Shown: positions 1 through 64,000, numbered from the stretch's first letter. The stretch: 64,000 nt of DNA from a bacterium (GCA_965204535.1 CBDBEV010000001.1:1152001-1216000), one strand, 5' to 3'. Notes: a model not told the origin generated them from the letters alone. Numbers and translations are program-made.

Positions 1-255
1 GATGTAGCCCACCCAGTCGCGCCCGCCCACGTTGGTGTCGAAGCGCGCGTCCCCGTCGGTCACGATGTCCAGCCCCGCGCGCTCCTGGTCCCTTATGACG
101 CAGGAGACGTTGTCGAGGTACTGCTCGCGGAAATCCGCGTCGATCATCGCTTCACGGAACGTCCTGCGCCCGATGTTCTGGCGGAACCAGGCCGGCCGGG
201 GCAGGGAGCCCGTGATGGTGGTGGGAAGTATGAGGTCACTCGTGGCGATGTACAT
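1..255 (-). CDS. Cobalamin-independent methionine synthase (MetE C-terminal/catalytic-domain-like) family protein, runs off window start
   Basis: Manual translation from ATG at 255: MYIATSDLILPTTITGSLPRPAWF...DQERAGLDIVTDGDAR. It matches the MetE-family TT.xGSxPRP and Q..AGLD..TDG motifs. GGAGGA RBS upstream. Not in the ORF track because it is truncated. Confidence 0.8.
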   Translation of the reverse strand, partial: MYIATSDLILPTTITGSLPRPAWFRQNIGRRTFREAMIDADFREQYLDNVSCVIRDQERAGLDIVTDGDARFDTNVGGRDWVGYI

Positions 256-337
256 GTCGATTCCTCCGCTCGAAATGGTTTCGGCGAATCATCTTGTTCG
301 GCTGCGGCGGCTTTCTCGCTTTCAATACCTCCCTTAC

Positions 338-540
338 GGGGCTGTTGAAAAAGTCATCCTTGGTCGCAATGACGGCCATAACCCGAACCCGGGCTGAGGC
401 GCAGGCTGTCTCCTTGAAAATCAACCCCCCCTTACCCCCCCCTTGTCAGGGGGGTATAAAAAGGCGATGCGCCCCGCCTGACTGAGAGGGTTTTGCTTTT
501 TCTTGCCCCCCTGACAAGGGGAACTTTTTCCAACAACCCC
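338..540. mobile_element. MITE-like element with IS1182-type ends
   Basis: Left end GGGGCTGTTGAAAAAGT, right end ACTTTTTCCAACAACCCC (imperfect inverted pair, similar to the IS ends at 52368/53859). Flanks CTTAC/CTTGC. Internal CCCCCCTTGTCAGGGGGG palindromes; no coding capacity. Confidence 0.7.
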
Positions 541-557
541 CTTGCGCCGCGCGCGTC

Positions 558-1553
558 TTAGAGCTTCATGAGCCTGGCGGGCGTCTCGCGCAGGATTTTC
601 TCCTGGGCTTCTTCCGTGAGTCCCGCTCCCTCGACGAAATCCACGACGCGCCCCTGCATCATGTCGTAGGGGTAGTCCGTGCCGCACACGACGCGGTCGG
701 CCCCCACCTCGTCGACCATCCACTTGAGCGCCGAGGGGTTGAAGGTGATGACGTCGAAATAGAGGTTCTTGAAATAGTGCCGGGGCGGGTGTGGCGTGTG
801 CACCTTGGTTTCCGGCCGTACTTCCCAGCAGTGCTGGATGCGCCCGACCGCCCAGGGGAGGTTTCCGCCCGCATGGGCGAGCAGTAGCTGGAGGTTCGGG
901 TAGCGCTCGAAATGGCCGGAGAGGATGAGCCTCGTGGCGGCGATGGTGGTGGAGAGCGGGTTTCCGATGCAGTTCGCCATGTAATAGGGGAAAAGTGCTT
1001 TCAAGTCGGCGAAATCGGGATGAATGAACACAAGCGCGCCGAGACGTTCCGCCGCCGCCCAGAATTCTTCGTACTGGGGCTCGTCCAGCGCGTGGGAGCC
1101 GATGCGATCCGAGATGATGCAGCCGAGCAGGCCCTTGCCCATCGCGCGCTCGAGCTCAGCGGCCGCGGCCTCGCCTCCGTTCTGCATGGGCAGGTTGCAA
1201 AGGCCGCGGAATTGCGCGGCGTTCTGGTTGCAGAAATCGACCACGCCGTCGTTTTGAATCTGGATGATCTCCTCGCCCGCCTTGCCGCCGATCCAGTAAT
1301 AGAACGTGGGCGGCGGCGGGGAGGCCAGCGCCATGTCGAGCCTGTCCGCCTTCATGTCGCTCAGCTTGCGCTCCGCGTCGGCGAGTTGCACCGCCCAGTT
1401 CTCCTCCGTCATCTTCGCGTTGTAGCGCGAGGATACGGGCGGGAAAAACCCTTCGAAGCTGTCGGCGTGCTGGGGGCGTCTTTCGCGCTCTTTGGCGGCG
1501 AGCGCTTCCGCCGCCGGGATGTAGATGTGGTGATGCAGATCGATGTTGGGCAA
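558..1553 (-). CDS. Amidohydrolase family protein (amidohydro_2, ACMSD-like decarboxylase/hydratase)
   Basis: IDLHHH metal motif, FIHP, AHAGG, GTDYPY. Probable TTG start at 1553 after GGAGGG (ORF track extends to 1652). Confidence 0.85.
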   Translation of the reverse strand: MPNIDLHHHIYIPAAEALAAKERERRPQHADSFEGFFPPVSSRYNAKMTEENWAVQLADAERKLSDMKADRLDMALASPPPPTFYYWIGGKAGEEIIQIQNDGVVDFCNQNAAQFRGLCNLPMQNGGEAAAAELERAMGKGLLGCIISDRIGSHALDEPQYEEFWAAAERLGALVFIHPDFADLKALFPYYMANCIGNPLSTTIAATRLILSGHFERYPNLQLLLAHAGGNLPWAVGRIQHCWEVRPETKVHTPHPPRHYFKNLYFDVITFNPSALKWMVDEVGADRVVCGTDYPYDMMQGRVVDFVEGAGLTEEAQEKILRETPARLMKL

Positions 1554-1786
1554 GGGGACTTCCCTCCGTTTGGGTGCTTTCGGGGCGTCTTCGCGCCCGA
1601 CTGGCTGCAGAAATGGTGATCGCCTTTTCGGAGAGAGTAGATTCTGGCGCATTCCGCGTCAATCGAGATTTGCGCCCGCCGATTGACGCCCTCGATACGG
1701 AGTGAGAAACTTCTGCTCCGCGCTCGACGTGGCGCGACGGCGGGATGTTTAGCGCCTCCCGGCCTTGCGTGGAGGTAACGATTCCG

Positions 1787-2122
1787 GTGAATGAAGAGGA
1801 CGCTCCCAGGCTGCCGCGCTCCTACGAGGGGCTCGGCGCCCTGCAAGCCGAATTCGCGCGCTACCAGCAAGAAGCGTTTCCGGAGCGCGAGCCCCGGTTT
1901 TTCGCCCTGGAGCTTGCGGGCGAGACAGGCGAACTCGCGAACCTGGAGAAAAAGGAGTGGAAGGGCCGCGAGGTAGACCGGGCGGCCTATACCGACGAGG
2001 CGGCGGATGTCATGATCGCCGTGATGAACTACGCGAACGCGCGGGGGATCGATTTGGCCGAGGCCGTTTCCGAGAAAATGGCCAAGATCGAGCGCATCAG
2101 AAGGGAGCGGCCCGAGAAATAA
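1787..2122 (+). CDS. MazG-like (all-alpha) nucleotide pyrophosphohydrolase
   Basis: LAGETGELAN...DEAADV ExxE...ExxD motif and C-terminal IDLAEAVSEKM. GTG start after GGAGG. Confidence 0.75.
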   Translation: MNEEDAPRLPRSYEGLGALQAEFARYQQEAFPEREPRFFALELAGETGELANLEKKEWKGREVDRAAYTDEAADVMIAVMNYANARGIDLAEAVSEKMAKIERIRRERPEK

Positions 2123-2226
2123 GCCCGATACCCCGCAGTTTTCGGTGCTTGGGGCGGCGCCGGAAAGAGTGGAAAAAAGCCGCTGCATGAATGTTCTGTA
2201 AACCAGAGCGGAAAGGATGAGATTCG

Positions 2227-3036
2227 ATGTCAGGCCTCCCGACGGAGCCGGCCGACCTCGCCGACGTGCAGGCGAGTTCCGATGAGCGAAACGTCAAGAT
2301 AGACAAGGTGGGTGTCAAGAACATCCGCTACCCCATCGTGGTGAAGGACCGGGCGAAAGACGCCCAGCACACCATCGGCAACGTCAACATGTATGTCGAC
2401 CTGCCGCACCACTTCAAGGGCACCCACATGAGTCGGTTCCTGGAAGTGTTGAACGAGCACACCGACGCCATCGGCGTGGACAGCGTGCCATCGCTCCTGC
2501 AGACGATTCGCGAGCGCCTGGACGCGCAGACGGCGCATTTTTCCGTCACCTTTCCCTACTTCATGCACAAGGCCGCCCCGGTGACGGGCGCCGAGGGCCT
2601 GATGGCCCTCGAATGCGGTTTCGAGGCCTCGGCGGGTGCGGTGGACGACTTCGTCCTGAGCATCATGGTGCGCATCGCCACGCTGTGTCCGTGTTCGAAA
2701 GAGATCAGCCTGCGCGGCGCCCACAACCAGCGGGGTCACGTGCGCATCAAGGTGCGCTTCGACGGCGAGTTCTGGATCGAGGAGCTCGTCGAGGTCGCCG
2801 AGAGAGCGGGCAGCTGCGCGCTCTATCCGATCCTGAAGCGCGAGGATGAGAAGTTCGTCACCGAGACGGCTTTCGACAACCCCCGCTTCGTGGAGGACGT
2901 GGTGCGCGAGGCGGCCCTCCTGCTCCGGAACGACAAGCGAATCCGCTGGTTCCAGGTGGAAGTCGAGAACTTCGAGTCCATCCACGACCACAACGCCTAC
3001 GCCTTCATCGAGGAAGAGGTGCGTCCCAAAGAGTAG
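2227..3036 (+). CDS. folE2: GTP cyclohydrolase IB
   Basis: KGTHMSRF, TLCPCSK, GAHNQR, ENFESIHDHNAYA motifs. Confidence 0.95.
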   Translation: MSGLPTEPADLADVQASSDERNVKIDKVGVKNIRYPIVVKDRAKDAQHTIGNVNMYVDLPHHFKGTHMSRFLEVLNEHTDAIGVDSVPSLLQTIRERLDAQTAHFSVTFPYFMHKAAPVTGAEGLMALECGFEASAGAVDDFVLSIMVRIATLCPCSKEISLRGAHNQRGHVRIKVRFDGEFWIEELVEVAERAGSCALYPILKREDEKFVTETAFDNPRFVEDVVREAALLLRNDKRIRWFQVEVENFESIHDHNAYAFIEEEVRPKE

Positions 3037-3093
3037 TTCGTTTCAAGTGGGTGGGAACCAGTCAGAAAATAAAAAAACAAAGGCAAAATAAAT

Positions 3094-3119
3094 GGATTCC
3101 GGCTTTCGCCGGAATGACG
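3094..3119. repeat. REP-like hairpin (CGTC/GACG-tagged type)
   Basis: GGATTCCGGCTTTCGCCGGAATGACG stem-loop; related half-copy at about 56610-56631. Confidence 0.6.
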
Positions 3120-3167
3120 AACGAAACCACACCCTCCACAGGGTCATACTAGCTAAGGAGAATGGTA

Positions 3168-3335
3168 ATTCACTCCCCCCTTGAGGGGGAGTCGATGAAG
3201 CCGAGCGGTTTGTGCGAAGGCTGAATCGGTGGGGGGTAAAATGCGTTTTGTTGTCAGTCCGAATTATACCCCCCACCGAATCGCTTTCGGGCTTACGCCC
3301 TCAGCTCTTCGACTCCCCCTCAAGGGGGGAGTGAA
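3168..3335. repeat. REPIN-like nested palindromic repeat
   Basis: TTCACTCCCCCCTTGAGGGGGAGTCG...TCGGTGGGGGG...CCCCCCACCGAATC...CGACTCCCCCTCAAGGGGGGAGTGAA. A close reverse-complement copy is at 56323-56510 and a related copy at 52225. Confidence 0.85.
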
Positions 3336-3351
3336 CTTCAAAAGCGTGCGC

Positions 3352-3621
3352 TCAACCAAAATCGCTCCACGGGACTTTTTCAACAGCCCCCAGATCGACG
3401 GCTTGTTTGGTTATCTTCTGGACGGAGAATAAATCGTCGTCGTATTTTTCTTTGGCGAAAACGACCGCGTCGTGCACGGAATCGAAGATTTGCACTATTT
3501 TCTTGCCGCGCATGAGAGCGAATTTTCCGTTATGCGCCTCAATCAGTTCGGGGAGCAGTTTCTGAAAAGCCTCAAAATTTTTATCCACTTCAGCCTGAAT
3601 GGCGGGATGATCCATCATCAC
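3352..3621 (-). CDS. Small DUF5678-like protein, C-terminus probably replaced by a mobile-element end
   Basis: NFEAFQKLLPELIEAHNGKFALMRGKKIVQIFDS...FSVQKIT...VDLG pattern; GGAGGAG RBS. After DLG the frame reads directly into the IS-like end at 3390. Confidence 0.6.
   Translation of the reverse strand: MMMDHPAIQAEVDKNFEAFQKLLPELIEAHNGKFALMRGKKIVQIFDSVHDAVVFAKEKYDDDLFSVQKITKQAVDLGAVEKVPWSDFG
3371..3390 (-). repeat. IS1182-like terminal repeat (no partner end seen)
   Basis: GGACTTTTTCAACAGCCCC is the reverse complement of GGGGCTGTTGAAAAAGTCC, the same end as at 56277. Confidence 0.75.
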
Positions 3622-3934
3622 TCCTCCCCGAATCTCTCAGGGTAATATCCATGTGGAATAAGTTCCCGATCACCTTCTTACCATAGAGAAGGCTTACTCA
3701 TAATATATGACCTCGTGTTCTGGTATAGTATACTCTGTTCGATACGATTTCACGGCGGACATCAGGCCGACGAATGAGAATACCTCCCTCGCGACTCAAG
3801 GAGTGGCGATATTCCATGCGCCGCGCGACGGCACGTCAAACCCCTCATCGAAATTTTGTGCTTTTCTCGCGCCGGAAAATCACTTATAACCATCTTTTGG
3901 TTTGATTCTTTAAGCGTTTGATTCGGGACGGTTT

Positions 3935-6900
3935 ATGGACGCAAACACAAGAGACAGGCGGATTGACGCGCTCCACGGGCTTCTGGCGTCGCGCATCGTG
4001 ATCATCGACGGCGCGATGGGCACCATGCTCCAGGACGAGAATCTGGATGAAGCCGCCTACAGGGGCGAGCGCTTCGCCGAGCACCCCTGTGACTTGAAGG
4101 GCAACCACGATCTGCTCAGCATCACGCAACCGGCCGTCGTAAGACGGATTCACGACGAATTCCTCGCTGCGGGTGCTGACATCATCGAGACGAACTCGTT
4201 CAACTCCACGGCCATATCCATGGCGGACTACCAGATGGAAGAGGTGGTCTACGAGATGAACGAGACCTCCGCGCGCCTGGCCCGTGAGGCGGCGGACGCC
4301 TTCGAGCGCGCGCATCCGGGAGAGTATCGCTTCGTGGCCGGGGTTCTCGGTCCCACGAACCGCACCGCCTCCATCTCGCCGAGGGTGAACGAGCCGGGTT
4401 TCCGTAACATCAGCTTCGAAGAGTTGGTGGCGGCCTACACTACCTCGATTCGCGGCCTCGTCACGGGCGGCTCCGATTTGCTCCTGGTCGAGACCGTCTT
4501 CGACACCCTGAACTGCAAGGCCGTGATGTTCGCAGCCGAGCAGTATTTCGAAGACGAGGGCGTTCGCGTCCCCGTCATGATTTCTGGAACCATCACCGAC
4601 GCGAGCGGCCGCACCCTGTCGGGCCAGACGACCGAGGCGTTCTGGAATTCGGTCGCAGGCTACCGGCCCATCTGCGTGGGGCTCAACTGCGCCCTGGGGG
4701 CCGAGGACCTCCGCCCCTACATACGCGAACTCTCCCGCGTGGCCGACGCGCCGGTAAGCATCTACCCCAACGCCGGTCTCCCCAACGAGTTCGGCGAATA
4801 CGACGACACCCCCGAGGACATGGCCGAGGTGCTCGCCGAATTCGCCCGGAGCGGCTTTATGAACCTGGTGGGCGGCTGCTGCGGCACCACGCCCGCGCAT
4901 ATCCGCGCGATCAAGGAGGCGGTGGAGGGCTTCGCTCCGCGCCGGGTCCCCGAAATTCCGCCGCGCTGCCGCCTGAGCGGCCTGGAGCCTCTGAACATCG
5001 GCCCCGAGACGGGGTTCGTGAACGTGGGCGAGCGCACCAACGTGGCGGGCTCCGCGCGCTTCGCCAAGCTCATCCGCGAGGGAGACTACGAGAAGGCCCT
5101 CGAAGTCGCCCGCCAGCAGGTGGAAAACGGCGCCCAGCTCATCGACGTGAACATGGACGAGGGGATGCTCGACTCCGAAGAGGCGATGACCACCTTCTTG
5201 AGGCTCATCGCCGCGGAACCGGACATCAGCCGCGTGCCGGTGATGATCGATTCTTCCAAGTGGGAGGTCATCGAGGCGGGCCTCAAGTGCCTGCAGGGGA
5301 AACCCATCGTCAACTCCATCAGCCTGAAAGAGGGGGAGGAGGCCTTCATCGAGCAGGCGCGGCTCGTGAAACGCTACGGCGCGGCCGTTTTGGTGATGGC
5401 CTTCGATGAAACGGGCCAGGCGGAGAGCGCGGAGCGCAAGTTCGAGATTTGCGAGCGCGCCTACAACATTCTGACGCGCGAGGTGGGCTTCTCGCCCAAC
5501 GACGTCATCTTCGACCCCAACATCTTCGCCGTCGCGACCGGCATCGAGGAGCACAACGAATACGCCGCCGCCTATTTCGAGGCCGTCGAGCGCATCAAGC
5601 AGGAGTTGCCCGGCGCGCTCGTGAGCGGGGGCGTGAGCAACGTCTCCTTCTCCTTCCGGGGCAACAACGGCGTGCGCGAGGCCATGCACTCGGCCTTTTT
5701 GTATCACGCCATCAGGAACGGGATGGACATGGGCATCGTGAACGCGGGCCAGCTCGCGGTGTACCAGGAAATCCCGCAGGACCTGCTCGCGCGAATCGAG
5801 GACGTGCTCCTGAACCGCCGCGAGGACGCCACCGAGCGCCTCCTCGAGGTGGCCGAGGGCGTGAAGGGCCGGGCGAAGTCGCGCGCCGAGAACCTCGCCT
5901 GGCGCGAGCGGCCCGTGAACGAACGCCTCTCCCACGCGCTGGTGGAGGGAATCACGCAGTACATCGTGGAGGATACCGAAGAAGCGCGCCTCGCGGCGTC
6001 ACATCCCATCGAGGTGATCGAAGGCCCGCTCATGGACGGCATGAACGTCGTGGGCGAGCTTTTCGGTTCGGGCAAGATGTTCCTTCCCCAGGTGGTCAAG
6101 AGCGCGCGGGTGATGAAGACCGCCGTCGCCCATCTGGTCCCCTTCCTCGAGGCGGAAAAGGTGGAGGGCGAGGCGACCTCGAACGGAAGGGCGCTTCTCG
6201 CCACCGTGAAGGGTGACGTTCACGACATCGGCAAGAACATCGTGGGCGTCGTGCTCCAGTGCAACAACTACGAGGTCATCGACCTTGGCGTCATGACCCC
6301 CTGCGCGAAGATTTTACAGACCGCTCGGGAAGAAGGCGTGGACGTCATCGGACTGAGCGGCCTCATCACCCCCTCGCTCGATGAGATGGTGACCGTGGCG
6401 GGCGAGATGGAGCGCCTGGGCTTCGATATCCCCCTGCTGATCGGCGGGGCGACGACCTCGAAGGTGCACACCGCCGTCAAGATCGCGCCCGACTACGGGG
6501 GGCCGACGGTCTACGTGGAGGACGCATCGAGGAGCGTGGGCGTGATGGGCAGCCTCATGAGCGATTCCATGCGGGAGGATTTTCTCGCCGCAAGGCGCGA
6601 GGAATACGAAGGCGTTCGCGCACGCCACGAGGCGCGGCGCGCCCACGCCGAGTTCTGTGTTTTGGAGGAAGCGCGCGAGAACCGCCTGCGAATCGACTGG
6701 GCGGCCTCTGCGCCTCCGGCTCCGAGGGTTCAGGGCTTGGAGGTGTTCGAGGACTATCCGCTGGCGGACTTGAGGGACCGCATCGACTGGACGCCGTTTT
6801 TCCGGACCTGGGAGCTCAGCGGCTCCTATCCCGCGATATTGAAAGACCCCGTGGTGGGCGAGGCGGCGCTCGGCTTGTATCGGGATGCCCAGGAGATGCT

Positions 6901-7708
6901 CGAGCGCATCATCGAGCGGTGCTCGCTCAGGGCCAAAGCGGTCATGGGCCTGTTCCCGGCGAATTCTGCCGGCGACGACGTGGAGATATATGCGGATTCG
7001 GAGAGAAGCGAGGTGATCGCCGTGGCCCGCTTCCTGCGCCAGCAGATGCGGAAATCATCGAGCGGCGCGAACATGTGCCTCGCGGATTTCGTGGCTCCAA
7101 AAGAAAGCGGGGTGGCGGATCACATCGGCGCCTTCGTCGTGACGGCGGGCTTAGGCGTGGATGAGGCGGCGGGCGCGTATGAGCGGGCGAACGACGATTA
7201 CGGCGCCATCATGATAAAGGCCCTCGCCGACAGGCTGGCCGAGGCGTTCGCCGAGCGCCTTCACGAGCGCGTGCGCAAAGAGTTCTGGGGATACGCCCGG
7301 GACGAGGAATTGAGCAACGAGGCGTTCATCAAGGAGAATTACCAGGGCATCCGACCGGCGCCGGGTTATCCGGCGTGTCCGGATCATACCGAAAAGCAGA
7401 CCCTCTTCGACCTCATCGACGCGCACGGGAATGCGGGCGTGAAACTCACGGAGAGCTTCGCCATGTGGCCCGCCGCCTCGGTGAGCGGGTGGTATTTCGC
7501 GCATCCCGAAGCGAGGTATTTCGGTGTGGGCAGGATCGGCCGGGATCAGGTGCGCGACTACGCCGGGCGAAAGGGGATGGAGCCCGCCTTCGTCGAGAGA
7601 TGGCTCGCATCTTCTTTGAACTACGAGGTCTCACGAGCGAAGCGCGATGCGGAGCCGGCTCCCGAAGGCGGAGCGACCATCGAGCGCCGCTCGCCCCTGA
7701 ATCCTTGA
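3935..7708 (+). CDS. metH: Cobalamin-dependent methionine synthase
   Basis: [32 protein letters not shown]12 motif, [12 protein letters not shown] reactivation domain; 1257 aa. Confidence 0.98.
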
Positions 7709-7764
7709 TTTCCTGTCCCCCCGCGAATCCCGCCCGGAAGGATGGCCGCGTTGTGGTTTCCCCG

Positions 7765-7793
7765 TTGACGGCCCGCCCCTGTGCGACTAGATT
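7765..7793 (+). promoter_or_regulatory. Sigma70-like promoter for tRNA-Leu/tig
   Basis: TTGACG-N17-TAGATT. Confidence 0.55.
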
Positions 7794-7884
7794 GAGGGAC
7801 GCGAAATCCCGGCCCGCGGGACTCATGAAGGGCGGTGGATTCGGATACGGATTTGAAGTATAAGCGCTTGTTCGCCAAGGGGCT

Positions 7885-7969
7885 GCGAGGGTGGCGGAAC
7901 TGGTAGACGCGCTGGATTTAGGATCCAGTGCCTTCGGGCGTGGGGGTTCGAGTCCCCCCCTTCGCACCA
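7885..7969 (+). tRNA. tRNA-Leu (TAG)
   Basis: GCGAGGG acceptor pairs with CCTTCGC-ACCA; anticodon arm CTGGA-TT-TAG-GA-TCCAG; long variable arm; GGTTCGAGTCC T-arm. Confidence 0.95.
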
Positions 7970-8020
7970 AGGATTTTCAGGTTTCTTATATTTTTTTGTT
8001 CTGATACCGGAGAGTGAGGC

Positions 8021-9397
8021 ATGACCGGCACAGTGAGCGACATCGACGCCTGCACGAAGCGCCTCGAAGTCGCCGTCCCGCGCGCGGAGGTCGCCGACGA
8101 GATAGAGCGCGCCTACAGGCGGCTCTCGGGGCGCGTGAAGATGAAGGGCTTCCGGAAGGGGAAAATCCCCCGCCGCGTGCTGGAGCGCTACTACGGCGAG
8201 GAGGTGCAGGCGGAAGTTCTGAACCACGTGATATCGACTTCCTACCGCAGCCTTCTGGAAGACAAGGGTATGCGCCCGGTGGGCGAGCCGAACGTGACCG
8301 ACATCAATATGGACGACGACGCGCCCGAGTTGACCTACAGGGCGACGGTGGAGGTCATCCCCCCCTTCGAACTCGGCGAGTACAAGGGTCTTCATGTCAA
8401 GGTGCGCCGCGGTACGGTGACGGACGAGATGGTCGATCAACAGATCGAGGCCCTCCGGCAGCGGGCCGCCACGTTCGAGGACGTGGACAGGGAGGCCCGT
8501 GCGGGGGATTACGTTCTCTTCGACATCGAGGGCTTCGAAGACGGCAACGCCGTGCCCGGCACCCGGGGGGAGAACCAGGCCCTCATGATCGGCGGCGATG
8601 AGGGCGAAACGGAGTTGAGCGATGCGCTCACCGGCATGAGGAGCGGCGAAGAGACGGACGTCGACATCGACGTTCCCGAGGGCGCCTCGCCCAACATCGC
8701 CGGCAAGAGCCTCCGGTTCCACCTTCATCTCAAGGAAGTGAAAGAAGCGCATCCGCCCGAACTGGACGAGGAATTCGTCAAGTCCCTGGGCCGCGGCTAT
8801 ACCAGCACGGAGGACTTGCGGGCCGATGTCGCCAAGGAAATGGAATCGATGGAGGATTCGAATGCGCGCGGCAACGGGATTTCCGAGTTGCTGAAGTCGC
8901 TGCTCGAAGCGCATCCTTTCGAGGTGCCCCCAACACTCGTGCGGGGGGAGGCGGATCAGCAGATTCGCGAATACGAGCGGCGTCTGCGCCAGGAGAACCC
9001 CGACGTTCAACTCTCGGAAGCCAAGATAGAAGAGTTGCGCGAGGAGGTAAGGCCTCAGGCCGAGGAGCAGGTTCGCCGGCTCATTATCGTGGAGCGCATC
9101 CGCGAGGCGGAAGAGATCGAGGCGAACGCCGAGGAGGTCGAGGCGCAAATCAACATCTCTGCCGCGCGCTACAGCATGACGCCCGAGAAACTTCGCGAGC
9201 GGATGATGACGACCGGGGCGATGGCCTCGCTCGTCTCGAACATCAACTACAACAAGACGGTGAGTTGGCTTTATGATCAGGCCGACGTGGAATTCGACGT
9301 TCACGATGCCGCCGAGCATGAGGCGCAATCCCGCGGCCCCGGGGAGGGGACGGGGGAGGAGCGCTCCCCGGACGGCGATTCGAAAGAGGATGGATAA
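8021..9397 (+). CDS. tig: Trigger factor
   Basis: KGFRKGKIP ribosome-binding signature, FKBP-like middle domain, tRNA-Leu-tig-clpP-clpX synteny. Confidence 0.93.
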   Translation: MTGTVSDIDACTKRLEVAVPRAEVADEIERAYRRLSGRVKMKGFRKGKIPRRVLERYYGEEVQAEVLNHVISTSYRSLLEDKGMRPVGEPNVTDINMDDDAPELTYRATVEVIPPFELGEYKGLHVKVRRGTVTDEMVDQQIEALRQRAATFEDVDREARAGDYVLFDIEGFEDGNAVPGTRGENQALMIGGDEGETELSDALTGMRSGEETDVDIDVPEGASPNIAGKSLRFHLHLKEVKEAHPPELDEEFVKSLGRGYTSTEDLRADVAKEMESMEDSNARGNGISELLKSLLEAHPFEVPPTLVRGEADQQIREYERRLRQENPDVQLSEAKIEELREEVRPQAEEQVRRLIIVERIREAEEIEANAEEVEAQINISAARYSMTPEKLRERMMTTGAMASLVSNINYNKTVSWLYDQADVEFDVHDAAEHEAQSRGPGEGTGEERSPDGDSKEDG

Positions 9398-9400
9398 ACA

Positions 9401-10051
9401 GTGGCACTCGTACCCATGGTGGTGGAACAGACGAACAGAGGCGAGCGGGCGTATGACATCTACAGCCGCCTGCTCAAGGAGAGAATCATTTTTCTGGGCA
9501 CGGCGATAGACGACACCATCGCGAACCTGGTGACGGCCCAGCTGCTTTTCCTGGAGGCGGAGGAACCCGACCGCGACATCGCCATGTACGTGAACAGCCC
9601 GGGCGGGACCGTCACGGCGGGCCTCGCCATTTACGACACGATGCAGTACATCAAGCCCGACGTGTCGACCATCTGCATCGGCCAGGCGGCGAGCATGGGC
9701 GCGCTCCTGCTGACGGCGGGGGCGAAGGGCAAGCGCTACGCCCTGCCCAACTCGCGCATCCTGATCCACCAGCCCCTGGGCGGCGTGCAGGGACAGGCGA
9801 GCGACATCGACATCCAGGCGCGCGAGATTCTCCGCATGCGCGAGGAGCTCAACGAGATTCTCGCGAGACACACCGGCCAGCCGATCAAGCAGATTGAAAA
9901 AGACACCGATCGTGATAATTTTATGACGGCCGAGCAGGCGAAGGACTACGGCCTGCTCGACGACGTGATCATCGCGCGCTCGGACGCATCGGGCATCGTG
10001 CCCGACGTCGGCGGCGATGACGGCGCGAACGAGGAGAACAACGGCTCCTAG
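9401..10051 (+). CDS. clpP: ATP-dependent Clp protease proteolytic subunit
   Basis: [41 protein letters not shown]; GTG start. Confidence 0.97.
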
Positions 10052-10104
10052 ACGGAGGCCGGTTTTGTTTCGCGAAACGCTATTCTCCGAGGGGGAATGA
10101 TTCG

Positions 10105-11346
<1,242 letters not shown>

Positions 11347-11506
11347 GCCATCTTCCGCAACTTTTCTCCGACTTTTGAGCGTTTCGATAATCTCAGGCTG
11401 CGCAGTCCATCTTGCGCGGCTTCGGGGGGTGTCCGCGCACAGGCGAGGGCGGGTTGGTTTTTTTCATGAGGGGCGTTATTTTTCGTTGTTGTGGGGAAAG
11501 CGCGCG

Positions 11507-11536
11507 TTGACAATGCGCGGGCCGCTTTCCTATCAT
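11507..11536 (+). promoter_or_regulatory. Sigma70-like promoter for tRNA-Val/thrS
   Basis: TTGACA-N18-TATCAT. Confidence 0.6.
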
Positions 11537-11562
11537 TTCGCTATACCGGATATGCCGGACGA

Positions 11563-11637
11563 AGGCGCGTAGCTCAGGGGGAGAGCGCTTGCTTGACACG
11601 CAAGAGGTCGGCGGTTCAAAACCGCCCGCGCCTACCA
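11563..11637 (+). tRNA. tRNA-Val (GAC)
   Basis: AGGCGCG/CGCGCCT-ACCA acceptor; anticodon arm CTTGC-TT-GAC-AC-GCAAG; GGTTCAAA T-loop. Confidence 0.95.
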
Positions 11638-11731
11638 TTATGGAATGGACGATGAGACGGGTCGCCGCCGCATCGTGGGGATAGTTCAAGGAACTTCAAG
11701 AGGAGCTTGCGGCGTCAGCCAACGCCCGTCT

Positions 11732-13609
11732 ATGTCACAGCAAACCAAGAGCAAAGATTTCCCCAAAGACGCTATCGCGCTGAAGATTGGCGGCGCACCC
11801 GTTGATTTGAATCGCGACCTTCCCGACGACGCCGAGCCGGAGTTCATCCTCCTCGATTCCGAGGAGGGGCTGGAGATTCTGCGCCACAGCACGGCGCACC
11901 TCATGGCCCAGGCCGTGCAGGAACTCTACCCGGGCGCGCAACTCACCATCGGCCCTCCGATCGAAAACGGGTTTTATTACGACATCGACGTCGACGTCAC
12001 GTTCACGCCCGAGGATTTGAAGAAGATCGAGGCGAGGATGAAAAAACTCGCCAAGAAGAAATACGCCATCGAGCGCGAGGACATTTCCCGCGCCTATGCG
12101 CTGGACCTGTTCGAGAAGCGGGGCGAGAGCTACAAGATAGAGATGATCCACGACCTGCCCGAGGACGAGGCGCTTTCGATCTACCGCCAGGGCGATTTCG
12201 TGGACCTGTGCCGGGGGCCGCACGTGCCCGGCACGGGCTGGCTGCGCAACTTCAAGCTCCTGAGCGTGGCGGGCGCCTACTGGCGAGGCGATGAGAAGAA
12301 CAAGATGCTCCAGCGCATCTACGGCACCGCCTTCGCGACGAAAGAAGGGCTGTCCGATCATCTGCAAATGCTCGAGGACGCGAAGAGGAGAGACCACCGC
12401 GTCATCGGCAAGCAACTCGGCATCTTCCTGGTCGATGAGGACGCCGGCGGCGGCCTGATCTATTGGCAGCCCCGCGGCACGACGGTCAAAAAGGTGATCG
12501 AGCGCTTCTGGGAGGATGAACACGTAAAACGCGGCTACCAGCTCGTCTCCATCCCCCACATCACGCGCGACGTGCTCTTCAAGACTTCGGGCCATTATGA
12601 TTTCTACCGGGAAAACATGTACGTCCTGAACATCGACGAGGATGAATACGTCCTGAAACCGATGAACTGCCCGGGCCACATCCTGATTTATCAGCAGAAG
12701 ATTCACAGCTACCGCGACCTGCCCTACCGGCTGGCGGAACTGGGCACGGTCTATCGCTACGAGCGAAGCGGCGCGCTGCACGGCATGCTCCGGGTGCGGG
12801 GCTTCACCCAGGACGACGCCCACATCTTCTGCACGCCCGAGCAGGCCGAAGACGAGGTGCTGGGCGTCATCGACCTGGCGCACTTCATGCTGAAGACATT
12901 CGGGTATGAGGATTTCGAGACCGAACTCTCGGTGCATGATAGCTCTGATTTCAGCAAGTACGCCGGCGTGATCGAGGATTGGGAGGCGGCGGAGGCCGCG
13001 CTTACCCGCGCGCTCGAGAAGCGGAGCATCCCCTACAAGCGCATCGAGGGCGAGGCGGCGTTCTACGGGCCGAAAATCGACATCAAGATGCGCGACGCCC
13101 TGGGCCGCGGCTGGCAGGGACCGACCATCCAGTTCGACTTCAACCTGCCCAAGCGCTTCGATCTCAACTACGTCGGCGCGGACGGCGCGCGCCACAAGGT
13201 CGTCATGATCCACAGAACCGTCATGGGTTCGATGGAGCGTTTCGTGGGCGGTCTGATCGAACACTACGCGGGCGCGTTTCCCTCTTGGCTCGCGCCCGAG
13301 CAGGCGCGCATCATGACGATCACCGACGATCACATCCCCTACGGCCGCGAGGTGGAGAGCAAGCTTCTCGCCGCGGGGTTCCGGGCGGAGGGGGATTTCC
13401 GAAACGAGAAGATTGGGTATAAAATAAGGGAAGCCCAGAGAGACAAGATACCGTACATGCTCATCCTCGGCGCGCGCGAGGCGGAAACGGGAGAAGTATC
13501 TCTCAGGCTTCGCGAACAAGGCGACGTGGGGTCCATCTCATTGGAGGAACTTATGCAGAGAATGCGAAGCGACATCGAGAACAAATCACTCACCGCGGGA
13601 GCGGTCTGA
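11732..13609 (+). CDS. thrS: Threonine--tRNA ligase
   Basis: RHSTAH, DLCRGPH, RDHR, KPMNCPGH, RVRGFTQDDAH, IQFDF. Start uncertain (11645 or 11732). Confidence 0.97.
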   Translation: MSQQTKSKDFPKDAIALKIGGAPVDLNRDLPDDAEPEFILLDSEEGLEILRHSTAHLMAQAVQELYPGAQLTIGPPIENGFYYDIDVDVTFTPEDLKKIEARMKKLAKKKYAIEREDISRAYALDLFEKRGESYKIEMIHDLPEDEALSIYRQGDFVDLCRGPHVPGTGWLRNFKLLSVAGAYWRGDEKNKMLQRIYGTAFATKEGLSDHLQMLEDAKRRDHRVIGKQLGIFLVDEDAGGGLIYWQPRGTTVKKVIERFWEDEHVKRGYQLVSIPHITRDVLFKTSGHYDFYRENMYVLNIDEDEYVLKPMNCPGHILIYQQKIHSYRDLPYRLAELGTVYRYERSGALHGMLRVRGFTQDDAHIFCTPEQAEDEVLGVIDLAHFMLKTFGYEDFETELSVHDSSDFSKYAGVIEDWEAAEAALTRALEKRSIPYKRIEGEAAFYGPKIDIKMRDALGRGWQGPTIQFDFNLPKRFDLNYVGADGARHKVVMIHRTVMGSMERFVGGLIEHYAGAFPSWLAPEQARIMTITDDHIPYGREVESKLLAAGFRAEGDFRNEKIGYKIREAQRDKIPYMLILGAREAETGEVSLRLREQGDVGSISLEELMQRMRSDIENKSLTAGAV

Positions 13610-13610
13610 T

Positions 13611-14342
13611 ATGGCGTCGCGCTTTAGAGGACGGGATATTCACCCGACGGCCACAGGCCCCAGAGCCAACCGGAACATCCGCGTTCCGATGGTGCGGGTC
13701 ATCGACGAGGACGGTCAGCAGCTCGGCGTACTCCCCGTGGAAGAAGCGGTGGAGGTCGCAGAGGACAGGGATCTGGATCTCGTCGAGGTATCTCCCAACG
13801 CGGACCCGCCCGTTTGCAAGATCATGGACCTGGGCCGCTACAAGTACACGCAGCAGAAAAAGGCGCAGGAAGCCAAGAAGAAACAGCGTGTGGTGGAGGT
13901 GAAAGAGGTCAAGCTTCGCATCAAGATTGAAGAGCATGACTACGCGATCAAGAGAAGACACGCGGAGCGGTTTTTGAACGACGGCAACAAGGCGAAGGTC
14001 ACCATCATGTTTCGCGGTCGCGAGGTGACGCACCCCGACCTGGGAAGGAAACTGCTGGAAAGAATGGCGAACGAACTCATCGAAATCGGCACGGTGGAGC
14101 AGTTCCCCAATCTCGAGGGCCGCAACATGACGATGGTTATCGCGCCGAAATCGACAAAACCGCCCAAAAAGGATACAACGCCCCGGAAGAAATCGGGCAG
14201 AAAAGCGGATGACGTCTCCACGGACGACGGGAAATTGACGGCTCCCCTGGCGGAGGCGCTCAAGGAGGCGGACATTCAAATCAGCCCGGCTGAAGGGGCG
14301 GATGAGAGGAAACCCGAAGGAGAAATGAAAGAAGATGCCTAA
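13611..14342 (+). CDS. infC: Translation initiation factor IF-3 with C-terminal extension
   Basis: [35 protein letters not shown]; thrS-infC-rpmI synteny. Confidence 0.95.
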
Positions 14343-14532
14343 GATGAAGACGAACCGAGGAGCGGCCAAGCGTTTTAAGGTAACGGCCACGGGCAAGGTG
14401 AAGCGGAACCGCTCCCATCACCGTCATATCCTGACGAAGAAGACGACGAAAAGAAAAAGAGAACTCCGCCACAGCGTCATCGCGAATCCCACGGACGCGA
14501 AGATGATCAAGCGACTGATACCTTATATGTAG
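14335..14532 (+). CDS. rpmI: 50S ribosomal protein L35
   Basis: [21 protein letters not shown]...HILTKK. Confidence 0.97.
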
Positions 14533-14608
14533 CCTTTCGCGGAAATGGTGATGGTTTCGCCCCGGGCGTGCGGACGAGCCCGCGACGTCATTTTGCCGGA
14601 GCAAAAAG

Positions 14609-14758
14609 ATGAGCAATCCGGTGGGCCAGTTGAATGACTTCATCAAGTCGATCTTGGGCGGGGTCGGGTCATTCGTAGGTGAATATCCATACGCTGCAGG
14701 GGCAGTCCTTTTCCTGGCCATAATACTGAGACGCACCATCAAGCGCGCCCGAAGGTAG
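14609..14758 (+). CDS. Putative 49-aa single-pass membrane micro-protein
   Basis: MSNPVGQLNDFIKSILGGVGSFVGEYPYAAGAVLFLAIILRRTIKRARR; GGAG 7 nt before ATG; hydrophobic helix followed by a basic tail. Below the ORF-track cutoff. Confidence 0.5.
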   Translation: MSNPVGQLNDFIKSILGGVGSFVGEYPYAAGAVLFLAIILRRTIKRARR

Positions 14759-14901
14759 AGCGCCCTTTTTCTGGCGCCTCGGGCTTGCGGTCATCCGGCT
14801 GGGCGGGTATATTCCCCCGGTCGGTGGCGCGAGTTCGAGGTAATTCGAGGCGGCCTCCGAGGGAATGGAATAAAATCATCGATTGAGGGAGTATCCGAGT
14901 C

Positions 14902-15258
14902 ATGCCGCGTTCGAGAGGAAATCCGGCTGCCAGGGAACGGCATCGCAGGCTTCTAAAGGAAGCGAAGGGCTATCGCGGTGCGCGCTCGAAGAGGTTCCGC
15001 TCCGCGCGGGAGACCGTGCATCGCGCGCGCGCCTATGCCTATCGTGACCGCCGGGTGCGCAAGCGCGAGTTCAGGCGTCTTTGGAATGTTCGCATCAATG
15101 CGGCGGCCCGGCTGCACGGCCTCAATTACAGCCGTTTCATCTGGGGGCTGGGTCAGGCGGGTGTGGAGGTGAACCGCAAGATTCTGGCCGAATTGGCGAT
15201 AGAGGACCCCCAGGCATTCGGCAAACTCGTGGAAATCGCCAAGGCGCAGGCTGCCTAG
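14902..15258 (+). CDS. rplT: 50S ribosomal protein L20
   Basis: AKGYRGARS...[23 protein letters not shown]. Confidence 0.97.
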
Positions 15259-15281
15259 AGCCGGGCGAGAAAAGGTGCTTC

Positions 15282-15312
15282 AGGCTCCACCCTGCCGGGT
15301 GGAGCCTTTTTT
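15282..15312 (+). terminator. Rho-independent terminator after rplT
   Basis: AGGCTCCACCC-TGCC-GGGTGGAGCCT followed by a T run. Confidence 0.8.
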
Positions 15313-15350
15313 ATGCGGCCCCCCGAATGAGTGGGGATGAAGGAACGAGC

Positions 15351-16463
15351 ATGAGCGAAGATTTGCTTGTCGCCATTATCCGTGAATCCTCCAGCGCGTT
15401 GTCGGACGCCTGGGTAGCGCGCGACGCCGGGGCGGCCGAGGGAGTGCGCATTCGCTACCTGGGCCGCAAGGGTGGTGAACTCAACGAGGTGATGCGGGGA
15501 CTCAAGGATTTGTCCGCCGATGAGAAGCGCATCGTCGGCCCGCTGGCCAACTCGGTTCGCACCTACATCGAGGCGAGCGTTTCGGCCATCAAGGAAGATG
15601 ACAGGGATAAGATAATCGAAGCGCATCGCGCCCTCGGCGCGCGCCTGAGAAGCAGGGAAGAAGGCGGCGCGTTGGGCGAGATGATCGAGCAAAGGGGGAG
15701 CGAGATTCTCGCCGCCGGGGATGCCGCCGACACATCGCGCTCGCGGCTTGATCTCACGATTCCCGGCCGCGCGCCGCTCATCGGCCACGAGCACCCGCTC
15801 GTGCAGACGATGGAGGATTTGATCGAGGTGCTCACGCGCCTGGGCTATTCCGTGGCCGAAGGCCCCGAAGCGGAACTCGATTACTACAACTTCGAGGCCC
15901 TGAACATCCCCAAGGACCATCCCGCGCGCGACATGCAGGATACGTTTTATCTCGCTGGCGACGCTCTTTTGCGCACGCACACCTCGCCCGTCCAGATTCG
16001 GGTGATGGAGAGCCAGCCGCCCCCCGTCAAGGTCATCGCGCCCGGCAAGGTGTTCCGCTGCGATGCGGACGTAACCCATTCGCCCATGTTCCACCAGATC
16101 GAGGGCCTCTATGTGGATGAGGGCGTGACGTTCGCCGATCTGAAAGGAACCCTGGAAGCCTTCGTGCGCGAAATCTTCGGACCCGAGTACCGCGTGCGGC
16201 TGAGACCCAGCTTCTTCCCGTTCACCGAGCCGAGCGTCGAGGTGGACATCGCCAGCGATTATGTGGCCGGTGGGGAGTGGATGGAGGTTTTGGGCGCAGG
16301 CATGGTGGACCCGGCGGTCTTCGAGGCGGTGGGATACGACCCCGAGCGATGGACCGGGTTCGCCTGGGGCCTGGGCGTGGAGCGCATCACCATGCTGCGT
16401 TACGGCATCAGCGATATTCGTCTTTTCTTTGAAAACGACTTGAGAATGCTGCGGCAATTTTGA
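15351..16463 (+). CDS. pheS: Phenylalanine--tRNA ligase alpha subunit
   Basis: NFEALNIPKDHPARDMQDTFY, LRTHTSPVQ, THSPMFHQIEG, FPFTEPS; start taken as MSEDLL at 15351. Confidence 0.97.
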   Translation: MSEDLLVAIIRESSSALSDAWVARDAGAAEGVRIRYLGRKGGELNEVMRGLKDLSADEKRIVGPLANSVRTYIEASVSAIKEDDRDKIIEAHRALGARLRSREEGGALGEMIEQRGSEILAAGDAADTSRSRLDLTIPGRAPLIGHEHPLVQTMEDLIEVLTRLGYSVAEGPEAELDYYNFEALNIPKDHPARDMQDTFYLAGDALLRTHTSPVQIRVMESQPPPVKVIAPGKVFRCDADVTHSPMFHQIEGLYVDEGVTFADLKGTLEAFVREIFGPEYRVRLRPSFFPFTEPSVEVDIASDYVAGGEWMEVLGAGMVDPAVFEAVGYDPERWTGFAWGLGVERITMLRYGISDIRLFFENDLRMLRQF

Positions 16464-16496
16464 GTGGAAGCATTAGAAGCGCGATGAGGAACCCCG

Positions 16497-18908
16497 ATGC
16501 GGATTAGCCTGGAGTGGCTCGCCGATTTTATTGATTTGGACTTAGAAGACCCCGAACTGCCCGAACGCTTGGCGAACGGGCTTTTGCTCGCGGGTCTGGA
16601 GGTCGAGGCGCTCAAGCGGCCCGAGGGGTCATTCGACGGGTTGGTGGTGGCCGAGGTCTTGTCCGTGGAGCCTCATCCCAACGCGGACAGGCTCAAACTC
16701 TGCCGTGTCGCCGATGGAGCGGGGGAGCGCTCCGTGGTGTGCGGTGCGCCCAACGTCGAAACCGGGCGGCGCGTCGTCCTGGCAAAGCCCGGGGTGCGGA
16801 TGCCGGGGGGGATGAAGGTCGAAGTCGCGCGGATCCGCGGGGAACAGAGTGAGGGGATGATCTGCTCGGAGCGCGAACTCGGCTTGGGCACGGATCACAG
16901 CGGCATCATGGTGCTCTCGGGCGCGCCCGCAGTCGGCAGCGACGTTGCGGAGCTTTTGGGCCTTAACGATGTGATTTTCGACATTTCGATTACGCCGAAC
17001 CGCGCGGATTGCCTCTCCGTTCTGGGCGTGGCGCGCGAGGCGGCGGCCCTTCTGGGAACCTCGCTCAGAGCGCCCGGGATCTCCGTCAAAGAGGATGAGA
17101 ATACATCCGCCGCTTCGGTCTGCGGGGTGGAGATATGGGATCCGGATAAATGTCCGCGCTATGCCGCACGCATCATCCAGGGGGCCGAGACCGGCCCCTC
17201 GCCCGGTTGGATGGCGCGGCGCTTGAGAGCGGCAGGGATGCGGCCGATCAACAATGTGGTCGACGTGACGAACTATGTGATGCTCTCGCTCGGCCAGCCG
17301 CTCCACGCGTTCGACTTACACCGCCTCGCCGAGCACAAAATCATCGTGAGAAGGTGGGCCGAGAGCGACGGCCCCTTCACTACGCTCGACGGACAGCAGC
17401 GCGCGATGGACGATGAGGACCTCATGATTTGCGACGGTGAAAAACCCGTCGCCATCGGCGGCGTGATGGGGGGTCTCTTCTCCGAGGTGAGCGACGACAC
17501 CCGTGACATTCTTTTGGAGAGCGCTTATTTCACGCCCCAGACCATCCGGCGCACCCGCAGGCGTCTGGGGATGTCGACGGAGGCGTCGTATCGCTTCGAA
17601 CGGGGAGTGGACCCCTCGGGCACCGTTCGCGCGGCGGATTTGGCCGCCGAACTTATCCGCCAGACGGCGGGCGGCGCCGTCGCCCAGGGGGTCGTGGATG
17701 CGCATCCCGCGCCCATCGCGCCGAAACAGGTGCCGATTCGGGTGGCGCGCGCATCGAGTCTGCTCGGCGTATTCCTGGACGCCCCCCGGGTGAGGGAGAG
17801 CCTCGAATCCCTGGGGTTGCTCGTGAGCGATGAGGAAGACGGCGTTTTCAGCGTCGAGGTTCCGACTTTCAGGCCCGACATCGAACGCGAGATCGACCTC
17901 ATCGAAGAGGTGGGCAGAAGAGTGGGCTACGAGAACATTCCCGCCACCCTTCCTGCTTCGGGAAACCCCGCAGCGAGGCCGACGCGCGCCCGATCCCTGG
18001 AGCTTCAGGCGCGCCGGATCATGGTGGCCGGCGGGTTCAGCGAGGCGCTCAACTACAGTTTCGTGAGTAGAGAGGCTCTTAAGAGCATGGGGTGGCTGGA
18101 CGAGCAGATGGTGGCGCTGCGCAATCCCCTGAGCGGTGAGATGGACGTGCTCAGAACCACTCTGCTTGCCGGTTTGCTGGCGAACGTGGCGCACAACCTG
18201 AGCCGGGGAGTGAGCGAGATTCGCCTGTTCGAGTTGGGACGCTCGTTTCATCCCGTGGATGGAGAAGCCTTGCCGGAGCAGGTGCAGCGCGCGGCCGGCG
18301 TCGTCGTCGGGAGCGCGGCGTCTCAAGACGGCGTCTCGCTCCCTGGAGCTTTGTCGGAACTCAAAGGGGTGCTCGAGCGCTTCCTGGAATCATTGGGGCT
18401 GGAGAACCTCCTGTTCGAGCCGGTGGACGCCGCTCTGGGTTGGGAGCCGTCGGCGGCCTCCCGGGTTCTCGTCGGCGAGGCGGCGCTCGGCCACGTCGGT
18501 TTGGCGGCGCCCGAGGTGTTGGGTGTCTGGGATATCGAGATGGGCGTGGCCGCTTTCGAAATAAACCTCGCTGCTTTGGCCGGGATGGAACCTGCTCCTC
18601 GCCGCCTGACGCCCCTGCCGAGGTACCCGGCCTCGCTGCGCGATCTGGCGGTGGTGGTGGATGCCGCGCGGACCAATCGGGAGATCGAGGAGAGCATCCG
18701 TCAGTCGGGTGGAGACTGGCTGGAGTCGGTGGATTTGTTCGACGTCTATCAGGATGCCGCACTCGAGACCTCAGGGGAGAAGAGCCTGGCGTATTCGCTG
18801 GTGTTCCGACATCCCGAGGCCACCCTCACCGATGAGCAGGTCAACGAGGCGTTCGATGGAATCGTCGGGGCGTTGGGCGCGCGTCTGGGCGCGCGGCTTC
18901 GCTCGTGA
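16497..18908 (+). CDS. pheT: Phenylalanine--tRNA ligase beta subunit
   Basis: HPNADRL, VVCGAPNV, ITPNRADCLS, RFERGVDP, FDX-ACB C-terminus. Confidence 0.97.
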   Translation: MRISLEWLADFIDLDLEDPELPERLANGLLLAGLEVEALKRPEGSFDGLVVAEVLSVEPHPNADRLKLCRVADGAGERSVVCGAPNVETGRRVVLAKPGVRMPGGMKVEVARIRGEQSEGMICSERELGLGTDHSGIMVLSGAPAVGSDVAELLGLNDVIFDISITPNRADCLSVLGVAREAAALLGTSLRAPGISVKEDENTSAASVCGVEIWDPDKCPRYAARIIQGAETGPSPGWMARRLRAAGMRPINNVVDVTNYVMLSLGQPLHAFDLHRLAEHKIIVRRWAESDGPFTTLDGQQRAMDDEDLMICDGEKPVAIGGVMGGLFSEVSDDTRDILLESAYFTPQTIRRTRRRLGMSTEASYRFERGVDPSGTVRAADLAAELIRQTAGGAVAQGVVDAHPAPIAPKQVPIRVARASSLLGVFLDAPRVRESLESLGLLVSDEEDGVFSVEVPTFRPDIEREIDLIEEVGRRVGYENIPATLPASGNPAARPTRARSLELQARRIMVAGGFSEALNYSFVSREALKSMGWLDEQMVALRNPLSGEMDVLRTTLLAGLLANVAHNLSRGVSEIRLFELGRSFHPVDGEALPEQVQRAAGVVVGSAASQDGVSLPGALSELKGVLERFLESLGLENLLFEPVDAALGWEPSAASRVLVGEAALGHVGLAAPEVLGVWDIEMGVAAFEINLAALAGMEPAPRRLTPLPRYPASLRDLAVVVDAARTNREIEESIRQSGGDWLESVDLFDVYQDAALETSGEKSLAYSLVFRHPEATLTDEQVNEAFDGIVGALGARLGARLRS

Positions 18909-18916
18909 TGGTTTCC

Positions 18917-18945
18917 TTGACACCGCATTCCCCCGAACCTAGAAT
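18917..18945 (+). promoter_or_regulatory. Sigma70-like promoter upstream of zapB-like/zapA
   Basis: TTGACA-N17-TAGAAT. Confidence 0.7.
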
Positions 18946-19004
18946 TATCCCCAAGCATTGCGGAACTCATTTTCGTGTCTTGCGCCCGTGGAAAGATTGT
19001 CCGA

Positions 19005-19259
19005 ATGGTCATTGATAAGTTAAATGCGCTTGAAACCGCGCTCTCGAATCTTTTGGAAGAACGTAATTCCCTCAGGCGCTCCCGGGCGGAGTTGGAGTCG
19101 CAACTCCAGAGGATGAGAGAGGAGGCCCGCGCCGATTCGGAATCCGTGCGCGCCCAGGCCGACGAGTTGGCGAAATGCCAGGCGGAAAACACGCGGCTTC
19201 AAGAAGAGCAAGCCGAGATTCGGGAGCGTGTGGAGAAGATTCTGACGCACATCGAGTAG
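19005..19259 (+). CDS. ZapB-like coiled-coil cell division protein
   Basis: Heptad coiled-coil ending IRERVEKILTHIE, located between pheT and zapA. Confidence 0.65.
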   Translation: MVIDKLNALETALSNLLEERNSLRRSRAELESQLQRMREEARADSESVRAQADELAKCQAENTRLQEEQAEIRERVEKILTHIE

Positions 19260-19301
19260 TTCGTCGAAAGCATGCAATACTAGGGCATAAGGAGACAGCT
19301 T

Positions 19302-19580
19302 ATGGCCGGGGGGAATAAATTCGTGGTGGAGATTTTTGGTCATTCCCTGAACCTGAGAAGTTCAGCCGACTCGGAATATACATTGCAGCTCGCCGAGTAT
19401 GTAGATTCTCAAATTCACAAGGTCTCACGCCAGTCGAACGATCCGATAAAGGTCGTTCTGCTGGCTTCGATGAACATCGCCAACGAGTTGTTCGAGGAGA
19501 GGGAAGCGAAAGAAAAAAATGAGGAAACCCTCTCCCAACGCGCTGATTCTCTGTTGGAGATGGTGAGAAAAGCGGGCTGA
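19302..19580 (+). CDS. zapA: Cell division protein ZapA
   Basis: VEIFG...LAEYVD...VVLLASMNIANEL; precedes 6S RNA. Confidence 0.85.
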   Translation: MAGGNKFVVEIFGHSLNLRSSADSEYTLQLAEYVDSQIHKVSRQSNDPIKVVLLASMNIANELFEEREAKEKNEETLSQRADSLLEMVRKAG

Positions 19581-19655
19581 CCAGTCGTTTTCTCCACGCA
19601 GTAGCTTCTTCCTGTATTCATCCCCAAGTTTTAGTGTCATAATGCTTCTTTGCTT

Positions 19656-19835
19656 TGACCCTGCCGTGTTCGTGATGGGGGAAAGCATTTTGACCCAGTA
19701 CTATTGTACCGGGAGTCCTGACCCAGGGTGGTGAGCTATTCCTCTCGGGGAGTTCAGCCTAAAGCCATGGACGTGGACGCCCACCTGGCGAAAGCTGGGT
19801 TCAAAGCGAACCTCACACGGCACAAGGCGGGGTCA
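19656..19835 (+). ncRNA. ssrS: 6S RNA
   Basis: About 180 nt whose ends pair (TGACCCTGCCGTGT / ACACGGCA...GGCGGGGTCA), inner TGACCCAG/CTGGGTTCA pairing, and the conserved position between zapA and the 5-formyl-THF cyclo-ligase gene. Confidence 0.85.
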
Positions 19836-19914
19836 TTACTAACATGGACCTCGAGTCTGGTTGAGAGATTTCCGCTCCTGTTCATGAAGACTCGGGTGTG
19901 GTGAAAGAGGATTC

Positions 19915-20532
19915 ATGGCCGAATCAGACATGGAGAAACGCGACGTTCGGCTGAAGATGAAGGAGATGAGAGCACAATTCCCCCCTGCCGAGGCCGGTGT
20001 GTTGAGCCGCCTGGCGGGACGGCGCCTGGATGCTTTTCTGGTTTTCATGGGCGCGTGCAGGGTGGGGATATATGCGGCGGTTCGCGGTGAGATGGACTTC
20101 TCGTCGCTCTGGAGTGAAGGCAGCGATGCGAAAAGGACATATTGCTTCCCCCGGGTGGGGAAAGATGTTTTGCACTTCTGTCCGGTGAATCATCCCGAAG
20201 AGGAACTTCAGCCGGGCACGCTTCGAATTCCAGAACCTGTTCGCGATATTCCACCCCTGACCCTGAATGAACTCGATGTGGTCGTGACCCCCGGCCTTGC
20301 GTTCGATCTGTACGGCGGTCGGCTGGGAACCGGCGGGGGGTTCTACGATCGCACGTTGCAGGGGCGCCGCGGCGGCCAGGAGCGGTCCGGCCCTCTTCTG
20401 GTGGGCGCTTGTTATGCGTTTCAGTTGCTCGTCGGTGAATCCTGGAAGCGCGATGTCTGGGATGTCGGCGTTGATTGGGTGATAACCGAGCGGGGGGCGC
20501 TGCGTTGCCTCCCACGTGAATATATGCCCTAG
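19915..20532 (+). CDS. 5-formyltetrahydrofolate cyclo-ligase
   Basis: FPRV, IPEP, PGLAFD..GGRLGTGGGFYDR, DVGVDWVITE. Confidence 0.9.
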   Translation: MAESDMEKRDVRLKMKEMRAQFPPAEAGVLSRLAGRRLDAFLVFMGACRVGIYAAVRGEMDFSSLWSEGSDAKRTYCFPRVGKDVLHFCPVNHPEEELQPGTLRIPEPVRDIPPLTLNELDVVVTPGLAFDLYGGRLGTGGGFYDRTLQGRRGGQERSGPLLVGACYAFQLLVGESWKRDVWDVGVDWVITERGALRCLPREYMP

Positions 20533-20541
20533 GAGGCGAAT

Positions 20542-22125
20542 ATGGATAACGTGGTTTTGTTGCAAATGGTCGTTGTTGCAGTCGCCCTCGTGTGTGTGGC
20601 GTTGTTGTTGATCATGCGGCAGATGAAGCGCCGGCATGAAGAGACGGTGGCCCGTCAGGAGGCGGACGCCGATAAGCGGGTTCAGCAGATCAACGAGAAC
20701 GCGGCCAAGGAACTCGCGCAGAAGATTCAGGAATCGCAGGTCGCGCACAAGGCGGAATTGCTGCAGGAAAGAGAGCGCATCGAGCGGGAGAACAAATCCC
20801 GCGTGGATGAGCTTCAAAAGCTCGAACAAAGGGTGAACCAGCGCGAAGAAATGCTGGACAGGCGACGTGAGAGCCTCGACGGCAAGGAGGCGGCGGTCGA
20901 GCGCCGCGAGACAGAATTGAGCGTAAAGGAACAGGATCTGAAGCGCGAGGAGGCGCGCTACAAGCAACTCCAGGAAGAAGAAATCAGAAAGCTCGAGGAA
21001 ATTTCGGGCCTCAGCGTCGAGAACGCGAAGCAAGAACTCAAGGATCGCTTCATGGAGGAGGCGAAACAGGACATCGCCGCCGAGGTCCAGCGTCTCGAGC
21101 GCCGGGCCAGGAGCACCATGGAAGCCGATGCGAGACAGGCGCTCGCCCTGGCCGTGGAGCGCTTCTCCTCCGAACACGTCGCGGAAAATCTGGTGAGTGT
21201 GGTGGATTTGCCGACCGATGAGATGAAAGGCCGCATCATCGGCCGCGAGGGACGGAACATACGCGCCCTCGAGATGGCGACCGGCGTGGACGTGATCATC
21301 GACGATACGCCCGAGGCCGTCGTCGTCTCGGGTTTCGACAAGGTCCGCCGCGAGACGGCGCGCCTGGCGCTCGAAGCGCTCGTGCAGGACGGGAGAATCC
21401 ACCCGGGCCGAATCGAGGACATCGTCAACAAGACCAAAAAAGACATCGATTCCCAGATACGGCAGGCGGGCGAGGAGGCCGTGATGGAACTCGGAGTCGG
21501 CGACGTGCATCCCGAACTCGTGAACATGCTGGGGCGGCTCAGATACCGCACGAGCTACAGCCAGAACGCGCTCATGCACTCCAAGGAGGTGGCCTATCTC
21601 GCCGGGATGCTGGCGGATGAGTTGCGCATTGACCCCACGATGGCGAAGCGCGCCGGCTTGTTTCACGATATCGGCAAGGCGGCGACACACGAGGTCGAGG
21701 GCTCTCACGTCCAGATAGGCTACGACATCGCCAAGCGCTACAACGAGCCGTCCGAGGTCTTGAACGCCATCGTCTCCCACCATGAGGACGAGGAGGCGAA
21801 TTGCATCGAATCCGTCCTGGTGAAGGCGGCCGATACGCTTTCCGCCGCCCGGCCGGGGGCGAGGCGCGAGATGGTGGAAAGCTACATCAAGCGCCTCGAA
21901 GCGCTCGAGAAAATCGCCGAATCCTTCAATGGCGTGGAGAAGTGTTTCGCCATTCAGGCGGGACGGGAGATTCGCGTGTCGGTCTTGCCCGATGAGGTCA
22001 CCGATTCGCAGGCCACGTTCCTGGCGCGGGACATCGCCAAGAGAATCGAAAGCGAACGCACGTATCCGGGCGAGATTCTCGTCACCGTCATTCGTGAAAC
22101 CCGCCACGTGGCCACGGCGCGCTGA
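20542..22125 (+). CDS. rny: Ribonuclease Y
   Basis: N-terminal TM, coiled coil, KH domain ([13 protein letters not shown]), HD domain (HDIGKA). Confidence 0.97.
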
Positions 22126-22132
22126 GGTAGTC

Positions 22133-22918
22133 TTGAAGCTTCTTTTCGTCGGAGATGTCACGGGAAAAGTGGGCCGCCGGATGGCTTGCGCTCATCTGGG
22201 GGAACTCAGGGCAAAACACGCGGTGGACGTGTGTGTCATCAACGGGGAGAACGCGGCCGGCGGCTTCGGGATCAACAATACGCACGTCGATGAATTGCTC
22301 GATGCGGGGGCGGACGTCATCACCTCGGGGAATCACATCTGGAACCGCAAGGAGACGACCGATTTCATCTTGCGCGAACCCCGGCTGCTCCGGCCCGGGA
22401 ACTACCCGCCTCGAGCGCCGGGGAAGGGCGTCTTTGTCCTGGAATCCGAAAAAGGACGCATCGCCGTGTTGAACCTCATGGGCCGCGTCTTCATGCCGCC
22501 CATTGAATGTCCTTTCCGGGAAGCCGACGATCTCATCAGACGGGTGGAAGGAGAGACGAAGATGGTCATGGTCGATTTTCACGCGGAGGCTACGAGCGAG
22601 AAAGTGGCCATGGGCTGGCATCTCGACGGTCGCGTGAGCGCCGTCTTCGGCACGCATACACACATTCAGACGGCGGACGAGCGGGTACTGCCCAAGGGAA
22701 CGGCCTTCATCACGGACGTCGGCATGACGGGGCCGCGTAATTCCATCATCGGCATGAAGACAGAGATTGTTCTGGATAAATTCATATCCGGGCTTCCGCG
22801 CCGCTTCGAAGTGGCTGGAGGCGAGGGACAGCTCAACGGCGCGCTCGTCGAGATAGCCCCGGATACCGGAAAAGCGCTTTCGATCGAGCGTGTCCAGGTC
22901 TTGGAGGGAGAGCGCTAG
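22133..22918 (+). CDS. YmdB/TIGR00282-family metallophosphoesterase
   Basis: GDVTG, NGENAAGG, TSGNH, DFHAEATSEK, GTHTH; TTG start right after rny. Confidence 0.92.
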   Translation: MKLLFVGDVTGKVGRRMACAHLGELRAKHAVDVCVINGENAAGGFGINNTHVDELLDAGADVITSGNHIWNRKETTDFILREPRLLRPGNYPPRAPGKGVFVLESEKGRIAVLNLMGRVFMPPIECPFREADDLIRRVEGETKMVMVDFHAEATSEKVAMGWHLDGRVSAVFGTHTHIQTADERVLPKGTAFITDVGMTGPRNSIIGMKTEIVLDKFISGLPRRFEVAGGEGQLNGALVEIAPDTGKALSIERVQVLEGER

Positions 22919-22956
22919 CGGTCGCGCCCGTTTTCCCTTCATCCCCGATGAAGGTT

Positions 22957-23562
22957 TCAGTGTCCGTTTCTGTGAGTGGACTTCTCGTAGTCGGTGATGG
23001 CGAATCTGGAGGGTTCATCTTTTTTGAGAAATACGAGCAGCCGCTTCAGGCGCCATTCGAGGGAGCGCGACCCCAGGAAGGCCTGTTTTTCCCGAAGCGG
23101 CAGCCTGAGAACCTCGGCGACGGCGAAAGAAAGGCGGAGCGGGTCTTCCAGCAATTCATCGGGCAAATTCTGAGGCGCTGAACCGCTTTTTTCGAGAGCG
23201 TCCCACACCATCCGGCATAATTCCGTGGGGTCGTCGCCCTCCTCATCATGAAAATCGCTCACCTCCCCCTCGAAATAGGGCCGGGTGTCATAAACGCGGA
23301 AAACTTCGAAGCGCTGCTCGCCCAGGGTGAGGATGTTCATCCTGCCGTCGGGAAATTTTTCGAGTACCTGGGTGATGCGGGCCGCGCATCCGATTTTATG
23401 GATGCCGCCTTTCCCCACCAGAACAATCCCGAAGGGTGCGTCGTCCTCGATGCACTCGCCGATCATGATCTTGTAGCGTTCCTCGAAAATATGCAGGGGC
23501 AGTCGCTGACCCGGCAAGAGTACGACCTGAAGCGGGAACAGGGGCAGGCGATAGGTAGTCAT
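22957..23562 (-). CDS. Stand-alone LON peptidase substrate-binding-domain protein
   Basis: LPLFPL..VLLPG..LPLHIFEERY...DGR..I...G..RF. Confidence 0.85.
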   Translation of the reverse strand: MTTYRLPLFPLQVVLLPGQRLPLHIFEERYKIMIGECIEDDAPFGIVLVGKGGIHKIGCAARITQVLEKFPDGRMNILTLGEQRFEVFRVYDTRPYFEGEVSDFHDEEGDDPTELCRMVWDALEKSGSAPQNLPDELLEDPLRLSFAVAEVLRLPLREKQAFLGSRSLEWRLKRLLVFLKKDEPSRFAITDYEKSTHRNGH

Positions 23563-23758
23563 GAGAAAATTGTAACTTGAATCGCCCGATTTTGAAATTC
23601 GCGAGAAATTCTCCCGAAACCCGGCGCGATGGATATCGCTCCCTGCAATGGTCTTGCAATTCGCCTCTAGCTGGCCTGATTGCGCGCGAATATGATATTT
23701 TGTTCTCCCTTGAGACCAAGGCGTCATTCGGATTCTCGTTTTATGGAGGTTTCTCACG

Positions 23759-25387
23759 ATGAGCGAGCCGAGCATCGCCACGGCCCAAAGGGCTTGGAGC
23801 GAACGTGCGGAGGAAGGGGGTAGGGCCACCCTCTCGGGCATCGCGCTCCCGGCGTTTTTCGGTCCGGGGGAGGTGGATCCGGAAACCCCCGATGAGAAAC
23901 CGGGCGCGCATCCCTACACGCGCGGCATCTACGAGAACATGTACCGGGGCCGGCTCTGGACGATGCGCCAATACGCCGGTTTCGGCAGCGCGCGGGAGAG
24001 CAACCACCGCTACCGCTATCTCCTCGATCACGGACAGATGGGGATTTCCGTGGCGTTCGATCTGCCCACCCAGATAGGCTACGATCCGGATCATCCCCTG
24101 GTCTTTGGCGAAGTGGGCCGCGTGGGGGTGTCCATCGCCTCCATCGAAGACATGGAGGTTCTGCTCGACGACATCCCGCTGGACAAGATTTCTACTTCGA
24201 TGACCATCAACGCCACCGCGCCCATCCTGCTGGCCCTCTACGTCGCGGTGGCCGAGAAGCACGGCATTCCCTCCGAAGCGCTTCGGGGTACCGTGCAGAA
24301 CGACATTTTGAAGGAATACATCTCGCGCGGGACCTACATTTATCCACCCGAAGCGAGCCTGCGCCTCATCACCGACACCATGGAGTTCTGCAAGGACAGG
24401 GTTCCCAAATGGAACGCCATATCGATCAGCGGCTACCACATCCGCGAGGCGGGCTCGACCGCCGTTCAGGAGGTCGCCTTCACCCTCGCGAACGCCATCA
24501 CCTATGTGGAGGCCGCGGTCGCTTCAGGACTGAACGTGGATGAACTCGGCTCGCACATCTCGTTTTTCTTTAACGTCCACAATCATTTTCTGGAAGAAAT
24601 CGCAAAATTCCGCGCCGCGCGCAGGCTTTGGGCGCGGATCATGCGCGAGCGCTTCGGGGCGTGTTCGGAGAAGGCGTGTATGCTGCGGTTTCACTCCCAG
24701 ACCGCCGGCAGCGCGCTGACCGCCCAGCAGCCGAAAAACAACGTCGTGCGCGTCGCTCTTCAGGCGATGGCCGCTGTGCTGGGAGGCACGCAATCGCTTC
24801 ACACGAATTCGATGGACGAGGCGCTCTCCCTTCCCACGGAGGATGCCGCGAGGCTCGCGCTCAGGACCCAGCAGATACTCGCCGAGGAATCGAACGTGCC
24901 GAACGTGGCGGACCCGTGCGGCGGGGCGTACGCCATCGAGGCGCTGACGTCCGAAATTGTCTCCCGTGCAGAGGAGATCATTCAGCATATCGACGATATC
25001 GGCGGCATGCTCCACGCCATTGAGACGGGGTGGGTGCAGCACCAGATTCAGGACAGCGCCTATGCCTACCAGCGCCTCGTCGATGAGGGTGAGATGGTCG
25101 TCGTCGGCGTGAACCGCTATCAACAGGAGGAAGAGGCGCGCATCTCGACGCTCCAGATTCGCCCCGAGGTCGAAGGAGAACAGAAGGAGCGTGTCGAGTC
25201 GCTGAGGATACGGCGCCACGCCGATCGTACGAGCGAGGCGCTCGACGCCTTGAGCCACGCGGCCAGGAGCGATGACAATCTTCTGCCCTACATCCTGAGG
25301 GCGGTAAAGGCCGAGGCCACGGTCGGAGAAATCGCGGACACCATGCGTGAGGTTTTCGGCCTCTATCAGCAAGACGTCGCCATCTGA
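23759..25387 (+). CDS. Methylmalonyl-CoA mutase, catalytic (N-terminal) subunit of a split enzyme
   Basis: [47 protein letters not shown]; no DxHxxG B12 domain. Confidence 0.92.
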
Positions 25388-25453
25388 AGCGGACAGGATG
25401 TAACTTGCCGCTGAACTTTGGACATCAAAGGCATCATCTGGAGAAATGAATTT

Positions 25454-28099
25454 ATGAAGGGCAATGAAGTCCGCCAGAAATTTCTCGAATTCTTCGCCGA
25501 CGAGTCGCACAGGATCGTTCGCAGCTCCAGTCTGGTGCCCATGAACGACCCCACCTTGTTGTTCACCAACGCGGGCATGGTCCAGTTCAAGGACGTGTTC
25601 ACGGGACTGGAGAAGCGCGACTACTCCCGTGCGGTGAGTTCCCAGAAATGCCTGCGTGTGAGCGGCAAGCACAACGATTTGGAAAACGTTGGCCGAACGG
25701 CCCGGCACCACACATTTTTCGAGATGCTGGGCAACTTCTCCTTCGGCCAGTATTTCAAGGAAAAGGCGATCGAGTTCGGCTGGGAGTTTCTGATTAACCG
25801 CGTGGGTCTCGATGGGGATCGCATGTGGATCACCGTTTTCAGGGAGGACGACGAGGCGGCGGAGCTTTGGCAGCGGCTCGTCGGCGTCCCGCCCGAGCGC
25901 ATCGTCCGCATGGATGAGAAGGACAACTTTTGGGCGATGGGGGATACCGGTCCCTGCGGCCCCTGCTCGGAACTCATTTATGACCAGGGAGACCACATCG
26001 TCGGCGCGCCGCCTGGCAGCGGACACGAGGATGAGGACGGGGATCGTTATCTCGAACTCTGGAACCTGGTGTTCATGCAGTTCAACCGGGAGGCTTCGGG
26101 CAAGATGGAGCCGCTGCCCAAGCCCTCCGTCGATACGGGAATGGGCCTCGAACGCCTCGCGGCGGTGGTGCAGAAAGAAGACAGCAATTACCACACCGAC
26201 CTCTTGATGCCGCTCATTCATTCGGTCGAGGAGCGCTGCGGCAAGGAGTACACCGGCGGTGACGCTCCGAACGACGTTTCTTTCCGCGTCATCGCGGACC
26301 ACGTTCGTGCGGTCAGCTTCCTGGTGGCCGACGGCGTTCTGCCGAGCAACGAGGGCCGGGGCTATGTTCTGAGGCGCGTTGCGAGGCGCGCCTTGCGGCA
26401 CGGCAGGATGCTGGGCATCGAGGGGCCGTTCCTGCACCGGACCGTGGGCGTGGTGTCCGATATGATGGGTAATGCCTTCCCCGAACTCAGGGAGGGCTTG
26501 AGCTACATCTCCCGCGTCACGCTGGCCGAAGAAGAGAGGTTCGCCAACACCCTCGCGCAGGGCCAGCCGCGCATGGACACGCTGGCGGAAGAGGTGAAAT
26601 CATCGGGCAGCGCCACCATTCCGGGCGGGGAGGTGTTCACCCTGCTCGACACCTATGGCTATCCGTGGGATCTGGCGGTGGAAACGGCCGCATTCCATGG
26701 CCTCGAGATAGACCAGGGCGGTTTCGATGAGGCGATGGAGCAGCAGCGCGAGCGCGCCCGCGCCCACTGGAAGGGTTCGGGTGAGGCCGCCGTCGATGAA
26801 ATCTGGCATCAGGTGCGCGATGAGACGGGCGCGAACGAATTCACCGGTTATGATCACGATGAGGAAGAAGCCCAGGTACGCGCCATCATCTTGGATGGCG
26901 CGCTGTATGGTGAAGCCGGCGAGGGAACCGAGGCGCGCGTCGTTCTCGACAAGACGCCGTTTTACGGCGAAGCGGGCGGACAGGAAGGTGACAAGGGCGG
27001 GTTTTCCTGGGCCGATGGCGCCGCGCTCGTGCTCGACACGCAGAAACCGCTCCCCGACGTGTATGTTCATCACGTCAAGGTGACGGAAGGAACCTTGAAG
27101 AAGGGGCAAAGTCTTGCTGCGCGAATCGACGCGGAGAGACGCGATCTTTTAAGACGCAATCACTCGGCCACCCACCTGCTGCAATACGCGCTGCGCCAGG
27201 TTCTGGGAGATCATGTAAAACAGGCGGGTTCTCACCTCTCGCCCGAGAGGCTTCGTTTCGACTACACCCACTTCACGGCGATGACGGCGCGCGAGCGCGA
27301 AAGGGTGGAGGACATCGTGAACGAGCGCATTCGCGAGAACGCGGGCGTAGAGACGCGCCACATGTCGATAGACGACGCCCTGGCTGCAGGCGCGACGGCG
27401 CTCTTCGGCGAGCGGTATGGAGAAGACGTGCGCGTCGTCTCCGTCGGCGATTTCAGCATGGAGCTTTGCGGGGGTACGCACGCGCGCGCCGCGGGCGATA
27501 TCGGGGTTTTCCGCATCTTGCACGAAGGCAGCGTGGCTGCCGGGGTGAGGCGCATCGAAGCCTTGACGGGCGAGGGTGCACTCTTGCAAGCCCGCAAGGA
27601 ACAATACGTTCTCTCTGAAATCGGGGAACTCACGAGAGCGGCGCCGCTTGAGGAAGCCGAGCGGGTGAGGCGCCTGCTCGATCGCGTGAAGACGCTTGAG
27701 CGTGAACTCAAGGATTCGCGCGACAGGCAATCACGCGATGAGATGGGCGATCTGGCTTCCGAGGCCAAAGAAATTTCAGGCGTCAAGCTCCTTGCCGTGA
27801 GGCGCGACGGACTTCAGGCGGGCGATTTGCGCGGAATCGTCGACGCGGCGAAGGGGAAGCTGCAAAGCGGCGTCGCTGTGGTCGCCGCCGTGACGGACGG
27901 GAAGGTCGCCATCGCCGCGGGCGTAACGAAAGACCTCACGTCTCGCATTCATGCCGGGAACCTGGTGAAAGAGGTGGCCTCGCTCGTCGGCGGCAGAGGC
28001 GGGGGCCGGCAGGACTTTGCGCAAGCGGGCGGCAAGGACGTCGAAAAGGTGGACGACGCCCTCGCCGCCGTTCCCGGACTCATCGAGAAAATGAAATAA
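25454..28099 (+). CDS. alaS: Alanine--tRNA ligase
   Basis: DPTLLFTNAGMVQFK, HHTFFEMLGNFSFG, NHSATHLL, ELCGGTH, GGRGGG. Confidence 0.98.
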   Translation: MKGNEVRQKFLEFFADESHRIVRSSSLVPMNDPTLLFTNAGMVQFKDVFTGLEKRDYSRAVSSQKCLRVSGKHNDLENVGRTARHHTFFEMLGNFSFGQYFKEKAIEFGWEFLINRVGLDGDRMWITVFREDDEAAELWQRLVGVPPERIVRMDEKDNFWAMGDTGPCGPCSELIYDQGDHIVGAPPGSGHEDEDGDRYLELWNLVFMQFNREASGKMEPLPKPSVDTGMGLERLAAVVQKEDSNYHTDLLMPLIHSVEERCGKEYTGGDAPNDVSFRVIADHVRAVSFLVADGVLPSNEGRGYVLRRVARRALRHGRMLGIEGPFLHRTVGVVSDMMGNAFPELREGLSYISRVTLAEEERFANTLAQGQPRMDTLAEEVKSSGSATIPGGEVFTLLDTYGYPWDLAVETAAFHGLEIDQGGFDEAMEQQRERARAHWKGSGEAAVDEIWHQVRDETGANEFTGYDHDEEEAQVRAIILDGALYGEAGEGTEARVVLDKTPFYGEAGGQEGDKGGFSWADGAALVLDTQKPLPDVYVHHVKVTEGTLKKGQSLAARIDAERRDLLRRNHSATHLLQYALRQVLGDHVKQAGSHLSPERLRFDYTHFTAMTARERERVEDIVNERIRENAGVETRHMSIDDALAAGATALFGERYGEDVRVVSVGDFSMELCGGTHARAAGDIGVFRILHEGSVAAGVRRIEALTGEGALLQARKEQYVLSEIGELTRAAPLEEAERVRRLLDRVKTLERELKDSRDRQSRDEMGDLASEAKEISGVKLLAVRRDGLQAGDLRGIVDAAKGKLQSGVAVVAAVTDGKVAIAAGVTKDLTSRIHAGNLVKEVASLVGGRGGGRQDFAQAGGKDVEKVDDALAAVPGLIEKMK

Positions 28100-28145
28100 T
28101 CACCGCATAGCCGCGCTTGGTTCAGGCGGGTTTATTGCAGCATTT

Positions 28146-29345
28146 TTGTTTCGGAGAACGTTTTTGAGAGATACGGCCGTGGCCGGCGCCGTTCCAGAGC
28201 GCCTCAAGAAAAGAAGAATCTCCGTCCTCATCGTCGCCCACGTCGCGAACGACAGCTATTTCGGTTTTCTCCCGCCGCTGCTCCCCCTCATCGTGGAGCG
28301 CATGGACCTGCCCTTGAGTCTGGCGGGCCTTCTGGCGACCACGCTTTCCGTCACCGGCGCCGTGGGTCAGCCTCTTTTCGGCTATTTCGCCGACAGGATC
28401 AGGAAAGGATGGCTTCTGGCGCTCGGGCCGCTGGGCGGCGCGCTTCTGGCGTTCATGCTCTACATGCCGAATTTCTGGATACTCATGCTCCTCATGCTGA
28501 TCGCGGGTTCGGGGTCGGCCTGTTTTCATCCCGTGGCTTCTGTCATCGCCGGTCAGTCTGCCGGCGCGAGGAAAGGGTTCGGCATGTCGCTCTACGTCGC
28601 AGGTGGCCGCCTGGGCGTGGGGATAGGTTCGGGGATGGCGACGTTCATCGTCACCCGGTGGGGTATCGACGCCATGCCGTACGCCAGCCTCGTCGGCATC
28701 ATTATCGGGCTTCCCTTGTTTTTCTTTTCTCCGCCTATCCGTGACGTCGGGCGCGGGGCTTCGCAAACTTTCATGCAGACGATGCGCACGCTCCGGATCG
28801 TGTTTCGTCCGCTTTTCCTGTTGTGGGTCGTGAACCTGTGCCGCACCACGGTGACGATGACGGTGCAGGTATTCTTGCCGATTTACATTATCGCCAAAGG
28901 CGGTTCGCTGGCCGCGGGTGGAACGGCCGTCACCCTGTTTCTGGTCGCCGCGGCGATAGGCGGCATCTACGGCGGACATCTCTCCGACATCTTCGGCAGG
29001 CGGATCGTGACGATCATGTCCATCTGCGTGGGCACGCCCGCTTTGGGCCTGGCCTTTCTGTTCGATGAGCCCTTGCGGACCGTCTTCGTCATACTCTCGG
29101 GCGCCGCTTTCTATGCGCAGATGGGGGTTTCTGTGACGTACGCGCAGGAGATCGCCCCCGAACACGCTGCCTTGGTGAGCAGCTTCATGCTCGGGGTGGT
29201 CTGGTTCGTGGCGAGCATCGGGATGATCGCCGTGGGCGGCCTGGCTGATTACATCGGTGTGGAAACGGCCCTGCCCCTGGTCTGCATGGCGTTCGGCGTC
29301 GTGGGTTCGTTCCTCTCTTTCGGACTACCCAAAGAGACGGCTTAG
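28146..29345 (+). CDS. MFS transporter (Fsr-like)
   Basis: About 12 hydrophobic segments; H..ND.Y, QPLFGYFADR, FHP motifs; start uncertain. Confidence 0.85.
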   Translation: MFRRTFLRDTAVAGAVPERLKKRRISVLIVAHVANDSYFGFLPPLLPLIVERMDLPLSLAGLLATTLSVTGAVGQPLFGYFADRIRKGWLLALGPLGGALLAFMLYMPNFWILMLLMLIAGSGSACFHPVASVIAGQSAGARKGFGMSLYVAGGRLGVGIGSGMATFIVTRWGIDAMPYASLVGIIIGLPLFFFSPPIRDVGRGASQTFMQTMRTLRIVFRPLFLLWVVNLCRTTVTMTVQVFLPIYIIAKGGSLAAGGTAVTLFLVAAAIGGIYGGHLSDIFGRRIVTIMSICVGTPALGLAFLFDEPLRTVFVILSGAAFYAQMGVSVTYAQEIAPEHAALVSSFMLGVVWFVASIGMIAVGGLADYIGVETALPLVCMAFGVVGSFLSFGLPKETA

Positions 29346-29349
29346 AGAC

Positions 29350-29742
29350 ATGTCGAAAAATTTCAAACCCCTGGCCGTGGAACGCGAGATAGCCGAGGAG
29401 ATGGCTTCAACGCTCGGCCGCATCGGCAGCGAGTTCTCCAAGCACCATCAGAGGGCGTGGGCTGCCTGGCGCGCCTGGGAGAAGGGGCAAGAGTTCGGCG
29501 ATAATATCAGGGAAAGGCTCGAGCGCGCGCTCCATGGCGCGATGGATGAAGCGGAACGCTACCGGTATTTCCTCATCGTGCAAAGAGAGGCGATGGGACT
29601 TCGAAACCATGCGGAGGTGAACCGCAAATACCCGCTGCCTCGCGTGCCGGGCAGGCCGCCCGCGGCGGGCGACCCCACTAGCCCTCGTCTCGCTTGGCCC
29701 GGAGGATTTTCACGAGGTTGGCGTAGGAAGTTCTCCGGATGA
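29350..29742 (+). CDS. Hypothetical protein (DUF6665-like)
   Basis: EIAEEMASTLGR...YFLIVQREAMGL..H..V...YP pattern; 3' end overlaps mlaC on the opposite strand. Confidence 0.55.
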   Translation: MSKNFKPLAVEREIAEEMASTLGRIGSEFSKHHQRAWAAWRAWEKGQEFGDNIRERLERALHGAMDEAERYRYFLIVQREAMGLRNHAEVNRKYPLPRVPGRPPAAGDPTSPRLAWPGGFSRGWRRKFSG

Positions 29743-30283
29743 TGGAGCGGAACTGGTCGCGGTAGTTTTTCACCAGGCTCACGCCCTCCACCACAACGTC
29801 GTAGACGCGCCATTCGCCTCCCACTTTGTGCAGGCGGTAGACGATGTCGACCTCTTTCTTGTCCATTGTGATGATGACGGTGTTGACCTTGGCGAATTCC
29901 TCGTCGATGCTCTCTTTTCCGAGAACGACTTTCTCGTTGGTGTAGCTTTCCAGCGTGCCGGCGTAGTTGCGTTCCATGAAATAGCTGAAAAGCTCGATGA
30001 ATTCGGTCTTCTCCTCGGGCGTGCGTTTTCTCCACGCCCTCGCGAGGCTTCGCCGGGACATTTCCTCGAAATCAAAGTGCCTGTGGATGATCTTGCGCAT
30101 CCGGTTTCTGCGCTCCGCTTTTTTCTCGGGCGCCTTCAAATCGGGCTGGCCGAGGATCTCCAACACCCCGTGTATCCCCTTTCGCACCACTTCGGACGGC
30201 TCTCCCGCCTGAGCGAGCGGCGCGAGAAGCGCACAGGCGAATAGGGTGGCCATAAGAAGCTGTAGACGCTTTTTCAAAAGCAT
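29678..30283 (-). CDS. mlaC: MlaC/Ttg2D phospholipid-binding protein
   Basis: Signal peptide; FDFEEMSRRSL...WRVYDVVVEGVSLVKNYRDQF. Confidence 0.88.
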   Translation of the reverse strand: MLLKKRLQLLMATLFACALLAPLAQAGEPSEVVRKGIHGVLEILGQPDLKAPEKKAERRNRMRKIIHRHFDFEEMSRRSLARAWRKRTPEEKTEFIELFSYFMERNYAGTLESYTNEKVVLGKESIDEEFAKVNTVIITMDKKEVDIVYRLHKVGGEWRVYDVVVEGVSLVKNYRDQFRSIIRRTSYANLVKILRAKRDEG

Positions 30284-30456
30284 GGGTTCTCCTCGTGGGG
30301 GAATGACTGAATTCGGGCGTGGCGGCAAAACGTGGATGATGTAACGATGTTTATATGTTTTCCGGCTCTCTCGATTCTGGGTCCGCTAGCGCGAAGCACT
30401 CATTGACGAACAGATTGTCGGTCATCTTCCAGTGTTTTTTCAGGCGGCGATGCCCG

Positions 30457-30906
30457 TCATTTCTTCTTCACGTTGCCGAAAATAAAGTCGCCGATGAGTT
30501 TCTCGATGTCAACCGGGGGTTCCGTCTCGCGAATCCGTCCGCCGGGGGAGATGATTTTTTCCGACCCTCCCTGGCTTAAGCTCACGTATTTGTCACCCAG
30601 GACGCCTTTCGTGCGAATGGAGGCGATGGAATCACGCGAGAGTTTGATGCTCTCATTGATGCGGAGCGTGATTCTCGCATCCTCCCCGTCGAGGGAGATT
30701 CCGCTCACCCGCCCGACGCGTACGCCCGCCATTTCGACCGAAGCGCCACTTCTCAAACCCGTGGCGGACGTGAAATTCGCCGAGACCTCATAGGTGCCGT
30801 CATCGAAAATATCCAGGCCGCCGAGGTTGATTGAAAGATAGGCGAGCGCGAGGATTCCCGCCAGAACGAATATGCCGACGCCGAATTCCACGTTTTTCCG
30901 GTACAA
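30457..30906 (-). CDS. mlaD: MlaD (MCE) protein
   Basis: VGIFVL TM, GLRSGASVEMAGVRVGRV, IRTKGVLGDKYV; TTG start. Confidence 0.9.
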   Translation of the reverse strand: MYRKNVEFGVGIFVLAGILALAYLSINLGGLDIFDDGTYEVSANFTSATGLRSGASVEMAGVRVGRVSGISLDGEDARITLRINESIKLSRDSIASIRTKGVLGDKYVSLSQGGSEKIISPGGRIRETEPPVDIEKLIGDFIFGNVKKK

Positions 30907-30920
30907 GGCTCGTTCCTTCT

Positions 30921-31709
30921 TCAAATGAGAATCGAGGTGAGGAAATAATCGCCCACCAGTATCAGGACGGAAGAGAGCACCACGGCCGAGGTGGTCGCCT
31001 TGCCCACTCCCTCGGCCCCGTGACCGCAATGATACCCTTTATAGCAGCAGACCCATGTGACGATCAGGCCGAAGACGATCGATTTCCATAAGCCTACGTT
31101 GATGTCGGCCATCTCGATCTTGTCCTGCATTTCTCCGAAAAAGGTGCCCGAACTCAAGCCCATCAACTCCACGCCCACGAGATAGGCCCCGAATATGCCG
31201 ATGAGGTCGCAAAGCGCCGTCAGCAGGGGGAATACTATCACGCCCGCGAGCAGTCGGGGAGAAACGAGGCGCTGCAGGGGGTTTACGGCCATGCTCTTAA
31301 GAGCGTCCACTTGTTCTGTGATCTGCATGATGCCGATTTCGGCCGTCATGGCCGATCCCGCCCTGCCAGTGACGACGAGAGCTGTGAGCACGGGTCCGAG
31401 TTCACGGATGAGGCTGAAGGCGACGGCGGGACCCAGGAAAGCTTCGGAGCCGAATTTCCTGAAAGCGTAAATGCCCTGCAGCGCCAGCACCATTCCTGTG
31501 AACAAGCCGCTCAGCAGGACGATGGAGAGCGAACCCGTGCCGACGATGTATATCTGGCGTATCAAGAGCGAGGGTCGCCAGGGAGGTGCGAAAATCCAAC
31601 GCACGGATTCGAGCAGGAAGACCGCGGCGCTTCCCATGCCGGCGATGATCTCCATCGCGCGCCGGCCAAGTGTCCGGATGCCTTGTGTCACCATTGCCGG
31701 GGAACTCAT
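30921..31709 (-). CDS. mlaE: MlaE lipid ABC permease
   Basis: RELGPVLTALVVTGRAGSAMTAEIG.M..TEQVDAL. Confidence 0.93.
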   Translation of the reverse strand: MSSPAMVTQGIRTLGRRAMEIIAGMGSAAVFLLESVRWIFAPPWRPSLLIRQIYIVGTGSLSIVLLSGLFTGMVLALQGIYAFRKFGSEAFLGPAVAFSLIRELGPVLTALVVTGRAGSAMTAEIGIMQITEQVDALKSMAVNPLQRLVSPRLLAGVIVFPLLTALCDLIGIFGAYLVGVELMGLSSGTFFGEMQDKIEMADINVGLWKSIVFGLIVTWVCCYKGYHCGHGAEGVGKATTSAVVLSSVLILVGDYFLTSILI

Positions 31710-31892
31710 GGGGCTTGCCTTCTATTCCTCATCATGAGCGAGTATAGTGTCGTCATCGGTTGCGGGGCGGTTTCCACGAGCGATCTCGCGATTCGCAGGG
31801 CGGCGGAAGCAGGTTCCTAGTGTATCGTTCCTGAAGGATGGAGATCAACGCCGGCACTGGCGCCCACATTCTTCTAAGGGTTTGTTTTTTAT

Positions 31893-32717
31893 ATGAAAAA
31901 TACAGCACTCGGGCCCCTTTCCAGATATATCGAATACGGTGTGCGCAACCATGCGGCGGATTTTGTGCAGATCACCCGCCTTTTCGTCGCAATTTACGTG
32001 CCCGTATCCATGATCGCGCTCTCGGTGCATCCTTCGATCAAATCGCTGATGGAGCCCGAGGCGAACCTGATGCTGCTTTTCCCGCTGATGATCGCCTCCC
32101 AGCTTCTCTTGCGCATATTGCAGGTGTTCTTGTTCATTCTCCTGATAATGCGGGTTGAATCCGAGCGCACGGGCGATGGAGCTGTTTGGGACATCGCCGA
32201 GGCCGTGAATCGCCTGAAAGCCGTCGCCAAGGTGGACTTGGCTTATACCTTTGGTTTGCAGTTGCTGGGCGTCATCGGGTTTGCGGCGTCGTTGTTCATA
32301 TTCACTTTTATCTTCGGAGACTCACCCATCGGGCTTCCGTTCTCGTTCGCCGTCACGATTTTTCTCGTTCTCACGCCTGCGGTTCGGTATTATTTCTGCA
32401 CCCTGACCGCATTGTTGTATGGGGATGACTTTGCCCAGGCATTCCGTCGCGCCGGGATGATATCGAGTGGAGGCGAGAGGACCATCGTTGTTCTGGCGAT
32501 GGTCTATCTACTGGCCTGGTTCATACTCTGGCAGGTGATACAGGGGATATTCGGCGGAGGTCTCTTGGGGCAGGTCCTGTTGCAGACGGGGGTGATGGTG
32601 ACTTCGATCTCGTACTATCTGGCGGGATATCTCTTGTTTTCGGATCTCTGCCAGGCGGCGAGCGAGAGGCGCATGGATGAAACGAAGGAAATTCCCGAAG
32701 ACGCGGGCGACGCCTAG
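31893..32717 (+). CDS. Hypothetical multi-pass membrane protein
   Basis: About 6 hydrophobic segments; family not recognised. Confidence 0.65.
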   Translation: MKNTALGPLSRYIEYGVRNHAADFVQITRLFVAIYVPVSMIALSVHPSIKSLMEPEANLMLLFPLMIASQLLLRILQVFLFILLIMRVESERTGDGAVWDIAEAVNRLKAVAKVDLAYTFGLQLLGVIGFAASLFIFTFIFGDSPIGLPFSFAVTIFLVLTPAVRYYFCTLTALLYGDDFAQAFRRAGMISSGGERTIVVLAMVYLLAWFILWQVIQGIFGGGLLGQVLLQTGVMVTSISYYLAGYLLFSDLCQAASERRMDETKEIPEDAGDA

Positions 32718-32726
32718 CGCAAGTTT

Positions 32727-33509
32727 CTACAAGAGGACATCGAAACTCAGCCCGTCATAGGCGAGTTCGACTCCGCTGGGCAGGCTCCGGTTCGTTTCGT
32801 AGTATTCCAGTTCGAAATTGGTGTGGGTGAAATACGTCTGCTCCGGTTTGAGTTCCTCGACGATTTCGAGCGCCTCGGCGACCGTGAAGTGTGAGGGATG
32901 CTCCCGGTGGCGCAGGGCGTCCAGGATGAGGATGCGTACTCCTTTCAGGATTTCCATGGATTTTTCCGGAATGGCGTTGCAGTCGGTGGCGTAGGCGAAA
33001 TCCCCCACCCGCAAGCCCATTACTTTCATCCCGGCGTGTTCGAGTTCGAAGGGGATGACCTTCATGCCGGCCACCCCGAAAGGGGAATCTCCGATCTCCG
33101 CCAGCGTGAGTTGCGGCTTGAAACCGCTGTAGTCTTTCGCGTGATTGAAAATGTAGCTGAAATTCTGTCGGAGTATCTTCACCGTATTGGGATAGGCGTA
33201 ACAGGGGATCGGTTTTCCCATCAGGAAATTAAAGGCGCGCAAGTCGTCGATGCCGTGCGTATGGTCCGCGTGATAGTGCGTGTAGACCACGGCGTCCACA
33301 CGGGCGATCTTGTGTCTGAGGGCCTGCTCGCGCAGATCGGGGCCCGTATCAACCAGCAGGTTTCGCCCATTGTGCTCGATGACGATGCTCGGACGCAGCC
33401 GCTTGTTCCTGGGGTCATCCGAAAGACACGCGGCGGTAGTGCACCCGATGGAAGGAACGCCGGTGGAAGTACCGCAGCCGAGAACGGTGACCCGAGCGCT
33501 CGAGTTCAT
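32727..33509 (-). CDS. MBL-fold metallo-hydrolase (PhnP-like phosphodiesterase)
   Basis: LGCGTSTGVP.IGC, DTGPD, THYHADHTHG.DD. Confidence 0.9.
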   Translation of the reverse strand: MNSSARVTVLGCGTSTGVPSIGCTTAACLSDDPRNKRLRPSIVIEHNGRNLLVDTGPDLREQALRHKIARVDAVVYTHYHADHTHGIDDLRAFNFLMGKPIPCYAYPNTVKILRQNFSYIFNHAKDYSGFKPQLTLAEIGDSPFGVAGMKVIPFELEHAGMKVMGLRVGDFAYATDCNAIPEKSMEILKGVRILILDALRHREHPSHFTVAEALEIVEELKPEQTYFTHTNFELEYYETNRSLPSGVELAYDGLSFDVLL

Positions 33510-34540
33510 CTCACCGAATCCGCCAGAACCTGAGCGGCGGTTTCCACGTCTTTCCTCGAGACGTCCAGGTGGGTGACGGCGCGGAGCATCTTCGAGTTCG
33601 GAACGGAGAAGGCGACGCTTTTTTCCATCATCGACTCGTTGATTTGGTGCGCTGTTTTGCCGCTTTCCGAGACATCCAGGAACACGAGGTTGGTGGGCGT
33701 GGTGTCATGGACGGGTCGAACGCCCGGAACCCCGGCGGTGAGCTCCGAGAAAAGCTGGGCGTTGGCGTGGTCGTCCGCCAGGCGCTCTACATGATGCTCC
33801 AGGGCGTAGAGCCCCGCAGCGGCGAGAACCCCCGCCTGACGCCAGCCGCCGCCCCACATTTTCCAGTAGCGGCGCGCTTCCTGAATGAACGCTTCTTTCC
33901 CTAGCAGGATGGAGCCTACCGGGCAGCCCAATCCCTTGGAGAAGCAAAAGCATATCGAATCGCAGCGCTTTGCCCATTCTTTTGGGGGGATGCCGGAGGC
34001 GACGATGGCGTTGAAAATGCGGGCGCCGTCGATGTGAAGGGGTATATTCTGCTCTTTCGAAAAAGCGCGTAGCTCGTCAAGTTTTTCGAGGGGGAACACG
34101 TGGCCGCCGCCCTGGTTGTGCGTGTTTTCCGCCCAGAGCAGAGCGCTTTTCGGGTACCCGCTCTTGGGGCGAAGCCATTTCTCGGCGTCTTCGCGGGCGT
34201 ATACACCGCGTTTCGCCGAGATCAGGGCGAATTGAACCCCCGATAAGAATGGTCCCGCGCCCAGTTCGTTCCGAAAGGGGTGGCAATGGGAATCGGCGAT
34301 GATCTCATCGCCCGGGTTCGTGTGGACCTTGATGGCCAGTTGATTGGCCAGCGTGCCCGATGACACGTAAAGGCCGTCTTCCTTGCCGAAGAGAGACGTC
34401 GCCTTTTCGATGAGCTCGTTGACGCTCGGGTCTTCTCTGAGCGTCTCATCGCCCACCTGTGCCTCGGCGATGGCTTGGCGCATCGCTTTCGTGGGGCGCG
34501 TTGCGGTGTCGCTTCTCATGTCGATGAAATGACGGGACAA
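33506..34540 (-). CDS. Low-specificity L-threonine aldolase family
   Basis: DMRSDT, SGT.AN, ENTHN..GG, H.DGARIFNA, CFSKGLG (PLP lysine), RQAG. Confidence 0.9.
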   Translation of the reverse strand: MSRHFIDMRSDTATRPTKAMRQAIAEAQVGDETLREDPSVNELIEKATSLFGKEDGLYVSSGTLANQLAIKVHTNPGDEIIADSHCHPFRNELGAGPFLSGVQFALISAKRGVYAREDAEKWLRPKSGYPKSALLWAENTHNQGGGHVFPLEKLDELRAFSKEQNIPLHIDGARIFNAIVASGIPPKEWAKRCDSICFCFSKGLGCPVGSILLGKEAFIQEARRYWKMWGGGWRQAGVLAAAGLYALEHHVERLADDHANAQLFSELTAGVPGVRPVHDTTPTNLVFLDVSESGKTAHQINESMMEKSVAFSVPNSKMLRAVTHLDVSRKDVETAAQVLADSVR

Positions 34541-34716
34541 AGAATAACCCTCCCGGCTTCCGGCCCCCGTCTCCGGGAATCGGGTTTAAGCACTCGGCTT
34601 GTTGTAATCTACTTGGTGGAGAATATATTTGCATAATCGCAAGTGATTTGCCAAATTATCGCCCTGTCATTTTTGGGCTTTCACAATCCTCAAGCACGCC
34701 GAGAGATTACACGGAT

Positions 34717-35850
34717 ATGCGAAATACCGGTGGAAATCCTGTCTTCGAGGATGATTTTCTCAGGCGCGCGAGGTCGTACCAGATGCGCCGCCTGTATGTA
34801 GGATTAACGTCCTCCGCTCTGGAATGCGGCGTCTTGCTCGCGTTTTTGTTCTGGTATCTGGGTGCAGGGGCCGGGAAGCCTGCAGGCGGCGCGTTCGTGA
34901 GCGGATTCGCTATTTTCTTCTTCATTGCTATCTCGAAAACGCTGGTCTCCTTGCCCTTTGATTTCTACGGCGGCTACGTGCTCTCCCACCGGGAAAATCT
35001 ATCGAACCAATCGCTGGCCGGTTGGATATGGGACAGATGCAAGGGATTGGCGCTTCTGTTGTTGTTGGGCGGGTCGGCCAGCGGTGTTTTTTTGATGATC
35101 ATGACCGTTTGGCCGGCCGATTGGTGGTGGATAGCCGCGCTTGCTTCGGTTTTGTTGGTGGTTTTCATCTCCCTCATCGCTCCCGTACTGCTCGCGCCCA
35201 TCTTCTTCCGCTTCAAGCCCCTGGAGGATGAGGGCTTAAGAGAGCGACTCCTCGCCTTGCTGGAGAGAACGAAGGCGAGAGTGTACGGCGGGGTGTGGGA
35301 AATGGATATGAGTTCCAAGAGCAAGACGGCGAACGCCGCCCTTGTCGGCTGGGGGCCGTCCCGGCGGGTGGTGCTCTCCGATACCCTGCTTGATTTTACG
35401 CCCGATGAGATCGAGGCGATCCTCGCCCATGAAATCGCGCATCACGTGGGTCGTCACATCCCGGCCCTCATCGCGATGAAAAGCGCTATGCTGGTCTTCG
35501 GGGTGTATTTCTCGCACTACGCGATGGAATGGCTGGGGGATTGGGTGGACCCCGCTCTGGTGCAGCCTGGAGAGCCCGCTTGCGTCGTGGTTTTGTGGGT
35601 CGCTCTGAGTCTCCTGGGAGCGGTCGTATCTCCTGTGTTTCTCGTGATTTCGCGCGCTTTTGAGTACCGCTGCGATCGCTATTCCACCGAATACGCCGAG
35701 GCGAGGGGCGGTTTGTCTTCCGCCCTCGTCAAATTGTGCAAACAAAACCTGACGGACCCCGACCCGCCCGGCTGGGTGGTCGCTCTCTTTCATTCGCACC
35801 CCTCGGTTTACAACCGCTTGGCCAGCATCGAATCCTGGGAGAAAGCCTAG
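34717..35850 (+). CDS. M48 (Ste24-like) membrane metallopeptidase
   Basis: ANAA..G, HEIAH zinc motif, EYRCD, HSHP...RL. Confidence 0.9.
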   Translation: MRNTGGNPVFEDDFLRRARSYQMRRLYVGLTSSALECGVLLAFLFWYLGAGAGKPAGGAFVSGFAIFFFIAISKTLVSLPFDFYGGYVLSHRENLSNQSLAGWIWDRCKGLALLLLLGGSASGVFLMIMTVWPADWWWIAALASVLLVVFISLIAPVLLAPIFFRFKPLEDEGLRERLLALLERTKARVYGGVWEMDMSSKSKTANAALVGWGPSRRVVLSDTLLDFTPDEIEAILAHEIAHHVGRHIPALIAMKSAMLVFGVYFSHYAMEWLGDWVDPALVQPGEPACVVVLWVALSLLGAVVSPVFLVISRAFEYRCDRYSTEYAEARGGLSSALVKLCKQNLTDPDPPGWVVALFHSHPSVYNRLASIESWEKA

Positions 35851-35863
35851 GCGAGCTTTCGGG

Positions 35864-36730
35864 TTAGCGCGGTTGGTGTGTTTTCCTGATGAAGGGGATG
35901 ACCCACTTCGCGATGTTCGGATGCGTGAGTGATTCGAGCGGACCCTGGTTTTTTATTCTCTGCAGTTTCGCACTCCCTCCTTTTCCTTGGATGGCTCTTA
36001 GAAAAGCCTCGGCGCCGCCGAGCGGGTAGGGTCCTCCCTGGCTGTGGAGAAGCAATACCGGGGTCTTAATCCTTCCCGCCACACGGATGGGGGAGCGCAC
36101 TCGATATGCTTCCTGATTTGGAGTGGACATACCGCCGAGTAGCGCGCGTATTCTGTTCTTCCGTTTTTGGGGTAAGAACGCGTAGGCTTTCTCCAGGTCA
36201 TAAAATCCGTTCTCAAGAATGAGACCCGAAATGTTCGCGCTTCTCGCAGCCGCGAGGGCGGCGGTAGAAGCGCCTTGTCCGATCCCGTAGACGAAAACGC
36301 CGTCTTTTCTGGCGTTCTCCCTGGTACTTAGATAACGAACCGCGCCCAGGGCGGCCTCCACGCTTCTGTATCCTGCGAAATCTTCCGGCCCGGTGGATGC
36401 GCCGAAGCCGGGCAGCGAGATGCTCATCAGGATGAGACCGTCGCGTACGTGAGCCAGCATGGCTCGTCTGAATCGTTGGGCGCGGGCGTCCGCACCGTGT
36501 AAGAGGAGAATTGCCGGATGGCGTACTTGTGGAGAATGTCCTCTGGCAGGTGGCCATACAGCATAAGCCTCCACGCGCCCCCAGGGAAATTCCATAAACC
36601 ATTCCCGTATTACATCGCCCCGGGTTGTTTTCGTCTCATGGTCCGCAACGCATCCGGCGAGTAAAAATGTTGAAACGAGGAGAAAAAATACGCCGTGAAG
36701 GATATCTTTCGAGATATTTTTCAAGCTCAC
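35864..36730 (-). CDS. Alpha/beta-hydrolase-fold (S9-like) lipoprotein, catalytic residues apparently lost
   Basis: Lipobox LLAGC; LLLHG, SLPGFGASTG, SPI...IKTPVLLLH; nucleophile elbow reads GIGQG. Confidence 0.75.
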   Translation of the reverse strand: MSLKNISKDILHGVFFLLVSTFLLAGCVADHETKTTRGDVIREWFMEFPWGRVEAYAVWPPARGHSPQVRHPAILLLHGADARAQRFRRAMLAHVRDGLILMSISLPGFGASTGPEDFAGYRSVEAALGAVRYLSTRENARKDGVFVYGIGQGASTAALAAARSANISGLILENGFYDLEKAYAFLPQKRKNRIRALLGGMSTPNQEAYRVRSPIRVAGRIKTPVLLLHSQGGPYPLGGAEAFLRAIQGKGGSAKLQRIKNQGPLESLTHPNIAKWVIPFIRKTHQPR

Positions 36731-37048
36731 AGCCGATCCTTTTCACCATTTCACAAGTTGTGGACCTGGATTTACGTCCATCAGGGATGAATGGAAAACA
36801 TAAAAAATAACATCTTAACATACTGAAAAGGTGGCGCTAGACACATCAAAAAGAAAAAAGGGTTGCACTTTTCATTCTTTCGTATTATATTCGCTATATT
36901 GGAGGGCAGAAAAATTCTCCATATCGCAACAATTTTTTAACATGATTTTCACACAAAATGTAGTGCAAAAATGTAAGAGAGGCACTATATATAGATTATT
37001 GAACCATTCTCCCCCAAATCGGAGGAGAAGCAGGAAAGGAGGCCCGTC

Positions 37049-37270
37049 ATGGCGATAACAACTCAAAGACCCGGATACAAGACTCATGGGACGAGCCAGA
37101 CCTCGAAGCGCATTCATCAAGCCTGCATGCGGAATCTCGCCCTCTATTTGCAAGGCCATATCTCTTATGAGGATTGGCGAAGCAGACAAGAGGAACTCGA
37201 ATCGAGACTTACGCCCGCGCCCGAACTTCCATTCGAAGCATTGGAGCCCAAAACCCCCGAGGCCGCCTGA
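37049..37270 (+). CDS. Hypothetical small protein
   Basis: Strong AGGAGG RBS downstream of an AT-rich promoter-like region; no family recognised. Confidence 0.5.
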   Translation: MAITTQRPGYKTHGTSQTSKRIHQACMRNLALYLQGHISYEDWRSRQEELESRLTPAPELPFEALEPKTPEAA

Positions 37271-37674
37271 TTCCCTCCCTCGCCTGGGCGCAACGGTCCA
37301 GGCAAGCGCATCGCTTCTCCCTGATGCGCTTACGCCGCTTTCTCCGCTCGGTCCTGCGATTAGCGGGGCATCGCCCGTAGGCGGCATGAGGGATGGGGAG
37401 AATCAGGAAAACAATCGTCTTTGCCCATGTTTTCCGAACCATGGAGAGAAATCGCGTTCTCATCATGCGAGTGGCATAGCGCAAACGTTTGTAAATCTTT
37501 ATTTTTTACCTCTTGCGCTTTTTCGAGGTTGCTGATAGGGTTCGGCGTCTTTTCCCACAACAGGTGTGGGTAAAAGGTTTGTGGGTATGCAAGACGAATG
37601 AAGATTCCCTTCCGAGAGACGCTCCATTCATCATTACATCCCCAAAGTTCAATCTCTTTTTTATGAGGAAGTGT

Positions 37675-37878
37675 ATGTCAACAGGTACAGTGAAGTGGTT
37701 CAACGATGCGAAAGGGTATGGTTTCATCACGCCCGAGGACGGTGGTGAGGATCTGTTCGTTCATCACTCGGCCATCCAGGCGGAGGGGTTCAAATCCTTG
37801 AGCGAAGACGATCAGGTTTCGTTCGAAGTCGCCCAGGGTCCCAAGGGTCTTCAGGCGCAAAACGTCGTCAAGCTCTAG
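37675..37878 (+). CDS. Cold-shock protein
   Basis: [18 protein letters not shown]...[11 protein letters not shown]1/RNP2 motifs. Confidence 0.97.
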
Positions 37879-37898
37879 CGCATCAATCGGCGCTTCAT

Positions 37899-37933
37899 AA
37901 AAGTGGTGGCCGGTTTCCGGCCACCACTTTTTT
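37899..37933 (+). terminator. Rho-independent terminator after csp
   Basis: AAAAGTGGTGGCCGG-TTT-CCGGCCACCACTTTTTT. Confidence 0.85.
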
Positions 37934-38006
37934 CGTCTCGGACTTTCCCATCTTCTCTCTCCCAAGGTAATCTGCGCCTCAGTTTTCTCGAACAGAGGAT
38001 TTTCTG

Positions 38007-40046
38007 ATGAAGCGTCCCGCGCTTGAGATGAGAAGAAACATCGGCATCATCTCCCACATCGACGCCGGAAAGACGACGACCACCGAGCGCATGCTGTTCT
38101 GCTCGGGGGCCGTGCACCGGATCGGCGAAGTGGACGAGGGTTCGGCCACAATGGACTGGATGGCCCAGGAGCGCGAGCGCGGCATCACCATCACCTCGGC
38201 AGCCATCACCACCACCTGGGCGGATCATGAGATCACCATCATCGATACCCCCGGCCACGTGGATTTCACCATCGAGGTGGAAAGAAGCCTGCGCGTGCTT
38301 GATGGTGCCATCGCGATTTTCAGTGCGGTGGAAGGCGTCGAGCCGCAGAGCGAGGCCGTTTGGCGGCAGGCGGACAAGTTCGGCGTGCCCCGGCTCGCCT
38401 TCATCAACAAGCTGGATCGACTGGGTGCGGATTTCGAGCGAACCGTCGAGATGATGGTCGAAAAATTAGGGGCCAGACCCGTGCTCATGCACTGGCCAGA
38501 CGGAGAGGGTGAGGATTATACGGGTCAGGTGGAAGTTCTGAGCGGGGATTTTCTCACTTGGGAAGGAGGAGAACCCCATCGGAGCGGGCTAAGCGGTGTG
38601 CTCAAGGAAAGAGCGCAGGAGTTGAGGGAAGCTCTCATCGAAGCCGTGGCGGATCACGACGAGTCGGTCATGGAGGCGTATCTGGAAGGAAGCGCCATTG
38701 ATGCCGAAGCACTCAAGGCAGGCTTGCGGCGCGCCGTGCTCGCAGGCGAACTCGTGCCTGTTTTTTGCGGCTCATCCCTGAAGAACAAAGGGGTGCAACC
38801 CCTGCTGGACGCCGTGGTGGATTATCTGCCCTCTCCGGTGGACGCGCCGCCCGCAAGCGGTTTCGCTCCGGATGAGGACGAGCCCATCACGCGTTCTCCC
38901 CTGGAGGATGCGCCTTTTTCGGCCTTGGTCTTCAAGGTGCAAATCGATGGGGGGAGACGGCTCACCTACCTGCGGGTGTATAGCGGCGCGGCCAAGGTGG
39001 GCGAAAGCTTGTGGAATCCAGCAAGAGGAGATGGTGAGCGCTTCGCCCGGCTTTTCAGGATGTATTCCCACAAGCGCGAGCGCATCGACGCCGTGGGGCC
39101 GGGCGACATCGTCGCGGCGGCCGGCCTGAAGGAAGCGGTTACGGGCGACACCCTCTGTGATCGCAAAGAGCCGATAGCCTTCGAGTCGATTCGCGCGCCC
39201 CAGCCCGTCATCTCGGTCGCGATTGAACCCAGGGATGCCACCGGGACCAAAAAGCTGAGCGAGACTCTGGCGAAACTCCAGGCGGAAGACCCGACGTTTC
39301 AGGTGCGGGTGGATTCCGAATCGGGTCAGACGGTGATGAGCGGCATGGGCGAGCTTCATCTGGAGGTGCTCACGCGCCGGATAGACGAGGATTTCGGCGT
39401 GAACGTGCGGGTCGGCGCACCCCGCGTGGTCTACCGCGAGACGCTTGCGAAAGAAGCCGAAGCGGAGTCCATCTTCGACAGGGAATTGGCCGGCGAGTCC
39501 CAGTTCGCACGGGTGCGCGTGGGAGTGGCGCCCCGGCCCGGCGGAGGCGTCTCGTGCGAGAGCACGGTGGACGACACGGCTGTTCCTGACAATTTGATTG
39601 CCGCCGCGCTGGAATCGCTTCGAGCGTCAACTTCGAGCGGCGCCATGGCGGGCTATGAGATGACGGACGTGGGTGTCACTTTGATCGAGGCGGATTTCGA
39701 CGCCGAGCGCGCGACGGAAGCTGCTTTTTCCATCGCAGCGGCGAACGCGTTCACGGAAGCCTGCCGCTCGGCGGGCGGACAGCTTCTGGAGCCCGTCATG
39801 TCGGTGGAGGTCGTGACGCCCGGTGAATTTCTGGGCGCGATCATCGGCGACATCAATGCGCGCGACGGAAAAGTCTCCGGCGTCGATGAACGCGGCGGAG
39901 CAGCGGCTGTAAGCGTCGTGTGCGCCTCGGTGCCTCTCGCCAAGGTGTTCGGCTACGCCACCTCCCTTCGCTCCGCCACACAGGGCCGCGCCACCTACAC
40001 CATGCACTTTTCGCACTACGCCCCCTGTGAGATGGCGGGGGTGTAA
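38007..40046 (+). CDS. Elongation factor G paralog
   Basis: SHIDAGKTT, RGITI, DTPGH, NKLD, GMGELHLE, LRSATQGRA; not in the rpsL-rpsG operon. Confidence 0.93.
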   Translation: MKRPALEMRRNIGIISHIDAGKTTTTERMLFCSGAVHRIGEVDEGSATMDWMAQERERGITITSAAITTTWADHEITIIDTPGHVDFTIEVERSLRVLDGAIAIFSAVEGVEPQSEAVWRQADKFGVPRLAFINKLDRLGADFERTVEMMVEKLGARPVLMHWPDGEGEDYTGQVEVLSGDFLTWEGGEPHRSGLSGVLKERAQELREALIEAVADHDESVMEAYLEGSAIDAEALKAGLRRAVLAGELVPVFCGSSLKNKGVQPLLDAVVDYLPSPVDAPPASGFAPDEDEPITRSPLEDAPFSALVFKVQIDGGRRLTYLRVYSGAAKVGESLWNPARGDGERFARLFRMYSHKRERIDAVGPGDIVAAAGLKEAVTGDTLCDRKEPIAFESIRAPQPVISVAIEPRDATGTKKLSETLAKLQAEDPTFQVRVDSESGQTVMSGMGELHLEVLTRRIDEDFGVNVRVGAPRVVYRETLAKEAEAESIFDRELAGESQFARVRVGVAPRPGGGVSCESTVDDTAVPDNLIAAALESLRASTSSGAMAGYEMTDVGVTLIEADFDAERATEAAFSIAAANAFTEACRSAGGQLLEPVMSVEVVTPGEFLGAIIGDINARDGKVSGVDERGGAAAVSVVCASVPLAKVFGYATSLRSATQGRATYTMHFSHYAPCEMAGV

Positions 40047-40092
40047 ATTTTTCACCTCACTGTTTTCGTATTGGTGTGAAGGCGTATTCTGA

Positions 40093-40974
40093 ATGACCAC
40101 CACCACCCTCTCTGTTCTTTTCTCGCTTTCAACGGCGCTCGTGGTCGGCTCCTTCACCCTTTTCGTGAGAAGCGGGCAGCGGCACGCGAACGCGGTATCG
40201 GGCGTACTCATCGGGCTCATCGTATCCATGCCGCCGCTGCTCGTGGGCGCTATATGGACGTGGGAGCCCGCCCACTACCAGCCTCTGGGCTGGTTGTTCT
40301 TCGCGCTGGCCGGTATCGCGGGACCCGCCGTGGGAAGGGTGTGTTTCTTCCATTCGATTCATTTGATGGGCGTGGCGCGCGCAGTGCCGCTCAACTCCAC
40401 CATGCCGCTTTTCTCGGCGATCATAGGTGTCTATGTCTTGGGCGAGAGGCCGGGGCCGTACATTCTGGCGGGTACGGTGCTCATCGTTTTGGGATGTATG
40501 GGGATTACGGCGAAAAGGGGAGGGACTCAGCCCACCCGCGGAAGCTACCTGCTTATTGCACTCGGAAGCGTGGTTTTCTTCTCCGTCTCGCACATGCTTC
40601 GAAAACTTGGCGTAGGTTCAACGCCCAATCCGTATCTGGGCATATCGCTAATGAGCGTCTCTGGAGGTGTCTTCCTCTATGTCTTTGGGCAGTACCTGCC
40701 GCCTGCCTTAAGGCCCTCCTTGATGGTAAAAAAAGCATGGGTGGCGTACAGCATCGGCGGTTTGCTGAATACTCTTTCGGTTCTCCTGCATCTCTACGGA
40801 CTTCGTTACGGAGACCTCACCATCGTGATTCCGCTCGCCGCCACCGCGCCTTTGTGGGCGCTGCTTCTTACGGCCATATTCATGCGCAAACTCGAGCGCA
40901 TCACCTGGCCGATTCTACTGGGTACGGTGGCGGTGGTCGTGGGCGGTGCGCTCGTGGCAGGCCGCGCACTCTGA
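40093..40974 (+). CDS. EamA/DMT family transporter
   Basis: 10 TM in two repeats; P..GR...F..I...GV.RA.P motif. Confidence 0.88.
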   Translation: MTTTTLSVLFSLSTALVVGSFTLFVRSGQRHANAVSGVLIGLIVSMPPLLVGAIWTWEPAHYQPLGWLFFALAGIAGPAVGRVCFFHSIHLMGVARAVPLNSTMPLFSAIIGVYVLGERPGPYILAGTVLIVLGCMGITAKRGGTQPTRGSYLLIALGSVVFFSVSHMLRKLGVGSTPNPYLGISLMSVSGGVFLYVFGQYLPPALRPSLMVKKAWVAYSIGGLLNTLSVLLHLYGLRYGDLTIVIPLAATAPLWALLLTAIFMRKLERITWPILLGTVAVVVGGALVAGRAL

Positions 40975-41109
40975 CGAGGCGGGGTTCGGTCTGTTCTGGT
41001 ATAGTGAGGCAGGTCACGGATTTTTACTTCGCGCGTCGCCAATCTATCATTTCACCAGGCAGGCAAAGAAGGTTCATCCTTGCCAAGTTTGTATAGGAGA
41101 GAAGTGGAT

Positions 41110-41523
41110 ATGAAATTCATTCACACTTTTTTTTGTGCTATTGCGCTAATCGCTCTTTTGGGAGCAATGCCAGCCTTGGGTGCGAATAAAGGTATGGGGA
41201 AATCTACGATGAAAGGCGCGGCGAAGGGCGGCATCACGCTCAAAATCGCCGGTGGGAAGATTGAAGGCAACAAAAAAGTGGTTCGCGTGAAACAAGGCGA
41301 TGAAGTCAAGTTGAATCTGATGGCCGACAAAACCACCGAAGTCCATCTACACGGCTACGACATCGAAAAAACCGTCTCCCCTGGCCGGGTGGCCGTGATG
41401 GCGTTTCGGGCCAAGGTGGCGGGCCGGTTTCCCGTAACGGAGCATGGCTCTCATTCCCACGGGCAGAAAAAAAGCGGGGGTCATTCCGAAAAGGTGCTCT
41501 TCTACCTGGAGGTGCATCCGTGA
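41110..41523 (+). CDS. Secreted cupredoxin-like, His-rich protein
   Basis: Signal peptide; VRVKQGDEVKL...EVHLHGYDI...F.A...GRFPVTEH; HGSHSHG insert; ends LEVHP. Confidence 0.7.
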   Translation: MKFIHTFFCAIALIALLGAMPALGANKGMGKSTMKGAAKGGITLKIAGGKIEGNKKVVRVKQGDEVKLNLMADKTTEVHLHGYDIEKTVSPGRVAVMAFRAKVAGRFPVTEHGSHSHGQKKSGGHSEKVLFYLEVHP

Positions 41524-41536
41524 CGAGGACAATCCT

Positions 41537-42988
41537 GTGAACCCCTATACCCGAGGGCTGGGCCTCGTTGTCCTCATCGCGTTTTCCCCCGCATCCGTAT
41601 CGGCGCATGGGTTCGGTCAAAGGTATGATCTGCCCGTGCCGCTGGGTTTGTTCATGCTCGGGGCGGGCGCATCCGTGGTGCTTTCGTTTTTGGGCATGGG
41701 GCTTTTCGTACGTAAAAAACAAGATAGCGTGGGTTATCCTAGCTGTAACCTGCTCGCCTCCCCCCTTTTCGCATGGATGGGGAGCAAGGTCTTCTTGTTG
41801 TTGATACGAGCTCTTTCCGTCATTTTGTTTTGTGTGACGCTGGCGGCGGGCATCTGGGGAAGCGAAAACCCGGACAAGAACATCGCGCCCACCATGGTCT
41901 GGATCATCTGGTGGGTGGGTCTGGCCTATGTATGCGCGCTGGCGGGGAACCTGTGGTCGCTGGTGAATCCATGGAGCATCATATTTTCCTGGGCGGAGGC
42001 GCTGTACCGGAAAATCAGGCCCGGCGGTTCGTTATCGCCGGAGCAGCCGTTCACCGAAAGCCCGGGCGTGTGGCCGGCTGTGGGCTTGTTCCTGTGGTTC
42101 GCCTGGGCGGAGATCGTCTGGCCGCACAACGACCTTCCCCTTAACCTCGCAGTAGCCGCACTCGGGTATTCCATCATCACCTGGACGGGTATGTTCCTGT
42201 ACGGCAAAGAAGCGTGGCTTAGGCGCGGAGAGGCGTTTTCCATCATATTCGGCGTGATGGGACGCTTCTCGATCACACAGGCGCGCGTGAGCGGAAACGG
42301 AAGAAATGAATGGCGTCTGAGGCCGCCGGCTGTGGGCCTTCTGAACACAGACGGCATGAGCAACTCGATGGTGGTGTTGGTGGTGTTGATGCTGGCGACG
42401 GTGAGCTTCGACGGCTTTATCGAAACACCGCTATGGCACTTGCTTCGTGCGTGGATGTACGAAGGAGTCATTTGGGTGGGGCGAGATGCCCTGCTCGTGG
42501 CGGACACTGTGGCGCTCATCGCGGTTCCGATGCTCTTCCTGGGCGTGTATTACCTGTTCTGCATTCTGATGCGCGCCATGAGCGGGAGCGCACTCTCCAC
42601 GGGGGAATTCGCCCGCTTGTTCGTGCTTTCGTTGGTTCCCATCGCGATTGGATACCATGTGGCGCATTATTTCTCCTTTCTCTTCATTCAAGGGCAACGC
42701 ATCATCCCGCTGCTGTCCGATCCCTTCGGGATAGGCTGGAACCTGTGGGGAACCGCTGCCTATAAGGTCGATATCGGTGTCGTTGGCGCGAGAACGACCT
42801 GGTATGTTTCCATTGCCGCGATTGTCATCGGCCATATATGCGCCGTCTATCTGGCGCATGTGACGGCGTTGCGCGCACTCGATAATCGCTTCGCCGCCGT
42901 GCGCAGCCAATATCCGATGCTCGTCCTCATGGTGGGCTATACCATGGTGAGTTTGTGGATCATCGCACAGCCGATAACGGGGGGCTGA
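41537..42988 (+). CDS. Conserved multi-pass membrane protein ('fenitrothion hydrolase'-like annotation family)
   Basis: Signal then AHGFGQRYDLPVP; W..WWVG, NPW, SFDG, PIAIGYHVAHY, SDPFG.GWNL.GT, GH...V..AH, SQYP; GTG start. Confidence 0.7.
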   Translation: MNPYTRGLGLVVLIAFSPASVSAHGFGQRYDLPVPLGLFMLGAGASVVLSFLGMGLFVRKKQDSVGYPSCNLLASPLFAWMGSKVFLLLIRALSVILFCVTLAAGIWGSENPDKNIAPTMVWIIWWVGLAYVCALAGNLWSLVNPWSIIFSWAEALYRKIRPGGSLSPEQPFTESPGVWPAVGLFLWFAWAEIVWPHNDLPLNLAVAALGYSIITWTGMFLYGKEAWLRRGEAFSIIFGVMGRFSITQARVSGNGRNEWRLRPPAVGLLNTDGMSNSMVVLVVLMLATVSFDGFIETPLWHLLRAWMYEGVIWVGRDALLVADTVALIAVPMLFLGVYYLFCILMRAMSGSALSTGEFARLFVLSLVPIAIGYHVAHYFSFLFIQGQRIIPLLSDPFGIGWNLWGTAAYKVDIGVVGARTTWYVSIAAIVIGHICAVYLAHVTALRALDNRFAAVRSQYPMLVLMVGYTMVSLWIIAQPITGG

Positions 42989-43139
42989 CGGCCTGCGGGC
43001 AAACGGGCGGTTAACTATTTCACCTCCTGCGCCGCTTTATCTTGCCTCGACATGGCCATGTCCCCCCTCCTCTGATAAGACATCATCCTTGTGCCGTTTC
43101 TGTTCATATTTTTTCTTATTTTAGGCTGGGGGAAACGTC

Positions 43140-44021
43140 TTGAACGATACGCTGCTGGCGGCGGGGTTCGCCTTGGGCACCGCGTCAATGTCCTCGGCCT
43201 TCAGCCTCATCGCCAGACGCGGGCAACGGCACGGCACGGCCATCACGGGCGTGGTCATCGGTCTGATTGTGAACGTCCCCTGGCTGGTAGCGCTGACCAT
43301 CCTCACCTGGGAACCCGCCTATTGGAGCTCGGAAGCCTGGTTCTGGTTCTTCCTGTCGGGCATCACGGGACCCTCGCTCGGCCGAGTGTTCATGTTCCGG
43401 GCGATACATCGCCTGGGCGTTTCACGCGCGGTTCCCCTCCTGGCGGCCAATCCGCTTTTTTCGGCCGGTTTCGCCTATATTTTTCTTGGGGAGCGGCCGG
43501 GGCCTTACGTGTGGGCGGGGATTTTCCTGGTCGTTTTGGGGTGCGTGGGGATCACCTACCAGCGCAAGAGCGACGCTCCCTGGGACAGGCGCGCCATCTG
43601 GCTGCCGCTCTTGTCCGTTCTGGGGTTTTCCACGTCGAACATTTTCAGAAAAATCGGGATCGAGGTCGTTCCTTCCGCACTACTCGGCATCACGCTCACC
43701 AGTTTTTTCGGTTTGGTGGCGCTGGTCGCGGTTTTGTGGTTTCTGCCTAAACCCCAGCGCCCGTCTCTCAAGTGGGGAAAGGCCTGGCATTTCTATGGGC
43801 CCTGTGGGCTCATCAACACGCTGGCGTTTTTGAGTCACTTCGCCGCTTTGAAATATGGGGATATTTCGGTCGTATCGCCGCTTTCATCCACCGCGCCGCT
43901 TTTCGCGCTCTTCTACACCTGGATTTTCCTGCGCGATATGGAGCGCATTACGTTGCCCATATTGATGGGGACGGTCTGCGTCGTCGCGGGAGGGGCGATC
44001 ATCGCCTTGAAAGCGATGTAG
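43140..44021 (+). CDS. EamA/DMT family transporter (paralog of 40093-40974)
   Basis: Shares GQRH..A..GV.IGLIV, WEPA.., LGERPGPY, YGD...V.PL, ERIT.PIL.GT with the first copy. Confidence 0.88.
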   Translation: MNDTLLAAGFALGTASMSSAFSLIARRGQRHGTAITGVVIGLIVNVPWLVALTILTWEPAYWSSEAWFWFFLSGITGPSLGRVFMFRAIHRLGVSRAVPLLAANPLFSAGFAYIFLGERPGPYVWAGIFLVVLGCVGITYQRKSDAPWDRRAIWLPLLSVLGFSTSNIFRKIGIEVVPSALLGITLTSFFGLVALVAVLWFLPKPQRPSLKWGKAWHFYGPCGLINTLAFLSHFAALKYGDISVVSPLSSTAPLFALFYTWIFLRDMERITLPILMGTVCVVAGGAIIALKAM

Positions 44022-44041
44022 CGCGCCGCTTTGCGCCCTGA

Positions 44042-44587
44042 TCAACCCGTGAGAAGCGCCCTGATCGTGGGAGCGATTTCCTTCGCGCGCCCACGGAGTT
44101 GCTCATCCGTGAGGCTGCCCACCGGATGGGGAATATAGGCCACCGGATAGTCCGGCATGCCGCGCACCTTGGAGACCATCTCGACCGTGGGCCGGAACGG
44201 CTCGGTGCAGATGACGGCGGTGGGGACGCCTTTTTTCTCGAGTTCGATTCCATCGTGCACACTGCACGAAGAGCAGGAGCCTCAGTCGCCCACCGCAGTG
44301 ATGGCGAGGTCGCATTTCTCGGCCATCTCCGCGTAAACCTCCGGCTTGGCCGGGCGGGTGTCGTATTCTTTCGATAGCTCAACGGCGAGATTTGGGTCCG
44401 CGCCGTCCGCCCGCAATTCATCCAGTATGTAGCGCATCAGCTTGTCCGCGCCTACCTTGGAGTTCCAGAGCAGGCCGATGCGCTTGCCGGAGAGCGCGCC
44501 GTCGCGGCTTGTGCGGTCTTCGGTTTCGATTTCCGGCTCCACGGTCGGATCGTAAATCGGTATCGCCGCCTCCACTATGGGGTTCAT
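44042..44587 (-). CDS. UGSC-family selenoprotein (in-frame UGA at 44282-44284 read as Sec), 181 aa
   Basis: The two ORFs 44282..44653 and 44042..44260 are in one frame and joined by a single TGA: AITAVGD-U-GSCSSCSVHDGIELEKKGVP...HP. GAGGAGG RBS before ATG 44587. SECIS-like hairpin follows the TGA. Confidence 0.9.
44253..44269 (-). promoter_or_regulatory. Candidate bacterial SECIS hairpin
   Basis: On the mRNA strand, UCGUGCA-GUG-UGCACGA starts 12 nt after the UGA; G-containing apical loop. Confidence 0.65.
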
Positions 44588-44677
44588 CGAATACCTCCTC
44601 TTGTGTATGTATGACTGCGCAGATGATTTCTCGTATCGTATTCCATCAATCAATCTTCTCTTCTGACACTTCTTTCT

Positions 44678-45718
44678 TCAACCACGAGACTCGCGCCGTT
44701 CGGCCGCGCTCAGCACAGGGCGGGTGACGAACTCGCCGTTTCGCCTTCTGCTCCATGAGGGAACCCAGGAGGAATGCCCGCCGGCCTCGCCTCCCGCGAC
44801 GACGATGTAGATGTCTTCGGGCTTGAGCGCGTGGCGCACATTACCGTTTTTATCGGCGTCGATGGGCTTGTCGAGCTTGCCGGTGCGCAGGAGTTGGCTC
44901 AAGGGAAGCGTCGCCTTTTCAAACAGATACTCTTTCAGCTCCTTTTTCGAGGGAAATTCCTCGGCCAGCAGATGCACGTGCTCAGGCGCAAAGACGAAAC
45001 AAGATTGCCCCTCGCTCATGCTGCCCAGACCCGCCATGGTGGCGGCGGCGGTTTCCGCAATTCCGCGCCCCTTTCCATAGTGGTTCTGGATGTTGTGCGG
45101 ACTCTCGGCGGCGAGAAGCGTCACCGTACTTGTTTGAGTTGAATAGCCGAGTTCGACGTTCAATGGCTCCCAAGGGCTCGTTTCCTCCCATTCGGCGAAG
45201 GTGAAGCTGTATTTGCCCGGATTCCCCTGGGTGGAGCGATCCAGAAGGCCCGGCTTCGAACCCAGGCAGTTGATGATGATAAGCCTGAGCGCGCGGCCTA
45301 TCGTCGCTCCCGCGCGGTTGCCCGGCCCGTAAATGTTCCCCTGCATGTTGAGGCCAATCTCATGGCGAATCGGGCCGTTTACGACCATGAAGGGCGCTGC
45401 TCCGCCCGTGCTCGTGGCGCTGGAGTGAATGTTGTAGGCCGGATTGGCCATGGCTTCGAGCGCGGCGAGTATGACGGGCATATAGGAGGGCAGACACCCC
45501 GCCATGATGGCGTTCAGGGCCACTTTTCCGGCCCGGACGGTTCTTTTCCGCTCCGCCAGATGAAAGACGACGTCATCGGCGTCGAGTCCCGAAGCCTCCA
45601 GAAAGTGCTCCAAGAGGTCAGGCGTCGGGGGAACCACGGGCAGGCCGTCCGTCCAGCCTTTCTCGTGATACATTTCTATCGCCTCATAGACGTCCGCCGC
45701 TTCACTCACCGCTTCCAT
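44678..45718 (-). CDS. Conserved uncharacterised partner of UGSC-family proteins
   Basis: GWTDGLPVVPPT, NAIMAGC, NGP, GPGNRAGATIGRALRL, GNPGKY, E.SPW, VAGG motifs; same strand, directly upstream of the selenoprotein. Confidence 0.8.
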   Translation of the reverse strand: MEAVSEAADVYEAIEMYHEKGWTDGLPVVPPTPDLLEHFLEASGLDADDVVFHLAERKRTVRAGKVALNAIMAGCLPSYMPVILAALEAMANPAYNIHSSATSTGGAAPFMVVNGPIRHEIGLNMQGNIYGPGNRAGATIGRALRLIIINCLGSKPGLLDRSTQGNPGKYSFTFAEWEETSPWEPLNVELGYSTQTSTVTLLAAESPHNIQNHYGKGRGIAETAAATMAGLGSMSEGQSCFVFAPEHVHLLAEEFPSKKELKEYLFEKATLPLSQLLRTGKLDKPIDADKNGNVRHALKPEDIYIVVAGGEAGGHSSWVPSWSRRRNGEFVTRPVLSAAERRESRG

Positions 45719-45908
45719 GTGGTCTCCTGTGTATGGGATGATTATTTACCATAAAACAACAGGATACCGCAGGGAGCCGGTTTTGAAAATGCGGGTTTGC
45801 GTCCCGGGCTCCCGGTTTCATTGATGCTTCGGGACTGGTATATCATCCCTTCGGTATCTGGTATCCGGCCGCCGCTTTCGGGTGCGGCGCATATAAATGA
45901 AGAGGGGA

Positions 45909-46520
45909 ATGTCTCGTATGGATTTCGAGTTGATTCGCGCCGTAAACGCCCATTTTGAGCCATTTTATCCCTATGCGGCGGCGGAGATTCACGCTGAATA
46001 CGGGCGCGCTACGGGCGACGTCCTCGAAATCGGCCCCTACGGCCCCGGCGTGGTGCTCGCCCTGGCGGCGCGCTGCCCCGGGATGCGCCTCACATGCGGA
46101 GACGATACCGACCGCTTGAACGACTACCTCGCCGAAACGGTTGCGGAGGCGGGCATGTCCGCGCGCGTCCGCGTGGAACCACTTGATAAATATAGCCTTC
46201 CGTTCGAGGCTGGCTCTTTCGACCTCGTCGTCTTCCGGGGCGGGCTTTTCTTCTGGGAGGAGCAGGAGAGAATCGTCGCCGAGATGAATCGCGTCCTGAA
46301 GCCCGGCGGGATGGGCGCGCACGGCGGCGGTTTCGGGGCGGGGGCGTCGGATGCGCTCATCGAATCGCTGCTGCCCGAAGCGCGCGCGTTGAACGACCGC
46401 CTCGGCAAGAAGCGCCTCTCTCGCGCGGATGTGCGCCAAATCGCTGAAAATGCAGGACTTGCGTTTTTCAGAATCGCGTCCGAACACGGCCTTTGGCTCT
46501 TTTGGGAGAAGACGGGCTAG
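45909..46520 (+). CDS. Class I SAM-dependent methyltransferase
   Basis: VLEIGPYGPG motif I variant, LPFEAGSFDLVV, RVLKPGG. Confidence 0.8.
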   Translation: MSRMDFELIRAVNAHFEPFYPYAAAEIHAEYGRATGDVLEIGPYGPGVVLALAARCPGMRLTCGDDTDRLNDYLAETVAEAGMSARVRVEPLDKYSLPFEAGSFDLVVFRGGLFFWEEQERIVAEMNRVLKPGGMGAHGGGFGAGASDALIESLLPEARALNDRLGKKRLSRADVRQIAENAGLAFFRIASEHGLWLFWEKTG

Positions 46521-46988
46521 CGTTTTCCGCGCATTTCACACCCCGTAATTCCCCGCATTTGCCGTCGCGCGCACGCCTCCTGAGCCGTGGTATTCTCACG
46601 GTGCTTCTGCGGGGGAGGGGATTTTCACCCGCGAAACTCCCCGCATTTGCCCGCACTTCCCCTCGAAAATTTGTCGGCAATTTATCGAAAAACACCGTGA
46701 ATTTATCGATATTTATCGAATTTTCCAGAAATTCCTTATTCTCGAACGCGGCGGTGCGCTTCTCCATCATACTCCGGTGCGCTGAATATCCCGCGACGGC
46801 AAATGCTGGGAAATGCGTGGTCAAAAGCGAGCGAGGAGCGAGCGTTTGCGCGCCCCGAGGAGGTCAATCGCGACCGAGGGAAAGTGATTCTTAGTTGCCG
46901 ACAGATGAAAGAGGGTCAGGCTCGACCGAGAGGGGAGAGTTTGTCGACCGGGGAGGAGGGGCATGGCGAGGTTGCGTCCAGGCTTCTC

Positions 46989-47546
46989 TCACCCGCTCAG
47001 CAAACTCGTCTTCGTGAACACCGCATCCAGCTCGTAGCCGCGCTCGGCGAGGTTCTCGCGGCCGCCTTCTTCGCGGTCCACGAGGCAGATGACATGGACG
47101 ACTTCGAGACCGAAGGCCAGAGCCGCGTCGATGGCCGTGAAGGTGGAGGCTGCGGTGGTTACCACGTCCTCGATGATGGCGGCCTTCATGCCGGGCCTTA
47201 AGTTCCCCGCCCCCTCGATGCGGTTCTGCATCCCGTGGCCCTTCTCGCCCTTGCGGATGATGAAGGCGGGAACATCGCGTCCTTCGAGCGCGGCGGTCAT
47301 CGAGACGGCCGTCACCATCGGGTCAGCACCCAGGGTGGGGCCGCCCACGGCGTCGACGCCCTCCCTGATGCGCTCGTAGATCACCCGGCCCACGAGCCGC
47401 GCCCCCTCGCCGTGCAGCGTCACCTGTCGGCAGTCGACGTAGAAATCGCTCACCCGGCCCGAGGCGAGCGTCACCTGTTTTTTCTCATACGATTTTTCCA
47501 GCAGAAGCCCGCGCAGGGCTTCCAGGTCCGCATCAAAGTTCGTCAT
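46989..47546 (-). CDS. pyrE: Orotate phosphoribosyltransferase
   Basis: TLASG..SDFYVD, RK..K.HG, IIEDVVTT PRPP motif, LVDREEGG. Confidence 0.95.
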   Translation of the reverse strand: MTNFDADLEALRGLLLEKSYEKKQVTLASGRVSDFYVDCRQVTLHGEGARLVGRVIYERIREGVDAVGGPTLGADPMVTAVSMTAALEGRDVPAFIIRKGEKGHGMQNRIEGAGNLRPGMKAAIIEDVVTTAASTFTAIDAALAFGLEVVHVICLVDREEGGRENLAERGYELDAVFTKTSLLSG

Positions 47547-47556
47547 GGCGTCGTCT

Positions 47557-47844
47557 CTATGGTTCGGTGGATGATTCGGGCGCTCCTCCGGCGGCTCTGA
47601 GCTCGTGGTAGATATGGAGCGCCGCTTCCGCGAAGGCTTCGGGCACCATCAAGTGCACCGCGCCCAGGTTCGTCCGGCTGAAGGCGTAGACCGAACCCGC
47701 CGAGTCGTAGCTCAGGTGCACGGGGATTCGTTCGGCCTCAAGCCTGCTCTTGAGGATCAAGGCTTCCATCTGCCCGCCGACGGTGGCGATGCGCCTTAAA
47801 TCGGATGATCCCTTCACGCCTTCCGGCGTCTTGTCGCCCCACAC
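47557..47844 (-). CDS. DUF2007-like putative signal-transducing protein
   Basis: EALILKSRLEAERIPV...G.V.LMVPE....A pattern. Confidence 0.6.
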   Translation of the reverse strand: MWGDKTPEGVKGSSDLRRIATVGGQMEALILKSRLEAERIPVHLSYDSAGSVYAFSRTNLGAVHLMVPEAFAEAALHIYHELRAAGGAPESSTEP

Positions 47845-47949
47845 GCTCTCGCTCCTCGTTCGGGATTCGGAAACCGCCTCCCATGATCAAAGAAATCGGG
47901 CCGGGGCGCAAGAGCGAAACGCGATTGATGAAGGTGGGTGCGTGGTTTT

Positions 47950-48052
47950 GTAGGGGCGGTTCGCGAACCGCCCCTGCGGACTCCTCACAATTCGAAACGA
48001 ATCTGTAGGGACAGGTCGCGACCTCAGACAGGCGCAGGAGCCTGTCCGCTAC
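47950..48052. repeat. GTAG-tagged REP palindromes
   Basis: GTAGGGGCGGTTCGCGAACCGCCCCT and GTAGGGACAGGTCGCGACCT...CCTGTCCGCTAC. Confidence 0.8.
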
Positions 48053-48093
48053 GGTGAATAATCCAGAAGGTCGGGATTCACTCCCCCCTTGAG

Positions 48094-48295
48094 GGGGTTG
48101 TTGAAAAAGCCCCTCTCCTCAGGGGATAAGGGCAACCCCCCCTACCCCCCTTGACAGGGGGGTAAAAAAAGAAAGCCCCCTTGTCAGGGGGCAAGGAAAA
48201 TAAAAGCCCCTCTACCGGCGGCGGGCGTCGCCTTTTCATACCCCCCTGACAAGGGGGGTAGGGGGGGTTGGTTTTCAAGGCGAGAGCCTGCGCCG
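48094..48295. mobile_element. MITE-like repeat with IS1182-type left end, inserted in a CCCCCCTTGAG palindrome
   Basis: TTCACTCCCCCCTTGAG|GGGGTTGTTGAAAAAGC; the body is homologous (reverse complement) to about 390-470 and directly to 49869-50105. Confidence 0.7.
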
Positions 48296-48305
48296 CCGAA
48301 CGGCC

Positions 48306-49604
48306 TCACAGCCACGCGAACTTGACGGCGAACAGGAGCGCGACGCCGATCAGCGTCGGCGAGCATTCGCGCCCGCGTCCCGCCATCAATTTGATCAGCA
48401 CGTAGGTGATGACGCCCAGGCCGATGCCGTCTGCGATCGAGAACGTCAGCGGGATGGCGATGACTGTCATGATCGCCGCGGCCGATTCGGTGACGTCGCC
48501 CCAGTCCAGGTCCATGAGCGGGCGCGCCATCAGGCACGCCACGTAGAGGATGGCCGCCGCCGTCGCGTAGGGCGGAACCGAGCCTGCGAGCGGCGCGAAG
48601 AACAGGCAGGCGAGGAACAACGCGGCCACGACGACCGCGCTCAGGCCCGTGCGTCCGCCCGCGCCGGCACCGGCGGCGCTCTCGATGTAGCTCGTGACGG
48701 GTGAGGTGCCGAGCAGGGCGCCGCCGACCGTTCCCGCCGAGTCGGCGATCAGCGCACGCTGCATTCGCGGAAGCCGTCCCTGGTCATCAAGGAGGTTCGC
48801 CTGGTGCGCCACGCCGATGAGCGTGCCCGTCGTGTCGAACAGGTCGACGAGCAGGAACGTGAGAATGACGGCGAGCATGCTCACCTGCAGCGTGCCGGCG
48901 ATGTCCAGGGCGAAGAGCGTCGGCGTCGGATCGGGCGGCAGCGAGGCGATGCCCCCCCATTTGGAGACGCCGAATATCAGGCCGACGGCGGCGACGCCCA
49001 GCATCCCGATGAGGGCTGCGCCCGGCACCTTGCGCGCGTCGAGCGCCACGATCAGGCAGAAGCCGACCAGGCAGAGCAGCGGCCCGGGCGTCGTCAGGTG
49101 GCCTACGGTGACCAGCGTCGCCTTGCTGGCCTGGATGATGCCGGCGTTCTTGAGCGCGATGATGCCCAGGAACAGTCCGATCCCGGCCGCGATGCCCAGT
49201 TTGAGTCCCTGCGGTATCGCCTCGACGATCCAGCGCCGCACCGGCAGGATGCTGATCGCAAGGAACAACAGGCCGGAGACGAAGACCGCGCCCAGCGCGA
49301 CCTCCCACTTGTGGCCGAGGCCGAGCACGACGCCGTAGGCGAAGAAGGCGTTGAGGCCCATGCCCGGGGCCAGCGCGATCGGGTAGTTGGCGTAAAGGCC
49401 CATCAGCAGCGTAGCGAATGCCGCCGCGAGGCAGGTGGCGACGAACACCGCGTCGAACGGCATGCCGGCGTCAGAGAGTATCTGCGGATTGACGAAGGCG
49501 ATGTAGGCCATCGTCAGGAACGTCGTCGCGCCCGCCGTAATTTCCGTTCGTAGGTTGGTGCCGCGCTGCGCCAGTCCGAAGAAGCGTTCAAGAGTCGCAG
49601 TCAT
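48306..49604 (-). CDS. NCS2/AzgA-type purine (adenine/guanine) permease
   Basis: TTFLTMAYI..VNP.IL, APGMGLNAFF, FDT.GTL, TSYIESAAG...GGRTG. Confidence 0.95.
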   Translation of the reverse strand: MTATLERFFGLAQRGTNLRTEITAGATTFLTMAYIAFVNPQILSDAGMPFDAVFVATCLAAAFATLLMGLYANYPIALAPGMGLNAFFAYGVVLGLGHKWEVALGAVFVSGLLFLAISILPVRRWIVEAIPQGLKLGIAAGIGLFLGIIALKNAGIIQASKATLVTVGHLTTPGPLLCLVGFCLIVALDARKVPGAALIGMLGVAAVGLIFGVSKWGGIASLPPDPTPTLFALDIAGTLQVSMLAVILTFLLVDLFDTTGTLIGVAHQANLLDDQGRLPRMQRALIADSAGTVGGALLGTSPVTSYIESAAGAGAGGRTGLSAVVVAALFLACLFFAPLAGSVPPYATAAAILYVACLMARPLMDLDWGDVTESAAAIMTVIAIPLTFSIADGIGLGVITYVLIKLMAGRGRECSPTLIGVALLFAVKFAWL

Positions 49605-49751
49605 GGGTTCCTCACACGGGTTTTTGATGGTGGCTGTTCCGGGCGGTGTTCGATCCGAAATTGCGCCGTAGTCTATTACAGCGGCGATGATTTTTCGAGC
49701 GGGGGGCGCGCCGCCGGTCCGTCTTTGTTATGGATTCTGCGATTTTCGTTT

Positions 49752-50350
49752 GTAGGGACAGGCCTCCATGCCTGTCCTGATGGCAACCATCCTGCAAAGG
49801 ACAACCACGGAGGGTTGTCCCTACCATACGAATACATTCACCCCGTAGGGACAGGTCGCGGTCCCTATCGTTGAAAAAGTCCCTCTCCCAGGGGATAAAG
49901 GCAACCCCCCCTACCCCCCCTTGTCAGGGGGGTAAAAAAACCCGATGAACGAGTAAGATACACTCCTTCCTTGAGGAAAGTTGGCGACGGAGTAGAGAAG
50001 AGATTCACTCCCCCCTCAAGGGAGGAGTTGATTCTTTTTTGCGGGGTTGCTTTTTCATACCCCCCTGACAAGGGGGGGTAGGGGGGGTTAGTTTTCGAGG
50101 CAGGTGGCGTAGGGGTCAGAGATATATGTCTGACTGTGTGTTCTCCCGTTTTGGTTGGGCAAACGGGCGGACACAGGGGTCCGCCCCTACGAACTTCTCC
50201 GCATCGAAACAAACCCGTAGGGGCGGGCCCCTGTGCCCGCCCGTTTGGAGGAGCCCGTCAGACAACCCTTTTCATCAGGACAGGCACGGGGGCCTCGGAC
50301 AGGCGCAGGGGCCTGTCCCTGCTACGGCGAACTATCCCGAAGGTCGGGAA
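49752..50350. repeat. Cluster of GTAG REP doublets plus a MITE-like palindromic repeat
   Basis: Inverted REP pairs at 49752-49824, 50109-50190 and 50217-50325; single REP at 49845; 49869-50105 is homologous to 48100-48280. Confidence 0.8.
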
Positions 50351-50421
50351 CCCCTCCCCCCCATCTGGTTTCCCCTTCCATGAAATGGTAGTTTGGTGCC
50401 GATTGAACGGGAGGAGACCCC

Positions 50422-51324
50422 TTGCGACGATTCCGCCTCATCATTCTTGGGCTATGGCTCGTGAGCCTCATCCCGTGCGGCTACGCCCTCGCCGCACCCG
50501 CGAAGCCGGGCGGCCCCTCCGCAACGGCTCCGTTCGTCGTGGTAATCGACCCCGGCCACGGGGGGCGGGATGCGGGAAGCCGCGGCGTGTTGCTCCTGGA
50601 GAAGGATTTCACGCTCCGCACGGCGGACATGCTGGCCGCGCTCCTCGCGAGACGTCCCGAGGTGAAGGCCATCCTCACGCGCGAGGCCGACACGGAGATG
50701 ACCGCCGTGCAGCGCGCCTCGGTGGCGAACTACAACGCCGCCTCCTTGTTCCTCACCCTTCATGCGGACGCCTCCTGGCGGCCCGGCGCGCGGGGGCCGG
50801 CCATCATGGTGGCGGCGCCCAGGCGTCCGCCGCGCGTGGCGGGGGAGGCGGCCCGGGCCGTGGCGTTTCGCTGGCAGCGCAGCCAGAACATTCATCTGGC
50901 CTCGAACCGCCGCTTCGCCCTGAGCCTGCAGAGGCGCTTCGCCGCCATCCGCGCGGGCGAGAAACCGCCGGTGCGCATTCTGGCGGTGCGCGACCTGGAA
51001 GGCGCGCGCATGCCCGCTGCCTACGTGAGCCTGGGCGTCATCAGCACGCCCGAGGACGAGGCGCGCTTGAGCGAGATAACGGAAGAGGACCCCTATCTCA
51101 CGGCGCTCGCCAGGGCGGTGCTCAAGTTCGCGGGACTCACGGAAGACCTGCCGCCTAAACCGCCTGTGCCCGCAGAAGACGCGCCGGCGGAGTCGTCACA
51201 GGCTCCTGAAGCGTCTGAGCAGCCTGCAACTCCTGAAACCGGGGCCGCGCCGAATGAATCGCCACAATCCGATGCGGACGCGCCCGAGACGCAAAACGCC
51301 GCCCCGGCGGGGGAGGGGCGCTAG
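50422..51324 (+). CDS. N-acetylmuramoyl-L-alanine amidase (Amidase_3 family), possibly degenerate
   Basis: VVIDPGHGG.D.G, EK..TL, LTR, R...AN, LHAD; signal peptide; Pro/Ala/Glu-rich tail. Confidence 0.85.
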   Translation: MRRFRLIILGLWLVSLIPCGYALAAPAKPGGPSATAPFVVVIDPGHGGRDAGSRGVLLLEKDFTLRTADMLAALLARRPEVKAILTREADTEMTAVQRASVANYNAASLFLTLHADASWRPGARGPAIMVAAPRRPPRVAGEAARAVAFRWQRSQNIHLASNRRFALSLQRRFAAIRAGEKPPVRILAVRDLEGARMPAAYVSLGVISTPEDEARLSEITEEDPYLTALARAVLKFAGLTEDLPPKPPVPAEDAPAESSQAPEASEQPATPETGAAPNESPQSDADAPETQNAAPAGEGR

Positions 51325-51325
51325 A

Positions 51326-52120
51326 ATGGCAAAGAAACTCGCAATCGCCGTCCTGATCCTCGCCGTGAGCGGAGCGCTCGTCTGGAATTATCAGGAAGCT
51401 GTTTTGGATTTCCTGGAGCGGGGCCGCGACGCCGCGTTCGACCCCGAGCGGGGCCGCGCCGCGCGCGCCCCAAGCGTGAAGAAGACGCTTTATTTCGCGA
51501 GTGCGGAGGAAGACCTGCTGGTTCCCTATCCCGTGGAGGTGGAGATAGGGAAGGACAACATCGATACCCTGCGCAACGTACTGGCCGCTCTCATCGAGGG
51601 ACCGAAAGGGGAGGGATACGCGCCGGTTATCCCGAAAGGCACGAAGCTGCGTGCGGCCTTTCCGGGGCCGGACGCGATCGCCTACGTCGATTTCGACGAG
51701 AGGTTGAGAGACGCGCACCCGGGCGGCGTGTGGGCGGAACTGATGACCGCCTATGGAGTCGCCTGCACCGTGCTCAAGAATTTCCCGGACCTTTTCGATC
51801 GCGTCGTGCTGCTCATCGGGGGGCAGGAGACGCAGAGCATCGCGGGTTCGCTCGCCATCACGGGTCCGCTCCGGGTGCGCGAGGAGTTGATCGCGGACAG
51901 GATGTCCGTGCCCACGGCGGGTGGTTCTCGACCCGAAACATCAAACGAAGCGAAAGTGAACGGTGCGCCCGCGACGGCCGCCCGGCAGCCTCCCGCAAGC
52001 GCCGTCGGTGTGCCCAGGGAGACCCTCCCGCCGGTGGGAAGCGCTCCGGTCGATCCGGTGGGCGTGCCGCAGAAAAAGCCCGACGTGGGCGCGGTGGGCG
52101 CGCCGGGAAACTCCCGTTAA
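51326..52120 (+). CDS. GerMN domain protein
   Basis: N-terminal TM, LYFA, LIEGP...PVIPKGTKL, AYVDF, V.LLIGG; typical neighbour of amidase genes. Confidence 0.85.
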   Translation: MAKKLAIAVLILAVSGALVWNYQEAVLDFLERGRDAAFDPERGRAARAPSVKKTLYFASAEEDLLVPYPVEVEIGKDNIDTLRNVLAALIEGPKGEGYAPVIPKGTKLRAAFPGPDAIAYVDFDERLRDAHPGGVWAELMTAYGVACTVLKNFPDLFDRVVLLIGGQETQSIAGSLAITGPLRVREELIADRMSVPTAGGSRPETSNEAKVNGAPATAARQPPASAVGVPRETLPPVGSAPVDPVGVPQKKPDVGAVGAPGNSR

Positions 52121-52224
52121 GAGAGCGCCATGCCGGCCGTAATCTGAACGAAGTTATTCAACAACCCCTCCTCAGGGGATAAAGGCAACCCCCCTTGAAG
52201 TTTTTTCCAATTCAGCAGAGAGGG

Positions 52225-52367
52225 TTCACTCCCCCCTTGAGGGGGAGTCGAAGAGGCCGAGCCTTGGCGAAGGCCGATTCGGTGGGGGGACATGCCACAG
52301 ATAAAAAGCTCCCCCCACCGGTTCGGTTTCGGGCAAAACCCCCCTCACCTCACCGACTCCCCCTCAA
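52225..52367. repeat. REPIN-like repeat interrupted by the IS (continues at 53878-53894)
   Basis: TTCACTCCCCCCTTGAGGGGGAGTCG...CGACTCCCCCTCAA|IS|CTCAAGGGGGGAGTTGA. Confidence 0.8.
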
Positions 52368-53877
52368 GGGGCTGTTGAAAAACCCCGTTTTGAAGCGGGA
52401 TGTATGGTGGCTCACGCGGCCTGGGAGAGGAAGCCCAATCGGCGCGTGAGGCCGCGATATGCGCTCATTCGGCGTTTCCGGGCGGCCCAGGCCCGCCACA
52501 GAGCGAATAAACCCGCGGCCACAGCGGCGGCGAGCCGCTTGAGGTTCACCGCAGTCGCCGTCAGGTAGGCCTGGATCTTCACGTTCGCAAGACCCCGGCG
52601 CACCGCCCGCGCCAGTCCGTGCCGACTCTTCGCTTCGCCGTGGTAGCCCTCCGAGCGACCCATGTGGCGCCGCCACAGCCGGCCCTCCTCCTCCCCACGG
52701 CGCGCGTGGCGACGGCGCGCGCGCAACAGCGCCGGATACTCGTGCGGAATCAGAACCGCCCTGCTCGTGCGAGACGCCGACAGACAATCGGCCTTGAGCG
52801 CGCACCCCGCGCAATCGCGGGTCCTCGATACATACCAGCGCCCCCGCTCCGTCTCCTTCCGGGGGCGCAGCGTCTTGCCCCCCGGACACTTCACCACCTT
52901 GTGACGCTCGTCGTAGCGGAACAGCTGCAACGGCACCCGGCTCTGGGAAGGCTCCTTCTTCGCCGGTATCACCGCGTCCACCCCCCGACGCTCCAATGCG
53001 CCGTACACCTTCGAGTACGCATAGCCCGAATCCGCCGTCACCACCGCGGGCGCGCGCCCCGTGAGTTCGCAAACCGCATCCAGCTGCGGCTCCATCATCT
53101 CCCGCTCGTTCAACGTCCCCTCCGTCACCTCTACGTCGAGAACCACCCCCCGCTCATCGTCCACCACCGCGTGGTGCTTGTAGCTCGGCTCGAACCCCGC
53201 CCGAGCGCTCTTGCGCGCCAGACGCGCGTCGGGGTCCGTACGGCTCACCGGACCCGAACCCCCGCCCTTCTTCCCCGTCTCATCCGCCGAGTCGTTCTCC
53301 CGCACCACCTTCTCCGCGTGGCGCGCCGCCAGACTCTCCCAACTCACGTCCGCGCGTATCAAAGACGCGTCCATGTGAACCACTTCTCCCTTCGCCACCT
53401 TCGCCTCCACGCAAGACTGAACCGTGCGCCGAAATATCTCCTTGAACCGCTCCTCCCCCCAGCGTTGACGGATACGCGTCAGGCTCGAATGATCCGGCAA
53501 ATCCTCGTCCAGCCTGTACCCGATGAACCACCGGACCGCCAGATGCGCCTGCGCCTCGCGCAGCAGGCGGCGGTCCTCCGCGTAGCCCAGCAGCAGGCCC
53601 GCCAGCATCAACCGCACCACCACTTCCGGGTCGATCCCCGGTCGACCGTTGTCCGCGCAATAGCACTCCGCCACTTCCTCGCGAAGCCAACTCAAATCCA
53701 GTACGCGGTCCACCTGGCGCAATATGTGATCTTCGGGAATCAACTTCTCCAGCGGGCCGGCCACGAACAAGTCCATCTGCTCGCGCCTCTTGCGGTCCAA
53801 CATCTCCGGAACTCCCATCTCGGGCGAGGGGGAATACATCCATACGATCACAAAACCAGGGGTTTTTCAACAGCCCC
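52368..53877 (-). mobile_element. IS1182-family insertion sequence
   Basis: Perfect 19-bp TIR GGGGCTGTTGAAAAACCCC at both ends; CTCAA duplicated on both sides; single transposase ORF. Confidence 0.92.
52412..53803 (-). CDS. IS1182-family DDE transposase
   Basis: LIPEDH.L..VD, GRPGIDP, LPDHSSL, DAS, S.TDPDA, ADSGY, C..C.LK..C, E...GEAK, NLKRL; start MLDRK at 53803. Confidence 0.92.
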   Translation of the reverse strand: MLDRKRREQMDLFVAGPLEKLIPEDHILRQVDRVLDLSWLREEVAECYCADNGRPGIDPEVVVRLMLAGLLLGYAEDRRLLREAQAHLAVRWFIGYRLDEDLPDHSSLTRIRQRWGEERFKEIFRRTVQSCVEAKVAKGEVVHMDASLIRADVSWESLAARHAEKVVRENDSADETGKKGGGSGPVSRTDPDARLARKSARAGFEPSYKHHAVVDDERGVVLDVEVTEGTLNEREMMEPQLDAVCELTGRAPAVVTADSGYAYSKVYGALERRGVDAVIPAKKEPSQSRVPLQLFRYDERHKVVKCPGGKTLRPRKETERGRWYVSRTRDCAGCALKADCLSASRTSRAVLIPHEYPALLRARRRHARRGEEEGRLWRRHMGRSEGYHGEAKSRHGLARAVRRGLANVKIQAYLTATAVNLKRLAAAVAAGLFALWRAWAARKRRMSAYRGLTRRLGFLSQAA

Positions 53878-53919
53878 CTCAAGGGGGGAGTTGATTTCCT
53901 TTCTAGTAGGTCGGCAATA

Positions 53920-53990
53920 GTAGGGGCAGGTCGCGACCTGTCCCTGCAAAACCTGCTACCCTCGCTCATCAGGACATTTCCAACAGCCCC
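53920..53990. repeat. GTAG REP plus solo IS-like end
   Basis: GTAGGGGCAGGTCGCGACCTGTCCCT, then TTTCCAACAGCCCC. Confidence 0.65.
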
Positions 53991-54001
53991 GGTAACTCGC
54001 A

Positions 54002-55375
54002 TCAGGCGCCCGCCTCCTCTATCGACTCTCCCAGAACGCCAACCATCCAGCTAATCTCCTCGTTCGTTACGCAGTAAGGCGGCATCAGGACGACGACGTC
54101 GCCCAGGGGCCGCACGGCGAGGCCGCGTTTTCTCGCCGCCAGAATGACCGTGCGCCCTTTGCGCTCGGCGGGCGTGTAGGGTTCCTTCGTCTCCTTGTTC
54201 TTCAAAAGCTCGACGCCGACCATCCAGCCCAGGCCGCGAACTTCGCCCACGTGGGGTGAGTCTTTCAGATTTTCGAGTTCGCTCCACAGGTGGGCTATCT
54301 TCGCCTGATTGTTTTGAATCGTGTTTTCCCGCTCGAAAATATCGAGGTTCGCAAGCGCCGCGGCGCAGGCGAGCGGATTTCCCGTGTAGGAGTGACCGTG
54401 GAAGAACGTGCGGCCCGTCTCGGGCGGGCCGCGGAATGCGTCGAATATCTCATCGGTGGCGAGCGTCGCCGCCAGCGGCAGATAACCGCCCGTGATGCCC
54501 TTGGCGAGGCATAAAATATCGGGCGCCACGCCCTCGTGCTCGCAGGCGAACATGGGGCCGGTGCGTCCGAAACCGGTGGCCACTTCATCGGCGATGAGGA
54601 GTACGTCGTGCTCCGTGCACGCCTCGCGGATTTTACGGAGAAAGCCTGTCGGCTGCACGATGATTCCCGTCGCGCCCTGCACCATGGGTTCAACCACCAC
54701 GGCGGCGAGGTGGGGCGCGTGCTCCGCGATTTGATGCGCGATCTCATCGCCCGAGCAGACCGAACACGGCGGACGTTCGGCCCCCCTCGGGCACCAGAAG
54801 CAATAGGGCGCCTCCGCGCGCATGGTCTGGAAGAGAAGCGGCCCGAAGATGTGGTGGAACAAATCGATTCCGCCCAGAGACACCGCGCCGACCGTGTCGC
54901 CGTGATATGCCAGGCTGAGTGTGAGAAATCTGTCTTTCTCGGGCTTTGGGGTTTTTCTTTGCTTTTGGTACTGAAACGCCATCTTGAGGGCGATTTCCAC
55001 CGCCGTTGCGCCCGAGTCCGAATAGAAGACTCTGGCGAGGCCCGCGGGCGCGATATCGTTCAGCTTTTCGGCAAGCTCGATGGCGGCGGGGTTCGCCATG
55101 CCAAGCTGGGTGGTGTGGGCGATCCGCTCAAGCTGCGCGCGAACGGCCTGGTCGATTTCCTCTTTTCCGTGTCCGTGGATGTTCACCCACAAGGAGGAGA
55201 CGCCGTCCAGGTAGCGGTTACCCTCCACATCGATGAGATACGCCCCCTCGCCGCGCTCGACGATGAGCGGCGGGTCCTCATTCTCCCATTCGTCCATAGG
55301 GGTGAAGGGATGCCAGAGGTGTTTTCTGTCCGCGTCCGCGAGGCGGCGGAGGCGCCCCACTTCGTCGGCCCTCAT
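54002..55375 (-). CDS. bioA: Adenosylmethionine-8-amino-7-oxononanoate aminotransferase
   Basis: [65 protein letters not shown]. Confidence 0.93.
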
Positions 55376-56151
55376 GCGGGGTGTTCGGCGAGGATGACGG
55401 TTTCCTGCTCGTCGAATACGAACTCGCCGTCCTCCTCGCGCGGATCGAGCCAGTAGGATATCGCGGGCGAGGCGTCTTCGAGATAGGCGCGGAGCGCCGC
55501 CTTGTCATCGTCCGTCAGGTGGGGACGCCGTACCCAGTTTTCAAACACCATCTTCTTCCTGAGTGTCTCCGAATAGAGGACGCGGAAGCCGGCGGTTTCG
55601 AGCATCTCCACCAGGTCGGGCAGGCTGTCGCAGCGGTTGTGGCTCGGGTCGCGCAGACGCTCGAAATCGTTGTAGCTATCGAGTTCTTTGGGCTCTTCGG
55701 GCGCGATGTTGTCGATATAGACGAGCTTGCCGCCCGGTTTCAGGACGCGGAACATCTCGCGCATCGACGCCTGGACGTCCGGGAAATGATGGGGCGCGAT
55801 GCGCACCGAGACCGAATCGAGCGCGCCCGTCTGAACAGCGATGTTCTCGGCGTCGGTTCTGAGGTAGGAGACGTTCCCGATTCCCTTCTCTTGCCCCAGC
55901 CTGCGCGCGGAGTCGAGCATGCCGGCGGTCAGGTCGCTCGCGACCACGTGGCGGCACCCTTCCGCCATCTGGTAGGCCGTGTGGCCCGCGCCCGTGGCGA
56001 CGTCGAGATGGACGCCGCCGCTCGGGTTCAGCACCTCGGCCGAGCGCGCGAGGGAACTGCTCCGCGCGTGCGGCGCGCTGGTGACGTAGTAGTCCGAATC
56101 CTGGTTGTAAATCTTCTGTACGGCCTCTCGCTGCTCCCTGGACGTGTCCAT
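55372..56151 (-). CDS. Class I SAM-dependent methyltransferase
   Basis: LDVATGAGHT, R.APHHF, RVLKPGG, RDPSH; GAGGAG RBS; 4-nt overlap with bioA. Confidence 0.85.
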   Translation of the reverse strand: MDTSREQREAVQKIYNQDSDYYVTSAPHARSSSLARSAEVLNPSGGVHLDVATGAGHTAYQMAEGCRHVVASDLTAGMLDSARRLGQEKGIGNVSYLRTDAENIAVQTGALDSVSVRIAPHHFPDVQASMREMFRVLKPGGKLVYIDNIAPEEPKELDSYNDFERLRDPSHNRCDSLPDLVEMLETAGFRVLYSETLRKKMVFENWVRRPHLTDDDKAALRAYLEDASPAISYWLDPREEDGEFVFDEQETVILAEHPA

Positions 56152-56276
56152 GCGGCTCCTCAATGAGAACTGGAATATCGGCTTGCGGGGGGAGTATTTC
56201 CCGAAAATCGGTTTCGGGGCAAGCGCCCGGGGGATTGAACGCGACCGATGAGGGAGTGTTCGACGAGACTGAAGAA

Positions 56277-56575
56277 GGGCTGTTGAAAAAGTCCACAGGT
56301 TCACAGAAGGAGCGCGCTAGATTTCACTCCCCCCTTGAGGGGGAGTCGAAGAGCTAAGGGCGCAAGCCCGCAAGCGATTCGGTGGGGGGTATAATTCGGA
56401 CTGGCGATAAAACGCATTTTACCCCCCACCGATTCAGCCTTCGCACAAACCGCTCGGCTTCATCGTCGAGCTTTCCCCTCGGGAAGCTCGACCCTCAAGG
56501 GGGGAGTTGATTTGAAATTCTCTTTGGTGAAGAGAGATCTCCATAGGTGACGTGCATCAGTTTTCCAACAACCCC
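56277..56575. mobile_element. MITE-like element with IS1182-type ends enclosing a REPIN
   Basis: Left GGGCTGTTGAAAAAGTCC, right AGTTTTCCAACAACCCC; inner 56323-56510 is the reverse complement of 3168-3335. Confidence 0.7.
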
Positions 56576-56681
56576 TCCTCGGTCGGTTTTGACCCCCACC
56601 GGTCCGCTTGCGGGCTTGCGCCGGAATGACGAGCAAAAGCAAGTGTTGACCAAATCGTGTGATGAGGAGTGATAAAATCGT

Positions 56682-58010
56682 CTAAAAATCCGCGTCTTCG
56701 GCGCCCGGAATCCTGAGAGAGCGGAAATGGCCCTCCAGCCCGCCTAGCGGGGCCGTGGCGTCCAGGCCCATCTTCGCCGTGACGCCATCCTCGGCCGATG
56801 GGTCGAGGCGGCTGCCCCACGCGCCGGGAACGACGAACAAATCCTTATCCGCCTGAAAGCGCGTCGCCAGTGCCCAATCGACCTGCGCCGGGTTGTGGAT
56901 GTCGATGTCGTGGTCCACGCAGATGGCGTGCTTGACGTCGTAATGCGCGGCGAGCGCCGCCATTAGCGCGCTTTTCGCTTCTCCCTTGTTGGTCTTTCGT
57001 ATCTGGATGGCGCAGTGAAAACGGCCTGAGCCTGAGAGGGGGAGCACGACGTTCGTGACGGCGGGGACCGCTTTCTGGAGGTCTCGCAGGAGTCCCGCCT
57101 CCCTCGGCACCGCGCCCATCAGCAGGTGATCGTAGCCCGCCGCCACGATGGAATAGAAAACGGGTTCCTCGCGCATGGCGATGGATTTCACCCGGAAGAC
57201 CTCGCGCTCCGCCGCCGGGCTGTAGTAGCGCGGAAACTCGCCGAAGGGCCCCTCGCGCCTGCGCTCATCCGGCGGAATTTCTCCCTCGATCACGATTTCA
57301 GCACCCGCGGGCACGGGAATCCCCGACCAGGGGGCGGGGGCGACGTCCACGGCGCGGCCCTTGAGCCCGCCCGCCGCTTCGAGTTCATCCTCTCCCGGCG
57401 CGAGGACGAGCTGGCTCGCCATCAGGAGCAATGGGTCGAGACCCACGCAGACGGCCGCTTTGAGGGGTTCCCCGCGCTCGCCGGCGCGCCGTATCATCCC
57501 CTTCAGGTGGCGCGGCAGGACGAGTAGGCCGAACAGGTCGGGTTCCAGGGCGTGCATCCTGTGGATCGATACGTTGCCCGCGCCCGAATCAGGGTCATGC
57601 GCGATGAAGACGCCGGCGGAGATGTAGGGGCCGCCGTCCAGTTCATGGTAGATGGGCAGGGGGAGAATTTTCCGGACGTCGATATCTTTCGTGATGACGT
57701 TGTGGAGAAACGGCGCATCAGCAACCGCGTTCGGCTTTATCTTGATTTCCTGTCTGCGCTGCACTTCGCGGAGCAACTCCCCAGGCGCGACCCCCATGGC
57801 GTCCGCGTACCAATCTCTTTTGCAGGCGATGTTGGCGGCGACGGGCATCGGCGCGCCGTCGGTGCGCTCGAAAAGGAGAGCGTTTCGCCCATCCGCTTTC
57901 TGGGAGAGCGCGGCGAGTTCATGGCGGAGCGATACGCTGCGCGATACGCGCTTGATCGATCCCCGCTCTTCGAGGCGTGCGAGCCAGCTTTTGAGATCGT
58001 GAGTGTTCAT
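56682..58010 (-). CDS. UbiD-family (prenyl-FMN) decarboxylase
   Basis: DGGPYIS, SIHR, AEIVIEG, EGPFGEF..YY, VD.DIDI...V.WA..TR, KMGLDAT. Confidence 0.92.
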   Translation of the reverse strand: MNTHDLKSWLARLEERGSIKRVSRSVSLRHELAALSQKADGRNALLFERTDGAPMPVAANIACKRDWYADAMGVAPGELLREVQRRQEIKIKPNAVADAPFLHNVITKDIDVRKILPLPIYHELDGGPYISAGVFIAHDPDSGAGNVSIHRMHALEPDLFGLLVLPRHLKGMIRRAGERGEPLKAAVCVGLDPLLLMASQLVLAPGEDELEAAGGLKGRAVDVAPAPWSGIPVPAGAEIVIEGEIPPDERRREGPFGEFPRYYSPAAEREVFRVKSIAMREEPVFYSIVAAGYDHLLMGAVPREAGLLRDLQKAVPAVTNVVLPLSGSGRFHCAIQIRKTNKGEAKSALMAALAAHYDVKHAICVDHDIDIHNPAQVDWALATRFQADKDLFVVPGAWGSRLDPSAEDGVTAKMGLDATAPLGGLEGHFRSLRIPGAEDADF

Positions 58011-58074
58011 GCGCGTATGATGGCAAATGGGGCGGAGAGCGTCAAAAGCGCAGAGGCGGGGCGCGCCGCTTTGG

Positions 58075-58962
58075 TTACGTCATCAGGGTTTCTCGCAGCA
58101 TGGCGAGGTAATCGCCCGCGTAGGGGGGGAGGTAGACGTCGTTTCGCCGGAACAGGCCGATGCGCTTTTTCCCGAACAGGTGGGATAAGTTGATGGTTCG
58201 CCATCCGGTTGCGGTCTCGGGCCGGGGCCAGAGCGCGTTGACGATAGCGATGCCCGCCCCGTTCAGCACGGCCTCGTTGATCAGGGTGTAGGAGGACGTC
58301 TCGAAGACGACGTTGATGGACAATCCCTGCTTCTCGAAGGTTTGTTCGATATGCTGGCGATCCGCCGTGCCGCGTTCGAGCAGGATGAGCGGATGCGCCG
58401 CGATGCTCTCGAGAGTGATTTTCTTCTCCTTCAGGGTGGCGTGCCCCTCGGGACAGAAGAGGAGATAGTCGGTCTCCGTCCACTCGTCGAAGGAGAAATT
58501 CCCCCGCGCCTCGGGCGCCGAGCCGAAGGCGAAATCGACGGCGCCTTCCGAGACGTGTTCGAGCAGATTCGTCCAGTTCCGCTCCAGCACGGAAATCTGT
58601 ACGTTCGGGTAGCGTTCGCGAAACCTGAGGAACGCGGCCCGGTGGCCCTTCAGGATCAGCATGGGGGCGGCCTCCGCCACGACGAGCCGCCCGTGCGTCT
58701 CCCCGCGCAGGTGCCGCTCGACCGTATCGAGGGACTCGAAAAAAGGCTTGACGGCGTCGAAGAGGTATTCGCCGCTCGGCGTCAACTGAAACCTGCGGCC
58801 GACGATCCGGTAGAGCTTCACCTGGAGGTCCGCTTCGAGCGCCTTCACCCGGATGCTCAGGGCGGGCTGCTGGATGGAGAAGGGCAGTTGCCTCGCCGCA
58901 CGGGTGAAGCCGCCGTGTTTCGCCACGTAGTAGAAGTATTCGAGCTGCCTTAAATTCAACAT
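58075..58962 (-). CDS. LysR-family transcriptional regulator
   Basis: LRQLEYF..VA..GGFTRAA...QPALS..VK.LE HTH; substrate-binding domain. Confidence 0.93.
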   Translation of the reverse strand: MLNLRQLEYFYYVAKHGGFTRAARQLPFSIQQPALSIRVKALEADLQVKLYRIVGRRFQLTPSGEYLFDAVKPFFESLDTVERHLRGETHGRLVVAEAAPMLILKGHRAAFLRFRERYPNVQISVLERNWTNLLEHVSEGAVDFAFGSAPEARGNFSFDEWTETDYLLFCPEGHATLKEKKITLESIAAHPLILLERGTADRQHIEQTFEKQGLSINVVFETSSYTLINEAVLNGAGIAIVNALWPRPETATGWRTINLSHLFGKKRIGLFRRNDVYLPPYAGDYLAMLRETLMT

Positions 58963-59275
58963 GAAAACCTCATGAAACCATTCGCCGAGGTGCCGGTCGT
59001 TTTATTATGGATTTTTATGCTCCCCCGTTATGCTGGGCAGACCTGTTTCGTCAGATATCTTCTGGATATCGGGTGAAAACAGAAAAATGACCTTCCAATG
59101 CGCGATGGAATTATATGGAATATCCATTAAATAATTCAATAGATTCGATTCTTCTTTTCCCCGTTGCGATTCCGGTGTCTTGGGTTTAATCTGTGAATGG
59201 GGACTTCTATTTTTCGACTGCCGATACGAGAGTTTCAGCGTGTTGCGGGCGAGGGGAATCCTTGCCTGCGGCCTG

Positions 59276-60241
59276 ATGGAGAAAAACGTGACGCAAGACT
59301 ATCTTTCGCTCCGGGAACAGACCCAGTCTCGGGACCGCAGCCTGAGAGACAAGGTGATGACGCTCGAGGAGGCGTGCGAGTTCGTGAACGACGGCGAGCA
59401 CGTCAGCCTGGGCGGCTCCACGGCCTCGAGAACCCCCTTCGCCATGGTGTGGGCGCTGATACGCGCGAGGAAGAAGAACCTCTCCTTCTCGCGCAGCATC
59501 GTCTCCACCGAGGGCGACCTCATCTTCGCCTCGGGGATCGGGAATCACATTCTCACGAGCTGGTTCAGCCAGGGGATCGTCTGGGGCGTCTCGCGCGTCA
59601 TGCGGCATTTCACCGAGAACAGGCTGGCGCGTTTCGAGGAGTGGAGCCACATGTCCATCGGCCTGCGCTACCGGGCGGGCGCGATGGGCGTTCCGTTCAT
59701 GCCGATGCGCTCGATGATGGGCTCCGACGTGGCGGGGCAGCTCGATAACCTCGAAGAGATGACCTGCCCGTTCACGGGCGAGAAAATCCTCCTCGTCCCG
59801 GCCCTGAACCCAGACGTCGCGCTGATTCACGTGCAAAGGTGCGACCCCTACGGCAACGCGCAACTCGACGGCCTGACGTTTATGGATATCGACATGGCGA
59901 TGGCGGCGAACCGCGTCATCATCACGGCCGAGCGCATCATCTCGAACGATCAGATCCGCAGAAGGCCCGACCGGACGAGAATCCCCTTCTTCACCGTCGA
60001 CGCGGTGGTGGAGGCGCCCTACGGCTGCGCGCCGCATGAATGCTTCGGCGTCTATGAGCCATTGTTCTCGCACATGGACTATTACGCCGAACTCACGAGA
60101 AAAGAGCCGATGGAGGGCGTGAAGGCGTATCTGGATGAATACTTCTACGCGCCGGAGAACTGGACGGAGTATCTGAATCTCATCGGCCTGGATAAGCTGC
60201 TGGATGCGGCCCGCAGGGGGAGGAGCATTTATGACGATTGA
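59276..60241 (+). CDS. Family I CoA-transferase subunit A (GctA/CatI-like)
   Basis: V.DG...GG...R.P.A, EEWSH, AGAMGVPF, GSD, PDVALIHVQ..D..GN. Confidence 0.88.
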   Translation: MEKNVTQDYLSLREQTQSRDRSLRDKVMTLEEACEFVNDGEHVSLGGSTASRTPFAMVWALIRARKKNLSFSRSIVSTEGDLIFASGIGNHILTSWFSQGIVWGVSRVMRHFTENRLARFEEWSHMSIGLRYRAGAMGVPFMPMRSMMGSDVAGQLDNLEEMTCPFTGEKILLVPALNPDVALIHVQRCDPYGNAQLDGLTFMDIDMAMAANRVIITAERIISNDQIRRRPDRTRIPFFTVDAVVEAPYGCAPHECFGVYEPLFSHMDYYAELTRKEPMEGVKAYLDEYFYAPENWTEYLNLIGLDKLLDAARRGRSIYDD

Positions 60242-61004
60242 GGCGAAAGACTTCACGGCGTCGGAGCTTTTGTGCGTCATGAGCGCCCGCGCGCTCGAGG
60301 ACGGCCAGGTGGTATTCGCCGGCGTGGGGATTCCGCTTCTGGCCGCCACGCTGGCCCAGCGTCTCCATGCCCCGGGCGTGACGATTCTCTTCGAGGGCGG
60401 CACTATCGGCCCGCACGTCGTGCCCGGCCAGCTTCCGCCCACCACGAACGAGCAGCGCTGCACGCGCAAGGCGAACATGCTGGTGAGCATCACCGAGGTG
60501 CTGCTCCTGCTTCAGCGCGGCTACGTGGACGTGGGCTTCATGGGAGGTGCCCAGATCGATCAGTACGGCAACCTGAACAGCTCCTTCATCGGGAGCGCGG
60601 ACGACCCGTCCGTGCGGCTGCCCGGCACGGGCGGGGGGAACGACATCTCGAGCCTCACCAGGATGATCGTGGCGATGCCGCAGGAAAAGCGCCGCTTCGT
60701 GGAGAACGTGGATTTCATCACCAGTCCCGGCTACGTCAGGGGCGGAACATCGAGGCGCGATTCGGGCCTGATAGCCGGCGGCATGTACCGCGTGGTCACA
60801 GACTTGGCGATTCTGGGGTTCGACGATGAGACGGGCCGGATGCGCGTCGAGGCCCTGCATCCGGGCGTTACCCCCGAGCAGGCGCAGGAGAACACGGGTT
60901 TCGAGTTGATCATCGATTCCTCCGTTTCGACCACCGAACCGCCCACGGAAGAGGAACTGGCCGCGCTTCGCCATCTGGATCCGGACAAGGTCTACACCGC
61001 ATAA
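60231..61004 (+). CDS. Family I CoA-transferase subunit B (GctB/CatJ-like)
   Basis: FAGVGIP, FEGG (catalytic Glu position), GGAQID.YGNLN, RLPGTGGGND, DFITSPG, LHPGV. Confidence 0.9.
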   Translation: MTIEAKDFTASELLCVMSARALEDGQVVFAGVGIPLLAATLAQRLHAPGVTILFEGGTIGPHVVPGQLPPTTNEQRCTRKANMLVSITEVLLLLQRGYVDVGFMGGAQIDQYGNLNSSFIGSADDPSVRLPGTGGGNDISSLTRMIVAMPQEKRRFVENVDFITSPGYVRGGTSRRDSGLIAGGMYRVVTDLAILGFDDETGRMRVEALHPGVTPEQAQENTGFELIIDSSVSTTEPPTEEELAALRHLDPDKVYTA

Positions 61005-61019
61005 TCACATGGAGTTGTC

Positions 61020-62288
61020 ATGAGCGCCGAGCAAAGAGAAAAAATTCTGGCCCAGGTCGACGCCCACCGCGACGAGATCGTCGCCCTGCTCACCAGACTC
61101 GTCCAGATACCGAGCGTGACGGGCGATGAGGGAGAGATTCAGGGCTACGTCGCGGACTACCTCCGTGAGATGAATCTCGAGGTGGATGTCTGGGAATCGG
61201 ATTGGGAGGAACTCAAAAAACACCCCGAGTACGTGCCCGTCACGAGGGGCTATGAGGGCAGGCCGAACGTGGTCGCCGTGCTCAAGGGCTCGGGCGGAGG
61301 CAGGTCGCTCCTGATGAACGGCCACACCGACACCGTCCCGAACGGCCCGCCCGACGCCTGGGAGCATGGGCCGCTCTCCGCGGACATCGAGGACGGCCGC
61401 CTCTACGGGCGCGGCGCCTCGGACATGAAGAGCGGGGTGGCCGCCATCATCATGGCGGCCAAATGCTTCATGGCGGCGGGCCTCAGGCTCAGGGGCGACG
61501 TGATTCTCGATTTCGTCGTGGATGAGGAGTTGAGCGGTCACGGTACGCTCGACACCATTTTGCGCGGCTACACGGCGGACGCGGGTATTTGCTGCGAGAC
61601 GAGCGGCAACGCCATCCAGCCCGGCTGCATCGGCAGAATCTGGTTCGAGATACTCGTGCGCGGGAAGGCGGCGGGCATCCAGCGGAGGTATCAGGGCGTG
61701 AACGCCATCGACCTGGGCTACAAGATCGTCCAGGCGGTGGCCGATCTCGAGAAAAAACGACTGGAGACGGTGTCCCATCCGCTCTATCCCAGGATCATCG
61801 ACGCAATCCCCTGCATGGTCGGCTCGATGGAGGCCGGGAGCTTCCCGAGCGCCTTCCCGGATACCTGCGTGCTCAAGGGGAGTCTCGCCACCGTGCCCGG
61901 CGAGGATCACGACGCGGCCAAGCAGAGCCTGGTGGATCAGGTGGCGCAGGCAGCACAGGATGATCCCTGGATGAAGGATCAACCGCCTGAGGTGCGTTTC
62001 GTGGGGTATTACGCCGAATCGGCCGCGGTCGACGCCGATCACCCGATCGTCAAGACGGTGGCGAACGCCTACCAGGAAGTATCGGGCAATACCCCCGAGA
62101 TATCCGGGCGCCAGGGAGCGGCCGACACGCGCTTTCTGAACGGTTTCGCCGGCATCCCGACGGTGATCTTCGGCCCCGGTCCCACCACCCAGATGCACGC
62201 GAACAACGAATGGGTGGCCGTGGAAGACGTGATCGACGCGACGAAAACGCTGGCGCTCTCCATCCTGGACTGGTGCGGAGCGGACTAA
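61020..62288 (+). CDS. M20/ArgE-DapE family amidohydrolase
   Basis: NGHTDTV, GRGASDMKSG, DEE, CE, GPG...H..NE. Confidence 0.92.
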   Translation: MSAEQREKILAQVDAHRDEIVALLTRLVQIPSVTGDEGEIQGYVADYLREMNLEVDVWESDWEELKKHPEYVPVTRGYEGRPNVVAVLKGSGGGRSLLMNGHTDTVPNGPPDAWEHGPLSADIEDGRLYGRGASDMKSGVAAIIMAAKCFMAAGLRLRGDVILDFVVDEELSGHGTLDTILRGYTADAGICCETSGNAIQPGCIGRIWFEILVRGKAAGIQRRYQGVNAIDLGYKIVQAVADLEKKRLETVSHPLYPRIIDAIPCMVGSMEAGSFPSAFPDTCVLKGSLATVPGEDHDAAKQSLVDQVAQAAQDDPWMKDQPPEVRFVGYYAESAAVDADHPIVKTVANAYQEVSGNTPEISGRQGAADTRFLNGFAGIPTVIFGPGPTTQMHANNEWVAVEDVIDATKTLALSILDWCGAD

Positions 62289-62304
62289 TACCGAGGAAAT
62301 CGAC

Positions 62305-63261
62305 ATGTCAGGAAAAGACGTGAAGTACGGAATCGCCATGCGGAATTTCACCGCATATCCCGAACTCCCCGACCCGGAGGCGCTCATCGAATACGGCGTC
62401 GCTATGGAGGAGTTGGGCTTCGAGTCCCTGTGGGTGTGGGACCATATTCTCCTGGGCGTGGAGCCGCACTTTCCCATCATCGAGTCGCTGACGCTCCTGA
62501 CGGCGGTGGCCGCGCGGACGAGCAGAATCAAGCTCGGCACGGGCGTGCTCGTCTTGCCGCTCCGAAATCCGCTCGTGGTGGCGAAACAGCTTTCGAGCAT
62601 CGACCAGATATCGAACGGCCGCCTCATCGTCGGCATGGCTTCTGGCTGGTACAAGCGCGAGTTCGACGCGGTGGGCGTTCCTTTTGAGAAGCGCGGCAAC
62701 ATCATGGACCAGAACATCGAGATCATCACGAGGCTGTGGACCGAGGACATGGTGCGCGCCGAATACGGCCCCTACAACCTCAGAAACTCCGTCATGTTCC
62801 CCAAACCTGTGCAGAGCCCGAGGCCGAGCATCCTCATCGGCGGCTACGTCGATCGCGTGCTCAAGCGCGCCGGCGAGAAGGGCGACGGCTGGCTCACCTA
62901 CTTCTATACCCCCGAGAGTTTCACGAAATCCTGGGAGAAGGTACTTCGCTTCGCGGAAGAAGCCGGACGCGACCCCGCCGCGCTCGAGAGCACGAACCAG
63001 CTTCCGATCATGGTGGGTGACTCGCGTGAGCAGATTGAAGAACCGATGAACGAATGGCTCCACACGGAGTGGGACTACGCCTCCTGGAGCGAGTCCACGG
63101 CCGAGAGCGCCGTTATGGGGAACGTCGATGAGTGCGTGGCGCAGCTCCAGGCCCACATCGACACGGGTGTGGACCGGCTCATTTTTGTTCCCTACAAATA
63201 CGAGATGGAGCAGGTGGAAATCGTGGCGAAAGAAATCATCCCTCGTCTGAGAGCGGGGTAG
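62305..63261 (+). CDS. LLM-class (luciferase-like) flavin/F420-dependent oxidoreductase
   Basis: E.LGFESLWVWDH, T.RIKLGTGVLVLPLRNP, D.ISNGR, FPKPVQ.PRP.I.IGG, GDGW. Confidence 0.9.
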   Translation: MSGKDVKYGIAMRNFTAYPELPDPEALIEYGVAMEELGFESLWVWDHILLGVEPHFPIIESLTLLTAVAARTSRIKLGTGVLVLPLRNPLVVAKQLSSIDQISNGRLIVGMASGWYKREFDAVGVPFEKRGNIMDQNIEIITRLWTEDMVRAEYGPYNLRNSVMFPKPVQSPRPSILIGGYVDRVLKRAGEKGDGWLTYFYTPESFTKSWEKVLRFAEEAGRDPAALESTNQLPIMVGDSREQIEEPMNEWLHTEWDYASWSESTAESAVMGNVDECVAQLQAHIDTGVDRLIFVPYKYEMEQVEIVAKEIIPRLRAG

Positions 63262-63422
63262 GGTGAAGGAGGCGTGTGTTGCCCCTTTGTCATGACGAAT
63301 CGGGCATGGAGGCGGCGCTGCTGGACGTCGTCGAAGGGGACAGGGAGATAATGCTCCAGAAATTCAGAACCTCATGGGAGATCATCGAATGAGGTGTTTC
63401 CCTTCTTTTTAGGGTGTAAGAG

Positions 63423-64000
63423 ATGGGCATTCAAAAAAGAGCCTGGGATTCCTACAGGCGCTATTCGGAAAATATTTTCGACGCCATCGGGGCCACGCCC
63501 CTGGTTCGCCTGAACAAGGTGGCGGCGGACTTAGGCCCCGAGGTCTACGCGAAGCTGGAGTGGTACTCGCCCTCGGGAAGCCTCAAGGATCGCATCTACT
63601 ACAACATGCTCCTGAAGGCGGAGGAGCGCGGCGACCTGAGGGCCGGCATGACGGTGCTCGAATGCTCCACCGGCAACGCAGGCATCGCTTGCGCGTTCGT
63701 ATCCGCGGTGAAGGGTTATTCCTGCATCGTCGTCATGCCCGAGGGCATGAGCGATGAGCGAAAAAAGCTCATGCGCGCCTACGGGGCCGATTTGGTGTTC
63801 ACGCCGGGCGGGGAGAGCGACGTCGACCTGGCGCTCGAGAAACTCGATGAAATCCGCGCGGCATCCCCAGAGAAATTCTGGGTTCCCGCCCAGTTCGACA
63901 ACCTCGACAACAACGAAGCGCACTACCTCACGACGGGGCCCGAGATTTTCGAGCAGCTGGACGGGCGCGTCGACGCCGTCGTGGCGTCGCAGGGAACGGG
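63423..64000 (+). CDS. PLP-dependent cysteine-synthase-family protein, runs off window end
   Basis: Manual translation from ATG 63423: IGATPLVRL...YAKLE..SPSGSLKDRI...STGNAGI...MS.ER...AYGA...QFDN..N..AHY.TTGPEI. Confidence 0.88.
   Translation, partial: MGIQKRAWDSYRRYSENIFDAIGATPLVRLNKVAADLGPEVYAKLEWYSPSGSLKDRIYYNMLLKAEERGDLRAGMTVLECSTGNAGIACAFVSAVKGYSCIVVMPEGMSDERKKLMRAYGADLVFTPGGESDVDLALEKLDEIRAASPEKFWVPAQFDNLDNNEAHYLTTGPEIFEQLDGRVDAVVASQGT

Follow-up and report, generated by a model that had tools for sequence, protein, structure and literature searches.

The two genes at positions 44042-45718 of the window (the whole stretch of DNA that was analysed, 64,000 nt) are, judged by sequence comparison, almost certainly a real selenoprotein gene and its near-constant partner, members of a known but functionally open family. 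The family was named in 2007 as 'UGSC-containing protein' by Zhang and Gladyshev (PMC1976440), ranked among the most abundant selenoprotein families of the Global Ocean Sampling data with 255 sequences, was counted in 2008 among the major families of marine and fresh waters (PMC2398784), and is placed among the functionally uncharacterised selenoproteins in a 2026 review (PMC13188914). Searches of the literature on UGSC and GrdB homologues, with subscription journals mostly outside coverage, returned no assigned function. The first-pass annotation had presented the locus as a hidden, uncharacterised two-gene system; the pair is real, but the family entered the catalogues in 2007, a fused form of the partner domain appeared in print in 2008, and the present locus is one ordinary copy among thousands. 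We give a probability of about 0.5 to the reading that the two proteins are subunits of one thioredoxin-driven enzyme that reductively cleaves small organic acids, likely a distant relative of glycine and proline reductase.

Table 1. Features of the UGSC-partner locus, in coordinates of the window.
Feature	Position	Strand	Basis and remarks
Partner gene, 346 aa, 'Unknown_1' family	44678..45718	-	ORF; motifs GWTDGLPVVPPT, AVMAGC, GRA.RL, AENEE.SPWEP
Partner-gene ribosome-binding site AGGAG	45724..45728	-	sequence
Partner Cys75 codon, sole conserved cysteine of partner	45494..45496	-	homologue and paralogue alignment
UGSC-gene ribosome-binding site GAGGAGG, 6 nt upstream of ATG 44587	44594..44600	-	sequence
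UGSC-family selenoprotein gene, 181 aa with Sec102	44042..44587	-	PF24696, NF041046; start ATG 44587
In-frame TGA, putative selenocysteine codon	44282..44284	-	conservation, Cys homologues, Sec machinery
U-G-S-C-S-S-C stretch: Sec102, Cys105, Cys108	44264..44284	-	UxxC is the family core; Cys108 variable
SECIS hairpin within coding sequence, codons 107-112	44253..44269	-	covariation; 7-bp stem, GUG loop

ORF calling places both genes on the minus strand, a point earlier left unstated, with a gap of 90 nt between them that holds no terminator-like site. They are flanked by a convergent EamA transporter gene (43140-44021) and a divergent methyltransferase gene (45897-46520); both flanks recur in 22/22 close orthologous loci, but this is synteny among kin and therefore no evidence of shared function. 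Rfam gave no match within 43000-47000, and a promoter scan found none, with two terminator-like matches at chance level. Close relatives of the stretch are Nitrospinota MAGs, and DNA runs from sponge metagenomes cover it; in one metatranscriptome run, contigs of ~92-95% identity carry parts of both genes, a small, strandless share that was not counted as expression.

The ORFs 44653/44587..44282 and 44260..44042 share a frame whose sole break is the TGA at 44284..44282; this is reached after 101 codons from the ATG, and the frame then stays open to 44042. With TGA translated as U the product has 181 aa and reads ...AVGD-U-GSCSSCSVHDG..., so that the GD-U-GSCSSC translation proposed at first pass, with two ORFs as one frame broken by TGA alone, was reproduced. 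The start codons that follow the TGA (codons 110, 137 and 141) have no clear Shine-Dalgarno sequence, in keeping with the remark that the downstream half lacks a convincing ribosome-binding site. The read-through protein matches PF24696 (183.6 bits, cut-off 25) and NF041046 (147.1 bits, cut-off 125) over its whole length and above both curated cut-offs, which bears out the assignment to the UGSC-type family. The genome encodes tRNA-Sec (selC, 75.9 bits), selA, selB and selD, all over their cut-offs, as had been expected of the four sel genes; its selD itself has an in-frame TGA.

Comparison with homologues makes it virtually certain that this TGA is read through as selenocysteine. The codon is conserved in 29/29 related loci, of which 22 are close orthologues and 7 come from Chloroflexota, and likewise in each of the genome's 8 UGSC paralogues. 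In the phylum, 150 of 229 PF24696 matches were covered, and each of these contains exactly one TGA. Cysteine takes its place in 21 full-length database homologues and, read from the DNA, in 9 distinct homologue sequences, haloarchaeal plasmids included, so the suggested homologue alignment did find Sec or Cys at the TGA position. That the TGA is instead a true stop or a sequencing error, leaving two small proteins or a pseudogene, is a very improbable alternative: the 101-aa half is indeed recorded as a protein in databases, but the Cys orthologues are single ORFs, the Sec machinery is present, the TGA persists in every related locus and paralogue, and both halves are under purifying selection, with 0.22 synonymous changes per codon in either half of 21 orthologues against 0.06 and 0.04 non-synonymous ones. 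Among the listed read-contig rows (three DNA-type or unlabelled runs, one of them possibly the window's own source, and one RNA run) the codon has no variant letter or indel.

The hairpin TCGTGCA-GTG-TGCACGA at 44269..44253 begins exactly 12 nt past the TGA. When the 60 nt from the TGA were folded alone the hairpin formed, with a stability that was ordinary compared with shuffles (z = -0.44); this value would suit a gene that is not read through, and the case for a SECIS element rests on covariation, not on folding energy. In 85 distinct Sec sequences, taken from 137 rows after dropping those with the motif missed by the pattern or cut off, stem positions were paired in 94.3% of 595 cells with 41 double changes, a result matched by 0/500 shuffles, although sequences that are kin can beat shuffles without any structure. 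Control positions obtained by sliding the stem paired in 13-56%, and the top two column pairs by mutual information were both stem pairs; the number of stem pairs with a double change was three, not above shuffles (248/500). The loop reads GUN in 84/85 Sec sequences vs 0/9 Cys sequences, and in the latter stem pairing drops to 47/63 cells. Codons 107-111 are unchanged throughout 21 orthologues. By these comparisons the hairpin appears to behave as a SECIS element with a G in the apical loop, and such covariation argues further against a plain stop; the first-pass description of a 7-bp hairpin with a GUG loop, 12 nt downstream, in a place that fits a SECIS, was exact in position and is supported by the covariation. 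Our literature search on compensatory changes in SECIS elements found nothing for the UGSC family.

The covariation of the SECIS extends to the encoded residues. Among the 85 sequences, position 108 is occupied by C (50), W (17), G (16) or S (2), and a G at the end of codon 108 goes with a C at the end of codon 110 (17/18); the change at codon 110 is synonymous for both Val and Leu, so the signal lies at the RNA level. His111 becomes Leu where Cys108 becomes Gly or Ser, which preserves another stem pair; residues 108 and 111 are adjacent on the helix, so a coupling at the protein level is also possible there. Neither residue should accordingly be called catalytic on conservation alone, and Cys108 was rejected as a family-wide catalytic residue since it varies (C/W/G/S) and its codon lies within the SECIS stem. 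The extra Cys noted at first pass is thus present in this copy but is no feature of the family. It gives the present copy a UxxCxxC motif, as described for GrdB (PMC13188914).

The two proteins very probably form one complex, as far as gene arrangement can tell. UGSC lies within 600 nt of the partner at 66 of the best 80 metagenome loci, chosen from 596 confirmed ones and often on short contigs, and at 16/17 plasmid loci, in both gene orders, and UGSC-partner fusions are likewise known in both orders. Of 49 genomes from the phylum, 41 carry both genes and the other 8 carry neither, a co-occurrence that, the genomes being kin, stands for few independent events. The claim that UGSC occurs with this partner protein therefore gained broad support. 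The numbers of copies differ: the genome holds 15 partner copies, including a tandem run of four, vs 8 UGSC genes, and matches per genome reach 9 for UGSC and 16 for the partner. At 14/80 partner loci the available contig DNA contained no UGSC, and no hidden in-frame selenium domain was found upstream of UGSC-less partners at 15 foreign loci and 3 of the genome's own.

Pfam and NCBIfam yield no match for the partner at E 0.01, its sequence matches no solved structure, and in the ESM Atlas it retrieved only its own clusters, unnamed or labelled 'thioredoxin family'; a Cys-containing UGSC homologue, searched there with PF24696 skipped, gave no usable match. Its segment AVNAVMAGC...VNGP corresponds to the 'Unknown_1' domain, which Fig. 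S1A of PMC2398784 draws in fusion with UGSC. At least 6745 homologues were found among 7998 candidates scored, and a separate count gave 4798 clusters at 50% identity; within the genome, the partner profile finds the 15 paralogues only. Conserved polar residues are D24 (136/136 aligned homologues), R142 (136), E176 (135) and C75 (130), together with N69, N150, T104 and D160. Cys75 is also present in all 15 paralogues of the genome, between which four loops vary (about 96-108, 203-214, 228-240 and 306-326).

The AlphaFold2 model of the partner (pLDDT 96.9) has its best fold matches in the alpha/N-domain of class I (Fe-S) fumarate hydratase, with a Foldseek E of 1.5e-3 and, by VIA, Z 4.7, rmsd 4.9 and 173 aligned residues (Z 3.8 on a second look), so that Z falls below the tool's quoted background. 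A search of 48,161 chains gave no match at Z >=5, which does not imply that the fold is novel. Class I fumarate hydratases have three Cys cluster ligands. The partner resembles the alpha subunit of class I fumarate hydratase or tartrate dehydratase in this weak best structural match, but unlike the former has one conserved Cys and neither sequence-profile similarity nor a PF05681 match. The fumarase lead was dropped after hhalign gave 0.2% and 0.1% against two PF05681 proteins of the host; on the model, the structural match may reflect merely a common arrangement.

The UGSC subunit, modelled with Cys for Sec (pLDDT 91.5), has five strands, and U-x-x-C begins the helix after strand 3. It is predicted to be flavodoxin-like: the fold matches listed are flavodoxin-like or Rossmann-type sandwiches (best Z 10.5, next 9.5, none clear of the others), and no thioredoxin-fold chain is among them. 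The 2008 paper had suggested a thioredoxin-like fold (PMC2398784), and such a match may still lie beyond the listed rows; within these the model matches flavodoxin-like folds instead. Against solved structures by sequence, the UGSC profile had no match and a single UGSC protein had two non-significant rows.

Kinship with the selenoproteins of glycine and proline reductase was sought in the Sec region. When compared with a GrdB/PrdB-like profile built from 31 loci of the phylum, hhalign gave 94.5% (E 7.6e-8) over 63 columns with Sec aligned on Sec, whereas 20 column shuffles reached <=0.63% and the reversed profile 0.21%. At E <=0.05, TIGR01917 matched 18/40 and TIGR04483 10/40 UGSC members; the unrelated family TIGR02032 matched 8/40, so these weak matches are insufficient alone. 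Shared with GrdB/GrdF/GrdH and PrdB are a strand, U-G-x-C, a helix ending ELE.xG[IV]P, a further strand and a later H-P. As in GrdB/PrdB, a small Sec subunit appears to need a larger partner, with a dithiol as the likely electron source, and the UxxCxxC of the present copy is a further likeness to GrdB. The similarity, however, covers only ~63 residues, owes part of its strength to the C-G-x-C motif and stays far below the curated cut-offs of TIGR01917, TIGR01918 and PF07355 (20.4 vs 602.2 and 16.6 vs 65.45 bits). Unlike in glycine and proline reductase, neither a GrdE/PrdA pyruvoyl proprotein nor a GrdA/GrdC gene adjoins UGSC, and the partner belongs to a family unrelated to GrdE/PrdA; membership in the GrdB/PrdB family therefore fails, and the working analogy stands. 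Within the UGSC family, by comparison, the present copy is unremarkable: it has the U-G-S-C motif, Cys orthologues, a SECIS directly past the UGA and the 'Unknown_1' partner, and its two parts are separate genes. The 4 PF07355 matches of the genome are genes other than UGSC; the genome carries a separate GrdB-type gene and three PrdB-like genes.

In PrdB, Sec attacks the alpha carbon of D-proline while PrdA binds the substrate via its pyruvoyl group (PMC11229817). For the present pair, reductive cleavage would proceed as follows. SelB would bind the GUG-loop hairpin and Sec102 would be inserted; the subunits would then assemble so that Sec102 faces D24, C75, T104, R142 and E176 of the partner, the predicted substrate-binding subunit, whose variable loops would set specificity. 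Like PrdB acting on D-proline, but here without a pyruvoyl proprotein, Sec102 would attack a bond between carbon and a heteroatom in the substrate. Cys105, perhaps with partner Cys75, would resolve the adduct to a selenenylsulfide, which would be re-reduced by electrons passing from NADPH through thioredoxin reductase and thioredoxin. The 8 UGSC and 15 partner copies of the genome may serve different substrates. The GrdB/PrdB alignment of the Sec region, thioredoxin-system neighbours and fusions, and catabolic neighbours lend support to the oxidoreductase or reductive-cleavage reading put forward at first pass. Weighing against it are the short, partly motif-based similarity to GrdB/PrdB, the rarity of thioredoxin reductase genes at metagenome loci, the lack of a constant neighbour family, the excess of partners over UGSC genes and the Met-substituted members described below.

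Linkage to an electron source is clearest on plasmids, where TrxB-like genes occur at 6/17 loci (260 kb in total); the 4.56-Mb host genome has one, about 555 kb from the present locus, near which there is none. The gene order is trxB-trxA-partner-UGSC in Arthrobacter and partner-UGSC-trxB in Roseovarius, and in Variovorax trxB lies three genes upstream. A TrxB-like gene adjoins only 1/80 metagenome loci. In 150 partner representatives and 23 UGSC homologues, motif counts gave fusions to a Trx-like N-terminal domain in 4, to TrxB in 1 and to an Nfu-like CxxC domain in 9; Pfam bore out all 4 Trx-like fusions, the TrxB fusion and 1 of the Nfu-like ones, and each of the four Trx-like domains is followed by a [PF]GC[GSA]S linker, an echo of the UGSC motif.

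The Nfu-like fusions outnumber the Trx fusions, so an Fe-S enzyme also fits. On this alternative, which we regard as doubtful, the pair would be an Fe-S or Fe-S-Se enzyme acting on di- or tricarboxylic acids, for instance as a lyase or dehydratase, with Sec102, Cys105 and partner Cys75 as ligands of a cluster at the interface, delivered by the fused Nfu-like domains. Genes for aconitase X, cysteine desulfurase and TctC near some loci would suit it, as would the fumarate hydratase N-domains that are the partner's best fold matches, but the latter lie below the quoted background (Z 3.8-4.7) and fumarase-family profiles gave only the 0.2% and 0.1% above. The top fold row for UGSC is likewise suggestive, being chain 8s7v_H of the MCR activation complex (Z 10.5, rmsd 3.0, 129 aligned); from its size we infer that chain H is Mmp7, and McrC and Mmp7 of this complex bind Fe-S clusters (PMC12176620). 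That row is not clear of unrelated ones, however, the next (Z 9.5) being a designed protein. Ser replaces Cys105 in some Sec members, as in GrdB-type proteins of the phylum, and linkage to TrxB would be unexpected for a dehydratase.

The same UxxC and thioredoxin evidence would serve a thiol/selenol oxidoreductase that acts on sulfur (sulfoxide, persulfide, disulfide or thioether) and not on carbon, with Sec attacking the sulfur of a small molecule and thioredoxin recycling it. Pointing in this direction are phosphosulfolactate synthase-like genes (3 loci), DsrE, TusA and cysteine desulfurase (1 locus) and LLM oxygenases (7/80 loci); nevertheless, only a minority of the neighbours are sulfur-linked, GrdB/PrdB as the nearest relatives by sequence attack carbon, and the listed UGSC folds are flavodoxin-like rather than thioredoxin-like. 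We consider action on sulfur unlikely.

Some members cannot use Sec/Cys chemistry: fusions from Sporomusa and Vibrio have Met for Sec/Cys and Ser for Cys105, keep partner Cys75 and adjoin aconitase X. They would fit a non-redox isomerase, epimerase or lyase, in which Sec/Cys would act as nucleophile or base together with partner Cys75, and MmgE/PrpD, enolase-family and racemase genes among the neighbours agree with this. Such an enzyme is improbable, since the presence of dedicated trxB genes and of fusions implies an enzyme that consumes electrons; moreover, UxxC is kept in 96/104 rows (gene pairs, some of which repeat a gene and 4 or 5 of which are mis-parsed), which suits a resolving Cys.

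If reductive cleavage is retained as the preferred reading, UGSC and 'Unknown_1' might tentatively be seen as Sec-dependent reductive lyases that form a large class yet to be described, an extension to which we give rather less than even odds. Were it true, the selenium warhead of GrdB/PrdB would have found a second use beside a partner whose fold has no match, and without a pyruvoyl cofactor, the paralogues would be substrate-specific, and the SECIS stem would dictate residues flanking the active site. Aerobic and anaerobic bacteria and haloarchaea would then break C-N, C-S or C-O bonds with thioredoxin electrons, and the substrates would be dissolved organic acids. The old question of UGSC function becomes testable now that the partner is defined, an electron donor is likely and the nucleophile is putatively of GrdB/PrdB type, and the natural all-Cys operons of culturable hosts (Arthrobacter, Roseovarius) are a ready assay system.

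The neighbourhoods were surveyed for substrate clues, at the metagenome loci with crude ORF picking, an E cut-off of 1e-15 and 5 near-duplicates left out. No constant neighbour names a substrate among 234/239 predicted ORFs from the 80 metagenome loci, 61/118 ORFs around the genome's own paralogues and 17/24 plasmid records, and the hope that gene neighbourhoods would reveal one was disappointed. The commonest neighbours of the 80 metagenome loci were LLM oxygenases (7), followed by MmgE/PrpD (5), TctC (3), CoA-transferase III or enoyl-CoA hydratase (3) and TPP enzymes (3). Catabolic genes recur, namely those for CoA-transferases, enoyl-CoA hydratases, acyl-CoA dehydrogenases, LLM oxygenases, MmgE/PrpD, TctC and TRAP transporters, and similar sets surround the paralogues of the genome and the plasmid copies.

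Four partner genes stand in tandem at one locus of the host genome (L009), and a UGSC gene is located about 2.6 kb beyond them, with a molybdopterin enzyme gene in opposite orientation in between. The variable loops of the four partners are unlike one another, as if a single UGSC protein served multiple partners. At another host locus (L013), a UGSC-partner fusion is preceded by a phosphosulfolactate-synthase-like (ComA-like) gene, a neighbour also found at loci from Arthrobacter (L088) and Natrinema (L094). Fusions from Sporomusa and Vibrio plasmids (L092 and L093) carry Met at the Sec/Cys position; aconitase X and DUF126 genes are near both, and these fusions are possibly a non-redox branch of the UGSC family.

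Coordinates of window genes and of related genes at other loci
Feature	Location	Locus	Remark
EamA transporters (2)	window 40093-40974, 43140-44021		
Cupredoxin-like gene	window 41080-41523		between EamA transporters
Membrane protein, 514 aa	window 41444-42988		between EamA transporters
Class I SAM methyltransferase	window 45897-46520		divergent from partner gene, 178-nt gap
Transposase-like ORF	window 52412-53851		minus strand; by eye
Partner tandem, 4 genes	G000:C2:2311625-2315888	L009:6667-10888	
UGSC-partner fusion, then second partner gene	G000:C2:1790731-1793373	L013	U-G-G-C
GrdB-type selenoprotein gene	G000:C2:69894-76211	L048	U-G-T-G-T-R-S
Stand-alone PrdB-like selenoprotein genes (3)	G000 C2:2666124, C2:2200552, C2:1608223	L049-L051	U-P-L-C, U-G-L-C
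Met-bearing UGSC-partner fusions	L092:7317-9041, L093:7368-9053	L092, L093	

In four partner-family proteins (P0195, P0202, P0212 and P0263), an AhpC/TSA-like domain is fused to the partner domain, and their linker motif, [PF]GC[GSA]S, is similar to the C/U-G-S-C motif of UGSC and may provide a relay cysteine. Seven proteins of 616-741 aa (P0123, P0128, P0130, P0133, P0155, P0214 and P0221), each with 2 or 3 matched stretches and for which a Pfam match was not found, appear to be tandem partner domains. A further partner subfamily lies in housekeeping gene context, beside mreB/mreC (L129, L138, L172, L177) or beside helix-hairpin-helix and ABC-F genes (L140, L154); UGSC was not found in the DNA examined at these six loci and may be encoded elsewhere in the genomes.

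The GrdB-type motif of the host, which is without a resolving Cys, is common to most GrdB-type genes in its genus, and the gene has GrdC-like and GrdE-like genes upstream (judged by eye). No obvious PrdA gene was found among the adjoining ORFs listed for the three PrdB-like genes.

Within the window, a Pfam match was not found for the 514-aa membrane protein. The methyltransferase gene is retained in 22/22 orthologous loci, and copies similar to the transposase-like ORF were seen by eye in L013 and at another locus, L018.
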